Assembly: GCA_963790205.1 (NCBI GenBank)
Contig: CAWBNQ010000003.1
Location: 992,001-1,056,000 of the forward strand
DNA from: Nitrospirota bacterium
Lineage (GTDB): Bacteria > Nitrospirota > UBA9217
Reading direction: 5' to 3'
DNA: 64,000 nt
Shown here: positions 1-64,000 of the stretch, one piece after another
Position numbering within the stretch: position 1 is the stretch's first letter
Layout: every line of letters begins with the position of its first letter
Notes under the pieces: model-generated
Databases searched by the model: none
The model's input: only the letters and a program-made list of their open reading frames with translations
What the model was told of the DNA's origin: nothing
Made by a program: the position numbers and the translations under genes

Positions 1-2
1 CG

Positions 3-290
3 CCGGACGCATGGGAACAGAAGGTATTGGCTGATTTTGCACGTCGCGCGGAAAAGGAAAATCCCGCAACGATAGAATACGCTGAAATCGTTACGGAACC
101 TCAAGGCAAGTTTATGCGCTATATGAAAGCGATCCCGATGCAGGATGTCTGCCTCAAGTGTCATGGTTCATTGGAAACCATTGCACCGCAGGTCAAGGAA
201 CGGCTTGATGCCGAGTATCCGCACGATAAAGCCACCGGCTACGCAATCAATCAAATACGCGGCGCATTCTCAATTAAGAAAGCGATGTAA
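3..290 (+). CDS. DUF3365/Tll0287-like heme c protein, 5'-partial
   Basis: Frame is open from the window edge (PDAWEQKVL...); CLKCH heme motif; C-terminal 'A.GY..NQIRGAFS' typical of the family. Confidence 0.8.
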   Translation, partial: PDAWEQKVLADFARRAEKENPATIEYAEIVTEPQGKFMRYMKAIPMQDVCLKCHGSLETIAPQVKERLDAEYPHDKATGYAINQIRGAFSIKKAM

Positions 291-324
291 AGCATGTTGC
301 CTGTATTGTAGTTTATCAATAAAC

Positions 325-362
325 AACGGCCGCTGCCTCCAATAGGATTCAGCGGCCGTTTT
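325..362 (+). terminator. Intrinsic terminator-like hairpin
   Basis: AACGGCCGCTG (325-335) pairs with CAGCGGCCGTT (350-360), running into a short T tract just after the stop at 290. Confidence 0.6.
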
Positions 363-469
363 CATGCAAATAAAGAAGCGCCGCGTACATCATCAAGCCT
401 TGCCTCTCCTGACGCAGACAATAAAATAAAAATATTTATATGTATATTGTAAAAAACTAAATAAAAACC

Positions 470-515
470 TTGACAGGGCAGCTATCATTATATAATATAT
501 AAATATATATTTATA
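470..515 (+). promoter_or_regulatory. Sigma70-like promoter with candidate ArsR operator
   Basis: TTGACA 470-475 and TATAAT 491-496 (spacing only 15 nt), AT-rich upstream tract, perfect 18-bp palindrome TATAAATATATATTTATA at 498-515. Confidence 0.55.
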
Positions 516-531
516 CGATGAGGAGGTCGCC

Positions 532-1479
532 GTGCTTAAGGAATTCGCCGACTACATTACCTATACACTCCTGAAACTGGAACCGACCAGCCATTTGGGG
601 GACGCCCTCAATTTCTTTATCTACGATACCCTTAAGATATTCCTGCTGCTCACCACCATTGTATATGTAGTGGCGATCATCCGGGCATACTTCCCGCCTG
701 AAAAAACCAAGCGGATACTGTCGCACAAGCGTTTATACATCGGTAATATCATGGCTGCCTTGCTTGGTATCGTCACACCGTTTTGTTCCTGTTCCGCAGT
801 CCCGCTCTTCATCGGCTTCGTAGAAGCCGGAGTGCCTCTCGGCGTTACCTTCTCTTTCCTCATCTCCTCGCCCATGGTAAACGAAATTGCCTTGATCATG
901 CTGTGGGGCCTCTTTGGCTGGAAGATCGCCTTGGTCTACACCGGCACCGGGGTCGTCCTGGCGATCCTGTCCGGTATCGTCATCGGCAAACTCAAGATGG
1001 AAAAGTATGTCCAGGACTATGTCTGGGAAATAAAGGCGGGAACAGGGGAGATCGTGGAAACGAACTTCCGCGAGAAACTCATTTATGCGCGTGACTATAC
1101 AACGGAGCTTTTGAAGAGGATCTGGCCGTATGTGATCATCGGTATTGCGCTGGGCGGCATTGTTCACGGCTACATCCCTACCGATTTCGTGGTCAAATAT
1201 GCGGGACGCGACAACCCCTTCGCCGTACTGGTCGCTGTTTTGATCGGCGTCCCGCTTTACAGCAACGCTGCCGGCATGATTCCTGTCGTACAGGCCCTTG
1301 TGGGAAAAGGAATGGCCATGGGCACGGTGCTTGCCTTTATGATGTCGGTTACCGCGATATCATTTCCCGAGGCGGTTATTCTCAAGAATGTACTGAAGAT
1401 GCGTCTCATCTATACTTTCTTCGGGATTGTGGCAGTGGGCATTATTATTGTTGGCTATCTGTTTAACGCAATTTTATAG
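532..1479 (+). CDS. DUF318/ArsP-type permease
   Basis: Multi-TM protein with TPFCSCS, SSPMVNE and GVPLYSN motifs; GAGGAGG RBS; adjacent to arsR/acr3. Confidence 0.9.
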   Translation: MLKEFADYITYTLLKLEPTSHLGDALNFFIYDTLKIFLLLTTIVYVVAIIRAYFPPEKTKRILSHKRLYIGNIMAALLGIVTPFCSCSAVPLFIGFVEAGVPLGVTFSFLISSPMVNEIALIMLWGLFGWKIALVYTGTGVVLAILSGIVIGKLKMEKYVQDYVWEIKAGTGEIVETNFREKLIYARDYTTELLKRIWPYVIIGIALGGIVHGYIPTDFVVKYAGRDNPFAVLVAVLIGVPLYSNAAGMIPVVQALVGKGMAMGTVLAFMMSVTAISFPEAVILKNVLKMRLIYTFFGIVAVGIIIVGYLFNAIL

Positions 1480-1491
1480 GAGGATTCAGTG

Positions 1492-1734
1492 ATGGAAATC
1501 AAAGTGCTCGGACCCGGTTGCGCGAATTGTGTCAAGATGGAGGACCTGGCGAAGACCGCCGTGAAAGAACTCGGTATCGAAGCAAAGATCGAGAAGATCA
1601 CGGACCTCGGCCAGATCGCCAGGCACGGCATTCTATCAACGCCGGGTCTTATTGTGAACGGCAAGATCAAACATTCCGGAAAGCCGTTGCCCAGCCTGGA
1701 CAAAGTAAAAGAGTTGATCAAAGGCGAAGCGTAG
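1492..1734 (+). CDS. Small redox-active disulfide protein (MTH895/thioredoxin_3 family)
   Basis: IKVLGPGCANC...STPGLIVNG signature. Confidence 0.9.
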   Translation: MEIKVLGPGCANCVKMEDLAKTAVKELGIEAKIEKITDLGQIARHGILSTPGLIVNGKIKHSGKPLPSLDKVKELIKGEA

Positions 1735-1743
1735 GAGAAAACT

Positions 1744-2118
1744 ATGAACGATCTGGTGACGATATTCAAGGCACTTTCCGACGAAACCAGGCTCAGGATC
1801 ATCAAGCTTCTGGAAGAAGGCGAGCTGTGCGTGTGCGACATCACCGCTGCGCTCGATATGGTGCAGCCGAAAGTGTCCTTTCATCTCAGCGCCCTGAAGG
1901 AAGCGGGGCTCATCAAGGACCGTAAATCGGGTAAATGGATACATTACAGCCTGAATGAAAAAGATCTATTCAGGCGAATGCTGATCCTGTCCGCCTGCGA
2001 GCGGATGCAAGACGGCGCGGTATCGGGAGACAGAAAACGGTTAACTGCCTTTCTGGGGAGCAAGGAATCCGGAGGCAAGGTCGTTACGCTGAAGAGCAAG
2101 TCCCGGTGCTGTGGGTAA
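1744..2118 (+). CDS. arsR: ArsR/SmtB family repressor
   Basis: FKALSDETRLRI, ELCVCDI box, HTH, C-terminal CC pair. Confidence 0.92.
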   Translation: MNDLVTIFKALSDETRLRIIKLLEEGELCVCDITAALDMVQPKVSFHLSALKEAGLIKDRKSGKWIHYSLNEKDLFRRMLILSACERMQDGAVSGDRKRLTAFLGSKESGGKVVTLKSKSRCCG

Positions 2119-2160
2119 CCGAATACCACGCAGAAACTTTGTAAAAGGGGGAGGTAGCCA

Positions 2161-3237
2161 ATGGGTGAAAACACAGGGAAAAAGCTTTCGTTTATGGACC
2201 GGTTTCTTACGCTCTGGATCTTCGCGGCAATGGCTTTCGGTGTCGGCCTCGGGTATTTCATCCAGGGCACCGAAGCCTTTATCAACAGCTTCCAGGTCGG
2301 AACGACCAATATCCCGATTGCCGTTGGGCTCATCCTCATGATGTACCCGCCGCTGGCCAAGGTCAAGTATGAGGAACTCGGCGAGGTCTTCCGGAACAAA
2401 AAGGTCCTGGGCCTCTCGCTCGTCCAGAATTGGGTTATCGGCCCCATTCTGATGTTCGCGCTCGCGATCATCTTTCTCCGGTCCTATCCCGAATACATGG
2501 TCGGTCTCATCATGATCGGCCTTGCCCGGTGCATCGCGATGGTGATCGTCTGGAACGACCTTGCCTGCGGCGATCCCGAGTACGCCGCCGGTCTCGTGGC
2601 GTTCAACTCTATTTTCCAGGTTCTTTTCTTTTCCATCTATGCCTATATCTTCATAACCGTGCTCCCTGTCTGGTTCGGACTTAAGGGGGTTGTCGTCCAT
2701 GTGACGATAGGCCAGATCGCCGAAAGCGTGTTCATCTACTTGGGCATACCTTTTATAGCAGGCATGCTGACCCGTTTCGTACTCATCAAGATCAAGGACC
2801 GCCAGTGGTACGAGTCGGTCTTCATCCCGAAGATCAGCCCGATCACGCTCATCTCGCTCCTGTTCACCATCATCGTTATGTTCTCGCTCAAGGGCAACTA
2901 TATCGTCAGGCTTCCCCTTGATGTGCTGCGCATCGCCGTCCCGCTGCTGATCTATTTCGTGGTCATGTTCCTGGTGTCGTTCTATCTCGGGAAGAAGATC
3001 GGGGCGGATTATCCGAAGACCGCGACGCTTTCTTTTACTGCCGCGAGCAATAACTTTGAACTGGCAATTGCCGTGGCAGTGGCCGTTTTCGGAATCAATT
3101 CAGGAGCCGCCTTCGCGGCAGTCATCGGGCCGCTGGTAGAGGTTCCGGTGCTGATCGGGCTCGTGAACGTGTCACGATATTTTCAGAGGAGATATTTTTC
3201 TGTCGAGTATTGCCGGGTAACCAAGACGGCACAGTAA
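2161..3237 (+). CDS. acr3: Acr3 family arsenite efflux transporter
   Basis: [44 protein letters not shown] motifs. Confidence 0.97.
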
Positions 3238-3262
3238 TCATAGTAATCAAGGAGGATCAGGC

Positions 3263-3643
3263 ATGAAAATATTGAAAACAACCTTGACGACATTCATAGG
3301 GATACTGCTTCTGGCCGGCTACAGCCAGGCGAGCGACGTTGACAACGTGCTTGCCCAGGCAAAAAAGGACGGCAAGGTCGTTATGCTGGAGCTTGGCTCC
3401 GTGGGCTGCATCCCCTGCGAGCAGATGAAGCCGGTGATGGATAAGCTCAGGTCCGGCTACAAAGACAAGCTGGAAGTCTATTTCGTCGACCTAAGAAAGG
3501 ACAATGCAACCGGTAGGCGTTTCGGCGTGTACGTAATCCCGACGCAGGTCTTCCTGGACCAGAACGGCAAGGAATTCCACCGACACGTCGGGTTCTATGC
3601 CTATGATGAGATTACGCCGGTATTAAAGAAGGCGGGATTGTAG
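3263..3643 (+). CDS. Exported thioredoxin family protein
   Basis: N-terminal signal peptide, CIPC active site, IPTQVF cis-Pro motif. Confidence 0.88.
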   Translation: MKILKTTLTTFIGILLLAGYSQASDVDNVLAQAKKDGKVVMLELGSVGCIPCEQMKPVMDKLRSGYKDKLEVYFVDLRKDNATGRRFGVYVIPTQVFLDQNGKEFHRHVGFYAYDEITPVLKKAGL

Positions 3644-3664
3644 CAGAGATGCGAGGTGTCTGCA

Positions 3665-3889
3665 ATGGCGAATCAAATATGCTGCTGTTTCGGTTACACC
3701 GATGAAGACATCATCAGGGATGTACAGGGCAATAAGGGCGTCTCGACCATTCTGGAAAGAATCGTGAACGAGAAGAAAAAGGGCGGGTGCAACTGCGGGA
3801 CCAATCATCCGCTCGGGCGGTGATGCATGGCTGATGTCCGCCGGGTCGTGGACAAGGCAAAAGAGCAGCTCGGGACTATCGGAGGATAA
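3665..3889 (+). CDS. Putative selenoprotein, Cys-rich BFD-like/CopZ-associated [2Fe-2S]-type domain (74 aa, Sec53)
   Basis: GAGGTG RBS, ATG 3665; reads ICCCFGYTDEDI...GGCNCGTNHPLGR-TGA(3821)-CMADVRRVV...TAA 3887-3889; the TGA occupies the first Cys of the family CxC..NPxGxCC motif; fills the operon gap. Confidence 0.75.
3835..3854 (+). promoter_or_regulatory. Candidate bacterial SECIS hairpin
   Basis: Stem TGTCCGC/GTGGACA with loop CGGGTC, starting 11 nt after the in-frame TGA. Confidence 0.6.
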
Positions 3890-3901
3890 GAGGCGAACAC
3901 C

Positions 3902-4617
3902 ATGAAATTCGCTGTACTCGGAGACATACACGGCAATATCGAGGCGCTCACTTCCGCTTATTCCGCCGTCCAGCTCCTGAAGCCGGACAAAGTGTATCAT
4001 CTCGGCGACCTCGGAGGCTACTCACCGTTCGTAAATGAGGTAGTGGCTTTTCTCATCGAGCATAACATCGAGGGCGTTCAAGGGAATTACGACGAGACCG
4101 TCGCGAATGACCGGGAGCACTGCGGGTGCAAATACGAAGACCCGGTCCAGGAAGAGATGGCGAACAAGTCTTTTGAGTGGACGAAGAAGCATGCTTCCCC
4201 GGAGACGAAAGAGTACCTGAGAAAGCTTCCGTTCTCGATATCGTTCGCTGTGGAGGGGAAAAAGGTGCTGCTGTTCCATGCCACGCCTTCGAAGAACAAC
4301 TTGTATTGGTTCGAGGACCGGCCGGATAAGTTCTTTCGGGAAATGGCGGCGAAGACCGACGCCGATGTGATGATCTACGGACATACGCACAAACCGTATT
4401 GGAAGGATTTTGGCGGCACGGTCTTCGTCAATGCCGGAAGCGTGGGCAAATCAAAGACGGGAATCCGAGGGCTTGTGTGCCCCTGATCACTATAATAGCG
4501 GACAAGGTGAATGTCGAGTTTCTTCGGGTCCCTTACGATGTACAAAAGACGGCTGACGCTATTATTGCGAGCGGGCTGCCGGGGTATTTTGCGGACAGGC
4601 TGAAAGAGGCCAGATAG
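3902..4617 (+). pseudogene. Metallophosphoesterase (calcineurin-like) with one frameshift near 4451 (or sequencing indel)
   Basis: GDIHGN, LGDL, GNYD, GHTH, NAGSVGK motifs; KDGNPRAC...RVPYD continues in another frame to 4617. Confidence 0.85.
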
Positions 4618-4621
4618 AGGC

Positions 4622-5311
4622 ATGGAATCCCTGTTCAACAACATTCAGCACATCATCCAGCACCGGCAGGGGATGGCGTTCCTCGCCGTCTTCGTAGCCG
4701 GGCTCATTTCCGCCGCCAGCCCCTGTGTGCTTGCGGCCATTCCGCTCATCATCGGCTATGTGGGAGGTTACTCGGAAGGGAACAAGAAAAAAGCGGCCCT
4801 CTATTCGCTCGTCTTCATTCTCGGTCTTTCCATCACCTTTACGCTTCTCGGCGCAGCTGCATCGCTCATGGGCGGATTACTCGGCTTCATGGGCAGGTGG
4901 CTCTACATTGCGCTTGCGGTCATCGCTGTGATCATGGGTCTTCAACTCATGGGCGTCCTCTCAATTCCGCTGCCGTTTCAGAAGATCAGGATGGTCAAGA
5001 GCAAGGGGCTATGGGGTGCCTTCTTCCTCGGGCTTCTGACCGGCACGGTCTCTTCCCCCTGCGCCACGCCGGTTCTGGCCGTGATCCTTGCTTATGTATC
5101 CACCCAGGGCGATATCCTGTACGGCGGGTCGCTGCTCTTTGCGTATGCTGTGGGACATTGCGCGTTGATTTTCATCGCCGGTCTTTCCATCGGTCTCACG
5201 GAGAGCATTGTAAGTTCGAAAGGTATCAAGAATTTCTCTCTCTATTCGAAACGGTTCAGCGGCGTATTGCTGACGTTGGCCGGGCTGTATATCGGCATAG
5301 TAAACTTTTGA
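4622..5311 (+). CDS. ccdA: CcdA/DsbD-type membrane electron transporter
   Basis: About six TM segments; SPCVL and SPCATP redox Cys motifs. Confidence 0.9.
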   Translation: MESLFNNIQHIIQHRQGMAFLAVFVAGLISAASPCVLAAIPLIIGYVGGYSEGNKKKAALYSLVFILGLSITFTLLGAAASLMGGLLGFMGRWLYIALAVIAVIMGLQLMGVLSIPLPFQKIRMVKSKGLWGAFFLGLLTGTVSSPCATPVLAVILAYVSTQGDILYGGSLLFAYAVGHCALIFIAGLSIGLTESIVSSKGIKNFSLYSKRFSGVLLTLAGLYIGIVNF

Positions 5312-5457
5312 GGACGCAATTATGCGGCAACGAAAAGTAAGAATTAAAAAACGTTTCTCCGTCATTTGCCACTGCTGGTGGAACGGCTGGTAACTCGGTT
5401 GAGGTAATGGAGTTCAATGTTCGACGTAAAACCAACTCATCACAACGGAGGTCCGCC

Positions 5458-6066
5458 ATGAAAGAATTTAATGAGTATTTTGACACCGCACTGAAGTTTC
5501 ACGGCCATAAGTGTCCGGCCATGCCCATGGGTCTGAGGGCCGGTCTCGCTGCCATGAAGGTGCTCGGCGTTGAAAGGTCGCAAGACAAGGAACTCTTCGT
5601 GGAAGCGGAAACAGGCAAAGGACATGCCGCCGGATGTTTCCTGGACGGGATCATGACCGCCACCGGCTGCACCTACGGAAAGGCGAACATCCAGAAGCTC
5701 TATTACAACAAAATGGCCTTCACGCTCATAGACGCCAAGAGCGGCAAGGCGGTCCGGGTCTCTCTGAAGCCTGAATTCTTTGAAAAGGCCCTCAATTCGC
5801 CCTTTGTACAGGAGAGGAAAAAAGGCGTGCCGCCTCAGGATATTCCCGCATCGATTACGGACCCTCTCGTCGATCGGATATTGGGACTTTCTGAAACCGA
5901 CTTCCTGAATATCAGCGACGTGTTCCATAAAGACCAGAAGAAGGGATCTTCGAATTTCGAGATCAAACGCTGCGCGAAATGCGGAGAGGCGGTGTTCACC
6001 GATAAACTGACAAAGGCTCCTGACGGACGGCTTCTTTGCATCCCCTGCGCTGAACACGGGAAATAG
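5458..6066 (+). CDS. FmdE/FwdE family protein with C-terminal C4 zinc finger
   Basis: FHGHKCP, CFLDG, TGCTYGK; CAKC...CIPC; GGAGG RBS before ATG 5458. Confidence 0.88.
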
Positions 6067-6069
6067 GAA

Positions 6070-6212
6070 GCCTGTCGTACCCGTCGCGCAGAAAGCCAAA
6101 CTTACAGCAGAGGTCGCAGAGAACGGAGACTTTCTCTGTTCCTGAGAGGATCTTTTTCTCTGCGCTCTTTGCCTTCCTTGATGTGGTCAGTTCTGCGCGA
6201 GTACGATACGGC
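6070..6212. repeat. Nested inverted-repeat (REP-like/structured) intergenic element
   Basis: TCGCGCAGAA 6084-6093 / TTCTGCGCGA 6191-6200; CGCAGAGAA 6115-6123 / TTCTCTGCG 6156-6164; outer TGTCGTAC/GTACGATA. Confidence 0.55.
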
Positions 6213-6229
6213 AAAAAAGGAGACCTGTC

Positions 6230-6982
6230 ATGCTTACCATCAATGCAGCCGCGGCCGCCCTCGTCTTTGTCTTCACCACGTTTCTGACCATTGCGGGCGT
6301 AGGCGCGGCCTTCATAGTGATCCCAACGTTCTACTGGCTCGGGGTACCGCTTACCGAGGCCATGGCCATCGGCCTGCTCTTGAACGCCATCAGCATGACC
6401 TTTGCTTCGGCCAACTATATCCGCTACAAACTTGTCGTGTTCCGAACGGCCGTACCCATCATCGTGCTTGCCATCGTCTTTTCTCCCCTGGGCGCGTACT
6501 CGACGCGGTATTTTCCTAAGAACGTTCTTATTCTGCTCTTCGTGCTCTTTCTCGTATTCGCTGCATCAATGATGCTTTTTTACAAGCCGAAGAAGAGAAC
6601 GGATGGCCAGGGAGACAGCGGGAAGGAACTCAAGACCGGCATTGGTCTGGGCATCGGGGCTGGGTATCTGGGCGGCCTCCTGGGTGTCGGCGGTGGGAAC
6701 TTCATCGTTCCGGCCCTCGTCTGGCTCGGATTCGATCCTAAAAAAGCATCCGCTACTACTGCCTTCATCGTTGTCTTCTCCTCGCTCTCGGGCTTCTTCG
6801 GCCATGCGGCCACAGAGTCCGTTAACTGGAGCCTTCTGGCGTTTGCAGCAATCGGCTCGGTCGCGGGGGCGATCCTGGGCTCATGGCTCATGCACAAGAA
6901 GCTTAATGCAAATCAGGTGAAGAAGATCATCGGTGTCGTGCTCTATGCCATAGCAGCAAAGATGGCGTGGGGATTGCTGTAA
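6230..6982 (+). CDS. TSUP/TauE-SafE family (sulfite exporter-like) transporter
   Basis: About 8 TM segments; GLLGVGGGNFIVP and KKASAT repeat motif. Confidence 0.9.
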   Translation: MLTINAAAAALVFVFTTFLTIAGVGAAFIVIPTFYWLGVPLTEAMAIGLLLNAISMTFASANYIRYKLVVFRTAVPIIVLAIVFSPLGAYSTRYFPKNVLILLFVLFLVFAASMMLFYKPKKRTDGQGDSGKELKTGIGLGIGAGYLGGLLGVGGGNFIVPALVWLGFDPKKASATTAFIVVFSSLSGFFGHAATESVNWSLLAFAAIGSVAGAILGSWLMHKKLNANQVKKIIGVVLYAIAAKMAWGLL

Positions 6983-7046
6983 ACACATTCAGGCGAAAGG
7001 CGTCAGACATTTTCCGCACAGCGCAACGGACTAACGAGGTGTTTCT

Positions 7047-8354
7047 ATGCGTTCATACGCTATTTTGCTCCATCTTGCTTTGCTGATACAAATTCCTCTC
7101 GCTGCTTACGGCGAGCCCCTTACTCTCAAGGAGTGCCTCACGGCGGCTTTAAGCAACAATCCGGCCGTGGCCGAAGCGCGGCTGAACGTGGCAGCCGGAG
7201 AACAGGGGATCGCGAGCGCCTCGGGAAAGCATTATCCCCGTCTTTCACTCAACGCGAACGTCACCGAGCTTGAATATCCCGTACCGTACATCCCGGCGCA
7301 ATCAGTGACGATAGCGCCCCACTTCAGCGACTACTATGCCTCGTGGGCAGCCCAGATGACCGTGCCCCTCTACCAAGGGGGGCAGATCGTGAACGGCGTT
7401 GACCTGGCGAAGGTCAGAAAGGACATCCAGGAACAGGGATTTTCCCTCACCCGTTACGAGCTCATCGCCAATACGGTGAATACCTACAACAAGATCCTTC
7501 AATTGCAAAAGCTCCGGGAAGCATCCCAGGCGTCGGTGAATGCCCTTGAGGAGCAGCACAAGAACGCGCAACTTCTCTTTAATGTGGGGAGGACCGCCCG
7601 CGTCGATCTTCTGAAAGTGGACGTGCAACTGGCCAACGAGCAGCAACGGCTCCTCACGGTGGACGAGGCGCTCAAGACCTTGTCGGCGACGCTTCGGTTC
7701 CTGATGGGTGAACAGTCTGATGCTTCTCCCGGGGTCCCGACGCTTGCCGACCCGCTCGCAATGCCTCCCGTAACAGCCGATTTTAACGACGGGCTGGCCG
7801 CGGCACGCGCCGGCAGGCCGGAGTACATGATCGCCCGCGCCGGCGTGGCGGAGGCTGAGTTGAGCAAAAAGATCGCTACTGGAAAAATGCTGCCTGCAGT
7901 GAATGCCTTTGCCGGGTACCTCGACCAGTACGGCTTCAACCCGAGGTTCGATGAGGGGAGCTGGTTTGTAGGAGCCACTCTAAGCATCCCACTTTTCGAC
8001 CGGTCACTTTACGCTGACCGCGCCCGCGAACGGATCCTGCAACTTCGCGCCGAGCAGCGGCTCAAGACCGTCGACAACCAACTGCGGCTCGATATTGAAA
8101 CGGCCTCTTCTTCCCTCGCGGACAGCAGGAGCCGTGTGACAACGGCCGAACGGGTCGTGGAGCAGGCCGACGAGTCATTCCGCATCGAGCAGGAGAGGTA
8201 CAGACTCGGCGCAGGCGCGATGGTGGACCTGCTTCTTGCTCAGGCGGCCGACGTGACAGCCGTTGCGAATTACACCCAGGCCCTTTACGACTATAACGCG
8301 GCCGTTGTCGCCTACCGAAAGGCGACCGGCACTTTGGAGGAATACCTCAAATGA
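7047..8354 (+). CDS. TolC family outer membrane efflux protein
   Basis: Signal peptide; AL.NNP, PLYQGG, RYRLG...DLL..Q repeats. Confidence 0.92.
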   Translation: MRSYAILLHLALLIQIPLAAYGEPLTLKECLTAALSNNPAVAEARLNVAAGEQGIASASGKHYPRLSLNANVTELEYPVPYIPAQSVTIAPHFSDYYASWAAQMTVPLYQGGQIVNGVDLAKVRKDIQEQGFSLTRYELIANTVNTYNKILQLQKLREASQASVNALEEQHKNAQLLFNVGRTARVDLLKVDVQLANEQQRLLTVDEALKTLSATLRFLMGEQSDASPGVPTLADPLAMPPVTADFNDGLAAARAGRPEYMIARAGVAEAELSKKIATGKMLPAVNAFAGYLDQYGFNPRFDEGSWFVGATLSIPLFDRSLYADRARERILQLRAEQRLKTVDNQLRLDIETASSSLADSRSRVTTAERVVEQADESFRIEQERYRLGAGAMVDLLLAQAADVTAVANYTQALYDYNAAVVAYRKATGTLEEYLK

Positions 8355-9538
8355 AACGGAACATTCTCATAGCTGTTATCTGCATTGTGGCGATTGCCGG
8401 TGTAGCCATCGTCGCACTCAAGGCGCGAAAGATCGCGGCCCTGCCCAAACCTCAGGTCGTTCCTCCGGCCGTGCAGGCCGCCCTGGCAGTGAAGGGTTCG
8501 CTGGAGATAACGACCCACTATTTGGGAAGCATAGAGCCGTTTACCAGAAGCGATCTCTCCGCGCGCATATCGGGGAACATCGTGAGCATCTCCAAGCGGG
8601 AAGGGGACCTGGTCCGGCAGGGCGAGGAACTCATCGTTATCGACGACCGGGAACTGGTTGACCGCTCCACGGCAGTACAGTCCGAAGTGCTGGCAACTCA
8701 GCAGAAGCTGGCCGGAGCAAAAAGCGCCTACGAAACCCAGAAGTCCGTCTATGATCGGGACGTGGCCCTGCTGAAGATCGGGGCGATCTCCCAGGAGGCG
8801 CTGGAGCGGTCCCGCGCGACATTGGACGGCGTTAAGGCGACCGTGGAAGCCTACGAGGAAAGCATTAAGGGGCTCTCGATGAACAGCGCCGTGGCCCGGA
8901 CCCAGGCCGGCTATGCACACATCACCGCGCCCTTCACCGGCATCGTGTCCAAGCGGTGGGCCGATCCCGGAGATCTGGCAACGCCGGGAAAACCGCTTCT
9001 CACCATTGAGAAAACCTCGACCTATAAGGTCCTGGCCCAGGTGCCGCAGGAGGACCTGGCCGAAATACGCCGGGGTACACGCGTCTACTTGACGAGCGGC
9101 GAACGGAGCATCGAAGCAACGATCAACCGGGTCTACCCGGCGCTGGGCAAGAACATGCTGGCTACGGTGGAGGTGCTGACCAGGACATCGCCCTTCAATT
9201 TGCCCTCGGCTTCCACCGTCGGCTTTGACCTGGTCACGAGGCGGGTCAAGGGGCTGATCGTCCCGGACCAAGCCGTGGTGAAGACCGATAAGGGGACCTT
9301 TGTGTACCAGGTAAAAGACGGCCTGGTCCAGATCGTGCCGGTCACGCTTCTTGGCATGGGGAACGGCAAAGCGGCGATCAGCGGTGTGGAGCCCGGCGAT
9401 CAGGTAGCCGTGGCCCAGGAGAACAAACTCCTCACCCTGGCTGAAGGCAGCAAAGTCACCTTGCCGGCACAGGAGAAACCGGGGGTGTCAGCCCAAGGCG
9501 CCGAGAGCAAATCGGTTCCTGCCGGAGGCAAGCCATGA
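8351..9538 (+). CDS. RND periplasmic adaptor (MFP)
   Basis: N-terminal TM, REGDLVRQGE lipoyl half-motif, ITAPFTGIV; ATGA overlap with neighbours. Confidence 0.92.
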   Translation: MKRNILIAVICIVAIAGVAIVALKARKIAALPKPQVVPPAVQAALAVKGSLEITTHYLGSIEPFTRSDLSARISGNIVSISKREGDLVRQGEELIVIDDRELVDRSTAVQSEVLATQQKLAGAKSAYETQKSVYDRDVALLKIGAISQEALERSRATLDGVKATVEAYEESIKGLSMNSAVARTQAGYAHITAPFTGIVSKRWADPGDLATPGKPLLTIEKTSTYKVLAQVPQEDLAEIRRGTRVYLTSGERSIEATINRVYPALGKNMLATVEVLTRTSPFNLPSASTVGFDLVTRRVKGLIVPDQAVVKTDKGTFVYQVKDGLVQIVPVTLLGMGNGKAAISGVEPGDQVAVAQENKLLTLAEGSKVTLPAQEKPGVSAQGAESKSVPAGGKP

Positions 9539-12500
9539 AATTCGTGGAGCGTTATATTCGCAAGCCTCACCTGGTGCTCTCCGTGGTGTTGCTTCTCTCC
9601 GTTGTGGGCATTATCGGGTACCAGCGGATGCCCTTCAACCTGTTCCCGGACACCGATCGCCCGCAGATCAGCGTGATCACGGTCATGCCGGGGGCCGCGG
9701 CCGACGACGTGGAGTCGGACATCACTCGGCCTGTTGAAAAAGAGCTTTCCACCCTCGACATGGTGCGGCGTGTCACCTCCACGTCCAAGGACGAGGTCTC
9801 TGTCGTCACCGCCGAGTTCGAGTATGATAAAGGGCTGGACGCCGCGGCCACCGACGTTGCCAACGCTCTGAGCAAGGTGAGCGCGCGGCTCCCGCAGGGG
9901 ATACGGCCGCCCCAGATCTTCAAGATCAGCCAGGCCACCCAGCCGACCATGACGCTTGCCCTTTCGCCCAAGCAGGGGTACCCCGTTGATCTCCGCAAGA
10001 TCCGTGAGCTGGCCGACAACCAGATCAAAGAGGAACTGCTGCGGCTTCCCAATGTGGCCAACGTGGAAGTCTTCGGCGCCAACCAGCCGGAGGTGGGGGT
10101 CTCGATCGACCAGGACCGGCTCAGCCGATTCGGGGTCGGCATGGGAGACGTGCTCGGGGCCCTGGCGGCCCAGAACCAGAACATTCCCCAGGGGCTCATT
10201 ATCCGCAAAGAAGGGCAGTATCTCTTCAAGACCGCCGGCGAGGTTAAAGAGCCGGAGGAGCTGAACGACCTGGTGATCAGCCGCAAGGAAGGGGGCACGG
10301 TCCATTTGCGGGACGTGGCGCGGATCACAGCCGGGGTCCAGGAGCCGCAGTCGGCCTATCACGGCAACGGCAAGGAGGCGATCGGGATCAACATCCTTCG
10401 GGCCCAGAACGGACACACCCTCGACGCTGTCCAGTCCGCAATGGCCGACATCCCCGCTCTCGAGAAAAAATATCCCTTTATCGACTTCGCGGTCAGCTAC
10501 ACGCAGAAGGACCTGATCGAGCGAAGCGTCGACAACATGCTGGGAGCGCTCCGGGACGCGATCATCATCACGGTCATCGTCATCTTCCTGTTCCTCGGCA
10601 ACCTGCGGACGATGTTTCTCTGCGCCATCTCTATCCCCTTCACCTATCTCATCACTTTTGCCGTGATGTGGCTCTTTGGCTTCGAGTTCCATATGGTCAC
10701 CCTCACCGGAGTGATCCTGGCGGTGGGGATGCTGCTGGACGACGCCATTGTCGTGATCGAAAATATAGAACGTCACTACCGCGAATCCAGCAAGGACCTG
10801 GTCGAACTGGTGGCGGGAGGGACCGAGGAGGTCATGCTCGCCATCTTCTCGGGCACCTATGCCACGGTGGTCGTGCTGGTGCCGATCATCTTCATCGGCG
10901 GCTATGTCCAGACCGTGCTCCGTCCCCTGTCGCTTTCGCTCACCATCGCCCTGATCGCGTCCTACGTCGTTTCGGTCACCATCATCCCGATCCTGGCGCC
11001 GTACATCCTGAAGAAGGAGGCGAGGGAAAACCGGTTCGAGGCATTTATCAAACAGGGGAGCGACCGCTTCGTCGGCGCCATCCGTGACTTCTTCGGCAAC
11101 TCCCTCAACTTCGCCCTGCAGCACCGCGCCGGCTTCGTCGTCGCGGCGTTCGTGCTCCTCGTGATAAGCGGCAAGTTCGTCAAGCCGCTGATCGGCCAGG
11201 ACGTCATGCCCCCCATGGACACCGGCATCGTCAAGATCAACTTCGAGGCGGACAGCAATTCGTCGCTGGCCCAGACCAACGCCATTCTCGCCCGGATGGA
11301 GGAGATCATCAAGGGCGAAGAGGGGGTGGTCGCAATCAGCTCCACGCTCGGCTCGGAGCCGTCAGTGGTCTCCTTCGGCAGTGGAAAGAATCCCCAACAG
11401 GGGAACATCACCATCAACCTCGTGGACCGGTTCCACCGTAAACAGACCATGTGGCAGATCGAGGGCGACATGCAACGCAAGTTCCTGGCCATCCCCGGCA
11501 TGAAGTCGGTGGATGTCTTCGACTACGGCGCCACGCCGCTCTCCTCCATTCGCTCCACGGTGGACGTGATGGTGAGCGGCCCCGATCCCCGGGTGCTCGC
11601 CGGCATCGGCCGGGACATCGAACACCGGCTTGAGAACGTGCGGGGGCTGAAGTCGGTCTCCCTTTCCTGGACCGCTGACAAGAAGGAGGTCAACTTCATC
11701 GCCAGCCGGGAAAAGTGCGCCCTCTACGGCATCTCTCCCAAGGACATCGCTTCGCAGGTCCAGGCCTCGGTTCAGGGAGGACCGGCCTCGATCTTCCGGA
11801 TCGCCGGCGAGGACGGCTTCCTCATCCGCGCCAGGTACGAAGCCGCGGACCGGGACAGCATCGCCCGCATGGCAGCGCTTAAGGTACGGACTCCGCTGGG
11901 CCAGGTGCCGCTGTCGGCCCTCGGGACCACCACGACTTCCTACGTCCCGATGCTCCTGACACGGCAGAGCATGCAGAATACGATCGACGTCTTCGGCTAC
12001 CGCGAGAAAGCCGCGGTCTCCCATATCATGGATAACGTGAAGAGCGCGCTGGAGGGGCTGAAACTCCCGACGGGGTACAGCATCTCCCAGGAAGGGGATG
12101 CCAAACAGGCCGCGGAGTCGTTCTCGGCCCTCATGGCGGCTTTGATGATCGGGATGGTGCTGCTTTACTTCTCCCTGGTCCCGGCCTTCAAGTCCTTCGT
12201 CCACCCGCTCACGATCATGGTCGCCATACCCCTTGCCCTGATCGGAGCGCTCTGGTCCATGCTGATCACCGGAAAGCACCAGTCCATGGGCTCGTTCATG
12301 GGGCTGATCCTCCTGGCCGGGATCGTGGTGAAGAACTCGATCCTGCTGATCGACTTTATCGAGATGGCCAAGGAGCAGGGAATGTCCACCTTCGACGCGC
12401 TGCGCGAGAGCGTGCGGGTCAGGACCCGTCCGATCCTGATGACCGCCTTCGGCACGGCGGTCGGTATGGTGCCCATCGCCATGGAGTGGGCCATCGGCCT

Positions 12501-12696
12501 GGAGCGGCTGTCGCCTCTTGCGGTCGTGGCCATCGGGGGGCTGATGGTCTCGACCTTCCTGACGCTGTTGTATGTGCCGATCTTCTACACAATTTTCGAG
12601 GACGTGGTCGCCTGGCTTGCGCGGATGAAGTCGAAAATAGGTTCACGCGGGAAAGTGACGGCGTCATTGGACAACGCACCGGACCGGGCATCATAA
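9535..12696 (+). CDS. RND efflux permease (AcrB/AcrD/AcrF family)
   Basis: 1053 aa; GMLLDDAIVVIENI, GIVVKNSILLID, RTRPILMT motifs. Confidence 0.96.
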   Translation: MKFVERYIRKPHLVLSVVLLLSVVGIIGYQRMPFNLFPDTDRPQISVITVMPGAAADDVESDITRPVEKELSTLDMVRRVTSTSKDEVSVVTAEFEYDKGLDAAATDVANALSKVSARLPQGIRPPQIFKISQATQPTMTLALSPKQGYPVDLRKIRELADNQIKEELLRLPNVANVEVFGANQPEVGVSIDQDRLSRFGVGMGDVLGALAAQNQNIPQGLIIRKEGQYLFKTAGEVKEPEELNDLVISRKEGGTVHLRDVARITAGVQEPQSAYHGNGKEAIGINILRAQNGHTLDAVQSAMADIPALEKKYPFIDFAVSYTQKDLIERSVDNMLGALRDAIIITVIVIFLFLGNLRTMFLCAISIPFTYLITFAVMWLFGFEFHMVTLTGVILAVGMLLDDAIVVIENIERHYRESSKDLVELVAGGTEEVMLAIFSGTYATVVVLVPIIFIGGYVQTVLRPLSLSLTIALIASYVVSVTIIPILAPYILKKEARENRFEAFIKQGSDRFVGAIRDFFGNSLNFALQHRAGFVVAAFVLLVISGKFVKPLIGQDVMPPMDTGIVKINFEADSNSSLAQTNAILARMEEIIKGEEGVVAISSTLGSEPSVVSFGSGKNPQQGNITINLVDRFHRKQTMWQIEGDMQRKFLAIPGMKSVDVFDYGATPLSSIRSTVDVMVSGPDPRVLAGIGRDIEHRLENVRGLKSVSLSWTADKKEVNFIASREKCALYGISPKDIASQVQASVQGGPASIFRIAGEDGFLIRARYEAADRDSIARMAALKVRTPLGQVPLSALGTTTTSYVPMLLTRQSMQNTIDVFGYREKAAVSHIMDNVKSALEGLKLPTGYSISQEGDAKQAAESFSALMAALMIGMVLLYFSLVPAFKSFVHPLTIMVAIPLALIGALWSMLITGKHQSMGSFMGLILLAGIVVKNSILLIDFIEMAKEQGMSTFDALRESVRVRTRPILMTAFGTAVGMVPIAMEWAIGLERLSPLAVVAIGGLMVSTFLTLLYVPIFYTIFEDVVAWLARMKSKIGSRGKVTASLDNAPDRAS

Positions 12697-12747
12697 GGAA
12701 AAGGATGTGTCAAATTAAAAAAGAAAGCAAAGTCAGAGGGTTTAATC

Positions 12748-14373
12748 ATGCGAAAGTCATTTGCGGTAATGGGAGCGGCATTTTTCTTAGCGGCGATCAT
12801 GTCGTATCCTGCCGCGGCGAAGGATATGTCGCCAACGTCAGCCCCTCAGATCTCGGGCGCACTGTCCGGCGGCTCGGCCGATCACTTGAAATTCAAGGAC
12901 CTTAAAAAAAAGTTTACATCCGGTCCGGAAGTGACAAAGGCCTGCTTGAGCTGCCACACGGAAGCAGGCAAACAATTCATCAAGAACATACACTGGACGT
13001 GGACCTACAAGGACCCGGAAACCGGCCAGACCCTGGGCAAGCGATATCTCGTCAACAACTTCTGCACCAATGCCCGGGGGAACGAGGGCATGTGCGCCGA
13101 GTGCCATCCCAGTTACGGGTATAAAGACGATCACTTCGATTTTAAAGACCAGACGAAGATCGACTGCCTTGTTTGCCACGATACGACTGGCACCTATTAT
13201 AAATTGCCGCCCACGAAAGGGAATGCGGCCTGCGCCATACTGTCAGAGGCAAAAAAGCCGATTGATTTAAACAACGTGGCCCGGCATGTAGGGCTGCCGA
13301 AACGGCGGAATTGCGGGTCCTGCCATTTCTACGGCGGCGGAGGAGACAATGTGAAGCACGGCGATCTTTCTTCCGTACTGAACGACCCGCCAAAGTCCAT
13401 TGACGTGCATATGGCGAAAGACGGGCTCAACCTGTCCTGCACCGCCTGCCATGTAACGAAGAATCATCTATGGACGGGCAGCCGCTACGCGGTGCATGCC
13501 AAAGACACGAAGGGAATCGGCAAGGCAGGTCTTCGCCGGTATGTGACGACCTGTGAGGCCTGCCACGGGACCTATCCGCATAACAATCTTTCCTTGAAAG
13601 GTCTCAAGCTGAACAGCCACGTGGATAAAGTTGCCTGCGAGACCTGCCACATTCCCGCGTTCGCGCGGGGCGGCGTCGCCACCAAGACGGACTGGGACTG
13701 GAGCACCGCGGGCAGGACGAAGAACGGCAAAGGCTACACGATCGAAGAGTATGTCCAGGGCAATGGAGAAAAGCGTGAAACCTACTGGTCCATCAAGGGC
13801 ACTTTCAAGTACGCGGAAAACGTCGTGCCGTACTATGCGTGGTTCGACGGTCAGATGCACTATATCACCATCGACACGAAGTTCGACCCTTCGAAACAGC
13901 CGATTGAGATCAACTACTTCAAAGGCTCCTACAGCGATCCGAAATCGCGCATCTGGCCGTTCAAGCGCATGCATACAAAGCAGCAATATGACAAGGTTAA
14001 TAACACGCTCGTCTACACCCATCTCTGGGGCACCGATGACGCGGCTTTCTGGGGAAATTTCAATATGAAGAAAGCGATCGCCTACGGGATGAAGGAGTTC
14101 AACAAGCCCTATAGCGGACAATTCGGCTTTATCGAGACCTATTCTTACTGGCCGATCACCCATATGGTGGCTCCTAAAAAAGATGCGCTTACCTGCGGGG
14201 AATGTCACGCGCGGGAAGGCCGGTTGAAAAATGTCAACGGCTTTTATTTGCCCGGCCGGGACTACAACAGGTGGGTTGACGGTTTCGGACTGTTCCTTGT
14301 CTTCGCAACATTCCTCGGCGTGCTGGTTCATGCCGCTGTCCGTGGTTTCCTGGCCAAGAGGAGGAGAAAATAA
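12748..14373 (+). CDS. Octaheme c-type cytochrome, tetrathionate reductase (OTR) family
   Basis: Signal peptide; 8 CxxCH (CLSCH, CAECH, CLVCH, CGSCH, CTACH, CEACH, CETCH, CGECH); GPEVTKAC, GK..NNFC, GGGGDNVKHGD; C-terminal TM. Confidence 0.92.
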   Translation: MRKSFAVMGAAFFLAAIMSYPAAAKDMSPTSAPQISGALSGGSADHLKFKDLKKKFTSGPEVTKACLSCHTEAGKQFIKNIHWTWTYKDPETGQTLGKRYLVNNFCTNARGNEGMCAECHPSYGYKDDHFDFKDQTKIDCLVCHDTTGTYYKLPPTKGNAACAILSEAKKPIDLNNVARHVGLPKRRNCGSCHFYGGGGDNVKHGDLSSVLNDPPKSIDVHMAKDGLNLSCTACHVTKNHLWTGSRYAVHAKDTKGIGKAGLRRYVTTCEACHGTYPHNNLSLKGLKLNSHVDKVACETCHIPAFARGGVATKTDWDWSTAGRTKNGKGYTIEEYVQGNGEKRETYWSIKGTFKYAENVVPYYAWFDGQMHYITIDTKFDPSKQPIEINYFKGSYSDPKSRIWPFKRMHTKQQYDKVNNTLVYTHLWGTDDAAFWGNFNMKKAIAYGMKEFNKPYSGQFGFIETYSYWPITHMVAPKKDALTCGECHAREGRLKNVNGFYLPGRDYNRWVDGFGLFLVFATFLGVLVHAAVRGFLAKRRRK

Positions 14374-15026
14374 TGAGTACGCGAAAAGTAATGATCTACA
14401 GCCGTTTCGAGCGGTTCTGGCACTGGACGCAGATGGCGCTGATCGTGACGCTGCTCTTTACCGGGTTCGGCATCCACGGCTTTCATCACCTGATCAGCGT
14501 TGAACTCGCCGACAGGATCCATACTTACAGCGCCCTGGGGGTCATGGTCCTGTGGTTGTTCGCCATTTCCTGGATCCTGACCACGGGCGTCTGGAAACAG
14601 TTCCTGCCGACCAGCCGGGGTCTCTGGCGCGTGGTCCGGTTTTATTCCTACGGCATCTTCAAGGGCGAATCGCATCCCTTCAAAAAGGCCTATAAGCGCA
14701 AGCTCAATCCTCTGCAGGCCCTGACCTATCTGTCGCTCAAGCTGGTGCTGTTCCCGGCGATCTGGCTATCGGGGGTTGCTTATCTGACATATGGGTTATG
14801 GGAGCGCTTCACATCCTCGGGCACACCGTTCGCGGCCGTTGCTTTAATCCATACTGCCGCGGCTTTCGCCATCGTGGCATTCGTAACCATTCATGTCTAT
14901 ATGCTCACGACGGGACATTCATTCATAGGGCATGTCATGCCCATGATAACCGGTTTCGACGAGGTGGACCTTTCGCCTGCTGAAGAGGCCTATCTGAAAT
15001 CCGATGAACCGGGCCATATCCGGTGA
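14373..15026 (+). CDS. Di-heme cytochrome b (Ni-hydrogenase/thiosulfate reductase cytochrome b type)
   Basis: ERFWHW, four TM segments with His ligands, KLNPLQ, HVYM, MITG; 1-nt overlap with the OTR gene. Confidence 0.88.
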   Translation: MSTRKVMIYSRFERFWHWTQMALIVTLLFTGFGIHGFHHLISVELADRIHTYSALGVMVLWLFAISWILTTGVWKQFLPTSRGLWRVVRFYSYGIFKGESHPFKKAYKRKLNPLQALTYLSLKLVLFPAIWLSGVAYLTYGLWERFTSSGTPFAAVALIHTAAAFAIVAFVTIHVYMLTTGHSFIGHVMPMITGFDEVDLSPAEEAYLKSDEPGHIR

Positions 15027-15083
15027 GGCGGGATGTGCCCATATAACAATCAGATTTTTACGAATATAGCTCGAAAGGACACC

Positions 15084-15989
15084 ATGGACGATAAATCACA
15101 AAAAAGGCTGTTCCTGAGTCTGCTCGTAACAATTGTCATACTTATCGCCGAAGTAGTCGGCGGGATCATGAGCCACAGTCTTGCCCTCCTGAGCGATGCG
15201 GGGCATGTGCTCACCGATGCCTTCGCGCTCGGCCTGAGCCTTGTTGCGCTCCTGATCATGAAACGGCCTTCCGACCACCGGGCGACCTACGGGTACCAGA
15301 GGATCGGCCTGATTGCGGCCTTGATCAACGGTGTGAGTCTTGTGGTCATAGCCCTGTTCATCTTTATTGAGGCTTATAAACGCTTCAGTTCTCCTCCCGA
15401 AATAAACACCTCGGTCATGCTGTCAATCGCCACGGCCGGCCTTCTCGGCAATCTCATCATGGCATGGATTCTCGGGCATAAGCATGATGATCTGAACATG
15501 AAAAGCGTCTGGCTCCACGTGCTCGGCGATACCATATCGTCGGTCGGCGTCATTGTTGCCGGGCTGGTCATTAAACTTACGGGCTGGGTGCTTGCCGATA
15601 CCATAGCCAGCGGTATTGTCGGCGTTATGATCATTATCGGCGGGAGCCGGGTTATCAAGGAAACTCTCTGGATACTGCTCGAACTCAGTCCCGTAGGATT
15701 TCATGCGGAGGACATCTCGGCAAAAATCGCGGGGATTCCGGAGGTGCGGAGTATTCATGACGTGCATATATGGTCAATTGGGCACGGCATACCGGCCTTT
15801 TCCGGGCATGTTCAGGTTCCTGACCAGAAGATCAGCGAGACGGATGCCATAAGAAAGAAAATCGAACGCTTGCTTGTTGATCAAGGGATAAAACATGCAG
15901 TAATACAAATGGAATGCGCGGACTGCTGCAACAATGACCTCTATTGCAATGTGAACACTGAAAATGGCCTGGCAGATCATCTGCATTAG
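15084..15989 (+). CDS. Cation diffusion facilitator (CzcD-like Zn/Co/Cd exporter)
   Basis: SLALLSDAGHVLTD, TYGYQR, WLHVLGD, HDVHIW. Confidence 0.93.
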   Translation: MDDKSQKRLFLSLLVTIVILIAEVVGGIMSHSLALLSDAGHVLTDAFALGLSLVALLIMKRPSDHRATYGYQRIGLIAALINGVSLVVIALFIFIEAYKRFSSPPEINTSVMLSIATAGLLGNLIMAWILGHKHDDLNMKSVWLHVLGDTISSVGVIVAGLVIKLTGWVLADTIASGIVGVMIIIGGSRVIKETLWILLELSPVGFHAEDISAKIAGIPEVRSIHDVHIWSIGHGIPAFSGHVQVPDQKISETDAIRKKIERLLVDQGIKHAVIQMECADCCNNDLYCNVNTENGLADHLH

Positions 15990-16016
15990 TATAAATGCGA
16001 ACGAAACGGGGACATC

Positions 16017-16421
16017 ATGAAAATAGAATTTGAGCCGATAGGTTTCGTGAAAACCGATGTTGAGAAGGTCCCGAGGCACTGGACTGTTTCCGAAGCGGAA
16101 GGAGTGATAGTTGTCAACGAAGAGTATGCCGCAGGGCTCAAGGACATCAAAGCTGGGCAGCGCATCGTCGTGCTTTTCTATTTTCACGAAAGCCAGCAGT
16201 TCACTCCGCAATTTCTGGTGCAAACGCCTCCGCACTGCGACGAGCCGTTGGGTGTGTTCAGCATCTGTTCGCCGGTCAGGCCGAATCCCATCGGCATGTC
16301 GGTTGTGGAAGTCCTCGGCGTCGAAGGCCGCGCCATCCGCATCAAAGGGCTGGACATGCGGGACGGGACGCCTGTCCTTGACATTAAGCCGGTGACGGAA
16401 ACGGGGACGCCGCGCCGGTGA
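16017..16421 (+). CDS. TrmO/TsaA-like (UPF0066) SAM-binding protein
   Basis: PIGFV, GVFS..SP.RPNPIGMS, GLD..DGTPVLDIKP. Confidence 0.88.
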   Translation: MKIEFEPIGFVKTDVEKVPRHWTVSEAEGVIVVNEEYAAGLKDIKAGQRIVVLFYFHESQQFTPQFLVQTPPHCDEPLGVFSICSPVRPNPIGMSVVEVLGVEGRAIRIKGLDMRDGTPVLDIKPVTETGTPRR

Positions 16422-16442
16422 TCGTGGAGGTTATCGAAAAAC

Positions 16443-17159
16443 ATGCCGCTGATTGAGATTACCCGGCTCGCCTTTCATGCGGGCGATAAAACAATACTCG
16501 ACGGGATCTCCCTCGCCATGGAGGCGTCGGAGGTCCATGCCCTTCTCGGCACAAACGGGACCGGCAAGAGCACCCTCGCCTGTCTCATTATGGGCTGCGG
16601 GGGGCGGCGGCCGACATCAGGGAACATAGTGTTTGACGACAAGGTCATCAACGACTTAAATATCCATGAACGGGCCCAGCTCGGGATCACCATGGCATGG
16701 CAAGAACCTGCGAGATTCGAGGGTATATCGGTCAGGGACTATCTGACCATCAAGAATAAAGATAGAGATCCGTCATCTTGCCTTGAGATGGTCGGACTTC
16801 ATCCGGAGCTTTACCTTCACAGAATGGTTGATAAGTCCCTGAGCGGAGGAGAGAGGAAGAGAATCGAGCTTGCGTCCCTGCTGGCGATGAATCCGCGGCT
16901 CGCAATCCTTGACGAGCCCGATTCGGGAATCGACATGCTTTCAACGCAAGACATCATCAATGTGATACAAGCTTTCAAGCAAGCGGGGTCTTCAGTCCTG
17001 CTCATTACCCATAGGGAGGAAGTGGCTCTTATCGCCGACCGGGCCTCGCAGGTATGCAAAGGGAAGATCGTCTGTTCCGGCAATCCGGAGAAGGTCGCCG
17101 AATACTACAAAACAAGAAAATGTCTTGTCTGCGACGGGGAGCGCTGCGTCTATGTCTGA
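16443..17159 (+). CDS. sufC: SufC-like ABC ATPase with Cys-rich C-terminus
   Basis: GTNGTGKSTL, WQEPARFEG, LSGGERKRIEL, ILDEPDSGID; C-terminal C..CxxC. Confidence 0.85.
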   Translation: MPLIEITRLAFHAGDKTILDGISLAMEASEVHALLGTNGTGKSTLACLIMGCGGRRPTSGNIVFDDKVINDLNIHERAQLGITMAWQEPARFEGISVRDYLTIKNKDRDPSSCLEMVGLHPELYLHRMVDKSLSGGERKRIELASLLAMNPRLAILDEPDSGIDMLSTQDIINVIQAFKQAGSSVLLITHREEVALIADRASQVCKGKIVCSGNPEKVAEYYKTRKCLVCDGERCVYV

Positions 17160-18087
17160 GCTCGATGAATTGCTACAGGCGTTCGGAGAGGCGGGAGGGG
17201 ACAAGGGCGCGCTCGCTGACACGGGCATCGCGCACTTGTCTGTAAGTGGAAGTAATATCCTGAGCGCCCGCGAGGTCGAGGGAATAGACGTTCACGCGAG
17301 GGAGATGAGGAACGGCATCAGCGCAAAGGTCACGGTCCGTGAAGGTGTGAAACTTCAGAAGCCCGTTCACCTGTGCTTTGGTGTGCTCCATAAAAAGGGG
17401 ACGCAGAAGATCGAGATGGACGTGAAGCTCGAAAAGAATTCATCAGCTACCTTTATAGCTCACTGCATATTCCCCAAGGCCGAGAAGGTAAGACACCTCA
17501 TGTACGCCGTGGTCGACATCGGTGAAGGGGCCGAGATGCGCTATTCCGAGACCCATTATCACGGTCTTTACGGCGGCATAGAAGTCGTACCGAAGCTCAC
17601 GGTCGTTGTAGGCAAGAACGGCAGGTTCTATACGGACTTTACACTCGTGCATGGGAGGGTCGGCAAGCTCGAGATAGATTACGACGTTAACGCAGGCGAG
17701 AATGCCGTGGTCGAGCTTGTTACCCGTGTTTTCGGACATGCGACCGACGATTTGAAGATCAAGGAGAAGGTCACGCTCGCGGGCGAGAACGCCCGAGGAC
17801 TCATCAAAGCGAGGGTCGCGATCGAGGATGAGGCCACGGCCGAGGTCAAAGGAATCACCGAAGGCAATGCCGCCGGCGCGCGAGGTCACGTCGACTGCAT
17901 GGAGATTGTGAAGGACAACGCGGTAGCGAAGGCGATTCCCGCGGTAAGTGTGACTCATCCGCTCGCGAAGGTGACTCATGAAGCAGCAATCGGCAGCGTG
18001 GACAAGCGGCAACTTGAAACGCTCATGGCCCATGGCCTTTCTCCCGAGGAAGCGGTGGATGTGATCGTGAAGGGGATATTGAAATGA
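17152..18087 (+). CDS. sufB: SufB/SufD family Fe-S scaffold
   Basis: PVHLCFG, ARGHVDCMEIV, AKVTHEAAIGSVD, QLETLMAHGL. Confidence 0.88.
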   Translation: MSELDELLQAFGEAGGDKGALADTGIAHLSVSGSNILSAREVEGIDVHAREMRNGISAKVTVREGVKLQKPVHLCFGVLHKKGTQKIEMDVKLEKNSSATFIAHCIFPKAEKVRHLMYAVVDIGEGAEMRYSETHYHGLYGGIEVVPKLTVVVGKNGRFYTDFTLVHGRVGKLEIDYDVNAGENAVVELVTRVFGHATDDLKIKEKVTLAGENARGLIKARVAIEDEATAEVKGITEGNAAGARGHVDCMEIVKDNAVAKAIPAVSVTHPLAKVTHEAAIGSVDKRQLETLMAHGLSPEEAVDVIVKGILK

Positions 18088-18380
18088 AGCGATTTGTCTC
18101 GTGCAAAGACCTGGACAAAAGGAAGAACAACGATTACAAGAATACTCCAGTGAAGTAAGCGCGAGTCAGCATCAGCAGAACGCGTGTGGATCAGATACGC
18201 GAAAGAGTAAAAAAATGAAGCGAAGCGCACTATCCTGCATCGTGATACAAAGTCTGCCGGCATACTTGTTTCAATAGTCAACAGCGTGACGCAAAAAGCA
18301 GTCCCGGCAGGGAAAAGTCAACTAAGAAAGCCAGCACGTGTCATAATAAATAAAACGACGCATGAACATGGAGTAATTCA

Positions 18381-18809
18381 ATGATCGAAGACATAGGACG
18401 GGTCGTTAGGATCATTGGTGAGAAAGCCGCCGTAGAGGTTGAGCGGACATCCGCTTGCGCTCAGTGCGGTCTGCAGGAGGTCGAGGACCTGGCAATGGGT
18501 GGGAAGGTCGTGCTCGAAGCGGTAAATGTTGCTCAGGCAAAGGTCGGCGACCGTGTGCGGGTCCGCGTTGAGTCCGTTGCCTACATGAGGGCCGTGGCCG
18601 CGGTGTACGGGATACCAGTCCTGCTGTTTCTGCTTGGCATTGCGGCAGGCATTCCGCTTGCGGCCCGGCTTGGGTGGCCGTCCGAGCTTACGAGTGTTGC
18701 GCTCGGCATGCTCGGACTGATCGTCGGTGTTCTAGTCCTGCTCCTGTTGCGCAAAAGAACAACAAAGAAGGAATATCTTCCCGTTATTGCGGAGGTGCTT
18801 GGAGAATAG
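18381..18809 (+). CDS. RseC/MucC family membrane protein
   Basis: G.VV, SACAQC, AKVGDRV, YGIP followed by two TM segments. Confidence 0.8.
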   Translation: MIEDIGRVVRIIGEKAAVEVERTSACAQCGLQEVEDLAMGGKVVLEAVNVAQAKVGDRVRVRVESVAYMRAVAAVYGIPVLLFLLGIAAGIPLAARLGWPSELTSVALGMLGLIVGVLVLLLLRKRTTKKEYLPVIAEVLGE

Positions 18810-18895
18810 GCGGGATATGGTGTCTCGAAATAGCAAAACTACTCATTAGCATCGAATAATGTTCTTATGTTCGGAATAATACTCACGGCACTTTT

Positions 18896-18958
18896 ATTCA
18901 GCCCGACGATCCCGCGGCAGCGGCGCATGCGCTGATGTCTGAAGCCATCAGGAGGTGA
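18896..18958 (+). pseudogene. 3' remnant of a paralog of the 24516-24791 hypothetical gene
   Basis: Translates as PDDPAAAAHALMSEAIRR* versus PDDPDAAALALSINVIRR*; same position upstream of a USP gene; no start codon. Confidence 0.6.
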
Positions 18959-18961
18959 TAC

Positions 18962-19855
18962 ATGAGGATTTTACTTGCCACAGACGGTTCGGAATACTCG
19001 GATGGGGCGGTGCGTTTTCTGGCGCGGTTCGACTTTTCGCAAACAGACGAGATTGTAGTGCTGCACGTTATTCCCGGCGTGCCGTTTCCCCACTGCAACG
19101 GGCCCTACAACGCGGCTTTGATGCAGATCGGCGATGAACTTGCGCCTAGGATCGTTGATGCGACCGCCAGACTTCTGAAAGACCTCCGGGCGAACGTGTC
19201 CACCGTGGTGACCGCCGGCTATCCCGCTGAGGCCATCATTGACGTGGCAGCGCAATCCGGTTCCGATATGATCGTTATGGGCAACCGGGGAATGAAGGCG
19301 ATCGGTTCGCTGCTGCTCGGGAGCGTGACGCGGGCCGTGGCAATCAGCTATCCGCAGTCCATTCTGGTCGTCAAGCCGCCCCAGGGGAAACCCGATGGCC
19401 CGCTCAAGGTGCTCTTTGCCACCGATGGTTCGGACTGCGCCAGGGAAACGGAGAGGGTCCTTTCCTTGATACCCTTTCATCCCGACACGAGCGTCACGGC
19501 TGTTTACGTCTCGCTCTTGACGTATATGGACATTCCAGACCGGTTTTGTCCGGGACTTGACGAGCGGCTAAAGAAAATCATGGCAGGGATGAAGGAATCC
19601 GAATCGAAACATGCGGAAAAAGTTCTGGATCAGGCCAGAACTCGGATGAAGGACAAATTCCGGAACGTGACGGCGCTGATCAAAAACGGAGATCCGTCGG
19701 AGCAGATCCTCCAGGCAGCACGGGAAACACGGGCTGACGTCATTGCTCTCGGAAGCAGAGGGATGCGCGGCGTCAGCGGCATGCTCGGGAGCGTGGCCCG
19801 GAACGTCCTCTCCCACGCGGACTGCTCGGTTCTGATCTGCAAGCTCAAGGAATAG
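18962..19855 (+). CDS. Tandem-domain universal stress protein
   Basis: Two ATDGS...G.RG...GSV domains. Confidence 0.93.
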   Translation: MRILLATDGSEYSDGAVRFLARFDFSQTDEIVVLHVIPGVPFPHCNGPYNAALMQIGDELAPRIVDATARLLKDLRANVSTVVTAGYPAEAIIDVAAQSGSDMIVMGNRGMKAIGSLLLGSVTRAVAISYPQSILVVKPPQGKPDGPLKVLFATDGSDCARETERVLSLIPFHPDTSVTAVYVSLLTYMDIPDRFCPGLDERLKKIMAGMKESESKHAEKVLDQARTRMKDKFRNVTALIKNGDPSEQILQAARETRADVIALGSRGMRGVSGMLGSVARNVLSHADCSVLICKLKE

Positions 19856-19953
19856 ACGATTTAAACCGGGGGGGACTGGCAGCCTTCGGCGGCTTTCCGG
19901 GGAAAGACAGACTCGTCTTTAGTGTTTACGGTTTTATGGCAAGGAGGCGAACA

Positions 19954-20187
19954 ATGAAGATCGAAGTGTGCGGTTCAGGCTGCAGTAAATGCGCGGAGCT
20001 TGAGAAAAGGGCAAAGTCAGCGGTCGCGATTGCCGGCATTGATGCCACGGTGGAACATGTCTATGATATGGGCAAGATCATCGAGCGGGGGATCTTCATG
20101 ACGCCTGCGCTCGTGATCGACGGCAAGACCGTGGCAAGCGGAAAGATCCCCACTGTAGAGGAGATCGCGGTACTTTTGCGGAGGTAA
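19954..20187 (+). CDS. Small redox-active disulfide protein (second copy)
   Basis: KIEVCGSGCSKC...MTPALVIDG; AGGAGG RBS. Confidence 0.88.
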   Translation: MKIEVCGSGCSKCAELEKRAKSAVAIAGIDATVEHVYDMGKIIERGIFMTPALVIDGKTVASGKIPTVEEIAVLLRR

Positions 20188-20188
20188 T

Positions 20189-21235
20189 ATGAACACCATC
20201 TCCCTTTTGGTTACCTCAGGACTTGAGGCCATCTACGACTATGTGCTTGCGCACACGCTGTTCTGTCTTGTTCCGGCCTTCTTTATCGCCGGAGCAATGG
20301 CGGCGCTCATTCCTAAAGACCTGCTGTTGCCATACCTTGGAAAGAAATCCCCCAAACACATCGCCTATCCCATTGCCGTTGTTACCGGTCTACTTCTTGC
20401 GGTCTGTTCCTGTACGGTGCTCCCGCTCTTTGCGGGGATACGCAAGGGCGGAGCGGGCATAGGCCCGGCAATCGCTTTTCTGTATACTGCCCCTGCGACA
20501 AACATTGTGGCGATCCTGTACACAGGCAGCCTTATCGGATGGGATATTGCCCTGGCCCGCATATTCTTTTCCATTCTGTTCGCAGTTGTCATTGGAATGC
20601 TCATTAATGGGCTTTTCCGTGACGACGGCGAATCGGATGTCGCCGATACCTTCGCGAAAAGCGATGCAAAATACGATACGAAACGGTTGTGGTATCTTTT
20701 TTCAGCCCTGATCGGAATTCTCCTGGCAGGGACGAGGATAAGCGACCCCGTGTTTAAGTACGCGACCGTTCTGTCGCTTATCGCAATCGCTGTAGTAATC
20801 GCAAAGAAATATTTTACAAAGGATGAAGTCCATGGCTGGATGCTGGAAAGCTGGGGTTTTGCCAAAACGATTGCGCCTCTGCTTCTGGCCGGGGTATTTG
20901 TATCAGGAATCGTCAGGGTCGTGTTGCCCCAGGAGTTTGTCGCAAAGTATGTAGGGTCAAATTCTCTATCCAACATGATCATCCCGGTCATCTTCGGCGT
21001 GCTCGTCTACTTTCCGACGCTTGTGGAAGTGCCGATGGCAAAGACTTTTCTTGATCTCGGCATGGCAAAAGGACCGCTTCTGGCTTATCTTCTTTCCGAT
21101 CCCGTGCTGTCGCTTCCGAGCATTCTGGTCGTCAGCAAAATCATGGGGGCAAAAAGAACCGCAGTCTATGTGGCTTTAATCATTGTCTTTACCATTTGCG
21201 GCGGATATCTGTTCGGTCTCATGCAGGGAAAATAA
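20189..21235 (+). CDS. DUF318 family permease (second, divergent)
   Basis: CLVPAFFIAG, AVCSCTVLP, YFPTLVEVP, LSLPS. Confidence 0.88.
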   Translation: MNTISLLVTSGLEAIYDYVLAHTLFCLVPAFFIAGAMAALIPKDLLLPYLGKKSPKHIAYPIAVVTGLLLAVCSCTVLPLFAGIRKGGAGIGPAIAFLYTAPATNIVAILYTGSLIGWDIALARIFFSILFAVVIGMLINGLFRDDGESDVADTFAKSDAKYDTKRLWYLFSALIGILLAGTRISDPVFKYATVLSLIAIAVVIAKKYFTKDEVHGWMLESWGFAKTIAPLLLAGVFVSGIVRVVLPQEFVAKYVGSNSLSNMIIPVIFGVLVYFPTLVEVPMAKTFLDLGMAKGPLLAYLLSDPVLSLPSILVVSKIMGAKRTAVYVALIIVFTICGGYLFGLMQGK

Positions 21236-21245
21236 GGATGTTGTT

Positions 21246-24104
21246 ATGACCGATGAAGCCTACCATTGCCTGACCAGTGATGAGACGGCAAGGCGTCTTG
21301 ATACCGGCATAAAAAATGGCTTGAGCGCCGGGGAAGTTGCTAAGCGCACCAGGGAGCACGGCTACAATGAGCTCAGAGAGCGGCCCCGGGCCGGCTTTCT
21401 GAACCTGCTGTTCGAGCAATTCAACAATTTCCTGGTGATCATCCTGGTTCTGGCTGCGCTGGTGTCTCTCCTGCTGGGTGAATATGTCGACGCAATCGCC
21501 ATCATGGTCATTGTACTCATAAATGCCGCGGTAGGGGTGATCCAGGAGTCAAAAGCCGAGCAGTCCCTTGCGGCGCTCAAAAAAATGGCAGCCCCGAATG
21601 CCCAGGTTATCCGTGACGGTTGCCGGCAGTCCATCCCCTCAAGGGAACTCGTGCCGGGCGACATTGTTTGTATCGAGGCGGGCAACTACGTGCCCGCTGA
21701 TATGCGGTTGGTGGAAGCGTACAACCTGAAAGTGGGGGAAGCCTCTTTGACCGGGGAATCGGTCCCTGTTGAAAAGGAAGCCGCGGTAGTTCTGGACAAA
21801 GAACTTCCCCTTGGGGACCGAAAAAACTCCGCCTTCATGACAACACTCGTCACGTACGGCAGGGGCAAGGGCATCGTCACCGGGACGGGCATGCACACTC
21901 AAATCGGGTTGATCGCGGACATGCTCCAGTCCTATGAGGAAGAGCCGACGCCTCTTCAAAATAAACTCGATCAACTGGCAAAGACGCTCGGAGTCGGGTG
22001 CCTTCTGATTTGCGGATTTATTTTTGTGTGGGGCCTTATCCGGGATACTCATCTGCAGGTTGTCCTGCAGGATGGTTTATTTGCCTACCTTATCGCGGAA
22101 AGAAAAGATATCGTCAACCTGTTCATGACCGCCGTAAGCTTGGCCATTGCGGCGGTCCCGGAAGGTTTGCCCGCGGTGGTTACGATTTGTCTCGCCATGG
22201 GCATGCGGCGAATGCTCCGGCGTCATGCCCTGATTCGCAAGCTCTCCGCTGTGGAAACACTCGGGTGCGCGACGGTGATCTGTTCGGATAAAACCGGAAC
22301 GTTGACAAAGAATGAGATGACCGTCGTTCAGGCTTGGGCCGGCGGCAGGCTGTTCAAGGTTTCAGGGGAAGGGTACAGCCCCGTGGGGCAATTCTCCTTC
22401 TATGACAGGCCCTTTGATCCCCTTAAGGATGCCGGCGTATCCCTTTTGTTGCATGGAGCGGCGCTCTGCAATGACGCCAAACTGGAAGTGGCCGGAGAGA
22501 CAACAGGGGGGAAGGCCTGGCGTATAATCGGCGATCCAACGGAAGGGGCCATGCTTGTTGCCGCCGAGAAGGGCGGGCTCCGGCAACAACAGCTTGAGGT
22601 TTTCCTTCCCAGGGTTTCCGAGATTCCATTTGATTCAGAGCGAAAGCGGATGACCACGCTTCACAATCCCGGGGGGAAAGATTTACTGAACCTGGATAGC
22701 CCGGTCGGAGACGGCCCTGTGGTCGCCTTTGTCAAAGGCGCACCCGACGTCCTGCTCATGCTTTGTGAAAGCATTGTGATGGACGGGAAAGTCGTTCCCC
22801 TTGATGAGGAGAGGAAGCAGGCGGTCCTGGAAGTGAACCGGAATATGGCAAAACGCGCAATGAGGGTGCTGGGAATCGCTTTCAGGCCGATGGATGCGAT
22901 CCCTGAATCCTGCAATGCCGCTGCTGTGGAACAACAACTGACCTTTGTCGGACTTATGGGAATGATCGATCCACCCCGGCAGGAGGTCAGGGACGCAATC
23001 AGGATTGCTCAAGGCGCCGGACTGAAGAGTGTGATGGTCACCGGAGACTATAAGGACACTGCAGAGGCCGTGGCCGGCGAGATCGGACTTTTATCAACTT
23101 ACGGTAAAGTGCTCACGGGCGCGGAACTCGATGCCATGAGCCGGGAGGAACTCTTTAAAGTCATTGACCAGGTGGAGGTCTGCTGCCGCGTTTCTCCTCA
23201 GCACAAGACGATGATCGTGGAGGCCTTCAAGACAAGAGGGCACATAGTAGCGGTGACAGGCGATGGAGTGAATGACGCCCCGGCCCTCAAGCGGGCGAAC
23301 ATTGGTGTGGCGATGGGGATCATCGGCACGGACGTGGCCAAAGAAACCGCTGATATAGTGCTTACCGATGACAACTACGCGAGCATTGTCTCAGCCGTGG
23401 AGGAAGGACGGATCATTTACGCGAATATCCGGAAATTTGTTTACTATCTTCTTGTCTGTAACGTCGGCGAAATTCTGATCGTATTCGTTTCCATGCTGTT
23501 CGGCATGCCACTCCCGTTCAGGCCGATCATGCTTCTGTGGCTGAACCTGGTCACGGACGGCGCTCCTGCGCTCGCCCTAGGACTGGAAAAAGGCGACCCC
23601 GATATTATGAAGCAGCCGCCGAGACCCGCGAAGGAACCGGTGATCAATCGGGAAATGGCGGTGGGGCTTTTCATCGTCCCGTTTGTGGATACCGTGGCCA
23701 TTCTGAGCATGTTTGCAATAGGGCAGGCGCTCCATCCCGAAAACCTCGCCACGGCTCAGACAATGGCTTTTGTCGCTCTCTGTATCTCGGAGTTATTAAG
23801 AGCGTACACAGCGAGATCGGAACATTACAGTGTCCTGTCGATCGGGGTCTTCGGCAATCGTTGGATGAACCGCGCTGTTCTGAGTTCTCTTGTTCTCGTC
23901 TTCATTACCGTCTACATCCCCTTTCTGCGGCCGATTTTCGGGACCGGGTCCCTGGGAGGGAAGGACTGGTTCTTCATGACTCCGTTTATATTCATGGCCC
24001 CTGCGGCAGCTGAAGTCGTAAAGATGTATCTGAAAAAGACCGCTATGAATTCGGCGGCGATGGTTTCTGTACGGGCTCAGCAGCCGCAAGAAAAATTATC
24101 CTGA
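21246..24104 (+). CDS. P-type (IIA, Ca2+-like) cation-transporting ATPase
   Basis: LTGES, VPEGL, DKTGTLT, KGAPD, TGDGVNDAPALK, LWLNLVTDG. Confidence 0.95.
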   Translation: MTDEAYHCLTSDETARRLDTGIKNGLSAGEVAKRTREHGYNELRERPRAGFLNLLFEQFNNFLVIILVLAALVSLLLGEYVDAIAIMVIVLINAAVGVIQESKAEQSLAALKKMAAPNAQVIRDGCRQSIPSRELVPGDIVCIEAGNYVPADMRLVEAYNLKVGEASLTGESVPVEKEAAVVLDKELPLGDRKNSAFMTTLVTYGRGKGIVTGTGMHTQIGLIADMLQSYEEEPTPLQNKLDQLAKTLGVGCLLICGFIFVWGLIRDTHLQVVLQDGLFAYLIAERKDIVNLFMTAVSLAIAAVPEGLPAVVTICLAMGMRRMLRRHALIRKLSAVETLGCATVICSDKTGTLTKNEMTVVQAWAGGRLFKVSGEGYSPVGQFSFYDRPFDPLKDAGVSLLLHGAALCNDAKLEVAGETTGGKAWRIIGDPTEGAMLVAAEKGGLRQQQLEVFLPRVSEIPFDSERKRMTTLHNPGGKDLLNLDSPVGDGPVVAFVKGAPDVLLMLCESIVMDGKVVPLDEERKQAVLEVNRNMAKRAMRVLGIAFRPMDAIPESCNAAAVEQQLTFVGLMGMIDPPRQEVRDAIRIAQGAGLKSVMVTGDYKDTAEAVAGEIGLLSTYGKVLTGAELDAMSREELFKVIDQVEVCCRVSPQHKTMIVEAFKTRGHIVAVTGDGVNDAPALKRANIGVAMGIIGTDVAKETADIVLTDDNYASIVSAVEEGRIIYANIRKFVYYLLVCNVGEILIVFVSMLFGMPLPFRPIMLLWLNLVTDGAPALALGLEKGDPDIMKQPPRPAKEPVINREMAVGLFIVPFVDTVAILSMFAIGQALHPENLATAQTMAFVALCISELLRAYTARSEHYSVLSIGVFGNRWMNRAVLSSLVLVFITVYIPFLRPIFGTGSLGGKDWFFMTPFIFMAPAAAEVVKMYLKKTAMNSAAMVSVRAQQPQEKLS

Positions 24105-24178
24105 GTTTTATGGCCACACCTGAGTTTGCGTGATGCGGAATATGCAAATTAATTTATCTCGTCTGAGGGAGGTGCACG

Positions 24179-24523
24179 ATGGAACCGCTTGTTAAACCCT
24201 GGCATGGGATTCCGAGAGAAGACATCAAATGGCATCCCACGGTGGATGAAAAGAAGTGCATCGGCTGCGGCATGTGCGTGACCGGGTGCGGCAGGAAGGT
24301 TTACGGGTTCGATTACGAAAAGAAGAAACCCGTGGTGCTGAAGCCTGTCAACTGCATGGTGGCCTGCGTGACCTGTGCCAACACCTGCCTGCAGGACGCA
24401 ATAAGCTTTCCTCCTGTTGAGCAGGTACGGGAACTTATCAGGAAGGAAAAGCTTCTCGTGAGGGCGAAGGAAGAACTGAACGCGCGCAGGGAAGAGTTGA
24501 AGGTGTTGCCTAAATATGATTGA
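24179..24523 (+). CDS. 2x[4Fe-4S] ferredoxin family protein
   Basis: CIGCGMCVTGC and CMVACVTCANTC. Confidence 0.9.
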   Translation: MEPLVKPWHGIPREDIKWHPTVDEKKCIGCGMCVTGCGRKVYGFDYEKKKPVVLKPVNCMVACVTCANTCLQDAISFPPVEQVRELIRKEKLLVRAKEELNARREELKVLPKYD

Positions 24524-24791
24524 TAACATCTTGCTTGCTGCGAAGTCCGACGCCCGGCTCGCCTCGCTTCTTGACGAGGCGCGGGAGTACGCCCAGATTT
24601 ACCTTCTCGCCAAGGAGCGGAAGAAAGGCTGTGAGGGAACAGGGGAACTCATGACCCTGCGCGAGGAATTCCGGGACGCGATCGGGAAGCTTGTGAAATA
24701 CAGCGGGGAGAAGGGTTATCTGTGCGGACTCACCCCCGATGACCCGGATGCCGCAGCGCTGGCGTTGTCAATAAATGTGATCAGGAGGTGA
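24516..24791 (+). CDS. Hypothetical protein
   Basis: Overlaps the ferredoxin stop and fills the gap to the USP gene; a paralogous remnant at 18896 supports coding status. Confidence 0.65.
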   Translation: MIDNILLAAKSDARLASLLDEAREYAQIYLLAKERKKGCEGTGELMTLREEFRDAIGKLVKYSGEKGYLCGLTPDDPDAAALALSINVIRR

Positions 24792-24794
24792 CCC

Positions 24795-25691
24795 ATGAAG
24801 GTGATACTTGCAACGGACGGTTCCGAGTCGTCGGAGGGCGCGGCCCGCTTTCTTACGCGGTTCAGATTCACGCCGGCTGACGAGATCGCGGTGCTGCACG
24901 TGGTTCCTGGCGTCCCTTTCCGGCACGCGGGAGAGCCCTATTCCGCCGCATTGATGCAGCTCGGTGAGGAAATCGCGCCCGGCATCATTGACGCGACCGC
25001 CGGAATGCTGAAAGGGCTCCGTGCGACCATTTCCACCGCTGTGACCACCGGACATCCCGCTGACGCCATCCTCGACGTGGCGGCGCAGTCCGGCTCAGAC
25101 CTCATCGTCCTGGGGCATCGGCGCGGGAGCGGGTTCGGCCCGCTCCTTTTAGGCAGCACGGCCAGGGCCGTGGCAATCGCCTCTCTTCGGCCGGTCCTGG
25201 TCGTCAAACCGTCGCAGGGGAGGCCCTTCCGACCGGTCAATACGCTCTTCGCCACCGACGGCTCGGAGTGCTCGAAGGAAACGGAAAAGCTGCTGGTCAG
25301 TCTGCCTTTCCCTGAGGACGCGGGAATGACAGCGGTGTACGCTTCCCCCTCAACGTATCTGGAAGTGCCCGACCGTTTCTACATGGAGCTAGACGAGCGG
25401 GTGAAGAAAATCACGGAGAACCTGAAGGGAGCCGAGATGAAGTTCGCCGGTGAGGTGCTGGAACGGGCCAGGGAGGCGCTCAAGGCCCGATTCGGGAAGG
25501 TGACGATCATTACGGCGTATGGGGAGCCTTCGGAACAGATCCTCCGGACCGCGAAGGAAATGAGGGCCGATATCATCGCCCTCGGAAGCAGGGGAATGCG
25601 GGGCGTCCGCGGCATGCTCGGGAGCGTCGCCAGGAATATCCTTGGCCATGCGGAATGCTCGGTGTTGATCTGTAAAGCAAAGCATGGATGA
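24795..25691 (+). CDS. Tandem-domain universal stress protein (paralog of 18962)
   Basis: Colinear and highly similar to 18962-19855. Confidence 0.93.
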   Translation: MKVILATDGSESSEGAARFLTRFRFTPADEIAVLHVVPGVPFRHAGEPYSAALMQLGEEIAPGIIDATAGMLKGLRATISTAVTTGHPADAILDVAAQSGSDLIVLGHRRGSGFGPLLLGSTARAVAIASLRPVLVVKPSQGRPFRPVNTLFATDGSECSKETEKLLVSLPFPEDAGMTAVYASPSTYLEVPDRFYMELDERVKKITENLKGAEMKFAGEVLERAREALKARFGKVTIITAYGEPSEQILRTAKEMRADIIALGSRGMRGVRGMLGSVARNILGHAECSVLICKAKHG

Positions 25692-25739
25692 TAGAAAGAT
25701 GGAACATTACACTAGCAAACCGGCTCAAAGGAGGCAACA

Positions 25740-26195
25740 ATGAGAAGAAAGGGCATTATAAGTCTGGTGGTAGCAGTGGCAGTGCTCGTAACGGCGTCAA
25801 TAGCTTTTGCAGGCCCCTGGAAAGGCTGGCGAGGAAGCGGCGGCTGGGGCATGGGGTCGCAGTATAACAGGATGTACAACCCCGCGACGGTGGAGAATGT
25901 TTCGGGTGTCGTCGAAGCGGTGGATAAGAGCACGCCCATGAAGGGTATGTACTCAGGAATACATCTGATGGTAAAGACGGACAAGGAGACGATCTCCGTC
26001 CAACTTGGCCCGGAATGGTATATCGAACGACTGGACACGAAGATACAAAAGGGCGACAAGATCGAGGTGAAGGGTTCTCGGGTGACCTTCGCAGGCAAGC
26101 CCGCTATTATTGCGGCCGAGGTCAAAAAGGGCGACAGCACGCTCGTGTTGCGAGACAGCGCGGGGCTCCCCGCATGGGCGGGATGGAGAAGGTAA
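25740..26195 (+). CDS. Exported OB-fold-like protein (resembles MamS/MamX-type domain)
   Basis: Signal peptide ending AFA, G/W-rich linker, YNPATVE.VSG, V.LGP.WY, GDKIEVKGSR, LRD..G.P.W. Confidence 0.7.
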   Translation: MRRKGIISLVVAVAVLVTASIAFAGPWKGWRGSGGWGMGSQYNRMYNPATVENVSGVVEAVDKSTPMKGMYSGIHLMVKTDKETISVQLGPEWYIERLDTKIQKGDKIEVKGSRVTFAGKPAIIAAEVKKGDSTLVLRDSAGLPAWAGWRR

Positions 26196-26205
26196 TTGCG
26201 AGTCA

Positions 26206-26243
26206 GGCAGCCCTGCTGTGAGCCGGGGCAGGGCTGTTGTTTT
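26206..26243 (+). terminator. Terminator-like hairpin
   Basis: CAGCCCTGC 26208-26216 / GCAGGGCTG 26228-26236 followed by a T-rich tract. Confidence 0.55.
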
Positions 26244-26265
26244 GATTTTTATAAGGAGAAACAAC

Positions 26266-26970
26266 ATGGGTCTCATAATGGCGGAAAATATTCGAAAAGA
26301 CTACCGGATGGGGGACGTAACGGTATCGGCATTGAAAGGGCTCAGCTTCGAGATCGAGCCCGCTTCCTTTGTTTCCTTCGTCGGACCTTCGGGGAGCGGC
26401 AAAACTACGCTTCTGAACCTGATTGGCTGCCTCGACAGGCCCACAGGCGGCAAGCTCTCCGTCGCCAATACGGACACGATGGCCCTTGACCGGAAACAGA
26501 GCGCTGCGTTCAGGGGAAACAATATCGGCTTTATCTTTCAGGACTTCAATCTTATTCCGGTGCTCACGGTGTCTGAGAACATCGAGTACCCGCTGCTGAT
26601 GGTCCAGAGCACGCCTGCTGAAGAAAGGGAAAAACGTGTTACCGCTCTCCTGCAGGCGGTAGGCATGAGCGAGCAGAAAGACAAGTATCCCGACCAGATA
26701 TCAGGCGGACAGAAACAACGGGTTGCCGTGGCCCGGGCCCTGGTCACGAACCCGAAGCTTGTGCTGGCCGACGAGCCCACGGCGAACCTCGATCACACAA
26801 CGGCCTATATGGTTATCGATCTGATGAAGAAGATGCGGGACGAGTTCAGGACGACGTTTATCTTCTCGACCCATGACCAGAAGATCGTGGGTGAGGCCGA
26901 GATCATCTATACCCTCGAGGACGGCGAACTGAAGGGCAGGCAGGTGAGGGGAGGGAAGAACAATGGGTAA
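26266..26970 (+). CDS. ABC transporter ATP-binding protein (LolD/MacB-type)
   Basis: GPSGSGKTT, ISGGQKQRVAVARAL, LADEPTANLD; AAGGAG RBS. Confidence 0.93.
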   Translation: MGLIMAENIRKDYRMGDVTVSALKGLSFEIEPASFVSFVGPSGSGKTTLLNLIGCLDRPTGGKLSVANTDTMALDRKQSAAFRGNNIGFIFQDFNLIPVLTVSENIEYPLLMVQSTPAEEREKRVTALLQAVGMSEQKDKYPDQISGGQKQRVAVARALVTNPKLVLADEPTANLDHTTAYMVIDLMKKMRDEFRTTFIFSTHDQKIVGEAEIIYTLEDGELKGRQVRGGKNNG

Positions 26971-28201
26971 TCTCTTCAAGATAGCGGTCAGGAACCTCCT
27001 TCGATACAAGCGGCGAACGCTGCTCACCGCCTCGCTCATCACCATCGGCGTGGTTTTCGTACTCGTGTTCATGTCCGTGTCAGGCTCTTTCAAGAACATG
27101 ATGATCGGACTGATAACCGATTCCATGCTCGGCCACGTGCAGGTGCACCGCAAGGGCTACGTCGCATCCATCGACAACCTGCCTTTGAACCTGAACATGA
27201 AGGCGGGCGCCGTAAAGCGGGTCGAGGCGGTCCTGAATGACCTGCCCGAGATCGCGGCCTGGTCGCCGCGCATCAAATTCGGCGGCATGTTCAGCAACTT
27301 CGCGGAGACCACAAATATCAGGCTGAACGGCGTCATCCCCGAAAAGGAGGTCGCCACCGTGCCGCTGCTTATGTCGCGGGTCATCGAAGGCGAAAAAGAA
27401 ATAAAACGGGGCGAGATCCTTATTCCCGAACTCCTGGCAAAGGGCATGAAAGTGAAAGTCGGCGACATGGTGGTCATCGTGGCCACGAACAAGGACGGCT
27501 CCGTGAACGGCAAGCAGTTCAAGGTCGGCGGCATCCTCCAGAGCGTTTCGGGTCCCGGTGGCCGGGACGGTTATATTCACTTCGACGATGCCGTGGAGGT
27601 CCTGAGGATGGAAGAACCGGAGGTGAGCGAGTTTGCGATCAGGCTGAAAAAGTTCGACGCGCTGCATAGCTTCGCGGCGGCGCTGCAGGCCAGGCTCGCG
27701 CAGGAGTTGAACAAAGACGGCAAGCCTATCTTCGAAGTCCATACCTGGGAGCAGCTCACCCCCTTTTACAACGTAGCCCGCATGATCGACGTCATGACAT
27801 TTTTCGTGAAGCTCATGCTTATCGCCATCGTTTTGATCAGCATCATGAACGTGATGATCATGGCCGTCTATGAGCGGATACGCGAGATCGGCACCATCGC
27901 GGCCATCGGGACCCTGCCGGGGAAAATCCTCAACATGTTCGTGATCGAGGGGTTCTGTCTCGGCGTTGTGGGCGCGATCATCGGCAATATTGTCGGGATA
28001 GCATTGATCATTATCCTCAACATGTCCAGGGTCACCTTCAACTTTGGAATGCAGCAGGGCCTGGTCCTGCAGGCAACCATAAAACCGGCCGATCTTTTGA
28101 TTATCTCGCTGACGGTAATAATCGTCTCGGTGATCGCCAGCCTCCAGCCCGCGTTCAAGGCGTCGCGGATGGAGCCTATCGAGGCGCTGAGACATGTGTA
28201 G
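26963..28201 (+). CDS. ABC permease, FtsX/LolC-E/MacB type
   Basis: RNLLRYKRRT, large periplasmic domain, ERIREIG, PA.KASRMEPIEALR. Confidence 0.92.
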   Translation: MGNLFKIAVRNLLRYKRRTLLTASLITIGVVFVLVFMSVSGSFKNMMIGLITDSMLGHVQVHRKGYVASIDNLPLNLNMKAGAVKRVEAVLNDLPEIAAWSPRIKFGGMFSNFAETTNIRLNGVIPEKEVATVPLLMSRVIEGEKEIKRGEILIPELLAKGMKVKVGDMVVIVATNKDGSVNGKQFKVGGILQSVSGPGGRDGYIHFDDAVEVLRMEEPEVSEFAIRLKKFDALHSFAAALQARLAQELNKDGKPIFEVHTWEQLTPFYNVARMIDVMTFFVKLMLIAIVLISIMNVMIMAVYERIREIGTIAAIGTLPGKILNMFVIEGFCLGVVGAIIGNIVGIALIIILNMSRVTFNFGMQQGLVLQATIKPADLLIISLTVIIVSVIASLQPAFKASRMEPIEALRHV

Positions 28202-28211
28202 GAGAATTGCC

Positions 28212-28940
28212 ATGCTGAAAATACTGATAGTCATCATAACGGCGCTCTTCACTGTCCCCGCATACGCCGTGGACGGAACGGCGCTTCTGAAACAGATCGA
28301 CCGGAACCTGAACCCGACATCCTACGAGTCTTACCGGAAGCTCATCAACATCGAGCCCGACGGCAGGAAGAAGGAATACACGCTTTTTACCGTCAAGAAA
28401 GGTATCGATAAGGTCGCGGGGCTTTTCATCGCGCCGGCCAGCGAAAAAGGCAGAAGCACGCTCCGGCTCGGGGACAACATGTGGCTCTACATCCCGAACG
28501 TTGGCAAGCCCATCCGGATCACGAGCCTTCAGTCCGTGGTGGGCGGGGTATTCAACAACGCCGACATCCTGCAGCTCGATTACGCGGCGGAGTACACTGT
28601 CGAGAAGGTGGAGGAGCAGGGGAACGAATACCTCCTTCACCTCAAGGCGAAGACGAAGACCGTGGCCTACGACCGGATACGGCTTTGGGCCGAGAAGGAG
28701 CGAAAGCTCCCGACGAAGATTGAGTGCCTCACGGAAACCGGCATGCTGATCAAGACGCTTTACTTCAAGGACGTTAAGGATTTTGGTGAAGGCATCGTGC
28801 GGCCCGCGGTCATCGAGACCGACAGCCCGCTCTATAAGAACTATAAATCGATCATGATATTGGCAAAGATCAAGGCGCGGGGCTTCAAGGACGAGGTCTT
28901 CACGCTCACGTTCATGCCGAACCTGGAGTCGTTGCGGTAA
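28212..28940 (+). CDS. LolA-like outer membrane lipoprotein-sorting protein
   Basis: Signal peptide; F.APASEKG, NMWLYIP, G.LIKT motifs; ABC context. Confidence 0.82.
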   Translation: MLKILIVIITALFTVPAYAVDGTALLKQIDRNLNPTSYESYRKLINIEPDGRKKEYTLFTVKKGIDKVAGLFIAPASEKGRSTLRLGDNMWLYIPNVGKPIRITSLQSVVGGVFNNADILQLDYAAEYTVEKVEEQGNEYLLHLKAKTKTVAYDRIRLWAEKERKLPTKIECLTETGMLIKTLYFKDVKDFGEGIVRPAVIETDSPLYKNYKSIMILAKIKARGFKDEVFTLTFMPNLESLR

Positions 28941-28978
28941 GGATGAGGCGCATGATTTACGCCATGGGGCAGGGAACG

Positions 28979-30289
28979 ATGAAAGCCTATTGGGCCTGCT
29001 TTGCACTCTACCTTTTTTTTTGCATGCGCTGTTTCCCGGCCCTGGCGTTTGGTGCGGACGAATACGCCTTCGATTTGTCGGAGGTAGAAAAAAAACCGTA
29101 CCATATCGGCGGGTACGCGGAGCTCCGGCCTGTGCTGTACGGGCTAGATCGGGACGCGGCCTTGTACCAGCTGCGATTCTACAGCCTGGACGAAGGCCAT
29201 ACCCTGCCGGAATATAACGCAGCTCTTCAGCTTGAAGGCGGTATTGAAAAGGGAATCACAAAGTTTTTCTCGAGAACAAATACCGCGTATCAGGACTCCT
29301 ATCTTGGCGCGACCTCCACGACGACGGTGTACGAAGCTTTTTTATCCGTCAAGCCCGCACCGTCCCTTACGATCGACGCGGGCAAAAAAACGCTCAAATG
29401 GGGCAAGGGCTATGCCTGGAACCCCGTGGCATTCGTGGACCGGCCGAAAAACCCCGATGAGCCGGACCTGAACCTCGAAGGTTACGTCGTGGCTTCGGCT
29501 GATTACATCAAAAGCTTCAGCGGCCCGCTCAAGACGTTTTCTATAACGCCGGTGCTCGTCCCGGTCTCGGGGCGCGTGAACGACGATTATGGAAAAGCGA
29601 ACCATCTGAACACGGCCGGAAAGGTCTATTTTCTTCTCTATGATACGGACATAGACTTCCTGTTCCTCTCAGGTGGTAGTAAACCTTCGCGTATGGGCAT
29701 GGACTTCTCCAGGAACATTACGACGAACCTTGAAGTCCACGGAGAACTCGCCCGCATTAATGATATCATGCAGAGCTTCATCGGCGGCGACGGCAGCTCT
29801 CATCAGGCCGTCTACGACGCAACAAGCTGGCTCCTCGGCCTCCGGTATCTTACCGAAAAGGACATGACGTACATCCTCGAATACTACCGGAACGGGACGG
29901 GCTTTACGGAGCAGGAGATGAAGGACTATTTCACCTTCGTGCACGGCGCTTATGATACCTATCGGTCTACGGGAAACGATACGCTGCTTCAGTATGCGGC
30001 TACTGCGTCCGCGAAAAGCTATGGCATGCCGAATATCGGGCGGGAGTATCTGTACCTGAGAGCGAGCCAGAAGGACCCTTTCGATATTCTCTATTGGACG
30101 CCGGCATTAACATGGATGATCAACGTGGAGGATAGAAGTTATTCGCTCTCGCCTGAAATCATGTATACAGGGATTACGAACCTGGAACTCCGACTTAAAG
30201 CCATTGTCCTGGCAGGAGGCACATTAACCGAGTTCGGAGAGAAACCATACGATTATCGCGCGGAGCTAAGGGCGCGGTATTATTTTTAG
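28979..30289 (+). CDS. Probable outer membrane beta-barrel protein
   Basis: Signal peptide, GKK.LKWG motif, aromatic-rich strands, terminal RYYF; start could be 28943. Confidence 0.7.
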   Translation: MKAYWACFALYLFFCMRCFPALAFGADEYAFDLSEVEKKPYHIGGYAELRPVLYGLDRDAALYQLRFYSLDEGHTLPEYNAALQLEGGIEKGITKFFSRTNTAYQDSYLGATSTTTVYEAFLSVKPAPSLTIDAGKKTLKWGKGYAWNPVAFVDRPKNPDEPDLNLEGYVVASADYIKSFSGPLKTFSITPVLVPVSGRVNDDYGKANHLNTAGKVYFLLYDTDIDFLFLSGGSKPSRMGMDFSRNITTNLEVHGELARINDIMQSFIGGDGSSHQAVYDATSWLLGLRYLTEKDMTYILEYYRNGTGFTEQEMKDYFTFVHGAYDTYRSTGNDTLLQYAATASAKSYGMPNIGREYLYLRASQKDPFDILYWTPALTWMINVEDRSYSLSPEIMYTGITNLELRLKAIVLAGGTLTEFGEKPYDYRAELRARYYF

Positions 30290-30464
30290 GCTGCTAATCA
30301 TGGTACTGACGTAAGGGGTGAGGACAAGTATCCAGGAAGGGCGGGGCGGAAAAATAAAAACCCTGAATTTTGCCTTGTTTCCAGTTTCATATGCGGAATC
30401 AGAGGATGACGGCTTTATGATGATTCTGTCATTTTCGATTATTTTACCCTCCCGGATTTGTTTT

Positions 30465-30602
30465 ACATTACTGACCGTTTCGCCTGCATTCGCAGGACCC
30501 TGGAAGGGCCGGCGGGGAAGCGGCGGCTGGGGCATGGGGTCGCAGTATAACAGGATGTACAATCCCACACCGGTGGAGACCGTGGCGGGAACGGGAGGCT
30601 AG
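30465..30602 (+). pseudogene. Truncated copy of the 25740 gene
   Basis: 47-nt perfect match (30516-30562 = 25833-25879); early TAG at 30600-30602. Confidence 0.8.
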
Positions 30603-30671
30603 GAATGGCATCCAGCGTCAGCTCAGCTTAACGTGTTGTAATTCACAGCGCTAAAAAATCAGGGAGGCATT

Positions 30672-32117
30672 ATGATGAACGATAATTACGACGTCCTGGT
30701 TATTGGGGGTGGCCCGGGTGGGACGCCTGCCGCCATGCAGCTGGCTTCCAGAGGCAAGAAAGTGTTATTGGTCGAGAAGTCAGGCAAATTGGGCGGGGCT
30801 TGCCTGTTTGTTGGCTGTATTCCATCGAAGATCATCAAACATGCAGCAGATGAATATGATTCTACCAGTCGCGCTGCTTTCGGCAGACAAGCAGCTTCAG
30901 AAGACAGGAGCGTTGTCTGGAGGAACATTCGGGCGACCATGGACCGGATCTTGTCCTCAAGGTCGGACGCCGCCCTGCAGAGAGTCAAACGAATTCCCGG
31001 TTTGACGTTCGTTGCCGGGAGTGCGCGCTTTGCTTCAAACCGCCGGGTTGAAATTGAAGAAAGCGGCGGGAAGAAGAACTCCTGCACATTCGAACAGGCG
31101 ATCATTTCCACCGGTTCGGTGCCGTCAATTCCGCCGTTCGGGGGAAATGCCGCGCAGAAGGTACTCACCAGTGAAATGCTTTTCGAACGGGATGCCCTTC
31201 CCGAATCGCTGGTGATCATCGGCGGCGGTCCGATCGGTGTTGAGTTGGCGCAAATGCTGTCAAAATTAAACGTCAAATGCACCATTATCGAAATGCTGGA
31301 CACCATCCTGCACGGAATTGTCGAACCGGAGTTCGTGGATCGTCTCACGCAAAAGCTTTATGAGTCAAATATTGGTGTTTACGCTTCCTCAAAGGTGCGG
31401 GAAATAGAGCGGTCGGACAGGGATTTTTACACGTCTTTCACGGATGCACAGGGTGATAGAAAAACCATTCAATCCCAACAGGTAATGGTTGCAGCCGGTA
31501 GATTGCCCAACGTGGGAGATCTAAATCTGGAAGCGACCGGCATACAGTTTTCTCAAAGAGGCATTGCTGTAAATGAATATCTTGAAACGCACGTGAAAGG
31601 AATCTATGCTACGGGGGACGTTATCCCAGGTCCGAAATTTGCGCATACTGCCACCTACGAGGGTCATATCGCAGCCGCAAACATCCTGAAGGGCAATGTC
31701 CAAAAGGCGGATTTTTCAAAAAACTCCTGGGTCTTGTTTTCGGAACCTGAGGTGGCATCCGTCGGATATACACAAGCTGAAGCCATAAATCATGGACATG
31801 AAATCATTACGGGAAGCTATAACTACGAAATCGATGCCGCGGCTCAAATATCCGGGAATCCCTTCGGCGTGCTGAAATTTGTTGTGGATAAGAAAACCCG
31901 GCAGATTATCGGCGTTCATATCTTCACCCGGGGTGCCGCCTCGATTATCGGAGAAGCTGCTTTGATTGTATCCGGGAAATTAACCCTCCAGGATGTTGCC
32001 CAGGCCATCCATCCGCACCCCACGTTGACGGAAGCGTTTGGGATTTTAGCAATCAATATGCTTGCATCAATCGATGAGGCCTTAACCGGACCACGACCCG
32101 AAAGAGGATCGGGATGA
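30672..32117 (+). CDS. Dihydrolipoamide dehydrogenase-like pyridine nucleotide-disulfide oxidoreductase
   Basis: GGGPGG, GGACLFVGCIPSK, GGGPIGVE, IYATGD, HPHPTLTE. Confidence 0.9.
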   Translation: MMNDNYDVLVIGGGPGGTPAAMQLASRGKKVLLVEKSGKLGGACLFVGCIPSKIIKHAADEYDSTSRAAFGRQAASEDRSVVWRNIRATMDRILSSRSDAALQRVKRIPGLTFVAGSARFASNRRVEIEESGGKKNSCTFEQAIISTGSVPSIPPFGGNAAQKVLTSEMLFERDALPESLVIIGGGPIGVELAQMLSKLNVKCTIIEMLDTILHGIVEPEFVDRLTQKLYESNIGVYASSKVREIERSDRDFYTSFTDAQGDRKTIQSQQVMVAAGRLPNVGDLNLEATGIQFSQRGIAVNEYLETHVKGIYATGDVIPGPKFAHTATYEGHIAAANILKGNVQKADFSKNSWVLFSEPEVASVGYTQAEAINHGHEIITGSYNYEIDAAAQISGNPFGVLKFVVDKKTRQIIGVHIFTRGAASIIGEAALIVSGKLTLQDVAQAIHPHPTLTEAFGILAINMLASIDEALTGPRPERGSG

Positions 32118-32216
32118 TCATCCACGTAGCTTAATGATTTGATCGCGAGGTCCAAAAACTCCGGACAATTAAGGCAGCGCCCACGATGGTCCTGAGCCGG
32201 GGCGGGACTGCTCTTC

Positions 32217-32245
32217 TTGAAGCCCTCGGTTACATGCGGTATAAT
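32217..32245 (+). promoter_or_regulatory. Sigma70-like promoter
   Basis: TTGAAG-17 nt-TATAAT, 34 nt upstream of ATG 32280. Confidence 0.6.
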
Positions 32246-32279
32246 AGCTCCAGTCTCTTTGTTCAAGAAAGGTTTTCAC

Positions 32280-33140
32280 ATGGCGCCGTTTATTGCGTTG
32301 CTCTATTCGTTCCTCTTTGGACTGCTGCACGGGATACTGCCGGACGAGCACACATGGCCCATTACGTTCAGTTACGCTATCGCCGGCGCGAGCGGCAAGG
32401 AGGGAATGAAAGCGGGGCTGTATTTTTCCGCCGCCTTCACGCTCCAGCGTGCACTTATTTCAGAGCTCGCCTACCTGGCCCTGGCTCCCTTCCTGCTCAA
32501 CCCCGCCGTCAACGGCATTGTGTACCTTATCGTCGGCCTCGCCATGTCCGCTGCGGGCGCAATTGTCCTGCGCAAGAACCGATACGTCCACATCCACCTC
32601 TTCGGCCACTGTCACGGAGAGGCCTGTAAAATGGAACAAACGGACCAGATCTTTACGAAGCTGCATGAAGAGCCGTCCGCACGCGCGGCCACGCCCCCGG
32701 TACAATGGACCATCATCCACGGGTTTATTGCCGGGTTCGGTTTCGGCGGATTTTCGCTTTTTGTGAACACCGTTGCCGCCCCTGCAATGAAAAGCCCCTG
32801 GGCGGGGTTTCTCCCGGGGCTGGTTTTCGGACTGGGGACCATGATCATGCTCGTGATCGTCGGCGGCGTGTTCGGCGCCTCCTTGCGATGGATCCATGCG
32901 CTTACCGAAGAAGAAATAAAGCGGATCGGCTCACAGACCGGCGGGCGGACGCTGTTCTTCGGAGGAATACTGTTCGGAGCCGCAGGAGTTGTCGCCGTGA
33001 CGGGCCTGGCCCGCTATCTGCCGCTCGCCTCCGACTACGCGTTCATGGCGCTTTTCATGATCATGGTAGCAATCCCGGCCTTTGTGTATTCGTTAAAAGA
33101 AGTCCTGGCGGCACGGAAATTGTCGGCCCCCAAATCGTGA
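32280..33140 (+). CDS. His-containing membrane protein, possibly NiCoT/UreH/RcnA-like metal transporter
   Basis: GLLHGILPDEHTWP, HIHLFGHCHG loop, FGLGTM, multiple TM segments. Confidence 0.6.
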   Translation: MAPFIALLYSFLFGLLHGILPDEHTWPITFSYAIAGASGKEGMKAGLYFSAAFTLQRALISELAYLALAPFLLNPAVNGIVYLIVGLAMSAAGAIVLRKNRYVHIHLFGHCHGEACKMEQTDQIFTKLHEEPSARAATPPVQWTIIHGFIAGFGFGGFSLFVNTVAAPAMKSPWAGFLPGLVFGLGTMIMLVIVGGVFGASLRWIHALTEEEIKRIGSQTGGRTLFFGGILFGAAGVVAVTGLARYLPLASDYAFMALFMIMVAIPAFVYSLKEVLAARKLSAPKS

Positions 33141-33436
33141 GCATCGCCATGACTCATGAGCGGTCCTCCTTGAATGACGGGCGGCAATTTCCCCGGCGCT
33201 GAACCTGTTCGTTTCTCACGGACGCGGGATATACGTATTACAATTACAGGCAGTCCCGGTCATGAACCTCGCCTTTGGGTGTGAAGATGGAAAAAGCACG
33301 TTTCTGTTCGTTACGTCGGAGAACAAGCGGGACAGGCGATGCCATCTTTGGGGACCACGATGACGGGTGTTGTGTTTTACCCGTTAAAAAGTAGTTTTAA
33401 AAAGGGACGCGCTGTACCGTAAGCCAGAAGAACGAC

Positions 33437-33466
33437 TTGACAGTATTATGAACATATGCTAATAAT
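33437..33466 (+). promoter_or_regulatory. Promoter overlapped by a palindromic operator
   Basis: TTGACA 33437-33442, -10-like TAATAAT 33460-33466, imperfect palindrome ATTATGAACAT-ATGCTAATAAT 33445-33466. Confidence 0.65.
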
Positions 33467-33471
33467 GATGT

Positions 33472-33774
33472 ATGGGGAGACCCAAGAAGAGCAGATGCAT
33501 CAGATCAAGACCAAATGCGATTTATTTTAAGCCACGGGGCGTCCCCCTCGTGGAACTTGAAGAGGTATCCATCAGTCTCGATGAATTTGAGGCAATACGG
33601 CTTGCGGATTACGAGGGGTTGTATCACGAGGACTCCGCTGACAAAATGATGATTTCGCGGCCGACATTCGGCAGGATACTCAGTGAGGCGCGCAGGAAGG
33701 TCGCTGAGTGCCTGGTGAAAGGCAAGGCGCTTACGATCGAAGTTGATCAACAAAAAGAGGAGGAAAAACCATGA
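33472..33774 (+). CDS. DUF134 family putative DNA-binding protein
   Basis: MGRPKK.R, FKPRG, DEFEAIRLADYEGL, ISRPTF..IL..AR.KVA. Confidence 0.92.
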   Translation: MGRPKKSRCIRSRPNAIYFKPRGVPLVELEEVSISLDEFEAIRLADYEGLYHEDSADKMMISRPTFGRILSEARRKVAECLVKGKALTIEVDQQKEEEKP

Positions 33775-34151
33775 AAGTATGTTTCCCGGTGCATAAAGAT
33801 GAAGGGCTGGAAAGCTCAGTGTACAACCATTTCGGCTCGGCTCCCCTGTTTGTGGTTATTGATACTGATACGAACAATGTTGCAACCGTCAATAATCGGG
33901 ACCAGCACCACTCACATGGAGCATGCAACCCGATGAAGGCGCTTGATAATCAAAAAGTAGATGCGATTGTTGTTGGCGGCATAGGTGCGGGCGCGCTCAC
34001 CAGGCTGAACCAGATGGGGATCAGCGTGTACCGTTCGCAGGCGGCCACGATACGGGACAATATGGCGATGTTCTCGTCGCAGGCCCTCCCCGTGTTGACA
34101 CTCCAGGGTTGCTGCGGCGGCCACAGCAACGACGGGGGGTGCGCGCACTAG
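33771..34151 (+). CDS. NifB/NifX (Fe-Mo cofactor-binding fold) family protein
   Basis: HFGSAP.F, HSHGAC, GGIG.GA, Cys/His-rich tail. Confidence 0.88.
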   Translation: MKVCFPVHKDEGLESSVYNHFGSAPLFVVIDTDTNNVATVNNRDQHHSHGACNPMKALDNQKVDAIVVGGIGAGALTRLNQMGISVYRSQAATIRDNMAMFSSQALPVLTLQGCCGGHSNDGGCAH

Positions 34152-34189
34152 ATTTTCCGCACGTATGAAGCCGACAGGAGGATAAGACC

Positions 34190-34518
34190 ATGGAAATCAT
34201 GGGGCGGGCTCGCGGTTTTGCATCCTTTTTGGTGTGCTCAAGAATCAGCAGTCGGATCCGTTTTGCCGTTCCTGCAATTCCTTCGTCAATGCGCTCGCAG
34301 CGGCACGAGAAAACCTGGCTGCGTTCGAAGCCCGGCATGCCGAAGAAATAAAGAACCTTCCGGAAGAGCTCTCCCGTCTCTTTGCAGACGCAAAGAGCGG
34401 GATAACCGCCCTGAAACAGCCGGTAATCCCTGTGGGGCAGAAGGAAGCGGGAACCTGCAAGCTGCCCGAGGGTGCCTGTTTTACAAAGTCATCTCTCGCA
34501 ATTTCTCGGAAAGTTTAA
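34190..34518 (+). pseudogene. Cys-containing hypothetical protein with apparent frameshift in T5 run (34226-34230)
   Basis: AGGAGG RBS and ATG 34190 join the 34234-34518 frame (FCRSC...CKLPEGAC) if one T is added. Confidence 0.5.
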
Positions 34519-34590
34519 TGTTCGGTCATGCGCCGCAGAGACGCCCGGCTAGCCGGGGCTTCTATCGAGAAAGAGAGCAAACATTTATTC

Positions 34591-34902
34591 ATGAAAAAAG
34601 ATATATTGGAATTTCAAGCCGAGGTTTGTAAGACCTTTTCCAATTTTAAAAGGCTTGAGATACTCGACCTCCTTAAAGCAGGGGAACTGACTGCCAGCGA
34701 TATCACGAGAGAGCTCGGAGTCGCAAAAGCGAATACGTCTCAACATCTCGCGGTAATGCGCATGAGAGGTATTCTTAAAACAAGAAGAAAGGGTACGAAC
34801 GTGTACTACAGGATGGCCAATGAGAATCTCGCTCATGCCTGCAGTCTCATGCAGGATGCTCTTGCACAGATTACGGAGGACGCTCGGAAGCGGAAGGGCT
34901 AA
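34591..34902 (+). CDS. ArsR/SmtB family regulator
   Basis: AEVCKTFSN.KRLEIL, SQHLAVMR..GIL, G..VYY. Confidence 0.88.
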   Translation: MKKDILEFQAEVCKTFSNFKRLEILDLLKAGELTASDITRELGVAKANTSQHLAVMRMRGILKTRRKGTNVYYRMANENLAHACSLMQDALAQITEDARKRKG

Positions 34903-35002
34903 TCAAGACAGGGCCTGAAGCCGTTGAGCGGGATTTGTCGCAATAAATACGGTCACGCAGAATTTTGAGGCTGCTCTGAATGGACGTTGCAAGGGAGCCG
35001 CT

Positions 35003-36226
35003 GTGAAACGCGACGATGCCAAAAAGGGAAGTGTAATTTCTGTCGAAGGCAAAAAGTTAGCTGTCGGATCTACTGCGCTCAATGTATTTTTTGCCGCAAT
35101 AAAGTTTTCCCTGTATCTTATAACCGGCAGTTCCGCTCTTCTGGCGGAGACCGTGCATTCCCTTACCGATGTAATCGGGAGCCTCTTCGTCGTGGGAGGC
35201 TTATATCTTTCCGAAAAGAAATCAGAGCAGTTCCCCTGGGGACTCTATAAGGTTGAAAACGTTGTGGCGGTGCTTTTAGCCGGCATGATATTCCTTTCCG
35301 CCTATGAGATAGCGAAAGTGATCTACCAACCTTCTCCTCACGGGATGAGAAACCTTGACATTACTCTCATCATCCTTTTATTGATGGCATTTCCCATTAT
35401 CCTGTTTTCACGATACGAGGCAAAAAAAGCAAAGGCAATAAATTTTCCCTCACTCATGGCCGATGCCGCACACTGGAGGGCGGATATGGCCCCCCTTGCC
35501 GTCGTGGCGGCAGGCATAGCCGGTGCCCGGCTTTCCTATCCCGTCATGGACAGGATTTCCGCTTTTGTGATACTGCTCTTGGTGCTTAAAGCAAGCTATG
35601 GGATATTGAAAGACTCCCTGAAGAGCCTCCTGGATGCGTCAGTTGACAAGGCGACCCTGCTGAAGATAAAGGATGTCTTGTCGAGGTTCCCGCAGGTGAA
35701 AGAGACAGGTTCGTTACATGCGAGAAACTCGGGAAGGTTCATATTTGTCGACATGGTTTTGGGAATTGCTTCGAAAACGTTCAAGGACGCCCACGCAATC
35801 GCTGATGATATCGAAGCGGAAATAAAACGGCGGATCCCCTTCGTAGAAAACGTCATTATCCATTACAGGCCGGAGAAGAAGGATCATCAGAGATTTGCGG
35901 TACCCCTGGCTCAAAAAGGAGGAGAGATCTCAGAGCATTTCGGCAAGGCTCCTTTTATTGCATTGTGGGACAGAAGGGTGGACGGTATGACGTCGCCTCC
36001 GGAGATGCTGGAAAATCCTCATGTGAACCTCGAGAAGAGCAGGGGTATCAGGCTTGCGGAATTTCTCGTAACCATGAAAGTGGACGTCCTGTACACGAGA
36101 GAGACTTTCGAGGGCAAAGGCCCGGAATACGTTTTTACCGATGCCGGCGTTGAGGTGAGGAAAACCAACGTGAAAAATCTGGGAGAGCTTATGGAATCAA
36201 CGTCGTGCAGGCAGGCTACCGTATGA
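35003..36226 (+). CDS. CDF transporter (FieF-like) fused to a C-terminal NifB/NifX-like domain
   Basis: S.ALLAE..HS..D, FPWGLYKVE, ADA.HW..D, dimerisation domain, then FAVP...ISEHFGKAPF. Confidence 0.88.
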   Translation: MKRDDAKKGSVISVEGKKLAVGSTALNVFFAAIKFSLYLITGSSALLAETVHSLTDVIGSLFVVGGLYLSEKKSEQFPWGLYKVENVVAVLLAGMIFLSAYEIAKVIYQPSPHGMRNLDITLIILLLMAFPIILFSRYEAKKAKAINFPSLMADAAHWRADMAPLAVVAAGIAGARLSYPVMDRISAFVILLLVLKASYGILKDSLKSLLDASVDKATLLKIKDVLSRFPQVKETGSLHARNSGRFIFVDMVLGIASKTFKDAHAIADDIEAEIKRRIPFVENVIIHYRPEKKDHQRFAVPLAQKGGEISEHFGKAPFIALWDRRVDGMTSPPEMLENPHVNLEKSRGIRLAEFLVTMKVDVLYTRETFEGKGPEYVFTDAGVEVRKTNVKNLGELMESTSCRQATV

Positions 36227-36315
36227 CAAGAGGCGGTTTCTGTGTTTATGCCTAGGAGGTCATCCTTTTTCGTCTGCTATGAAGCAACAATTTTATTTTT
36301 CAAACTGTACCACTA

Positions 36316-37416
36316 ATACAAACGCACTAAGTAATGTTACAAAGTCGCCTGACTTTGTGCTTTGACCACGAGTCAAGCGTCCTTTGGACCGTTGCCCAGA
36401 TTGCGTCAAGGTTATCGAACCACCGGTTGGTAGTTGATTCATAGCGAATCTGGCGCCATATGCGTTCCTGCATATTCAAGGCAGGCTGATATGGTGGTAA
36501 GTACACAATCCGGAGTCGTTTATGCTTTCTGAGAAACTCCCGGATTGGGTCACCCCTATGCCAACGAGCTCGGTCAACATACAGCCAGATAGTGTAGCCA
36601 CGAAGCTGGCTATAAAGGTGCCGCAGCACTTTGAGAAAACCTTCTCGGTTGCCACGTTCCGTTTGGATGACGCCGGCACGAGCCAGAAGAGGAGCCACCC
36701 AGCCGGAAACATTCAAACGTTTCTGATGCTGGCTGGTTGTCGGCACTTTCAACCGTTTCCCGATGAGCGCCCAGCCGCGGCCAAGCCGAGGGTGCAGAGT
36801 AAAACCGCATTCGTCCTGAAAAACCACAGTTTCTTTAGGACCCAGCGTTTTGAGTTTTTTTTAGGCTCCTGGCAAACTTCTTCGCGTCTTCTGCCTTTGC
36901 CTGGAGATAAACGTGATTGGCTCGCTTTAACCGATACCCAAGTTGATGCATCCAGTATTGGGCCTGACGGACTTTCAGCTTTATCCCGAACTGGCGCTGT
37001 AAATGAGTTGCCAAAGTGGGGCCATCCCATCGAATACGATTTAAGCCGAACTTCTGGGGCGATTCCTCCAGTTGAAGCTCTAGCTGAGCTACGATCTTAG
37101 GAGTCATCCGAACTGGACGGCCTGACTGCTTTTTCGGGACAAGGGCTTCTACTCCGTCCTTGTTTACCGCCCGCGTCCAGCGGTTTACGTTCATCCGGGT
37201 CTGGCCTAGGACTTCTGAGATCCACCCCGGTCGTTGACCCTCCATTACCAAGAGGAGGGTAGCTATCTTTATGCCGATCCAAGCTCCTGGCACCTTCTCT
37301 GCGAGGGCCAGCAATTGCTCTTTGGACACCTTTATTGGGCTTGCAGGGGATGTTTTCATGCCCCCAGAATAACATAAAGTATGGTTAAAGTGTAACAATA
37401 TTTACTGCGTTTGTAT
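36316..37416 (-). mobile_element. IS630 family insertion sequence (~1.1 kb)
   Basis: Terminal IRs ATACAAACGCACTAAGTAATGTTACA / ATACAAACGCAGTAAATATTGTTACA (3 mismatches); TA duplicated at 36314-36315 and 37417-37418; reconstructed empty site ACTAGT. Confidence 0.92.
36327..37359 (-). CDS. IS630 transposase split in two frames at an A8 run
   Basis: HTH ORF 37359-36835; DDE ORF (FQDE, VDRARWH, LPPYQPALNMQE) ending 36327; A8 at 36855-36862. Confidence 0.9.
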
Positions 37417-37545
37417 TAGTAGAATGGGAAGTGAAGGTGCCATTCGTTCATGATTTTCTCCGTGACCTCTGCTTGTGCCCGCGCTTTCGCAAGAGCAGGG
37501 TATGAACTCTGTGACTGAAAATCTTTTTCTGAAGGAGGTACATTC

Positions 37546-37986
37546 ATGAAAATATCCGAAGTCATGACAAAGCAGGTCCATACCATCGGGCCCGACCAAA
37601 CCTTGAAGGAGTGCGCCGAGATCCTCAAAAAACGTCACGTGAACGGCCTCGTGGTAATGAATGACGGGAAGGTTGCGGGCGTCATCACCAAAGCGGACGT
37701 CTTCAAGGCCATACTTCCGGGCTATTCAGACATCATAGAAGACGAGAACAACATTGCGAGCTTCGAATATATCGAAGAGCGCGCTCATAAGCTGTATGAC
37801 AAGAAGGTGCAGGATCTCATGGGCACGCCGCCAATCACCATAGAGAACGACACGCCGGTTGTGAAAGCAGGCTCGCTCATGATCCTCAGGAAGGTAAAAC
37901 AGCTCCCCGTCGTTGACAACGGCAGGCTGTCGGGCATTGTCACCCTTACGGATATTATTAACTACATTACGGAGAAGGTCGCGTAG
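37546..37986 (+). CDS. CBS domain pair protein
   Basis: VMTK.V.TI, GVITKAD, LPVVD.G.L.GIVT..D. Confidence 0.92.
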   Translation: MKISEVMTKQVHTIGPDQTLKECAEILKKRHVNGLVVMNDGKVAGVITKADVFKAILPGYSDIIEDENNIASFEYIEERAHKLYDKKVQDLMGTPPITIENDTPVVKAGSLMILRKVKQLPVVDNGRLSGIVTLTDIINYITEKVA

Positions 37987-38033
37987 ATGAGAGAGATAAA
38001 ACCGGACTGCTTTCCGGAGCGCGGAGTAATGCA

Positions 38034-38929
38034 ATGCTCGCTCAGTTGCTCGAAAAATTCAATTCCGAACAGTTTGACTTACTGGCTGTAAATCTTCAAC
38101 GAATATTGTACAGCCACTTTAGAAGAATCGGCCAGTTTCACAAGGCGCTCATAACGCGGTCTTTCTCTCAAGATTATGAGGAAGATGATACCCATCGGAC
38201 CTGCACGTTCGGACAGTGGTATTATTCCCAGGCGGCTCCGGAGATAGAAGAGAATAAAGAGTTTATCGAGCTTGGGAAGATTCACGAGGATTTGCACGCT
38301 GCCATGAGGGATTTGTTGAGAAAAGCCCGGAATGACGCCCCGCTCACTTCCGATGATTACGAGCGTTTCCTGAAAACGTACAATTTTTTTACGGACAAAC
38401 TTGCAGAGCTCATTACGGAGATAAACTTTGCTCAATATCAATTCGATCCCCTTACAAAGCTCCTGAACAGGCGGGCCTTTAAAATATTGGAGTACGAACT
38501 CAGCCTGTTGCAAAGAAATAAACGGCGCTGACCGTTGCAATGGCGGATATTGATCGTTTTAAGAACGTCAACGATGCCCATGGCCACGCCGAGGGCGACG
38601 CTGTTCTGGAAGGCTTGGCGGACTTGTTTCTCAAACAACTGAGAGGGTACGTTACGTTGTGCAGGTTCGGAGGCGAGGAGCTTATTTTCTGTCTCCCAAA
38701 TACCGCGCTTTCGTCTGCGAAAAAAATCTTGGAGCGATTACGGAAAAAAGTCGAGCAAACGGGAATAACGTTGGCCGATGGAAAGGTAATCCATGTGACG
38801 ATTTCGATCGGCATGGCCGAATTAAAGGCGAAAGGCACAATTGACGGAATACTCCGCCGTGTTGACAGTGCTCTTTATAAGGCGAAAGAATCCGGACGAA
38901 ACCGCGTAGATGCAGCGGCGCTTCCCTGA
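38034..38929 (+). pseudogene. CZB-GGDEF diguanylate cyclase (DgcZ-like), frameshifted near 38521
   Basis: HRTCTFGQWYY and H..LH (CZB), DPLT.L.NRR; in the next frame DIDRFKNVND.HGH..GD, RFGGEEL, ALY.AK..GRNR. Confidence 0.85.
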
Positions 38930-39114
38930 AAGCAAGCTCGAAAGATGCCTATGACCATTTTGGTCCGGGACGGACGCGGCAGGACAGGACTTTTCGGAAG
39001 GAGAGCGAAACGTTATCTTTGAACATAGGCAATGGTGGCTTATGCATTGCGATGATATTTTCGGATGAAAATTAAAGTGACCTGAATGAAATATTCTGAA
39101 TAGACGACTCAAAA

Positions 39115-39324
39115 ATGAGACCAGCAATTGTATATAAGCCCATAGGCGCTATTCACTCGCCATTCAAAGAACCCCGCGATACTCCAATACAGTCGGCCTG
39201 TGCCGGGGACATTGAGGGAACTATGAAAATATTCCCAGAGTATCGTGAAGGACTCGCCGACCTGGAAGGATTTTCGAATATTTTTTTGATATATCATTTC
39301 CACGTATCAAACTGGGGCAAGTGA
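39115..39324 (+). pseudogene. N-terminal fragment of a TrmO/TsaA-like gene
   Basis: PIG.IHSPF, P.Q, EY.EGL.DLEGFS.I.LIYHFH then stop; lacks the RPNPIG and DIKP half. Confidence 0.75.
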
Positions 39325-39343
39325 TGACGGCAGATTTTATCGC

Positions 39344-39997
39344 ATGAATAATATTTTTGATATGTTAACAGACAAATACGATGCCTGGTATGACTCAGAG
39401 GAGGGGCGCCCCCTCTTTGAGAGCGAGTTGAAATGCCTGAAACCATTGGTCGAAGATTCTCCTGAACCCATCCTTGAGATCGGCGTCGGAACAGGGAGAT
39501 TCGCCATGCACTTTCCCGGCGTAACGGGAATCGACCCATCCCTGAATGCGCTCAGGATGGCGGAAACAAGAGGGGTGAAAACCGTACATGGTTATGGAGA
39601 GAATCTTCCGCTCGGGGATGAAACCTTCGGCTGCATTCTTCTCATCGTGACACTGTGCTTTGTCGAAAACCCCCTCGATGTATTACGAGAGGCGAAAAGG
39701 GTCGTGAGAAAGGATGGACGCATCATTCTAGGATTTGTCCCCAAGGACTCCCCGTGGGGCGCCTTCTATGAGGAAAAGAAAAGGGCCGGCCATCCCTTTT
39801 ACAGGAACGCCAGATTCTTTGTTCTGAAGGACATGGAAAATATGCTGCAAGCGGCAGGGCTGAAAATATCGAGGATCAGGAGCACCTTGCTGCAGAAGCC
39901 CGGCGGTATCCGCAGGATTGAAGAGCCTGTGGAGGGCAATGTGAGCGGGGCAGGATTTCTCTGTATAGAAGTGAAAAAAGATAACGGCCGATTGTAA
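39344..39997 (+). CDS. Class I SAM-dependent methyltransferase
   Basis: YDAWY, LEIGVGTGRF, GIDPS, GE.LP, TLCFV. Confidence 0.9.
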   Translation: MNNIFDMLTDKYDAWYDSEEGRPLFESELKCLKPLVEDSPEPILEIGVGTGRFAMHFPGVTGIDPSLNALRMAETRGVKTVHGYGENLPLGDETFGCILLIVTLCFVENPLDVLREAKRVVRKDGRIILGFVPKDSPWGAFYEEKKRAGHPFYRNARFFVLKDMENMLQAAGLKISRIRSTLLQKPGGIRRIEEPVEGNVSGAGFLCIEVKKDNGRL

Positions 39998-40189
39998 GCA
40001 GTGAACTCAGGAATGAAAAGCTTGCCGCGCTCAAGCAAGGCCAGCCGATCTCGGACAAAGGCGTGAGCGCTCTCGCGCGGTTCAAGGAGAAAAGCGCCGG
40101 AACACGTCCTGTCCGTCGCTGAAGTCGAGGCCGGAAAAACGGAATTGAAAGCCTTGGATGAGATGATTGAATCGGATAAACAATACGGC

Positions 40190-41254
40190 ATGGACAAACA
40201 ACAACTATACGACGTCGTCATACAAAACCTCCCCGTGGGTTTTTCCATCGTGGATAAGGACGGCATCATCGTCGATTTTAATTCAGCCGGGGAGATGATC
40301 ACCGGTTACCACAGGGATGAAGTGATCGGCAAACCGCACGTTGAGATCCTCCATGGCGCTCTTGAGAGAGACGCATGCCCTCTCTTTAAGCATGCTCTCT
40401 CGCGGCATGAGCAGGTAGTCGCAGTAGAGACCACGATAAGAAGGAAGGGCGGCGAGCTTGCCGCTCTCTCCGTTACGACCTTTCCGCTTCTTGACGATAA
40501 CGGGAACCTTTCAGGCGCTGTTGAACTTTTCCGGGACATCACTGATTCCAAACAGCTCGAACGGGAGCGAAAGAATATCCTTTCCATGTTCGCCCACGAT
40601 ATGAAAAACCCCATTACGGCCGCGGGAGGGTTTTTAGCACGCCGGCTTTCGGGCAAGGCAGGCACGCTCACGGAGAAACAGCAAAGCTATCTTGAAATAA
40701 TACGGAGCGAGCTTTATAGAGTATCGGACTTGTTGGCGGATTTTCTCGAATTCTCGCGTATTGAGGCAAAGGCATATATACCGGTCCCCCGCCCGTTCGA
40801 TATTGAAAAGAACCTGCGCAGAAACGTCGAAGCCGCAAAGATAGAGGCGGACAAAAAGGGATTAACCGTCCTCTTTGGGGTCGCTGGGGAAATTCCGCCC
40901 TCGATCCTTGCTGATCCGGCCATGATGGACCGGGTCATCTCGAACCTTCTCGATAATGCGATAGCCTATACGGACAAAGGCGGAACCATACGCGTTACTC
41001 TTTCGGAGAGGGACGGCGCGCTCCTTGTTTCCATTGCGGACACAGGCAGAGGCATTCCGGCAGATAAATTGCCCTATATATTTGACGCATTCTATCGTAT
41101 AAGCCGGGACACAAAAGGATCCGGGCTCGGATTGTTCATTGTCAAAACGATCATCGAGGCGCATGGCGGAAGGATAGGGGCAGTGAGCACGCCTGAGAAA
41201 GGCAGCACCTTCAGCTTTACTTTACCCAAAAGGGGACCGCTACCGGCATCCTGA
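40190..41254 (+). CDS. PAS domain sensor histidine kinase (no TM, no adjacent response regulator)
   Basis: PAS (N..E.ITGY..EVIGK), AHDMKNP H-box, NLLDNA, DTGRGI, GSGLGL; start uncertain. Confidence 0.9.
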   Translation: MDKQQLYDVVIQNLPVGFSIVDKDGIIVDFNSAGEMITGYHRDEVIGKPHVEILHGALERDACPLFKHALSRHEQVVAVETTIRRKGGELAALSVTTFPLLDDNGNLSGAVELFRDITDSKQLERERKNILSMFAHDMKNPITAAGGFLARRLSGKAGTLTEKQQSYLEIIRSELYRVSDLLADFLEFSRIEAKAYIPVPRPFDIEKNLRRNVEAAKIEADKKGLTVLFGVAGEIPPSILADPAMMDRVISNLLDNAIAYTDKGGTIRVTLSERDGALLVSIADTGRGIPADKLPYIFDAFYRISRDTKGSGLGLFIVKTIIEAHGGRIGAVSTPEKGSTFSFTLPKRGPLPAS

Positions 41255-41264
41255 AGACATAATC

Positions 41265-41487
41265 CCGGCTCAAAGAAGGCAACAATGAGAAGAAAAAGCA
41301 TTATCACCGTGATGATTGCGGTATTATTGTTAATAACCGTTTCAATTGCTTTTGCAGGACCCTGGAAAGGCTGCGCGAAAGCGGCGGCTGGGGCAGGGGA
41401 ACGCGGTATAACAGGATGTTCGATCCGGCAACAATAAAAACAATGCCAGGGACGGTCGAGGCTGTGGACACGATGGCACCCTGAAGG
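41265..41487 (+). pseudogene. Second decayed copy of the 25740 gene
   Basis: Shares upstream CCGGCTCAAAG.AGGCAACAATGAGAAGAAA; MRRKSII...AFAGPWKG then indels; RBS changed from GGAGG to GAAGG. Confidence 0.8.
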
Positions 41488-41499
41488 AGGTGGCGGAGC

Positions 41500-41715
41500 A
41501 TGAAAGTAGCGCTGTTTAAGGTGGATAAAAATCTTTGCGCGGAGTGTTCCCTTGCGCTCAGGCGGTTCATCGGCGGCATGGACGGCGTGAAATCCATCGA
41601 TGTGGAACAGGGGAGCATCGCCGTCAGGTTCGACGAGACCGAGATCGATGAGGAAAAACTTTCGAAGATATCAAAGGACAGTATCGAGCGGCTCGGGTAC
41701 AGGGTCGAGGAGTAG
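41500..41715 (+). CDS. Heavy-metal-associated (HMA/CopZ-like) protein
   Basis: 71 aa, LCAEC, GV..IDV, I.RLGY; AAGGAGG RBS; upstream of a P1B ATPase. Confidence 0.75.
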   Translation: MKVALFKVDKNLCAECSLALRRFIGGMDGVKSIDVEQGSIAVRFDETEIDEEKLSKISKDSIERLGYRVEE

Positions 41716-41940
41716 CGTTGGCGATATTTGACCTGGCCGGAAAACCGGCAGAAGACACGGAAGGCCCGCGTTCCGCTGATATGCGTCGGGAAGGGAAGAC
41801 GGTGAAAGAGAGAATATTTAAATTTTAGATACCCGGCCTGACCGGTGCAGGCAAAGAGCCCAGCTTATGCCAGATAAAAAAACTTGGGCACGCCACAACC
41901 ATGACGAACGGTGTCGCTTTAGCGACGATTGGAGGAGGCG

Positions 41941-44354
41941 ATGAAGGTCAAAGATCCTGTATGCGGAATGACTATAGAAGCTTCTGATGCTGCAGCCGTC
42001 TCTCTCTATAAAGGTACGACCTATCACTTCTGCTCTTCATCCTGCAAAGAGGATTTTGCCAAAGACCCGGAATCTTACCTCACGGTAAAGGGCGGACGTT
42101 CCCTCAAAACCATCGAGCCGAAACCCGGCGGGAAATTCACTTGCCCCATGCACCCTGATATCAGGCAAGCCGGCCCCGGCTCCTGTCCCAAGTGCGGCAT
42201 GGCCCTGGAGCCGGTCGAGCCGACTGTTACTTCATCCAAAACCGAATGGACCTGTCCGATGCATCCGGAGATCGTGCGCGACGCGGCGGGAACGTGCCCG
42301 ATCTGCGGCATGGCGCTCGAACCGAAAACGATCACCGCCGGGGAGCAAGAGAACCCCGAACTCATCGACATGACCCGCCGGTTCAAGATCAGCGTTGTTC
42401 TATCCATTCCGCTGGTCTACATAACCATGGGTAGCTTGATTCCGGCGATCTCGCCGGAGAAGTTCATTTCCCGGGAGATGCTGAAGTGGCTGGAACTGAT
42501 CCTGGCAACCCCGGTTGTGCTGTGGGGCGGCTGGCCGTTTTTCGTGCGCGGGTGGAAGTCGGTCATTACCTGGAACCCCAACATGTTCACCCTGATCGGC
42601 CTGGGCGTGGCCATTTCGTATGTCTACAGCCTCGTTGCGGCGCTCATACCGGGCATGTTCCCCGCTGCTTTCCGCGGGGCTCACGGAGAAGTGGCGACCT
42701 ATTTCGAGGCTGCAGCCGTTATCACGACCCTGGTGCTTCTTGGCCAGGTCCTCGAGCTGCGGGCACGGAGCAAGACGGGCGCCGCGATCAAGGCCCTGCT
42801 CGGGCTTGCGCCGAAGACCGCGCGCCGCGTGAAGGACGGGACGGAAGAGGATGTCCCGCTCGAACAGGTGCATGCCGGAGATCTCCTGCGCGTGCGGCCC
42901 GGTGAAAAGGTCCCCGTGGACGGCACCGTCGTGGAGGGAACCAGCAGCGTGGACGAATCCATGATCACCGGCGAACCGATCCCCGTGGAAAAACACTGCG
43001 GGCGACCGCGTTGTGGGCGCCACGGTAAACGGGACCGGATCGTTGATCATGCGGGCCGAGAAGGTCGGCTCCGAGACGCTGCTCGCGCAGATCGTGCATA
43101 TGGTGGCCGAGGCCCAGCGGAGCCGGGCGCCGATCCAGAAGCTGGCGGACATCATCGCCGGGTATTTCGTGCAGATCGTGGTCTCGATCGCGGTCATAAC
43201 CTTTATCGTGTGGGCCTGGTTCGGGCCGGAGCCCCGCTTTGTCTATGCTCTCGTGAACGCCGTCGCGGTGCTGATCATCGCATGCCCCTGCGCCCTGGGG
43301 CTCGCGACGCCCGTGTCCATCATGGTCGCCATGGGCAAGGGCGCCACAGGCGGCGTACTGTTCAAGAACGCCGAAGCCATCGAACTGATGAGAAAAGTGG
43401 ACACCCTTGTGGTGGATAAGACCGGAACGCTTACTGTGGGAAAGCCGAAATTGAATTTTGTGGTTTCGAATGACGGATACGACGAGAAGTCCCTGCTTCT
43501 TTATGCTTCAAGCATCGAGCGCGGGAGCGAACATCCCCTTGCGGCAGCCATCGTTGCAGGCGCACAAGCAAAAGGCGTTAGCCCGAAAAATGCGGGATCC
43601 TTCCAATCCAGTGACCGGAAAGGGGGTCACCGGCAGGGTGGACAGCCATGCAGTCGCACTCGGCAATCGCGCGCTTCTCGACGAGCTGCGGATCGACCCC
43701 GGCGGATTATCCGGAAAGGCCGAAGAGATGCGGAAGGACGGCCAGACCGTGATGTTCGTTGCCATTGACGGAAAAGCAGCCGGGCTTCTGGGAGTGGCTG
43801 ATCCGATAAAAGAAACAACGCTCGAAGCAGTCAAGTATCTTCATGCGGACGGCATCCGCATCGTGATGCTTACGGGCGATAACAAGACCACCGCTGAAAC
43901 GGTCGCAAGGAAACTGGGGATCGATGACGTGGTCGCGGAAGTGCTGCCGGACCAGAAAGCCGAGGTCGTGAAAAAACTCCAGGCCGAAGGCCGGTTCGTC
44001 GCAATGGCAGGCGACGGGATCAACGACGCGCCCGCTCTGGCCCAGGCCCAAGTGGGCATCGCCATGGGGACCGGCACGGACGTTGCCATGGAGAGCGCGG
44101 GCGTCACACTCGTGAAGGGCGACCTTCGCGGGATCCTGCGGGCGCGGCTCCTCTCGCGGGCCACGATGAAAAACATCAAGCAGAACCTGTTCTTCGCCTT
44201 CGTGTACAACTCCCTGGGCATTCCCGTTGCAGCGGGAGTGCTCTACCCGTTCCTCGGCATCCTGCTGAGTCCCATCTTTGCGGCTGCGGCTATGAGCTTC
44301 AGTTCGGTATCGGTGATCGGGAATGCTCTGCGGCTCCGGAGAGCGCGGATATGA
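41941..44354 (+). pseudogene. copA: Cu+/Ag+ P1B-type ATPase with YHS and two CPMHP domains; two apparent +1 frameshifts (~42994, ~43610)
   Basis: DPVCGM/FCS..C, CPMHP x2, [29 protein letters not shown] and MxxSS motifs spread over three frames. Confidence 0.88.
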
Positions 44355-44598
44355 GCGAGGGAGGCATGATGCATTTCTTCACCGGCCGAACTCGACTGCG
44401 GAGGATTATGCTGCGAAGAAAGTATTCGATTCGCATTATCTCGCGGATCAAACCGGAGGCCGGTCAAATTGATGCCCGACCCTCCATCGTCAATAACTTT
44501 TGGTATACTGGATATATAAAATCATACTCTGCTTCAGAGAACAGACAGGGACCTCAAACTAAAAGCATTGCCCTATCCATCCGTTGAAAACTGTCGGA

Positions 44599-44627
44599 GT
44601 GACTTCCTTTGCAGTCTGGTTTATAAT
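44599..44627 (+). promoter_or_regulatory. Candidate sigma70 promoter for the Rieske/cytochrome b operon
   Basis: GTGACT-17 nt-TATAAT. Confidence 0.45.
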
Positions 44628-44855
44628 CATGGACATCGGGCGCAGCGGCTCACAAAATACAAAACCCCTCTTCACGTACGCGGTAATAACCGGAGGGGAC
44701 ATGACTGTCGTGTTGGCAGTACTACCATTCTATCCTCTCTTTAGAGGTGTGATGGAAACGGGCATGAACCGTTCACCATCCTGCCGGGGCGGGATCTGTA
44801 AGGAAACGGCGGGCAACCCCCGCGGGGAACTGGTCCCGCATGCGAGGCTGAGACC

Positions 44856-45587
44856 ATGAATAAGGTGTGTCGTGTATTTGTACTCTGTTGGGCAGCGGTA
44901 TTTGTCCTGTGCGGGGCGGACGCGCGCGCGGAGCAGAGGCCGGGGGCCTGCGTAACATGCCACGAATTTCTTGGCGGCGCGCTTGCGCTGCCCGTTGCGG
45001 AGTGGAACACTTCGATCCATCAGCAGAATGGGATAACCTGCGATCTCTGCCACGGAGGAAATGCAAGCGTTGATGTGGGGAACGTCCGGGATCTTGCCGG
45101 GCAGGAGTTTGCGGACAGGATGTCGCAGGCAATGTCGCCATCCCGGGGCTTCATCGGCAAGCCATCAGGCGGGAAACTGTTCGGCCTGTGCGGTCGGTGC
45201 CACAGCGCATCCGTAGACCGGTACTCAAAGAGCATCATGGGCAGGGCCTATCTTGAGAATAAAGGCGGGCCCTCCTGCGTTACGTGCCACCATGCACACC
45301 GCAACGCCATGCCCGAGGTGCCCAGGGTCTGTGAAAGCTGCCATAAGGATACGGCGGGGTTCGACCAGATCGACCCGATGGACGTGACCGCCTCAACGGT
45401 GAACGCGTTGTCGGGCATACGGATCAAGCTCGCCCAGGCGAAAACGATCGGCAAGGAGCCGCCGTTCATACCCGAGTTTCCCGAGGACCTCGGTGCCTTC
45501 CAAATAGGATTCGTCGCATTCGGCGCGGTGCTCGTTCTGTTCGGCATCGGCTATCTTGTATACGTCGTACTGGAACGGAGGGGATGA
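44856..45587 (+). CDS. Membrane-anchored pentaheme cytochrome c
   Basis: Signal peptide; CVTCH, CDLCH, CGRCH, CVTCH, CESCH; C-terminal TM. Confidence 0.9.
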   Translation: MNKVCRVFVLCWAAVFVLCGADARAEQRPGACVTCHEFLGGALALPVAEWNTSIHQQNGITCDLCHGGNASVDVGNVRDLAGQEFADRMSQAMSPSRGFIGKPSGGKLFGLCGRCHSASVDRYSKSIMGRAYLENKGGPSCVTCHHAHRNAMPEVPRVCESCHKDTAGFDQIDPMDVTASTVNALSGIRIKLAQAKTIGKEPPFIPEFPEDLGAFQIGFVAFGAVLVLFGIGYLVYVVLERRG

Positions 45588-45588
45588 T

Positions 45589-45852
45589 ATGAGCTTTGAG
45601 ATCATACAGGAAAAGAGGCCTGCCTATCCGAAGGCCGCCATGATCGCGGTCCTGGTCCTGTCAATCCTGCTTCTCGGCGCCGGCGGCGCGTTCGCCTATT
45701 TCATGGTGTCCGGAGAGGGAAATGACTACCTTTGGGGCACCCTGCTGGCCTCCGAGTTCCTGATCGCAGGCATTGAGATCCTTCTCTTTGCACGTTATTT
45801 TATTCCCTTCAGGGAGGTATCGGAGGACCGCGAGGAGGAGTTGCTATGGTAG
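45589..45852 (+). CDS. Small two-TM membrane protein
   Basis: GGAGGG RBS, tightly packed between the cytochrome and Rieske genes. Confidence 0.7.
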   Translation: MSFEIIQEKRPAYPKAAMIAVLVLSILLLGAGGAFAYFMVSGEGNDYLWGTLLASEFLIAGIEILLFARYFIPFREVSEDREEELLW

Positions 45853-46460
45853 ACGGGAACGCGGGGAACGGGGGCAATAAGGATGGCATCACCCGGAGGA
45901 GGTTCACCCTCGGGATGCTCGTTGCGTCTATCGCAGGCGCCTTCGGGTCTCTTGTCGCCCTGCTCAAAGTGCTGGCTCCCGAAAAGAAGGGCGGAGGCTA
46001 TTTAACGACCATTAAACCGGGTGACGGGCTTGTGTATGCCCAGGGAGGCAATGCGGGGGCAGCCATCGCTGCTTCGTCGATGAAGGCGGGCGACGCCGTG
46101 CTCGCCTATCCCACGGGCAAGTCATCGAACCCCGCAAACCTCGTCCAGTTGATCAAACTGGAGGAGAAAGCATTCGAACCTCCCACCGACATGGCACTGA
46201 CGGACCAGGGGTTCGTGGCCTACAGCGCCATCTGCACCCATCTCGGCTGCACCGTCTCCTGGATGGCAAACAAGGAATCACCCGCTGCGTCGTTCACGGA
46301 ATGCTACTGCCACAACAGCATTTTCAATCCTGCCCAAGGGGCGAAGGTCATGGGCGGGCCCGCGCCGATCCCGCTCGCGCAGATCGGAGTGAAGGTGATG
46401 CAGGACGGAACGCTTGCCTTTACGAGCGATTTCAACGGCCCGATCGGGCCGCAGGTATAG
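45846..46460 (+). CDS. qcrA: Rieske [2Fe-2S] subunit (QcrA/PetC-like)
   Basis: Tat-like TRRRF plus TM; CTHLGC and CYCHNS boxes; GGPAP.PL. Confidence 0.92.
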   Translation: MVDGNAGNGGNKDGITRRRFTLGMLVASIAGAFGSLVALLKVLAPEKKGGGYLTTIKPGDGLVYAQGGNAGAAIAASSMKAGDAVLAYPTGKSSNPANLVQLIKLEEKAFEPPTDMALTDQGFVAYSAICTHLGCTVSWMANKESPAASFTECYCHNSIFNPAQGAKVMGGPAPIPLAQIGVKVMQDGTLAFTSDFNGPIGPQV

Positions 46461-46477
46461 GGAGGCGAGGACACGCC

Positions 46478-47731
46478 ATGATCTTCAAATGGTTCGATGA
46501 ACGGCTGGAGCTTAGAAAGTTCAAGGAGAAGTTCCTGAGCAAAACATTCCCGACCCACCCCACGTTCCTGCTCGGAGAAACGGCGTTGTTCTCCTTCATT
46601 ACCCTTGTCGCAACAGGCGTCTTTCTCGGATTTCTCTATGAGCCTTCAACCACGATGGTGTCCCTCTTCGGGGCGATGGTCCCGGCAGCCTATGCGAGCG
46701 TGGTGAGAATAGATCTCCTCCCCATGGGACTGGTCATCAGACGCATCCATCACTGGTCGGCAATGATCATGATCGCCGCCATACTCGCGCATCTCCTGAG
46801 GATCTACTTTACCGCGTCCTACCGGAAACCGCGGGAGGTCAACTGGCTCGTGGGGCTCAGCTTGTGGGGCACGGCCATGGTCGCGGCGTTCACCGGCTAT
46901 TTGCTGCCCTACAGTCAGTTCTCGGTGACCGCCACGTCCATTGCCTATTATATGGCAAAGTCGGTGCCATGGGTCGGGGAATGGACGTCCCGGCTTCTCT
47001 TTGCCGGCGACTTCCCTTCGGACGGGACCGTCCCCCGTTTTTTCTTCATGCATGTCATGCTGATTCCAGCCGTACTGGCCAGTCTCATCGGTCTGCACAT
47101 GCTCATCCTGGTCAAGCAGAAGCACACGGAGCCCCGGTCCAACAAGGCCCGAAGGGAGGCGCAGGGCGGGAAGAGGCTCATCGGCATCCCGATCTGGCCG
47201 GAACAGGGCGTCATCAGCCTGTCGTTTTACCTGTTTTTACTGTTCGTGGTCGTGACCATGGCGACGTATATCCCCTTGAACCCGATAGAAACGTACGGCC
47301 CGCCGTCGCCGGGAACTCCCGTGATGAGGCCTGACTGGTATTTCCTCGTCGTGTACGGTTTCCTGAAGCTCGTGCCCGGCTACCTGTCCTTTTCAATCCT
47401 GGGAGGGAAGATCACGCCCGAGACCATCGGCGGCGTCATCTTTCCCGCATCCACCTTCGTTGTGTATGCATTGATCCCTTTCCTCGACCGGTCAAAGGAA
47501 CCGCAGCACTATATGGAAAATCCGCTCCACAGGCCCTTCATGACCTCGTTAGGCATCGGGGGGATTGTTTTCCTCTGCATGATGGTCGTGGCCGGCTACA
47601 TAGACGTGCTCCATATCACGCCGAAGGCAATGACGACCTATGCGATCTTCGCAACGGCGGCGGCCTGGGGTCTCAGCTACGCGTTGTTGCGCCGGTACAA
47701 CAGAAAGAGAGGCAACAATGACAAAGCTTGA
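46478..47731 (+). CDS. qcrB: Cytochrome b of a Rieske/cytochrome b complex (unsplit)
   Basis: RRIHHWSA..AH, YRKPREVNW, TGYLLPY, H-x14-H, PDWY Qo motif. Confidence 0.93.
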   Translation: MIFKWFDERLELRKFKEKFLSKTFPTHPTFLLGETALFSFITLVATGVFLGFLYEPSTTMVSLFGAMVPAAYASVVRIDLLPMGLVIRRIHHWSAMIMIAAILAHLLRIYFTASYRKPREVNWLVGLSLWGTAMVAAFTGYLLPYSQFSVTATSIAYYMAKSVPWVGEWTSRLLFAGDFPSDGTVPRFFFMHVMLIPAVLASLIGLHMLILVKQKHTEPRSNKARREAQGGKRLIGIPIWPEQGVISLSFYLFLLFVVVTMATYIPLNPIETYGPPSPGTPVMRPDWYFLVVYGFLKLVPGYLSFSILGGKITPETIGGVIFPASTFVVYALIPFLDRSKEPQHYMENPLHRPFMTSLGIGGIVFLCMMVVAGYIDVLHITPKAMTTYAIFATAAAWGLSYALLRRYNRKRGNNDKA

Positions 47732-48473
47732 TGGCGGTCTCGTTTGCGCCCTTCTCCTGTGCGGCGCATTCATAGTTGCCGCGCCGGCCTATGCCGCCGG
47801 CGATAAAAAAACCGGGAATTCCTGCGTTGCTTGCCATTCCGGACTTCCGGGCAGCAGTTTCGTGGGCGCAAAGTCACACAGTTGGAAAGGATCGGTCCAC
47901 CAGAAGCACGGAGTGACCTGCGACAAATGCCATGGAGGCGATCCCCGCGCTCACGGGCAGCAAGAGGCCCATACCGGGGTCCTCGCTTCCAGCGATCCTC
48001 AAAGCTCGGTTTACTTCAAGAATATTCCGACAACCTGCGGCAAGTGCCACGGAGCCGAGTTCTATAAATTCACCCAAAGCCTGCATTACAAAAGGCTTGA
48101 ATCGGAGGGAAAGGGCCCCGAATGCGTAACGTGCCACGGCTCGATGGTCACCGGTATTTTAACGCCCGACACCATTGCGGCCGTGTGCGAGCGGTGTCAT
48201 AACTCGCGGATGGGGGTCTTCCCCTATGTGCCGGAAAAAGCAAAGGCGGTATTGCTCTTGCTGAAGCAGAGCAGCGCCCTTCTCAATGCGGATGCGAAGC
48301 TTTACCATCCTGCCGAAGGCACTGAAAAAGCCAGGGCCCTGCGCGATGCCCGGTCATACCTCCACTCCGCCATGCTGGATTGGCACAAATTCGACCTGGA
48401 CACGATCATCGCCGATCTGCAGGACCTGTACAATTCCGTGAACAAACTGTCTCCTGGAAACCCGCAACAATAA
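47718..48473 (+). CDS. Periplasmic pentaheme cytochrome c
   Basis: Signal peptide; CVACH, CDKCH, CGKCH, CVTCH, CERCH. Confidence 0.9.
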   Translation: MTKLDGGLVCALLLCGAFIVAAPAYAAGDKKTGNSCVACHSGLPGSSFVGAKSHSWKGSVHQKHGVTCDKCHGGDPRAHGQQEAHTGVLASSDPQSSVYFKNIPTTCGKCHGAEFYKFTQSLHYKRLESEGKGPECVTCHGSMVTGILTPDTIAAVCERCHNSRMGVFPYVPEKAKAVLLLLKQSSALLNADAKLYHPAEGTEKARALRDARSYLHSAMLDWHKFDLDTIIADLQDLYNSVNKLSPGNPQQ

Positions 48474-48657
48474 GCGGATCATCATACAATTGTGAGACCA
48501 GGCATGATCGATGTATTGTATCAAATATCTTTATTGCGAAAAGAGGGGATGGCTATGATATAACAAAAAGCGTGGGATGGGCATCTCTGAAGATATTTGA
48601 AATTAATCCGTTCAAACAGGAATATCTTCTTGAATTATTACGAAAAGGGGAGGACCT

Positions 48658-49107
48658 ATGATTTCAAAGATTCTTGTACCAATAGACGGTTCAAAAGCGT
48701 CACAGAAGGCGGCAAAATATGCGGTCGAGCTAGCGAAGCAGACAGGCGCATCTTTGACGCTGCTGAGTGTCATCGACAATCGCTTCGTTGTCGGTACGGC
48801 TGTTTCTGCTTCCGCATCGCCCACCCATTTAAAAGAGGCTGTCGAAGATTATCTGAAGCAGTCAGCGCAATCCTCCACGGACGAGATAGCAAGAGAATGC
48901 AAACGGAATCGCATTCAATACAAAGCGACAATAAGGACAGGGCATCCTGTGGAAGAAATTGTGAACGAGGCAACAAAATCAAAAGCTGATTTGATAATTA
49001 TGGGCTCCCATGGCAAAAGCGCCCTTAAAGCGGCCGTGCTCGGCAGCATTACGTACGGAGTAATGCACAAGGATACGAAAATCCCTGTACTCATCGTGAG
49101 GAGATAA
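48658..49107 (+). CDS. Universal stress protein
   Basis: [28 protein letters not shown]. Confidence 0.93.
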
Positions 49108-49148
49108 ATGGAAGGTCTGGAAAACAGTCCTCACGGCAGGGGATAAAA

Positions 49149-49174
49149 AAAGGCAAGGCAGCCGCCTTGCCTTT
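49149..49174. terminator. Terminator-like hairpin
   Basis: AAAGGCAAGGC-AGCC-GCCTTGCCTTT perfect 11-bp stem. Confidence 0.55.
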
Positions 49175-49186
49175 GAAGGAAACGCT

Positions 49187-50842
49187 ATGAACGTGAGCCC
49201 TTTTGCAGGAAAGCCGGCCGAGCCATCGATGTTCGTCAACGTGCCCAAACTGATCACGGCCTATTATACCGGGGTGCCTGACCCTTCGGTGCCGGAGCAA
49301 CGGGTTTCCTTCGGCACCTCAGGGCATCGTGGTTCTGCATTCGAGAAGGCTTTCAATGAACGGCATATCCTCGCCATCACCCAGGCCATTTGCCTTTACC
49401 GGGAGCAGAAGAAGATCGACGGCCCGCTGTTTCTCGGCATGGACACGCACGCCCTTTCCGTGCCTGCTTTTGCCAGCGCCCTGGAAGTTTTGGCGGCCAA
49501 CGTCGTGGAGGTCATGGTCGCGGAGAAAGACGAATACACTCCTACTCCCGTTATTTCCCACGCAATTCTCACGTACAACCGCGGGCGCAAGACCGGGCTC
49601 GCCGACGGCATTGTCATCACGCCGTCACACAATCCGCCACATGACGGCGGGTTCAAATATAATCCCCCAAACGGCGGGCCGGCGGAACGCGCCGTCACCG
49701 CCTGGATCGAGGCGAAGGCAAACGAGTTCCTCGAGAATGACCTTCGGGGTTTGAAAAGGATTTCTTTCGAGAAAGCGATTCATGCCGATACGACGCACCG
49801 GCATGATTATCTCAATGCTTACATTACTGATCTCGCCAACGTGATCGACATGGACGCTATTCGCGCCGTGAAGATCGGCATGGGAGTCGATCCACTCGGC
49901 GGCGCCGGCGTCCACTACTGGGGGCCGATCGCCGAGCGCTACGGGCTGAACCTCACCGTCGTGAACGATGCCGTAGACCCGACCTTTCGTTTCATGACCG
50001 TCGACTGGGACGGCCAGATCCGCATGGACCCATCATCATCTTACGCAATGCAGCGGATGATCGGCCTGAAGGACCGCTTCGATGTCTCTTTCGCCTGCGA
50101 CACCGACGCTGATCGGCACGGCATCGTAACACGCAAGGCCGGATTGATGAACCCTAACCACTACCTTGCGGTCGCCGTTTTCTACCTTTTCCAGCACCGA
50201 CCGAAGTGGAGCAAGGGTGCGGCTGTAGGCAAGACGGTGGTGAGCAGCCAGATGATCGATCGTGTCACCGCGAAGCTTGGCCGGCGGCTTTACGAGGTGC
50301 CGGTCGGCTTCAAGTGGTTCGTTGATGGCTTGCTTGACGGTTTGCTTGGCTTCGGTGGCGAAGAGAGCGCGGGCGCTTCATTCCTGCGTCGCGACGGTAC
50401 CGTCTGGACGACGGACAAGGACGGAATCGTCCCGGCTTTGCTGGCTGCGGAGATCACAGCCCGGATGGGCCGCGATCCCGGAGAAATCTACCGCGAACTC
50501 ACGCGCGAGTTCGGTGAACCTGCCTATGACCGCGTTGAGGCGCCGGCCACTCCCGAGCAAAAGGAACTGTTGTCGAAACTCTCACCGCGGCAGGTCAAGC
50601 TCGCCGAGCTGGCGGGCGAGAAGATCCAGGCTGTCCTCACCCGCGCTCCGGGCAACGACGCACCCATTGGCGGGTTGAAAGTGGTGACCGGGAACGGATG
50701 GTTCGCGGCTCGTCCGTCGGGGACCGAGAATATCTACAAGATCTATGCTGAGAGCTTTCGTGGAGCCGATCATCTGCGCCGCATCCTGGAAGAAGCGCAG
50801 ACGATCGTCAGCGATGCATTAGCTGCTGTGCCACAGCTGTAA
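49187..50842 (+). CDS. pgm: Phosphoglucomutase
   Basis: [37 protein letters not shown]. Confidence 0.97.
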
Positions 50843-50867
50843 GATAAAATACATTTGGAGGAAAACC

Positions 50868-51383
50868 ATGAACGAACAAAAAGGGACAGGCACAAATATA
50901 GAAGCTTTGATGGACATGCTGGCAAGCAAGGACGGCGTGATCCGGCAGAAAGCACGGGAAGCGTTGGTGGCACAGGGTAAACCCGCCGTATCTTCCCTTA
51001 TCCAGGCATTGCAGAATTCCAGACTGGATCAAGTTCGCTGGGAAGCAGCCAAAGCGCTCGGAAGTATCAACGATACCAGATCGCTGCCATCGTTGGTGAA
51101 AGCACTCGAAGACAGCAACCATGACGTGGCATGGCTGGCTGCAGACGCATTGAAAACCTACAGAATGGCCGCCTGGCCGCCATTATTACAGGCGTTGATC
51201 AGAAGCGGGTCGGATCCTGTAGAATTGCGCAAGGGGGCGCACCATGTTTTGGTGGACCAGAAAGAGGATGGATTCAACGATCTACTTGCAACGCTCCTAA
51301 AGGCTTTAGAATCCAGCTCTGCTCCGGAATCGTCGTCAGTTGCTGCCCATGAAATCCTTAAAAGAATGAATGTAAAAGCATGA
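50868..51383 (+). CDS. HEAT/PBS-lyase repeat protein
   Basis: R..A..AL repeats (VRWEAAKALG, VAWLAADAL). Confidence 0.8.
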   Translation: MNEQKGTGTNIEALMDMLASKDGVIRQKAREALVAQGKPAVSSLIQALQNSRLDQVRWEAAKALGSINDTRSLPSLVKALEDSNHDVAWLAADALKTYRMAAWPPLLQALIRSGSDPVELRKGAHHVLVDQKEDGFNDLLATLLKALESSSAPESSSVAAHEILKRMNVKA

Positions 51384-51664
51384 ACCTAAAAAGAGCAGTT
51401 GAACCACAAAATGCGCACCCTGCATTCGCGCATGCGCACTCATAAGCGCTCGGCGCAGGCGGGAATCATATAAAAATCAAGTACAGGCGTTTTGAAAAAT
51501 ACCTCATTGATTTGGTGATAACTAAAATCGTTTCAACGGCTTGTTTTATCTATGTGACTTATGTGCTTTATGTGGCTAACTGCCGTTTGTTTATAGGATG
51601 AACACTCATTCACGCACCAGCAGCAGCCGGGGATCCCATTCAGGACAAATATGAAGGAGCGGCA

Positions 51665-54211
51665 ATGAGCAAACAAACACCAGTCAGCAAACTGATCTAC
51701 AGTATTCTCCCCACGGACGTCGAGGGATTCGACTCCCTGGCCGAGCTTGCCCTGGATCTGCGCTGGTCGTGGAATCATATCGCCGATGAAGTTTGGCAAC
51801 AGCTCGACACCGACCTGTGGGAGCTCACGCACAATCCCTGGGCCGTGCTGCAGGCGGTCTCCCGGGACAAACTTCAGCGCGTGTCAGCAGATCCCGTTTT
51901 TCGCAAAAGGGTCGATGACCTCGTGCAAGCCAGGCGTCAGGCGGCAAAAGCCCCTGCCTGGTTCCAGCACGAGCATTCGAAGTCCCCCCTTACCCGTGTA
52001 GCCTATTTCAGCATGGAATTCATGTTGAGTGAAGCTCTGCCCATCTACTCCGGCGGACTCGGCAATGTGGCCGGCGATCAGCTCAAATCGGCCAGTGATC
52101 TGGGTGTGCCGGTGGTCGGCGTGGGCCTGCTCTACCAGCAAGGCTATTTTCGGCAGGTGCTCGACAAGGACGGTGCGCAACAGGCCCTTTTCCCTTACAA
52201 CGATCCCGGCCAATTGCCCATCACGCCGTTGCGCGAGGCGAACGGGGAATGGTTGCGGCTGAAGCTCGACTTGCCCGGCTACCCGGTCTGGCTGCGCGCC
52301 TGGCAGGTCCAGGTCGGCCGGGTGCACCTTTACCTGCTCGACAGCAACGACCCCGCGAACCTCCCCGCTCACCGGGGCATTGCCAGCGAGCTTTACGGGG
52401 GCGGGCCGGAGTTGCGGCTGAAACAAGAGATAATGCTCGGGATCGGCGGATGGCGCTTGCTCCGCTCGCTCGGTATTCAGCCGGAAGTCTGTCACCTGAA
52501 TGAAGGACATGCTGCCTTCGCCATTTTGGAGCGGGCCCTGAGTTTCATGCAGGAGACAGGGCAGGCCTTCGAAGCGGCACTGGCCGTCACGCGAGCGGGC
52601 AATCTCTTCACCACCCACACAGCGGTGGCTGCCGGCTTCGACCGCTTTGCTCCGGCCCTCATCGAACAATACCTCGGCGGCTATGCCGAACAGAAACTCG
52701 GCATCACCCTTCACGATCTGCTGGGCCTCGGCCGGCAGAGTCCGGATGACCCGTCAGAAAGCTTCAACATGGCCTATCTGGCGATCCGCGGAAGCGGGGC
52801 AATCAATGGCGTGAGCCGTTTGCACGGAAAAGTGAGCCGGCAGCTTTTTGAGCCTCTTTTCCCGCACTGGCCGCAAGACGAAGTGCCTGTCGGGTCTGTG
52901 ACCAACGGAGTTCACATGCCGAGCTGGGACTCGGCGCCGGCCGATGAGCTTTGGACGGAAGCCTGTGGAAAAGACCGCTGGCAGGGGACAACGGAAACAC
53001 TGGAGAAGGACATTCGCCGCATCTCCGACGACAGGCTCTGGAAATTTCGCACAGCAGCCGGAAAGTCTCTCATTCAATATGCTCGCGAACGATTGTCCCG
53101 GGAGCTGGCCGCCTCAGGCGCGTCACCCGAGGCGGTCAACGAGGCGAAGCGCCTCTTCGATCCCAACGCGTTGACGCTGGGCTTCGCACGCCGCTTCGCA
53201 ACCTACAAGAGACCGAACCTGCTGCTGCACGATCCGGAGCGGCTGCTTCGCCTGCTATCCGATCCGGATCGCCCGGTGCAGCTCATCATTGCCGGCAAGG
53301 CCCATCCGGCGGACCAGTCGGGGCAGTCTTTGATTCAGCAGTGGACCCATTTCATCCGTCGGCCCGAGGCGCGGCCCCATGCGATTTTCCTCAGTGATTA
53401 CGACATGCTTTTGACCGAACACCTGGTGCAGGGGGTAGATGTCTGGATCAACACGCCGCGCCGCCCCTGGGAGGCCTGCGGAACGAGCGGCATGAAGGTG
53501 CTCGTCAACGGCGGCATCAACCTGTCGGAGCTTGACGGCTGGTGGGCGGAAGCCTACACGCCTGAAACGGGGTGGGCGCTGGGAGACGGCAGGGAACATG
53601 GCGACGATCCGGCCTGGGACGCTGTCGAGGCCGGGGCCCTCTACGACCTGCTCGAACGCCAGGTGGTCCCCGAGTTCTATACTCGCGACAAGAAGGGCAT
53701 CCCCACTGCCTGGGTGGCGCGGATGCGTGAAAGCATGGCGTGTCTGACCCCCCGCTTCTCCGCCAACCGCGCGGTGCGCGAATACACTGAGCAACACTAC
53801 GTCCCGGCTGCTGTAATTTATCGCAAACGAGCTGCAAGTCAAGGGGCCGTGGGCAGACAGGTGGTAGATTGGCGTCATCAGGTGGAGCAAAAATGGGCAG
53901 AACTCCACTTCGGCGAAGTGAAGATCGAGACCAACGGGAAGCAACATGTATTCTTGGTCCAGGTCTATCTCAATGACCTCGACCCGAAGGCGGTGCGTGT
54001 AGAGCTTTATGCCGACGGCGCTAACGGCGGCGGTCCGGTGCGGCAGGAGATGAAGCTCCTTCGCCGGCCTGCGGGCGAGTCGGACGTCCACGTTTACAGC
54101 GCGACAATGCCTGCGGCCCGCCCGGCGACGGACTATACGGCGCGGGTGATACCGCACCGTGACGGAGTGACGGTTCCTCTGGAAGCCGCTTATATCCTGT
54201 GGCAGCGCTGA
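51665..54211 (+). CDS. glgP: Alpha-glucan (glycogen/starch) phosphorylase
   Basis: AYFSMEF, YSGGLG, HLNEGH, ARRFATYKR, EACGTSGMK. Confidence 0.97.
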   Translation: MSKQTPVSKLIYSILPTDVEGFDSLAELALDLRWSWNHIADEVWQQLDTDLWELTHNPWAVLQAVSRDKLQRVSADPVFRKRVDDLVQARRQAAKAPAWFQHEHSKSPLTRVAYFSMEFMLSEALPIYSGGLGNVAGDQLKSASDLGVPVVGVGLLYQQGYFRQVLDKDGAQQALFPYNDPGQLPITPLREANGEWLRLKLDLPGYPVWLRAWQVQVGRVHLYLLDSNDPANLPAHRGIASELYGGGPELRLKQEIMLGIGGWRLLRSLGIQPEVCHLNEGHAAFAILERALSFMQETGQAFEAALAVTRAGNLFTTHTAVAAGFDRFAPALIEQYLGGYAEQKLGITLHDLLGLGRQSPDDPSESFNMAYLAIRGSGAINGVSRLHGKVSRQLFEPLFPHWPQDEVPVGSVTNGVHMPSWDSAPADELWTEACGKDRWQGTTETLEKDIRRISDDRLWKFRTAAGKSLIQYARERLSRELAASGASPEAVNEAKRLFDPNALTLGFARRFATYKRPNLLLHDPERLLRLLSDPDRPVQLIIAGKAHPADQSGQSLIQQWTHFIRRPEARPHAIFLSDYDMLLTEHLVQGVDVWINTPRRPWEACGTSGMKVLVNGGINLSELDGWWAEAYTPETGWALGDGREHGDDPAWDAVEAGALYDLLERQVVPEFYTRDKKGIPTAWVARMRESMACLTPRFSANRAVREYTEQHYVPAAVIYRKRAASQGAVGRQVVDWRHQVEQKWAELHFGEVKIETNGKQHVFLVQVYLNDLDPKAVRVELYADGANGGGPVRQEMKLLRRPAGESDVHVYSATMPAARPATDYTARVIPHRDGVTVPLEAAYILWQR

Positions 54212-54230
54212 TCCGACGATGGAGAAAAAG

Positions 54231-54314
54231 ATGATGAAGAAAGCGACTGCGATCACCTGCATATTTCCGGATATCGGCGGTGTCCTGCCGCTGGACGAGG
54301 AGGCGTTATGGTGA
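54231..54314 (+). pseudogene. N-terminal remnant of a HAD-family phosphatase
   Basis: GGAG RBS; MMKKATAITCIFPDIGGVL resembles HAD motif I (F.DIGGVL), then stops after 27 codons. Confidence 0.5.
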
Positions 54315-54865
54315 AAGGTATGGTTTTGGGAGTCGCGTTAACGCTTGCCGTTCTCCTGATCGGCGCTTACTTGCTGGTGCGAAGCGGGCTTATTCCGGCC
54401 AATGCCGATGCAAAACCCGGTCGGGTGGAAACCTGGATGGCGCATACTTCGCTGAATGCGACACTGCGACGTGACGCCCCCAAGGGCCAAAATCCGGTGG
54501 CGTTAACCGAGCAGAATCTCTTCAATGGTGTCCATCTTTTCGCTCAAAACTGCGCGATTTGCCATGGTTCCGCGAAGGGGGTTGCGTCGGCATCACCGAT
54601 AGCGAAAGGGCTTTATCAAAAGCCGCCGCAACTGGCGACAGAGGGGGTTGAAGACGATCCGGAAGGTGTTTCGTTCTGGAAGATCAAACACGGTATCCGT
54701 TTGACGGGCATGCCGTCGTTCGGGGACTCCCTCAGCGACCGGCAGATCTGGACGCTTGCGCTTTTCCTGAAGCACATGGATAAGCTGCCGCCCGCTGTAC
54801 AGCAGGCGTGGCAGCACGTCCGGAATTGGCCGGCGACGTCCGTGAACCTGACGGATCAGAAATAG
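54308..54865 (+). CDS. Membrane-anchored monoheme cytochrome c
   Basis: N-terminal TM, NPV, CAICHG, GIRLTGMPSF. Confidence 0.9.
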   Translation: MVKGMVLGVALTLAVLLIGAYLLVRSGLIPANADAKPGRVETWMAHTSLNATLRRDAPKGQNPVALTEQNLFNGVHLFAQNCAICHGSAKGVASASPIAKGLYQKPPQLATEGVEDDPEGVSFWKIKHGIRLTGMPSFGDSLSDRQIWTLALFLKHMDKLPPAVQQAWQHVRNWPATSVNLTDQK

Positions 54866-54941
54866 CTTATGCGACACGCCGAATGAATGAAGATGAAACG
54901 CAATCCCGCCAATTTCCGCAAACAGTTTTGGAGACAAAAAC

Positions 54942-56369
54942 ATGACCAATACGCAATCGACGCAACGGTATGAAATCGGCATGGTCGGCCTGGGCGTCAT
55001 GGGGCGCAATCTCGTCCTGAATATGGCCGACCACGGCTTTTCAGTGGCGGGCTACGACAGGGACCCAAACCAAGTCGAAGCTCTGCGGAAGGAAACAGCT
55101 GGACGCAACATCAGCGGTGCGGCGAGCATCCATGATTTCATTGCTCTGCTTCGTAAGCCGCGCGCAATAATGATGCTGGTGCCCGCCGGCGTTCCGGTCG
55201 ATTCGGTCATCAGGGATTTGCTGCCGTACCTGGACAAGGGCGATCTCATCATCGATGCCGGCAACTCCTACTTCAAAGACACCGATTTGCGCGCCGGCAC
55301 CCTGGCGGCACGCGGCATCCAATTCCTCGGCGTGGGGGTGTCGGGCGGTGAAGAAGGAGCGCGTCACGGACCGAGCATCATGCCCGGCGGGCCGAAAGAG
55401 GCCTACGAGCGGGTCCGTCCCGTTTTCGAAGCTGCTGCCGCGAAGGTCAACGGCGATCCGTGCGTGACCTGGTTAGGCCCCGGCTCGGCAGGTCACTTCG
55501 TGAAGATGGTCCACAACGGCATCGAATACGGCGTCATGCAATTGATCGCTGAAACCTACGACCTGATGAAGCGCGGTCTTGGCTTGAACGATGACGAATT
55601 GCATGACGTGTTCAGCGCATGGAACAGCGGTGAACTGAACGGCTACCTGATGGAAATCACCGGCCATATTTTTTCCAAAAAGGACGTGAAGACCGGCAAG
55701 CGCATGATCGACGAAATCCTCGACGTGGCCAAGCAGAAAGGCACCGGCATGTGGACCTCGCAGAGCGCAATGGAACTGCAGGTGCCGATTCCGACCATCG
55801 ACCTGGCCGTAGCGATGCGGGACTTGTCCGTGTTCGCGAAGGAACGGGAACAAGCCGGCGCGATCTATCAGCGATCCCTGCGGCGCTTCACCGGCGACCG
55901 CGACACGTTTCTCACGCAACTGGGCCGCGCCCTTTTTGCCGGGATGATTATCATCTATGCACAAGGCATGGCGCTTTTGGCGGCAGCTTCGGTCAAATAC
56001 GAGTATCACCTGGACCTTGAAGCCGTGTCGCGGATCTGGCGGGGCGGCTGTATCATCCGCGCCGCGCTGCTGGAAGACATCTGCGCGGCGTTCCACGCGA
56101 GGCGTGATCTGCCGAATTTGTTGCTGGATCCCAACTTGTCGCTCAAGGTCATGGAGCATCAGGAAGACTTGCGCAGGGTGGTGTCCCAGGCGGCCGAGTC
56201 AGGGGTGCCGGCCCCTGGGCTGATGGTTTCATTGGGTTATCTCGACGCCTATCGCAGCGCCTGGCTGCCGGCCAATCTCATCCAGGCCCAGCGCGACTAT
56301 TTCGGGGCCCACACCTATGAACGGATCGATGCCAAAGGCGCGTTTCACACGGAATGGGAGAAAGAATGA
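54942..56369 (+). CDS. gndA: 6-phosphogluconate dehydrogenase (NADP, decarboxylating)
   Basis: GLGVMG.NL, GVSGGEEGA, VKMVHNGIEY, KGTG.WT, QAQRDYFGAHTY. Confidence 0.98.
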   Translation: MTNTQSTQRYEIGMVGLGVMGRNLVLNMADHGFSVAGYDRDPNQVEALRKETAGRNISGAASIHDFIALLRKPRAIMMLVPAGVPVDSVIRDLLPYLDKGDLIIDAGNSYFKDTDLRAGTLAARGIQFLGVGVSGGEEGARHGPSIMPGGPKEAYERVRPVFEAAAAKVNGDPCVTWLGPGSAGHFVKMVHNGIEYGVMQLIAETYDLMKRGLGLNDDELHDVFSAWNSGELNGYLMEITGHIFSKKDVKTGKRMIDEILDVAKQKGTGMWTSQSAMELQVPIPTIDLAVAMRDLSVFAKEREQAGAIYQRSLRRFTGDRDTFLTQLGRALFAGMIIIYAQGMALLAAASVKYEYHLDLEAVSRIWRGGCIIRAALLEDICAAFHARRDLPNLLLDPNLSLKVMEHQEDLRRVVSQAAESGVPAPGLMVSLGYLDAYRSAWLPANLIQAQRDYFGAHTYERIDAKGAFHTEWEKE

Positions 56370-57910
56370 GAACCATGCCTTTGAATGACCGACTCGAACC
56401 GACTGTCTTCGTCATTTTTGGCGGAGCCGGTGACCTGGCCTGGCGGAAACTTGTACCGGCCCTGTTTGACCTCTCCCAGGACCAAAGAATGCCCGCTGAT
56501 TTTTCGGTCATCGCTGTGGATCGTGTTGACATGAGCGACGAAAAGCTGCGCCGACATCTCCACGACGGCGTCAAGAAGTTCTCGCGCCAGGGAATGGTCA
56601 AAACCGGCGAATGGGAAGGGTTTTCAAGGCATCTCCACTACGAGCAGGGCGATTTCAAGAAACTGCAAATGTACACGGCCTTGGGCGAACAATGCGCGAA
56701 ACGGGAAAAGGAATGGGGCGCCAAAACCCACCGCATCTTTTACCTGGCCACACCGCCGAGCATGTTCGGCGAAATCCCAAAATACCTCGGCAAGGCCGGA
56801 CTGGCGCATGACCGGGAATGGGCGCGGATTGTGGTCGAGAAACCGATCGGCCATGACCTGGAATCCGCCCGCGCCCTGAATGCCGTCCTCGCCGCCAGTT
56901 TCGAAGAATCGCAGATCTTCCGCATTGACCATTATTTGGGCAAGGAAACGGTGCAGAACATTCTGGCCTTTCGCTTTGCCAATCCGCTCTTCGAGCCGAT
57001 CTGGAACCGGCGTTACGTGGACTACGTGACCATCACCGTGGCCGAAGAGGTCGGCGTAGAGCATCGAGGCGGTTATTACGACCACGCCGGAGCCCTGCGT
57101 GACATGGTGCAGAATCACCTGATGCAGCTGCTCTGTCTCGTTGCGATGGAACCGATGGTCTCCTTCGAAGCCGACGAGATTCGCAACAAAAAAGTGGATG
57201 TCCTCCACGCCGTTCGCCCGATTCATCCCGACGCAGTCCACCAATGCGCCGTGCGCGGGCAATACGGCCAGGGTTGGGTCGGCGGCAAAAAAATTCCCGG
57301 CTACCGCGAAGAAGACGGTGTGTCGCCTGGTTCCCAAACTGAGACGTTTGCCGCACTCAGGCTGTTCGTCGACAACTGGCGCTGGCAGGGCGTGCCTTTC
57401 TACCTCCGCACCGGGAAGCGGCTCACCAGGCAGGCCTCGGAAATTACGATCCAGTTTCGCGGAGTGCCGCATCAGGCATTTCCGGCTGAGTCCACTCTCG
57501 ATTGGCAGTCGTCCCGGCTGGTGATGTCCATCCAGCCCGACGAAGGCATTGTGCTGCGCTTCCAGGCCAAAAACCCCGGACCAAAGATGCACCTGCGCTC
57601 CGTGGAGATGCAGTTTAATTACCAGGACGCCTTTGCCGCCCGGTCGTCTGACGCTTACGAAACGCTGCTCTGGGACGTAATGAAGAATGACGCGACCTTG
57701 TTCATGCGCGCCGATCAGGTGGAGGCCGCCTGGCGGTTGTTGATGCCGGTGATCGAGGTCTGGGCCGCGGCCCCGCCCGGTGATTTCCCCAATTACGCCG
57801 CAGGCGCCTGGGGACCGGAGGACGCTCAGGGGTTGCTTGCTCAGGGACACAGTTGGCCGTTGCCTACCGAATTGGGCGGGCATTGCGGGAAGAAGGGAAG
57901 GAATCCGTGA
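56366..57910 (+). CDS. zwf: Glucose-6-phosphate 1-dehydrogenase
   Basis: GG.GDLA.RKL, EKP.G, RIDHYLGKE, RDMVQNH, RWQGVPFYLRTGK. Confidence 0.98.
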   Translation: MRTMPLNDRLEPTVFVIFGGAGDLAWRKLVPALFDLSQDQRMPADFSVIAVDRVDMSDEKLRRHLHDGVKKFSRQGMVKTGEWEGFSRHLHYEQGDFKKLQMYTALGEQCAKREKEWGAKTHRIFYLATPPSMFGEIPKYLGKAGLAHDREWARIVVEKPIGHDLESARALNAVLAASFEESQIFRIDHYLGKETVQNILAFRFANPLFEPIWNRRYVDYVTITVAEEVGVEHRGGYYDHAGALRDMVQNHLMQLLCLVAMEPMVSFEADEIRNKKVDVLHAVRPIHPDAVHQCAVRGQYGQGWVGGKKIPGYREEDGVSPGSQTETFAALRLFVDNWRWQGVPFYLRTGKRLTRQASEITIQFRGVPHQAFPAESTLDWQSSRLVMSIQPDEGIVLRFQAKNPGPKMHLRSVEMQFNYQDAFAARSSDAYETLLWDVMKNDATLFMRADQVEAAWRLLMPVIEVWAAAPPGDFPNYAAGAWGPEDAQGLLAQGHSWPLPTELGGHCGKKGRNP

Positions 57911-58258
57911 CTCGATATGGTACACAATATCCGATCGTATGATAATCCTGATCATCGCGTCGGCGGCACAAGCCACACGTAATCAGCAGTGGTAGACGGT
58001 GCCTTTAGGTGCGGACTTCAAAACAATGCGCGATTATTGTCGCGTGAAACTTCAGCGCAGTTCTGGCTGAAGTCTTGAAAAGGGGCTCTTTATTCCGGGT
58101 TGAATACTTCATTTTTAAGAAGAACATTCTCTGTGCGGTTTATTGATAAAAATTGGGAAGAGTAAAATCATGGCAAAAGCGTTTGGTTGTAGATATACTC
58201 AACAACAAGCGGATGTTTCCGATTTTCAGGAACTTCTCTGAGCTCTGGGGTAAAAGAT

Positions 58259-58289
58259 TTTTGACATTACCTGACCGGTAGTGTCAAAA
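58259..58289. promoter_or_regulatory. 13-bp inverted repeat (operator or bidirectional terminator)
   Basis: TTTTGACATTACC-TGACC-GGTAGTGTCAAAA, one mismatch; both arms contain TTGACA. Confidence 0.45.
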
Positions 58290-58803
58290 GTTTTATGAAA
58301 GCAGAAGAGATAAATATGAAACCACAGAGGGCGTTGAGGAATGCTTGGGGGAAATCTGAACACCTTGAGTTTACTTATCAATAAGATACCCGGTGTTCTC
58401 GTGATTTAAGGAAAACGAATAACCAACGGAACAGCAGTAAAGCCAGGGCGCAGAGAGGGAGGGAGGACGCAGAGGTAATTCCTCCATAAATTACCCCTAG
58501 CGGAACAATACTGCCCCGGTCCGCCGAGGCGCAGCGAATGGACGCATTCCTAACGAAACGATGACGAACAAAAAATCCGAAAGGAGGCATACTATGCAAG
58601 ACATTAATGGTATTCTTGTCGTCAACAGAATGACCACAGGCGTTCGTCAGCGGGGTCCTTGCATCGTCCGCGCCAATCTGCGTCGAATGGGTGATGGATC
58701 TTAGAGAATGCCCTTGGTCGAACCAGGGAGCCAAAGCATGAGTCCTTGTTTTTCTAGAAACTAATCGAGAAACTGCCCCGGAGATAAAGAAAGGAGACAT
58801 CTC

Positions 58804-60114
58804 ATGTATCCCATATGGGAAGTGCCCCACGCGAGCGCCGGCATTCTCCTGGCTATGATCGCCACGTTCCACATCCTGCCGTCCCACCTTTCCGTCGGCG
58901 CAATGTGGATAAACGTCTTCATAGAAACGAAGGCGTACCGGGAAAACCGGCCGGAACTGCTCGAGTTCATCAAGAAATACACGCTGCTCCTGCTGGTATT
59001 CGCCTACGTGTTCGGTTCGCTGAGCGGCGTCGGGATCTGGTACGCGGCCACGGTGGCGAACCCGAGAGGCATATCGGGACTGATCCATAACTACGTCTGG
59101 GGGTGGGCTTCGGAGTGGGTCTTCTTCATCGTTGAAGTGACGGGGATCTTCATTTACTACTATACCCTGGGCAAGGTCGACCGGAAAACCCACCTGAAGA
59201 TCGGCTGGATCTTCACCGTCTCCTCATGGATCACCATGGTGATCATCACCGGCATCCTGTCGTTCATGCTTTCCTCCGGGAAATGGCCCGAGACCGGCGG
59301 CTTTTTCGACGGGTTCTTCAACCAGACCTACTGGCCGCAGCTTTTTTTGAGGACCACCGTCATGTTCGGGATATCCGCGGCCTATGCCTTAGCAGTGGCT
59401 TCGCGCCTCAGGAACGACGAGACCAGAAGACTCGTGGTAAAGACGGCCTCGCAGTGGGGTTTTGCCGGGCTGCTGCTCGCAAGCGGCGCGCTGTTCTGGT
59501 ATTTGCAAGCGCTTCCGGAAGCTGCGCGCGGCCTTATCGGAATGATCGTTCCCGCCGGGCTGAAGACAGGGCTCCTTGTTTCCTGGGGAGCGATGCTCGC
59601 CTATTTCCTGTTCGCCAGGCTGCAACCGCTGGCTGTTCGCCTGGTCCCGGCAATCCTGGCCATTCTGGTCCTTTTCGTCGGGATATGGTCCGCGGAAAGG
59701 ACCAGGGAGATGATCCGCAAACCCTATGTCATCTCGTCCTACATGTATTCGAACCAGATCATCGGTCATGACATTCCGGCAAAAGGGGTGAAGGCAGAAA
59801 GAGACCGGATAAACGAAGAAGGCATTCTCCGGGTTTCTCCCTTTGTGCCCGAGGGGCTGCGTACGATAACCGACGCCAATCGTCTCCAGGCTGGAAGAAT
59901 GATCGCCCTTATCGAGTGCTCGGCGTGCCACGTGCTCCAGCAAACGGGGCTGCGCCCCCTTCCCCAAATGGTGAAGAGGCTGAACCTGACGGATGCGGAA
60001 GTTGCCGGGAACGTCCTGACCGCGCTTGACGGGTTCCCGTACATGCCGCCCTTTGCCGGTACCGAGGCGGAGAAGGCCGCCCTGGCGGCATTTCTCGTTT
60101 CCCTGAACAAATAA
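58804..60114 (+). CDS. CydA-like (bd-type oxidase subunit I) protein fused to C-terminal cytochrome c
   Basis: TFHI..SH..VG, G..SGVGIW, W..EWVFF..E, E..RE..RKPY, no Q-loop; CSACH plus YMPPF. Confidence 0.82.
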   Translation: MYPIWEVPHASAGILLAMIATFHILPSHLSVGAMWINVFIETKAYRENRPELLEFIKKYTLLLLVFAYVFGSLSGVGIWYAATVANPRGISGLIHNYVWGWASEWVFFIVEVTGIFIYYYTLGKVDRKTHLKIGWIFTVSSWITMVIITGILSFMLSSGKWPETGGFFDGFFNQTYWPQLFLRTTVMFGISAAYALAVASRLRNDETRRLVVKTASQWGFAGLLLASGALFWYLQALPEAARGLIGMIVPAGLKTGLLVSWGAMLAYFLFARLQPLAVRLVPAILAILVLFVGIWSAERTREMIRKPYVISSYMYSNQIIGHDIPAKGVKAERDRINEEGILRVSPFVPEGLRTITDANRLQAGRMIALIECSACHVLQQTGLRPLPQMVKRLNLTDAEVAGNVLTALDGFPYMPPFAGTEAEKAALAAFLVSLNK

Positions 60115-60124
60115 GGAGGAGGCT

Positions 60125-61339
60125 ATGGATATCGGAACGATGGTGAAAACGCTGCAGGACCCCATGGGGATCCCTTTTTATCCGATTCTCTTTCAGATTT
60201 TGATGGTCCTCACCTTCGCGGTTCACATCACGTTCGTGAACTTCACGCTGGGGCTGTCCTTCTTCTCCGCATACGGGTTCGTCCGGGGCAGCGGGCCCTG
60301 GGGGGGCTTGTCCCGGTCTCTCGCAAAAGCGACCACCCCGAATGCTTCGCTGGCGATCCTCTTCGGCATTGCGCCGCTCCTGTTCATGCAGGTGGTGTAC
60401 GATCCCTTCTGGTATGCGTCCAACGTGCTTTCCGCCGCCTGGGCACTGGGGTTTATCCTGGTCCTGATGCTCGGCTACGGTTTAACGTACGTCTTTTACC
60501 TGAAGGGGGGGCCGGGCAGGGGGGGCGGTTTTGCCGTGATCGCGTTCCTGTCCTTTGCTCTTTTTCTGCTCGCCGGCGTCATTATGCACGTCCTTGGATA
60601 CCAGCTTCTTCAGCCGGAGAAATGGCTCCAGTGGTATGTGCAGGGCAACGGTGTTGATGCATCGGGGACCTCTTTGCACGCCTTTCAGCTCCCGAGGTTC
60701 CTGCATTTCGTGGTCCCCTCCTTTGCCATGGCGGGGCTGTTCCTGATGCTGTACGCGTGGTATTTCAAGGACAGATCGGACAAGGACAGGGAGCAGCTCG
60801 CATGGGTCGCCCGCACGGGCGCGGGAATTGCGTTCTTTTTTACGACACTCCAGGCGCTCGTCGGCGTATGGTGGCTGTTCAGCCTGCCTCCGGAGTTTCG
60901 ATTCTTTACGAACCCCTTCTTTTTGGTCGCGGCGGGAATGGGCGTTTTGCTCCTGTTCTTTCTGTACCGCGCCAGGAAAGATCCTTTTCGATACGCGGTG
61001 CCCGTGGCCGTATGGGTGTTCCTGACCATTTTCGCCATGTCCTCCGCCCGGGAGGTCCTGAGGATGAAGTATGTGGGGCGGTTCGGATATTCGATCTTCG
61101 ACCACAAGGTGAACCTTGACCTCGGGAGCACGGCCCTGTTTCTCTGCACGTTCCTCGCCGGCGTGTTCATCGTGAGCTATCCGGTGTACGTCGCCTATGC
61201 CTCGGGCAGGACTGCGGGGCAATACGCTGCTTCGTCCGTTGTGCACCAGTGGGGGAGAGCCGTCCTCGGCCTGCTCCTTCTCTGGATCGCGGCCGTGGTC
61301 GGTCTGGGCATCGTCATTTCAGTAAAAAATTACCTTTAG
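60125..61339 (+). CDS. Multi-TM partner subunit of the bd-like oxidase (possible divergent CydA paralog)
   Basis: LTF..H..FVN, GIAPLLF.QV.Y, PRFLHF, RE.LR; 10 nt after the CydA-like gene. Confidence 0.65.
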   Translation: MDIGTMVKTLQDPMGIPFYPILFQILMVLTFAVHITFVNFTLGLSFFSAYGFVRGSGPWGGLSRSLAKATTPNASLAILFGIAPLLFMQVVYDPFWYASNVLSAAWALGFILVLMLGYGLTYVFYLKGGPGRGGGFAVIAFLSFALFLLAGVIMHVLGYQLLQPEKWLQWYVQGNGVDASGTSLHAFQLPRFLHFVVPSFAMAGLFLMLYAWYFKDRSDKDREQLAWVARTGAGIAFFFTTLQALVGVWWLFSLPPEFRFFTNPFFLVAAGMGVLLLFFLYRARKDPFRYAVPVAVWVFLTIFAMSSAREVLRMKYVGRFGYSIFDHKVNLDLGSTALFLCTFLAGVFIVSYPVYVAYASGRTAGQYAASSVVHQWGRAVLGLLLLWIAAVVGLGIVISVKNYL

Positions 61340-61363
61340 GCGTTAGAATGCAAAAGCTCATCT

Positions 61364-62545
61364 ATGAACATAGTGACGATCAACAGCGGATCATCCAGCA
61401 TTAAGTTCGCACTCTACGCCATGGGCGGCGACGAGACGCTGATACTGTCGGGAAGCATAGACGGCATCGGGCTCGCCAAGGGCCGCTTTTATGCCAAAGA
61501 CGGTTCGGCGAAAAGCGTGATCGATAGGGCGTTCGCTCCGCGCGATCACCGTGAGGCCCTGCGCGAAATTATCGATTGGCTCCCTCATGGTTCCTCGGGA
61601 AGCGTCGTGAGTGCCGTCGGTCACCGCCTGGTGCACGGAGGCAGTGCGTACGTCAGGCCTCATTTCATCAATCCCGCTCTTCTGTCGGCGCTTGATGCAC
61701 TCATTCCTTTTGCACCCGACCACCTGCCGCACGAGATCGATGCGATCAAGGTGTGCGAACTCTCCTACCCCGGCGTGAGGCAGGTAGCCTGCTTCGACAC
61801 CGCGTTCCACCGGACCATGCCCGAGGTGGCGCAGCGATATGCCCTTCCCGAAGAAGTGCAACGTCACGGCGTGCTGCGCTACGGCTTCCACGGGCTGTCC
61901 TACGAGTACATCCTCCAAGAACTGAAAAAATCGGCAGGACCGGAAGCGGCCGACGGAAGGGTGATCGTAGCCCATCTCGGCAACGGCGCGAGCATGGGGG
62001 CGTTCAGGAACGGGAAAAGCATGGATACGACCATGGGGTTCACGCCCGCGGGGGGGCTCGTGATGAGCACGCGCTCCGGCGACCTGGACCCCGGCGTGAT
62101 CGTGTACCTGCTCAAGGACAAAGGCATGGATGCCGCCTCGCTGAACCGGATGGTGAACAAAGAGTCAGGGCTCCTGGGGCTCTCGGGGAGAAGCGCCGAC
62201 ATGAAAGACCTGCTTGAGCAGGAAGCAGCGAATGCGCGTGCTGCCGCGGCAGTGGAGCTGTTCTGCTACCAGGCGAAGAAATTCCTCGGCGCCCTGGCCG
62301 CCGTGCTTGGCGGGCTCGACACGCTGGTCTTTACCGGCGGCATCGGCGAGAACGCCGCGGCGGTGCGGGAACGCATCTGCGAGGGGCTGGACTTTCTCGG
62401 GATTCGCATCGGCAAGGAGCGCAACCATCACAATGCGCCGGTCGTCTCCCGCGACAACGGCCCTGTTGTGGTCCGGGTGATGAAAACGAACGAGGAACTG
62501 ATGATCGCCCGGCATACGTATCGTCTGATCACTAATAATACCTGA
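61364..62545 (+). CDS. ackA: Acetate/propionate kinase
   Basis: [54 protein letters not shown]. Confidence 0.97.
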
Positions 62546-62556
62546 CAGGAGGCCTT

Positions 62557-64000
62557 ATGACCGAAACACTCTCCGATGAAAAACTCGAAGCCATGCATGC
62601 CTACTGGCGCGCGGCGAATTATCTCTCCGTGGGCCAGATCTATCTCTACGACAATCCGCTGCTCAAAGAGCCGTTGAAGCGGGAGCACATCAAGCCGCGG
62701 CTTTTGGGGCACTGGGGCACGACGCCGGGGCTGAATTTTTTATACGTCCATCTCAACCGTGTTATCGTGTCCCGGGACCTTAATGTCATCTTCATTTGCG
62801 GTCCGGGCCATGGAGGCCCGGGCCTGGTGGCGAACACCTACCTGGAAGGAACGTACTGCGAATTCTACCCCCACATCACCCGGGACGCCGATGGTATGCG
62901 GAAGCTTTTCAAGCAGTTTTCATTCCCCGGCGGCATCCCGAGCCACGCGGCCCCGGAGACACCCGGCTCCATTCACGAGGGAGGCGAGTTGGGGTATTCG
63001 CTGTCGCACGCCTATGGCGCCGTTTTCGACAACCCTGACCTGATCGCGGCCTGCGTCGTGGGCGACGGCGAGGCTGAAACGGGACCGCTTGCAACGGCGT
63101 GGCACTCCAACAAGTTCCTGAATCCGGCCACTGACGGCGCCGTGCTCCCGATCCTGCACCTGAACGGCTACAAGATCGCTAATCCCACGGTGCTGGCGCG
63201 GATCAGCCGCGAAGAACTGGAGAGCCTTTTCATCGGCTACGGATACCGGCCCTACGTCGTCGAAGGAGACGATCCAGCCGTCATGCACCGGAAGATGGCC
63301 GGGACACTGGATGCCGTGATCACCGAAATCCGGTCCATCCAGAGCGAGGCCCGCAGCAACGGGACCTTGAAACGTCCCCAATGGCCGATGATCATCCTGC
63401 GGACGCCCAAGGGCTGGACGGGACCGAAGGAGGTCGACGGGAAGAAAACGGAGGGGTTCTGGCGGTCTCACCAGGTCCCCATCGCGGAGATGGACACGAA
63501 GCCGGAACACGTGAAGCTGCTGGAAGTCTGGATGAAGAGCTATAAGCCGGAGGAGCTCTTTGACGAGAACGGGAAGCTGGTTCCCAAGCTCGCTGAACTC
63601 GCACCCGCGGGCGATCGCCGTATGAGCGCCAACCCCCACGCGAACGGCGGCCTGCTCTTGAAAGAGCTGAGAATGCCCGAGTTCAGGGATTACGCCGTGG
63701 ACGTGCCCGGACCGGGCGAGGTCACGGCAGAGGCCACGAAGGTCATGGGCGCGTTTCTGCGGGACATCATGAAGCTCAACAAAGAGAGCAGGAACTTCCG
63801 GGTAATGGGCCCGGATGAAACGGCCTCGAACCGGCTCAGTGCGCTCTTTGAAGTGACGGACAGGGCCTGGATGGCGGAGACGATACCGGAAGATGAGAAT
63901 CTTTCACCCGACGGCCGGGTCATGGAGATCCTGAGCGAACACACGTGCCAGGGCTGGCTCGAAGGGTATCTTCTGACCGGAAGGCACGGGTTCTTCTCAT
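62557..64000 (+). CDS. xfp: Xylulose-5-P/fructose-6-P phosphoketolase, 3'-partial (absent from the ORF track)
   Basis: [73 protein letters not shown]. Confidence 0.97.

Follow-up and report, generated by a model that had tools for sequence, protein, structure and literature searches.

The window, i.e., the whole stretch of 64,000 nucleotides analysed here, carries an arsenic operon in which a very short gene lies between a thioredoxin-family gene and a metallophosphoesterase gene. The genes and smaller features of this region are the following.

1744–2118, + strand: ArsR-family regulator (Pfam HTH_5)
2161–3237, + strand: Acr3-type arsenite efflux gene (Pfam SBF, 210 bits)
3263–3643, + strand: thioredoxin-family gene with a signal-like N-terminal segment (Pfam Thioredoxin_2 and Thioredoxin), directly upstream of the predicted selenoprotein gene
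3653–3658, + strand: Shine-Dalgarno-like GAGGTG, 6 nt 5′ of the ATG at 3665 (sequence inspection)
3665–3889, + strand: predicted selenoprotein gene, 74 codons followed by TAA, encoding a CopZ-N-terminal/BFD-like domain that stands alone and contains U53 (translation, alignment, and model)
3821–3823, + strand: in-frame TGA, predicted Sec53 (column conservation among relatives)
3824–3826, + strand: codon for Cys54, the second residue of the U-C pair (invariant in the alignment of 30 Sec forms, A2, and in the wider alignment, A3)
3835–3854, + strand: SECIS-like hairpin, stem 3835–3841 with 3848–3854, loop 3842–3847 CGGGUC (RNAalifold on 30 relatives and single-sequence fold)
3902–4617, + strand: YfcE-type metallophosphoesterase gene, which this assembly shows in two frames (3902–4486 and 4399–4617)
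4622–5311, + strand: CcdA/DsbD-type membrane thiol-disulfide transporter (Pfam DsbD_TM)

From the ATG at 3665, the reading frame runs through MANQICCCFGYTDEDIIRDVQGNKGVSTILERIVNEKKKGGCNCGTNHPLGR, the TGA at 3821–3823, C, and MADVRRVVDKAKEQLGTIGG to the TAA at 3887–3889, with 52 codons before the TGA and 21 between the TGA and the TAA; the ATG of the next gene at 3902 comes 12 nt past this TAA. Every element of the layout proposed in the first-pass annotation—a ribosome-binding site and ATG in the gap between the thioredoxin and metallophosphoesterase genes, an in-frame TGA at 3821 with a Cys codon next to it, 21 further codons, and a 12-nt gap—is thus present in the sequence. The same annotation had called the gene invisible to gene callers, which holds for its full-length form but not for the gene as such: it is called, but as a stump, and together with dozens of relatives it sits in public databases at a length of 52–58 aa (27 of 27 database relatives, with all nine that were retrieved stopping at ...PLGR). 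In the metallophosphoesterase gene, the contigs of three runs have an extra G after 4452. Purine-rich stretches occur 5′ of the start codon in many relatives.

Conservation of the TGA codon and of the downstream hairpin

Among the relatives examined within the phylum, a TGA followed by a Cys codon occupies the identical alignment column in 30 of 30 loci, and in all 30 the frame stays open for another 14–30 codons. Past the TGA, the alignment of the 30 sequences has C54 and D57 invariant and V58, R60, V61, and D63 at least 90% conserved; around it, the window protein reads G51-R52-U53-C54, and most of the 30 have G[RK]UC there. Homology therefore does extend beyond the codon, as a conserved peptide and as a weak Pfam Fer2_BFD match (residues 5–62) that spans the TGA. 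Cys and TGA alternate at this site: across species-representative genomes, 54 of 80 loci (from Nitrospirota, Desulfobacterota-type, Spirochaetota, and Dehalococcoidia lineages) are TGA-Cys and 25 are Cys-Cys, with the one remaining locus frameshifted at the site. Of the 150 top-ranking cluster representatives, 72 end at the site and 60 carry CC. When 14 additional stretches were searched with the motif script, five (L057, L058, L060, L061, and L062) gave no match.

A sequencing error at the TGA was ruled out by this conservation together with the contigs of four public runs, which show the same letters at 3821–3823, with the TGA kept and no alternative letter. A look for RNA runs carrying this stretch yielded none. 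Conservation likewise ruled out a pseudogene, and genome-wide reassignment of TGA was dismissed on the grounds that, among the window's 33 long ORFs, 17 stop at this codon.

TGA serves as a stop more often than TAA or TAG in the window, and this frequency—like the uniformly short products of the gene callers—would suit a reading in which 3821–3823 is a real stop that ends a 52-aa peptide, with the downstream sequence conserved as an RNA element or as a decayed gene end. We regard such a reading as extremely improbable, given that a 52-aa product would lose the domain's final helix and its conserved C54, that Cys-form homologues read through the site with CC and the same helix, and that the Fer2_BFD match requires residues as far as 62. 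The frame left open past the TGA in all 30 loci speaks against it as well, as do a hairpin confined to TGA forms and the full Sec machinery encoded in the genome.

As to this hairpin, the fold prediction agrees with the earlier claim of a 7-bp stem that begins 11 nt after the TGA, and places CGGGUC in its loop. In the single sequence, the hairpin is not significant alone (z = −1.73; 13 of 200 shuffles fold equally well); it is the conservation, of the TGA-Cys column and of the stem pairing, that goes beyond chance. The stem columns of the TGA forms pair in 98.1% of cells among 30 sequences and in 96.0% among 54, against 27–58% of stem cells in slid controls and 43% (75/175 cells) for the same columns in the 25 Cys forms; because the related sequences are kin, shuffle controls overstate significance. 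Compensatory changes are found in the TGA-form stems at pairs 15–34, 18–31, and 20–29. The passages on bSECIS elements in PMC13188914 give a loop of 3–9 nt, a stem of 4–16 bp, G within the first two positions of the loop, a distance of 16–37 nt from UGA to loop, and a minimum free energy of −7.5 kcal/mol or lower. With a 6-nt loop (CG[G/U]GUY, where position 2 is G and is followed by G or U), a 7-bp stem, 18 nt from UGA to loop, and −9.9 to −13.9 kcal/mol, the hairpins lie within all four of these published constraints.

A genome-wide check for selA, selB, selC, and selD found all of them. Profile scores were 609 bits for selA, 390 bits for selB, and 380 bits for selD, each above its curated cut-off; there are two tRNA-Sec genes (anticodon TCA), and selD itself contains one in-frame TGA. 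Because the codon, frame, and hairpin are conserved, Cys and TGA alternate, and the Sec machinery is in place, we identify the gene as encoding a predicted selenoprotein; the alternation, the SECIS-like element, the machinery, and the conserved downstream peptide all support the 74-aa protein with a Sec-Cys pair that had been proposed at the outset. Positions 3665–3889 very probably represent a real Sec-decoding gene, of the kind catalogued as 'CopZ family form 1, GxUC'. The UGA at 3821–3823 would be read as selenocysteine with the aid of the conserved hairpin 11 nt downstream.

Domain assignment and predicted cluster ligands

The window protein was compared with curated family models. The NCBIfam model CopZ_Nterm_CC (NF047645) scored 42 bits where the cut-off is 100, the match covering profile positions 86–137 of 138, and it matched 30 of 30 members of the family, every one below the cut-off; the window protein thus falls short of this equivalog model. 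CopZ_Nterm_CU (NF045877) reached 25 bits against a cut-off of 190. Pfam Fer2_BFD (PF04324) gave 14.4 bits (E = 0.049), below its gathering cut-off of 26 bits, and matched 29 of the 30 relatives at E ≤ 1 (best, 7.8e-4). The curated NCBIfam and Pfam models all stay below their cut-offs, so that automatic annotation will go on missing this gene.

Against PDB sequences, the wider profile (A3) found 2HU9_A at E = 1.5e-8, with U53 opposite C118 and C54 opposite C119; A2, the profile made from the 30 Sec forms, found no relevant entry in the same database, its only match being 1u9p at E = 0.068. An AlphaFold2 model of the window protein had a mean pLDDT of 86.5, and its best structural matches were to Pseudomonas aeruginosa Bfd (Z 5.8, rmsd 2.4–2.5, 53–54 of 56–57 residues). 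A Foldseek search of the model against the PDB returned nothing at E ≤ 0.001, with Bfd ranked first at an E of about 7. 2HU9 itself is a [2Fe-2S] protein of solved structure, as the title of its publication states. Judged from these sequence comparisons, the window protein is likely a stand-alone CopZ-N-terminal/BFD-like domain that holds a [2Fe-2S] cluster beside Sec53-Cys54.

Six Cys/Sec positions, C42 among them, are invariant in 47 sequences. The BFD-like part of the N-terminal domain of A. fulgidus CopZ has five cysteines, which align to C6, C8, C44, U53, and C54, so that an all-Cys cluster there must use at least one residue of the CC pair. By homology, we infer that the cluster of the window protein would be held by Cys6, Cys8, Cys44, and one of U53 and C54; Cys42 and the remaining residue of the U53/C54 pair would then be unbound neighbours of the cluster.

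This need for a ligand from the pair is also what speaks for Sec53 itself as one of the four [2Fe-2S] ligands; the protein would then simply carry electrons at a low potential, tuned by an Fe-Se bond. The sister form 2 (CU) has its Sec in the pair's other position, and Sec is therefore likely a ligand in one of the two forms. However, the sixth conserved Cys, C42, could complete an all-Cys ligand set, and the ligand in 2HU9 is reportedly Cys119 (the equivalent of C54) and not Cys118 (the equivalent of U53). We consider a plain carrier with Sec53 as a ligand quite improbable.

Gene neighbourhood and candidate functions

An ars-type gene lies within 2.5 kb of the selenoprotein gene in 30 of the 54 TGA-form loci, compared with one of the 25 Cys-form loci, an association that is concentrated in one phylum; in the other 24 TGA-form loci, no ars-type gene adjoins, and the neighbouring genes are of mixed kinds. 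Acr3 relatives 86–94% identical to that of the window adjoin the selenoprotein gene in other loci, one relative (L038) comes directly after arsA, and longer Cys-form relatives bear a MerT-like membrane tail. A thioredoxin gene is found upstream of the selenoprotein gene in 19 of the 54 TGA-form loci and a CcdA gene 3′ of it in many Nitrospirota loci, with the order thioredoxin–selenoprotein–CcdA recurring in that phylum. From its hydrophobic N-terminus (MKILKTTLTTFIGILLLAGYSQA), the thioredoxin encoded at 3263–3643 is predicted to be exported.

Based on this context, the selenoprotein may assist thiol-based arsenic handling as an accessory protein in the cytoplasm. The adjacent Sec and Cys, with Cys42 contributing, would form a soft-metalloid site beside the cluster; this site would either capture As(III) or pass electrons to a bound metalloid, which would then be handed to the efflux proteins encoded by neighbouring genes (Acr3, an ArsP-type permease, or ArsA). 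We favour a soft-metalloid site tentatively, as a possible rather than a probable function. According to passages in PMC13188914 (2026), several metal-resistance selenoproteins may use Sec as a metal ligand.

The thioredoxin and CcdA genes suggest another role, in which Sec53-Cys54 would be a redox-active selenenylsulfide coupled to the [2Fe-2S] cluster—a miniature ferredoxin:thioredoxin reductase—and the protein a dedicated cytoplasmic electron donor for CcdA, keeping the exported upstream thioredoxin reduced. Thioredoxin, selenoprotein, and CcdA genes follow one another on the same strand in 15 of the 54 TGA-form loci, and CcdA starts at most about 50 nt past the selenoprotein stop in 12 of these 15; every one of the cases, however, belongs to one phylum, and they are therefore kin. 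The remaining 39 loci are without this thioredoxin/CcdA pair, and in some of them the gene comes directly after Acr3 or ArsA. The window has the order thioredoxin–selenoprotein–phosphoesterase–CcdA, and a thioredoxin-fold neighbour (thioredoxin or ArsE-like) is present in 26 of the 54 loci. While mammalian thioredoxin reductase provides a precedent for a vicinal Cys-Sec redox centre, CcdA systems normally draw on the general cytoplasmic thioredoxin. Sec is described as typical of redox sites in passages of the reviews. Overall, a dedicated supply of electrons to CcdA appears rather unlikely to us.

Elements of these readings might also be combined: Sec53 may sit at, or one residue from, a [2Fe-2S] ligand and, joined by Cys54 and Cys42, build a selenenylsulfide/As(III) site that is coupled to the cluster and feeds CcdA and the exported thioredoxin or else carries arsenite to Acr3. 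We judge this combination unlikely. Were it true, the gene would encode a 74-residue iron-sulfur-selenium redox centre of a biochemically undescribed kind, and of the two sister subfamilies, which have Sec at neighbouring positions of one Cys pair, one would have an Fe-Se bond in its [2Fe-2S] cluster.

A protein of an arsenic operon in which selenium is predicted next to an iron-sulfur cluster is relevant to how cellular selenium and arsenic chemistry meet. The protein is moreover very small and tractable, and lends itself to asking whether Sec is a ligand of metalloids or the cluster's redox partner.

Relation to catalogued selenoproteins and other known systems

The first-pass annotation had suspected that Sec variants of this domain were perhaps already curated, and they are. 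Tables in PMC9312934 (2022) and PMC13188914 (2026) list the selenoprotein '(2Fe-2S)-binding protein (CopZ family) form 1' under cd10141, with the motif GxUC and with WP_245779778.1 as the exemplar, as well as a 'form 2' (CU) of the same domain; NCBIfam, in turn, has a model for the CU form. The family is thus already in selenoprotein catalogues and the window gene is a further member, which makes our result mainly an annotation fix. Among the truncated database entries, some go by the name 'hypothetical protein' or 'bacterioferritin-associated ferredoxin'; in a few, the Sec position is filled by Trp. The family occurs widely among anaerobes, with members in Nitrospirota, sulfate-reducer lineages, Spirochaetota, and Dehalococcoidia.

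The terms 2Fe-2S, BFD, and CopZ are absent from the text and four supplements of the GOS paper, which both reviews cite, and the text of the ISME J 2016 paper is likewise without 2Fe-2S, BFD, CopZ, or copper chaperone. A full-text literature search, with relevance judged by titles and abstract starts, returned nothing tying this selenoprotein family to arsenic.

The window protein has in common with form 1 the G-R-U-C motif, a single Sec, and the CopZ-type BFD-like domain, a match made by motif and domain name alone; the form 1 entries in the review tables give neither a function nor an ars link. The form 2 family of NCBIfam NF045877 (CopZ_Nterm_CU, the Csac_0668 family) has the same domain and Sec in the same C-terminal Cys pair, but there Sec comes second (CU), whereas it comes first (UC) in the window protein, and only the last ~60 of the 161 model positions match. 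With NF047645 (CopZ_Nterm_CC) and the N-terminal domain of A. fulgidus CopZ (2HU9), the window protein shares the arrangement CxC ... C ... NPxGRCC, U53 taking the place of the first Cys of CC. At the N-terminus, those proteins carry an additional zinc-ribbon part, and CopZ also has a C-terminal copper-binding domain; both are missing from the window protein, which corresponds to the bare C-terminal 52-position part of NF047645 and has, in addition, Sec and one more conserved Cys (C42).

Bfd (PF04324; PDB 4E6K and 6E6Q), the best structural match, likewise has the N-terminal CxC, but its second Cys pair is spaced otherwise (C-x-C-x8-U-C in the window protein), it has no Sec, and no bacterioferritin gene is found near the window gene. 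Finally, ArsD is a small cytoplasmic arsenic metallochaperone of ars operons, in which a vicinal Cys pair binds As(III) and feeds the efflux pump. If the As(III)-site reading holds, the selenoprotein would work in a manner analogous to ArsD, which has an unrelated fold and neither an Fe-S cluster nor Sec.

A predicted read-through gene within an arsenic and thiol gene array

The 74-codon gene lies within a same-strand array with short intergenic gaps, whose features are as follows.

Features of the array (window coordinates)
470–498: best promoter-like site, 5′ of the permease gene
532–1479, + strand: ArsP_1-type permease
1489–1734, + strand: ArsE-like small thioredoxin
1744–2118, + strand: ArsR
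2161–3237, + strand: Acr3
3263–3643, + strand: thioredoxin with a signal-like N-terminus
3653–3658, + strand: Shine–Dalgarno-like GAGGTG, read from the sequence
3665–3889, + strand: predicted selenoprotein gene, start ATG 3665, stop TAA 3887–3889, read from the sequence
3902–4617, + strand: YfcE-type phosphoesterase
4622–5311, + strand: CcdA
5407–6066, + strand: FmdE-like protein
6230–6982, + strand: TauE

The first-pass annotation had proposed a hidden gene here, with a ribosome-binding site, an ATG, an in-frame TGA at 3821 directly followed by Cys, a downstream stop and a hairpin, and the sequence agrees in every detail. Translation from ATG 3665 gives 52 codons ending in ...GGCNCGTNHPLGR, then the TGA (3821–3823), TGC (Cys), 20 further codons and the TAA, which is separated by 12 nt from the start of the next gene. 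Residues 6–8 of the window protein are Cys-Cys-Cys; in the 30-sequence alignment described below, its relatives have Cys-Tyr-Cys (28 of 29) or Cys-Phe-Cys (one of 29, L037).

The adjoining metallophosphoesterase, a single ORF in relatives, is split into two frames (3902–4486 and 4399–4617). In three of four public metagenome runs, the contigs have T4451C and one more G after 4452, changes that restore GKPKDGNP and join the frames; the break near 4452 is a genuine loss of 1 nt from this genome or else a fault in the assembly. A fragmented phosphoesterase copy also occurs at two related loci (L034 and L036). Further 3′ of the ars/thiol cluster, the same strand carries genes for a TolC-like outer-membrane protein and an RND adaptor (7047–9538).

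Predicted selenocysteine at the TGA codon

Judged from sequence comparison, UGA 3821–3823 is very probably decoded as selenocysteine (Sec, U53). A word-indexed database search with the read-through protein as query returned 27 predicted-protein relatives, all of 52–58 aa and each covering at most 70% of the query; the nine that were fetched all end at one and the same place, ...PLGR. By six-frame search, we found matches in 53 of 401 Nitrospirota genomes, and the 57 places listed comprised 36 with an in-frame TGA and 21 with no stop. In every gene extracted from the best 30 places (L022–L051), one and the same column holds the TGA; Cys comes next, and then x-x-D-V-[RH]-[RQ]-[VL]. C6, C8, C42, U53, C54 and D57 are invariant in this alignment; C44 is kept in 29 of 30 proteins and replaced by Ser in one species (L038, also L088). 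For ten of the 30 relatives, the read-through frame next reaches a second TGA, where the ORF end was assigned.

A wider scan, in which each species was represented by a single genome, yielded 80 loci, of which 54 have TGA-Cys (TGA forms), 25 have Cys-Cys (Cys forms) and one, from a MAG (L117), is frameshifted immediately 5′ of the TGA. These counts are not independent events, since the 80- and 30-locus sets share genomes and many loci are kin. By record titles, the TGA forms belong to Nitrospirota, Desulfobacterota-type lineages, Spirochaetota and Dehalococcoidia, the Cys forms mostly to Acidobacteriota and Methanoperedens-type archaea. Searched with a profile, 1.84 billion cluster representatives yielded 1330 matches at E ≤ 0.001 (510 at E ≤ 1e-10). 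Among the best 150 of these 1330, 72 terminate directly before the Sec site and 60 have Cys-Cys there; eight have Trp-Cys (..RWC..; P0029, P0032, P0036–P0039, P0044, P0046), most likely TGA rendered as Trp by a gene caller using another code; three have Arg-Cys (P0040, P0041, P0090); four have other residues, and three fall outside the search pattern.

Downstream of the TGA lies the candidate SECIS element, found both by RNAalifold on the 30 sequences and by single-sequence folding:

3835–3854, + strand: hairpin with a 7-bp stem (3835–3841 with 3848–3854) and loop CGGGUC

The stem begins 11 nt 3′ of the TGA. Folded alone, the hairpin is unremarkable (z = −1.73; 13 of 200 shuffles fold equally well), and the case therefore rests on comparing relatives. 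RNAalifold predicted exactly the stem proposed by the first-pass annotation, with 98.1% of stem cells paired across the 30 sequences and 27–58% in controls with the 3′ arm shifted 1–3 columns. Pair 15–34 changes from U-A to C-G in five sequences; pair 20–29 is G-C in 14, G-U in 12 and A-U in four, with no mismatches. The middle base of codon 59 (Arg/His) falls in column 20 and that of codon 62 (Val/Ala) in column 29; because the two are stem partners, all four His59 sequences have Val62. As read from the alignment, the predicted RNA structure visibly constrains the protein sequence. Pairing in the stem amounts to 96.0% over 54 distinct sequences, none of which breaks any of the five inner pairs. 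In the 25 Cys-form control genes, the same columns pair in 75 of 175 cells (43%) and form no stable hairpin, arguing that the hairpin tracks the TGA and not the protein family. It also agrees with all four constraints that PMC13188914 quotes for the published model of bacterial SECIS elements: loop and stem size (6 nt, 7 bp), a loop G at position 2 followed by G or U, a UGA-to-loop spacing of 18 nt, and an energy of −9.9 to −13.9 kcal/mol.

The genome encodes the complete machinery sought, with selB (390 bits), selA (609 bits) and selD (380 bits) each above the curated cut-off, and two tRNA-SeC genes with anticodon TCA (C8:121705–121799 and C1:656901–656993; 60.6 and 57.4 bits, both above the Rfam cut-off). 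A second selC copy in a genome is unusual; one of the two lies ~6 kb from selB-selA. The selD gene (C2:70287–71201) itself carries a TGA in frame where Sec usually lies (GAG-TGA-ACK), and an 8-bp hairpin begins 12 nt downstream of this codon. Reassignment of TGA was rejected, as this codon is the stop of 17 among the window's 33 long, non-overlapping ORFs. Sequencing error, the other alternative, is excluded by contigs from the four runs (two studies), which agree on TGA at 3821–3823 though differing from the window elsewhere. TGA/Cys alternation, conservation of the peptide past the TGA, the TGA-specific hairpin and the Sec machinery all favor the initial Sec reading.

Fold, gene neighborhood and possible role

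Pfam identified no domain in the window protein at E ≤ 0.01. At E ≤ 1, a BFD-like [2Fe-2S] domain appeared in 29 of 30 members; in the window protein it scores 14.4 bits, below the cut-off of 26, and spans residues 5–62, so that the match crosses the TGA. Two NCBIfam models match all 30 members, all sub-threshold: CopZ_Nterm_CC ('putative iron-sulfur cluster-binding metallochaperone'; score 42 bits, cut-off 100, only the last 52 model positions) and CopZ_Nterm_CU ('Csac_0668 family 2Fe-2S cluster-binding (seleno)protein'; score 25 bits, cut-off 190). No curated NCBIfam or Pfam HMM reaches its cut-off on the small form. Longer Cys forms in the phylum have an N-terminal zinc-ribbon-like part followed by CYCF ... 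C-x-C ... NPxGSCC, some also with a MerT-like membrane tail. At two such loci (L052 and L056; genomes G154 and G187), the zinc-ribbon part and the BFD-like part are fused to a membrane segment at the C-terminus; it bears a vicinal Cys pair (..LCCVGPFVLV..) and, in our view, resembles MerT-type mercury transporters.

An AlphaFold2 model from the 30-sequence alignment (mean pLDDT 86.5; last helix at residues 55–73) gave two P. aeruginosa Bfd entries as top structural matches among 48,161 chains, at a modest Z of 5.8 (rmsd 2.4–2.5 Å over 53–54 residues; next row Z 4.9); Foldseek with this model returned nothing significant. The N-terminal domain of A. fulgidus CopZ (2HU9) was matched by one longer Cys form at E 3e-18 and, over the BFD-like part, by a mixed Sec and Cys profile at E 1.5e-8. 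In the profile alignment, C6 and C8 align with the CYC of CopZ, C44 with Cys109, U53 with Cys118 and C54 with Cys119; C42 is without counterpart there. The cluster ligands of the CopZ domain are presumably Cys75, 77, 109 and 119. That Sec would itself be a cluster ligand, the protein being a plain electron carrier, is a third reading that we regard as improbable.

Within 1.5-kb flanks, an ars-specific neighbor (Acr3, ArsR, ArsA or ArsE-like) occurs at 19 of 30 phylum loci. With 2.5-kb flanks (tblastn, E ≤ 1e-6), such neighbors occur at 30 of 54 TGA-form loci versus one of 25 Cys-form loci. Near the TGA forms we counted ArsR (27), Acr3 (21), ArsE-like (19), ArsP-type permease (15), LMW-phosphatase-type ArsC (8) and ArsA (1), alongside thioredoxin (19), CcdA (16), phosphoesterase (10), FmdE (9) and TauE (8); the remaining 24 loci have mixed, unrelated neighbors. 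Four Desulfobacterota-type loci have the order ArsR, permease, selenoprotein, ArsE-like. In one Nitrospirota subgroup (L040, L042, L043, L047 = L093, L100), the gene instead lies 3′ of a member of the DUF1722/2-thiouracil-desulfurase family, and FmdE-like, CcdA or ArsR genes are close by in place of Acr3.

From this gene context we infer that the protein acts in the cytoplasm as an accessory to thiol-based handling of metalloids. As a mechanism we tentatively prefer that the vicinal Sec–Cys pair and Cys42 would form a soft-metalloid site beside the predicted cluster, handing As(III) to efflux proteins. At 15 of the 54 TGA-form loci the gene lies between thioredoxin and CcdA genes; the main rival, a selenenylsulfide relay that would supply CcdA and the exported thioredoxin, seems to us rather unlikely.

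Relation to catalogued selenoproteins

Both forms of the 2Fe-2S CopZ-family selenoprotein are listed in two prokaryotic selenoproteome reviews (PMC9312934, PMC13188914). Given its G-R-U-C motif within a CopZ-type BFD-like domain, we file the window protein, by motif and domain type, as a probable member of form 1 (GxUC); the relevant words are absent from the text and four supplements of the paper both reviews cite for this form. Since the family is already catalogued, the present result is mainly an annotation fix. Specialists may find interest in the TGA-specific hairpin shaping the peptide sequence and in the repeated location in arsenic operons. The same may hold for the comparison with form 2 (Csac_0668 family), given with motif CU in the tables of PMC9312934 and PMC13188914: the two sister forms have Sec at adjacent positions of one Cys pair beside a [2Fe-2S] site.
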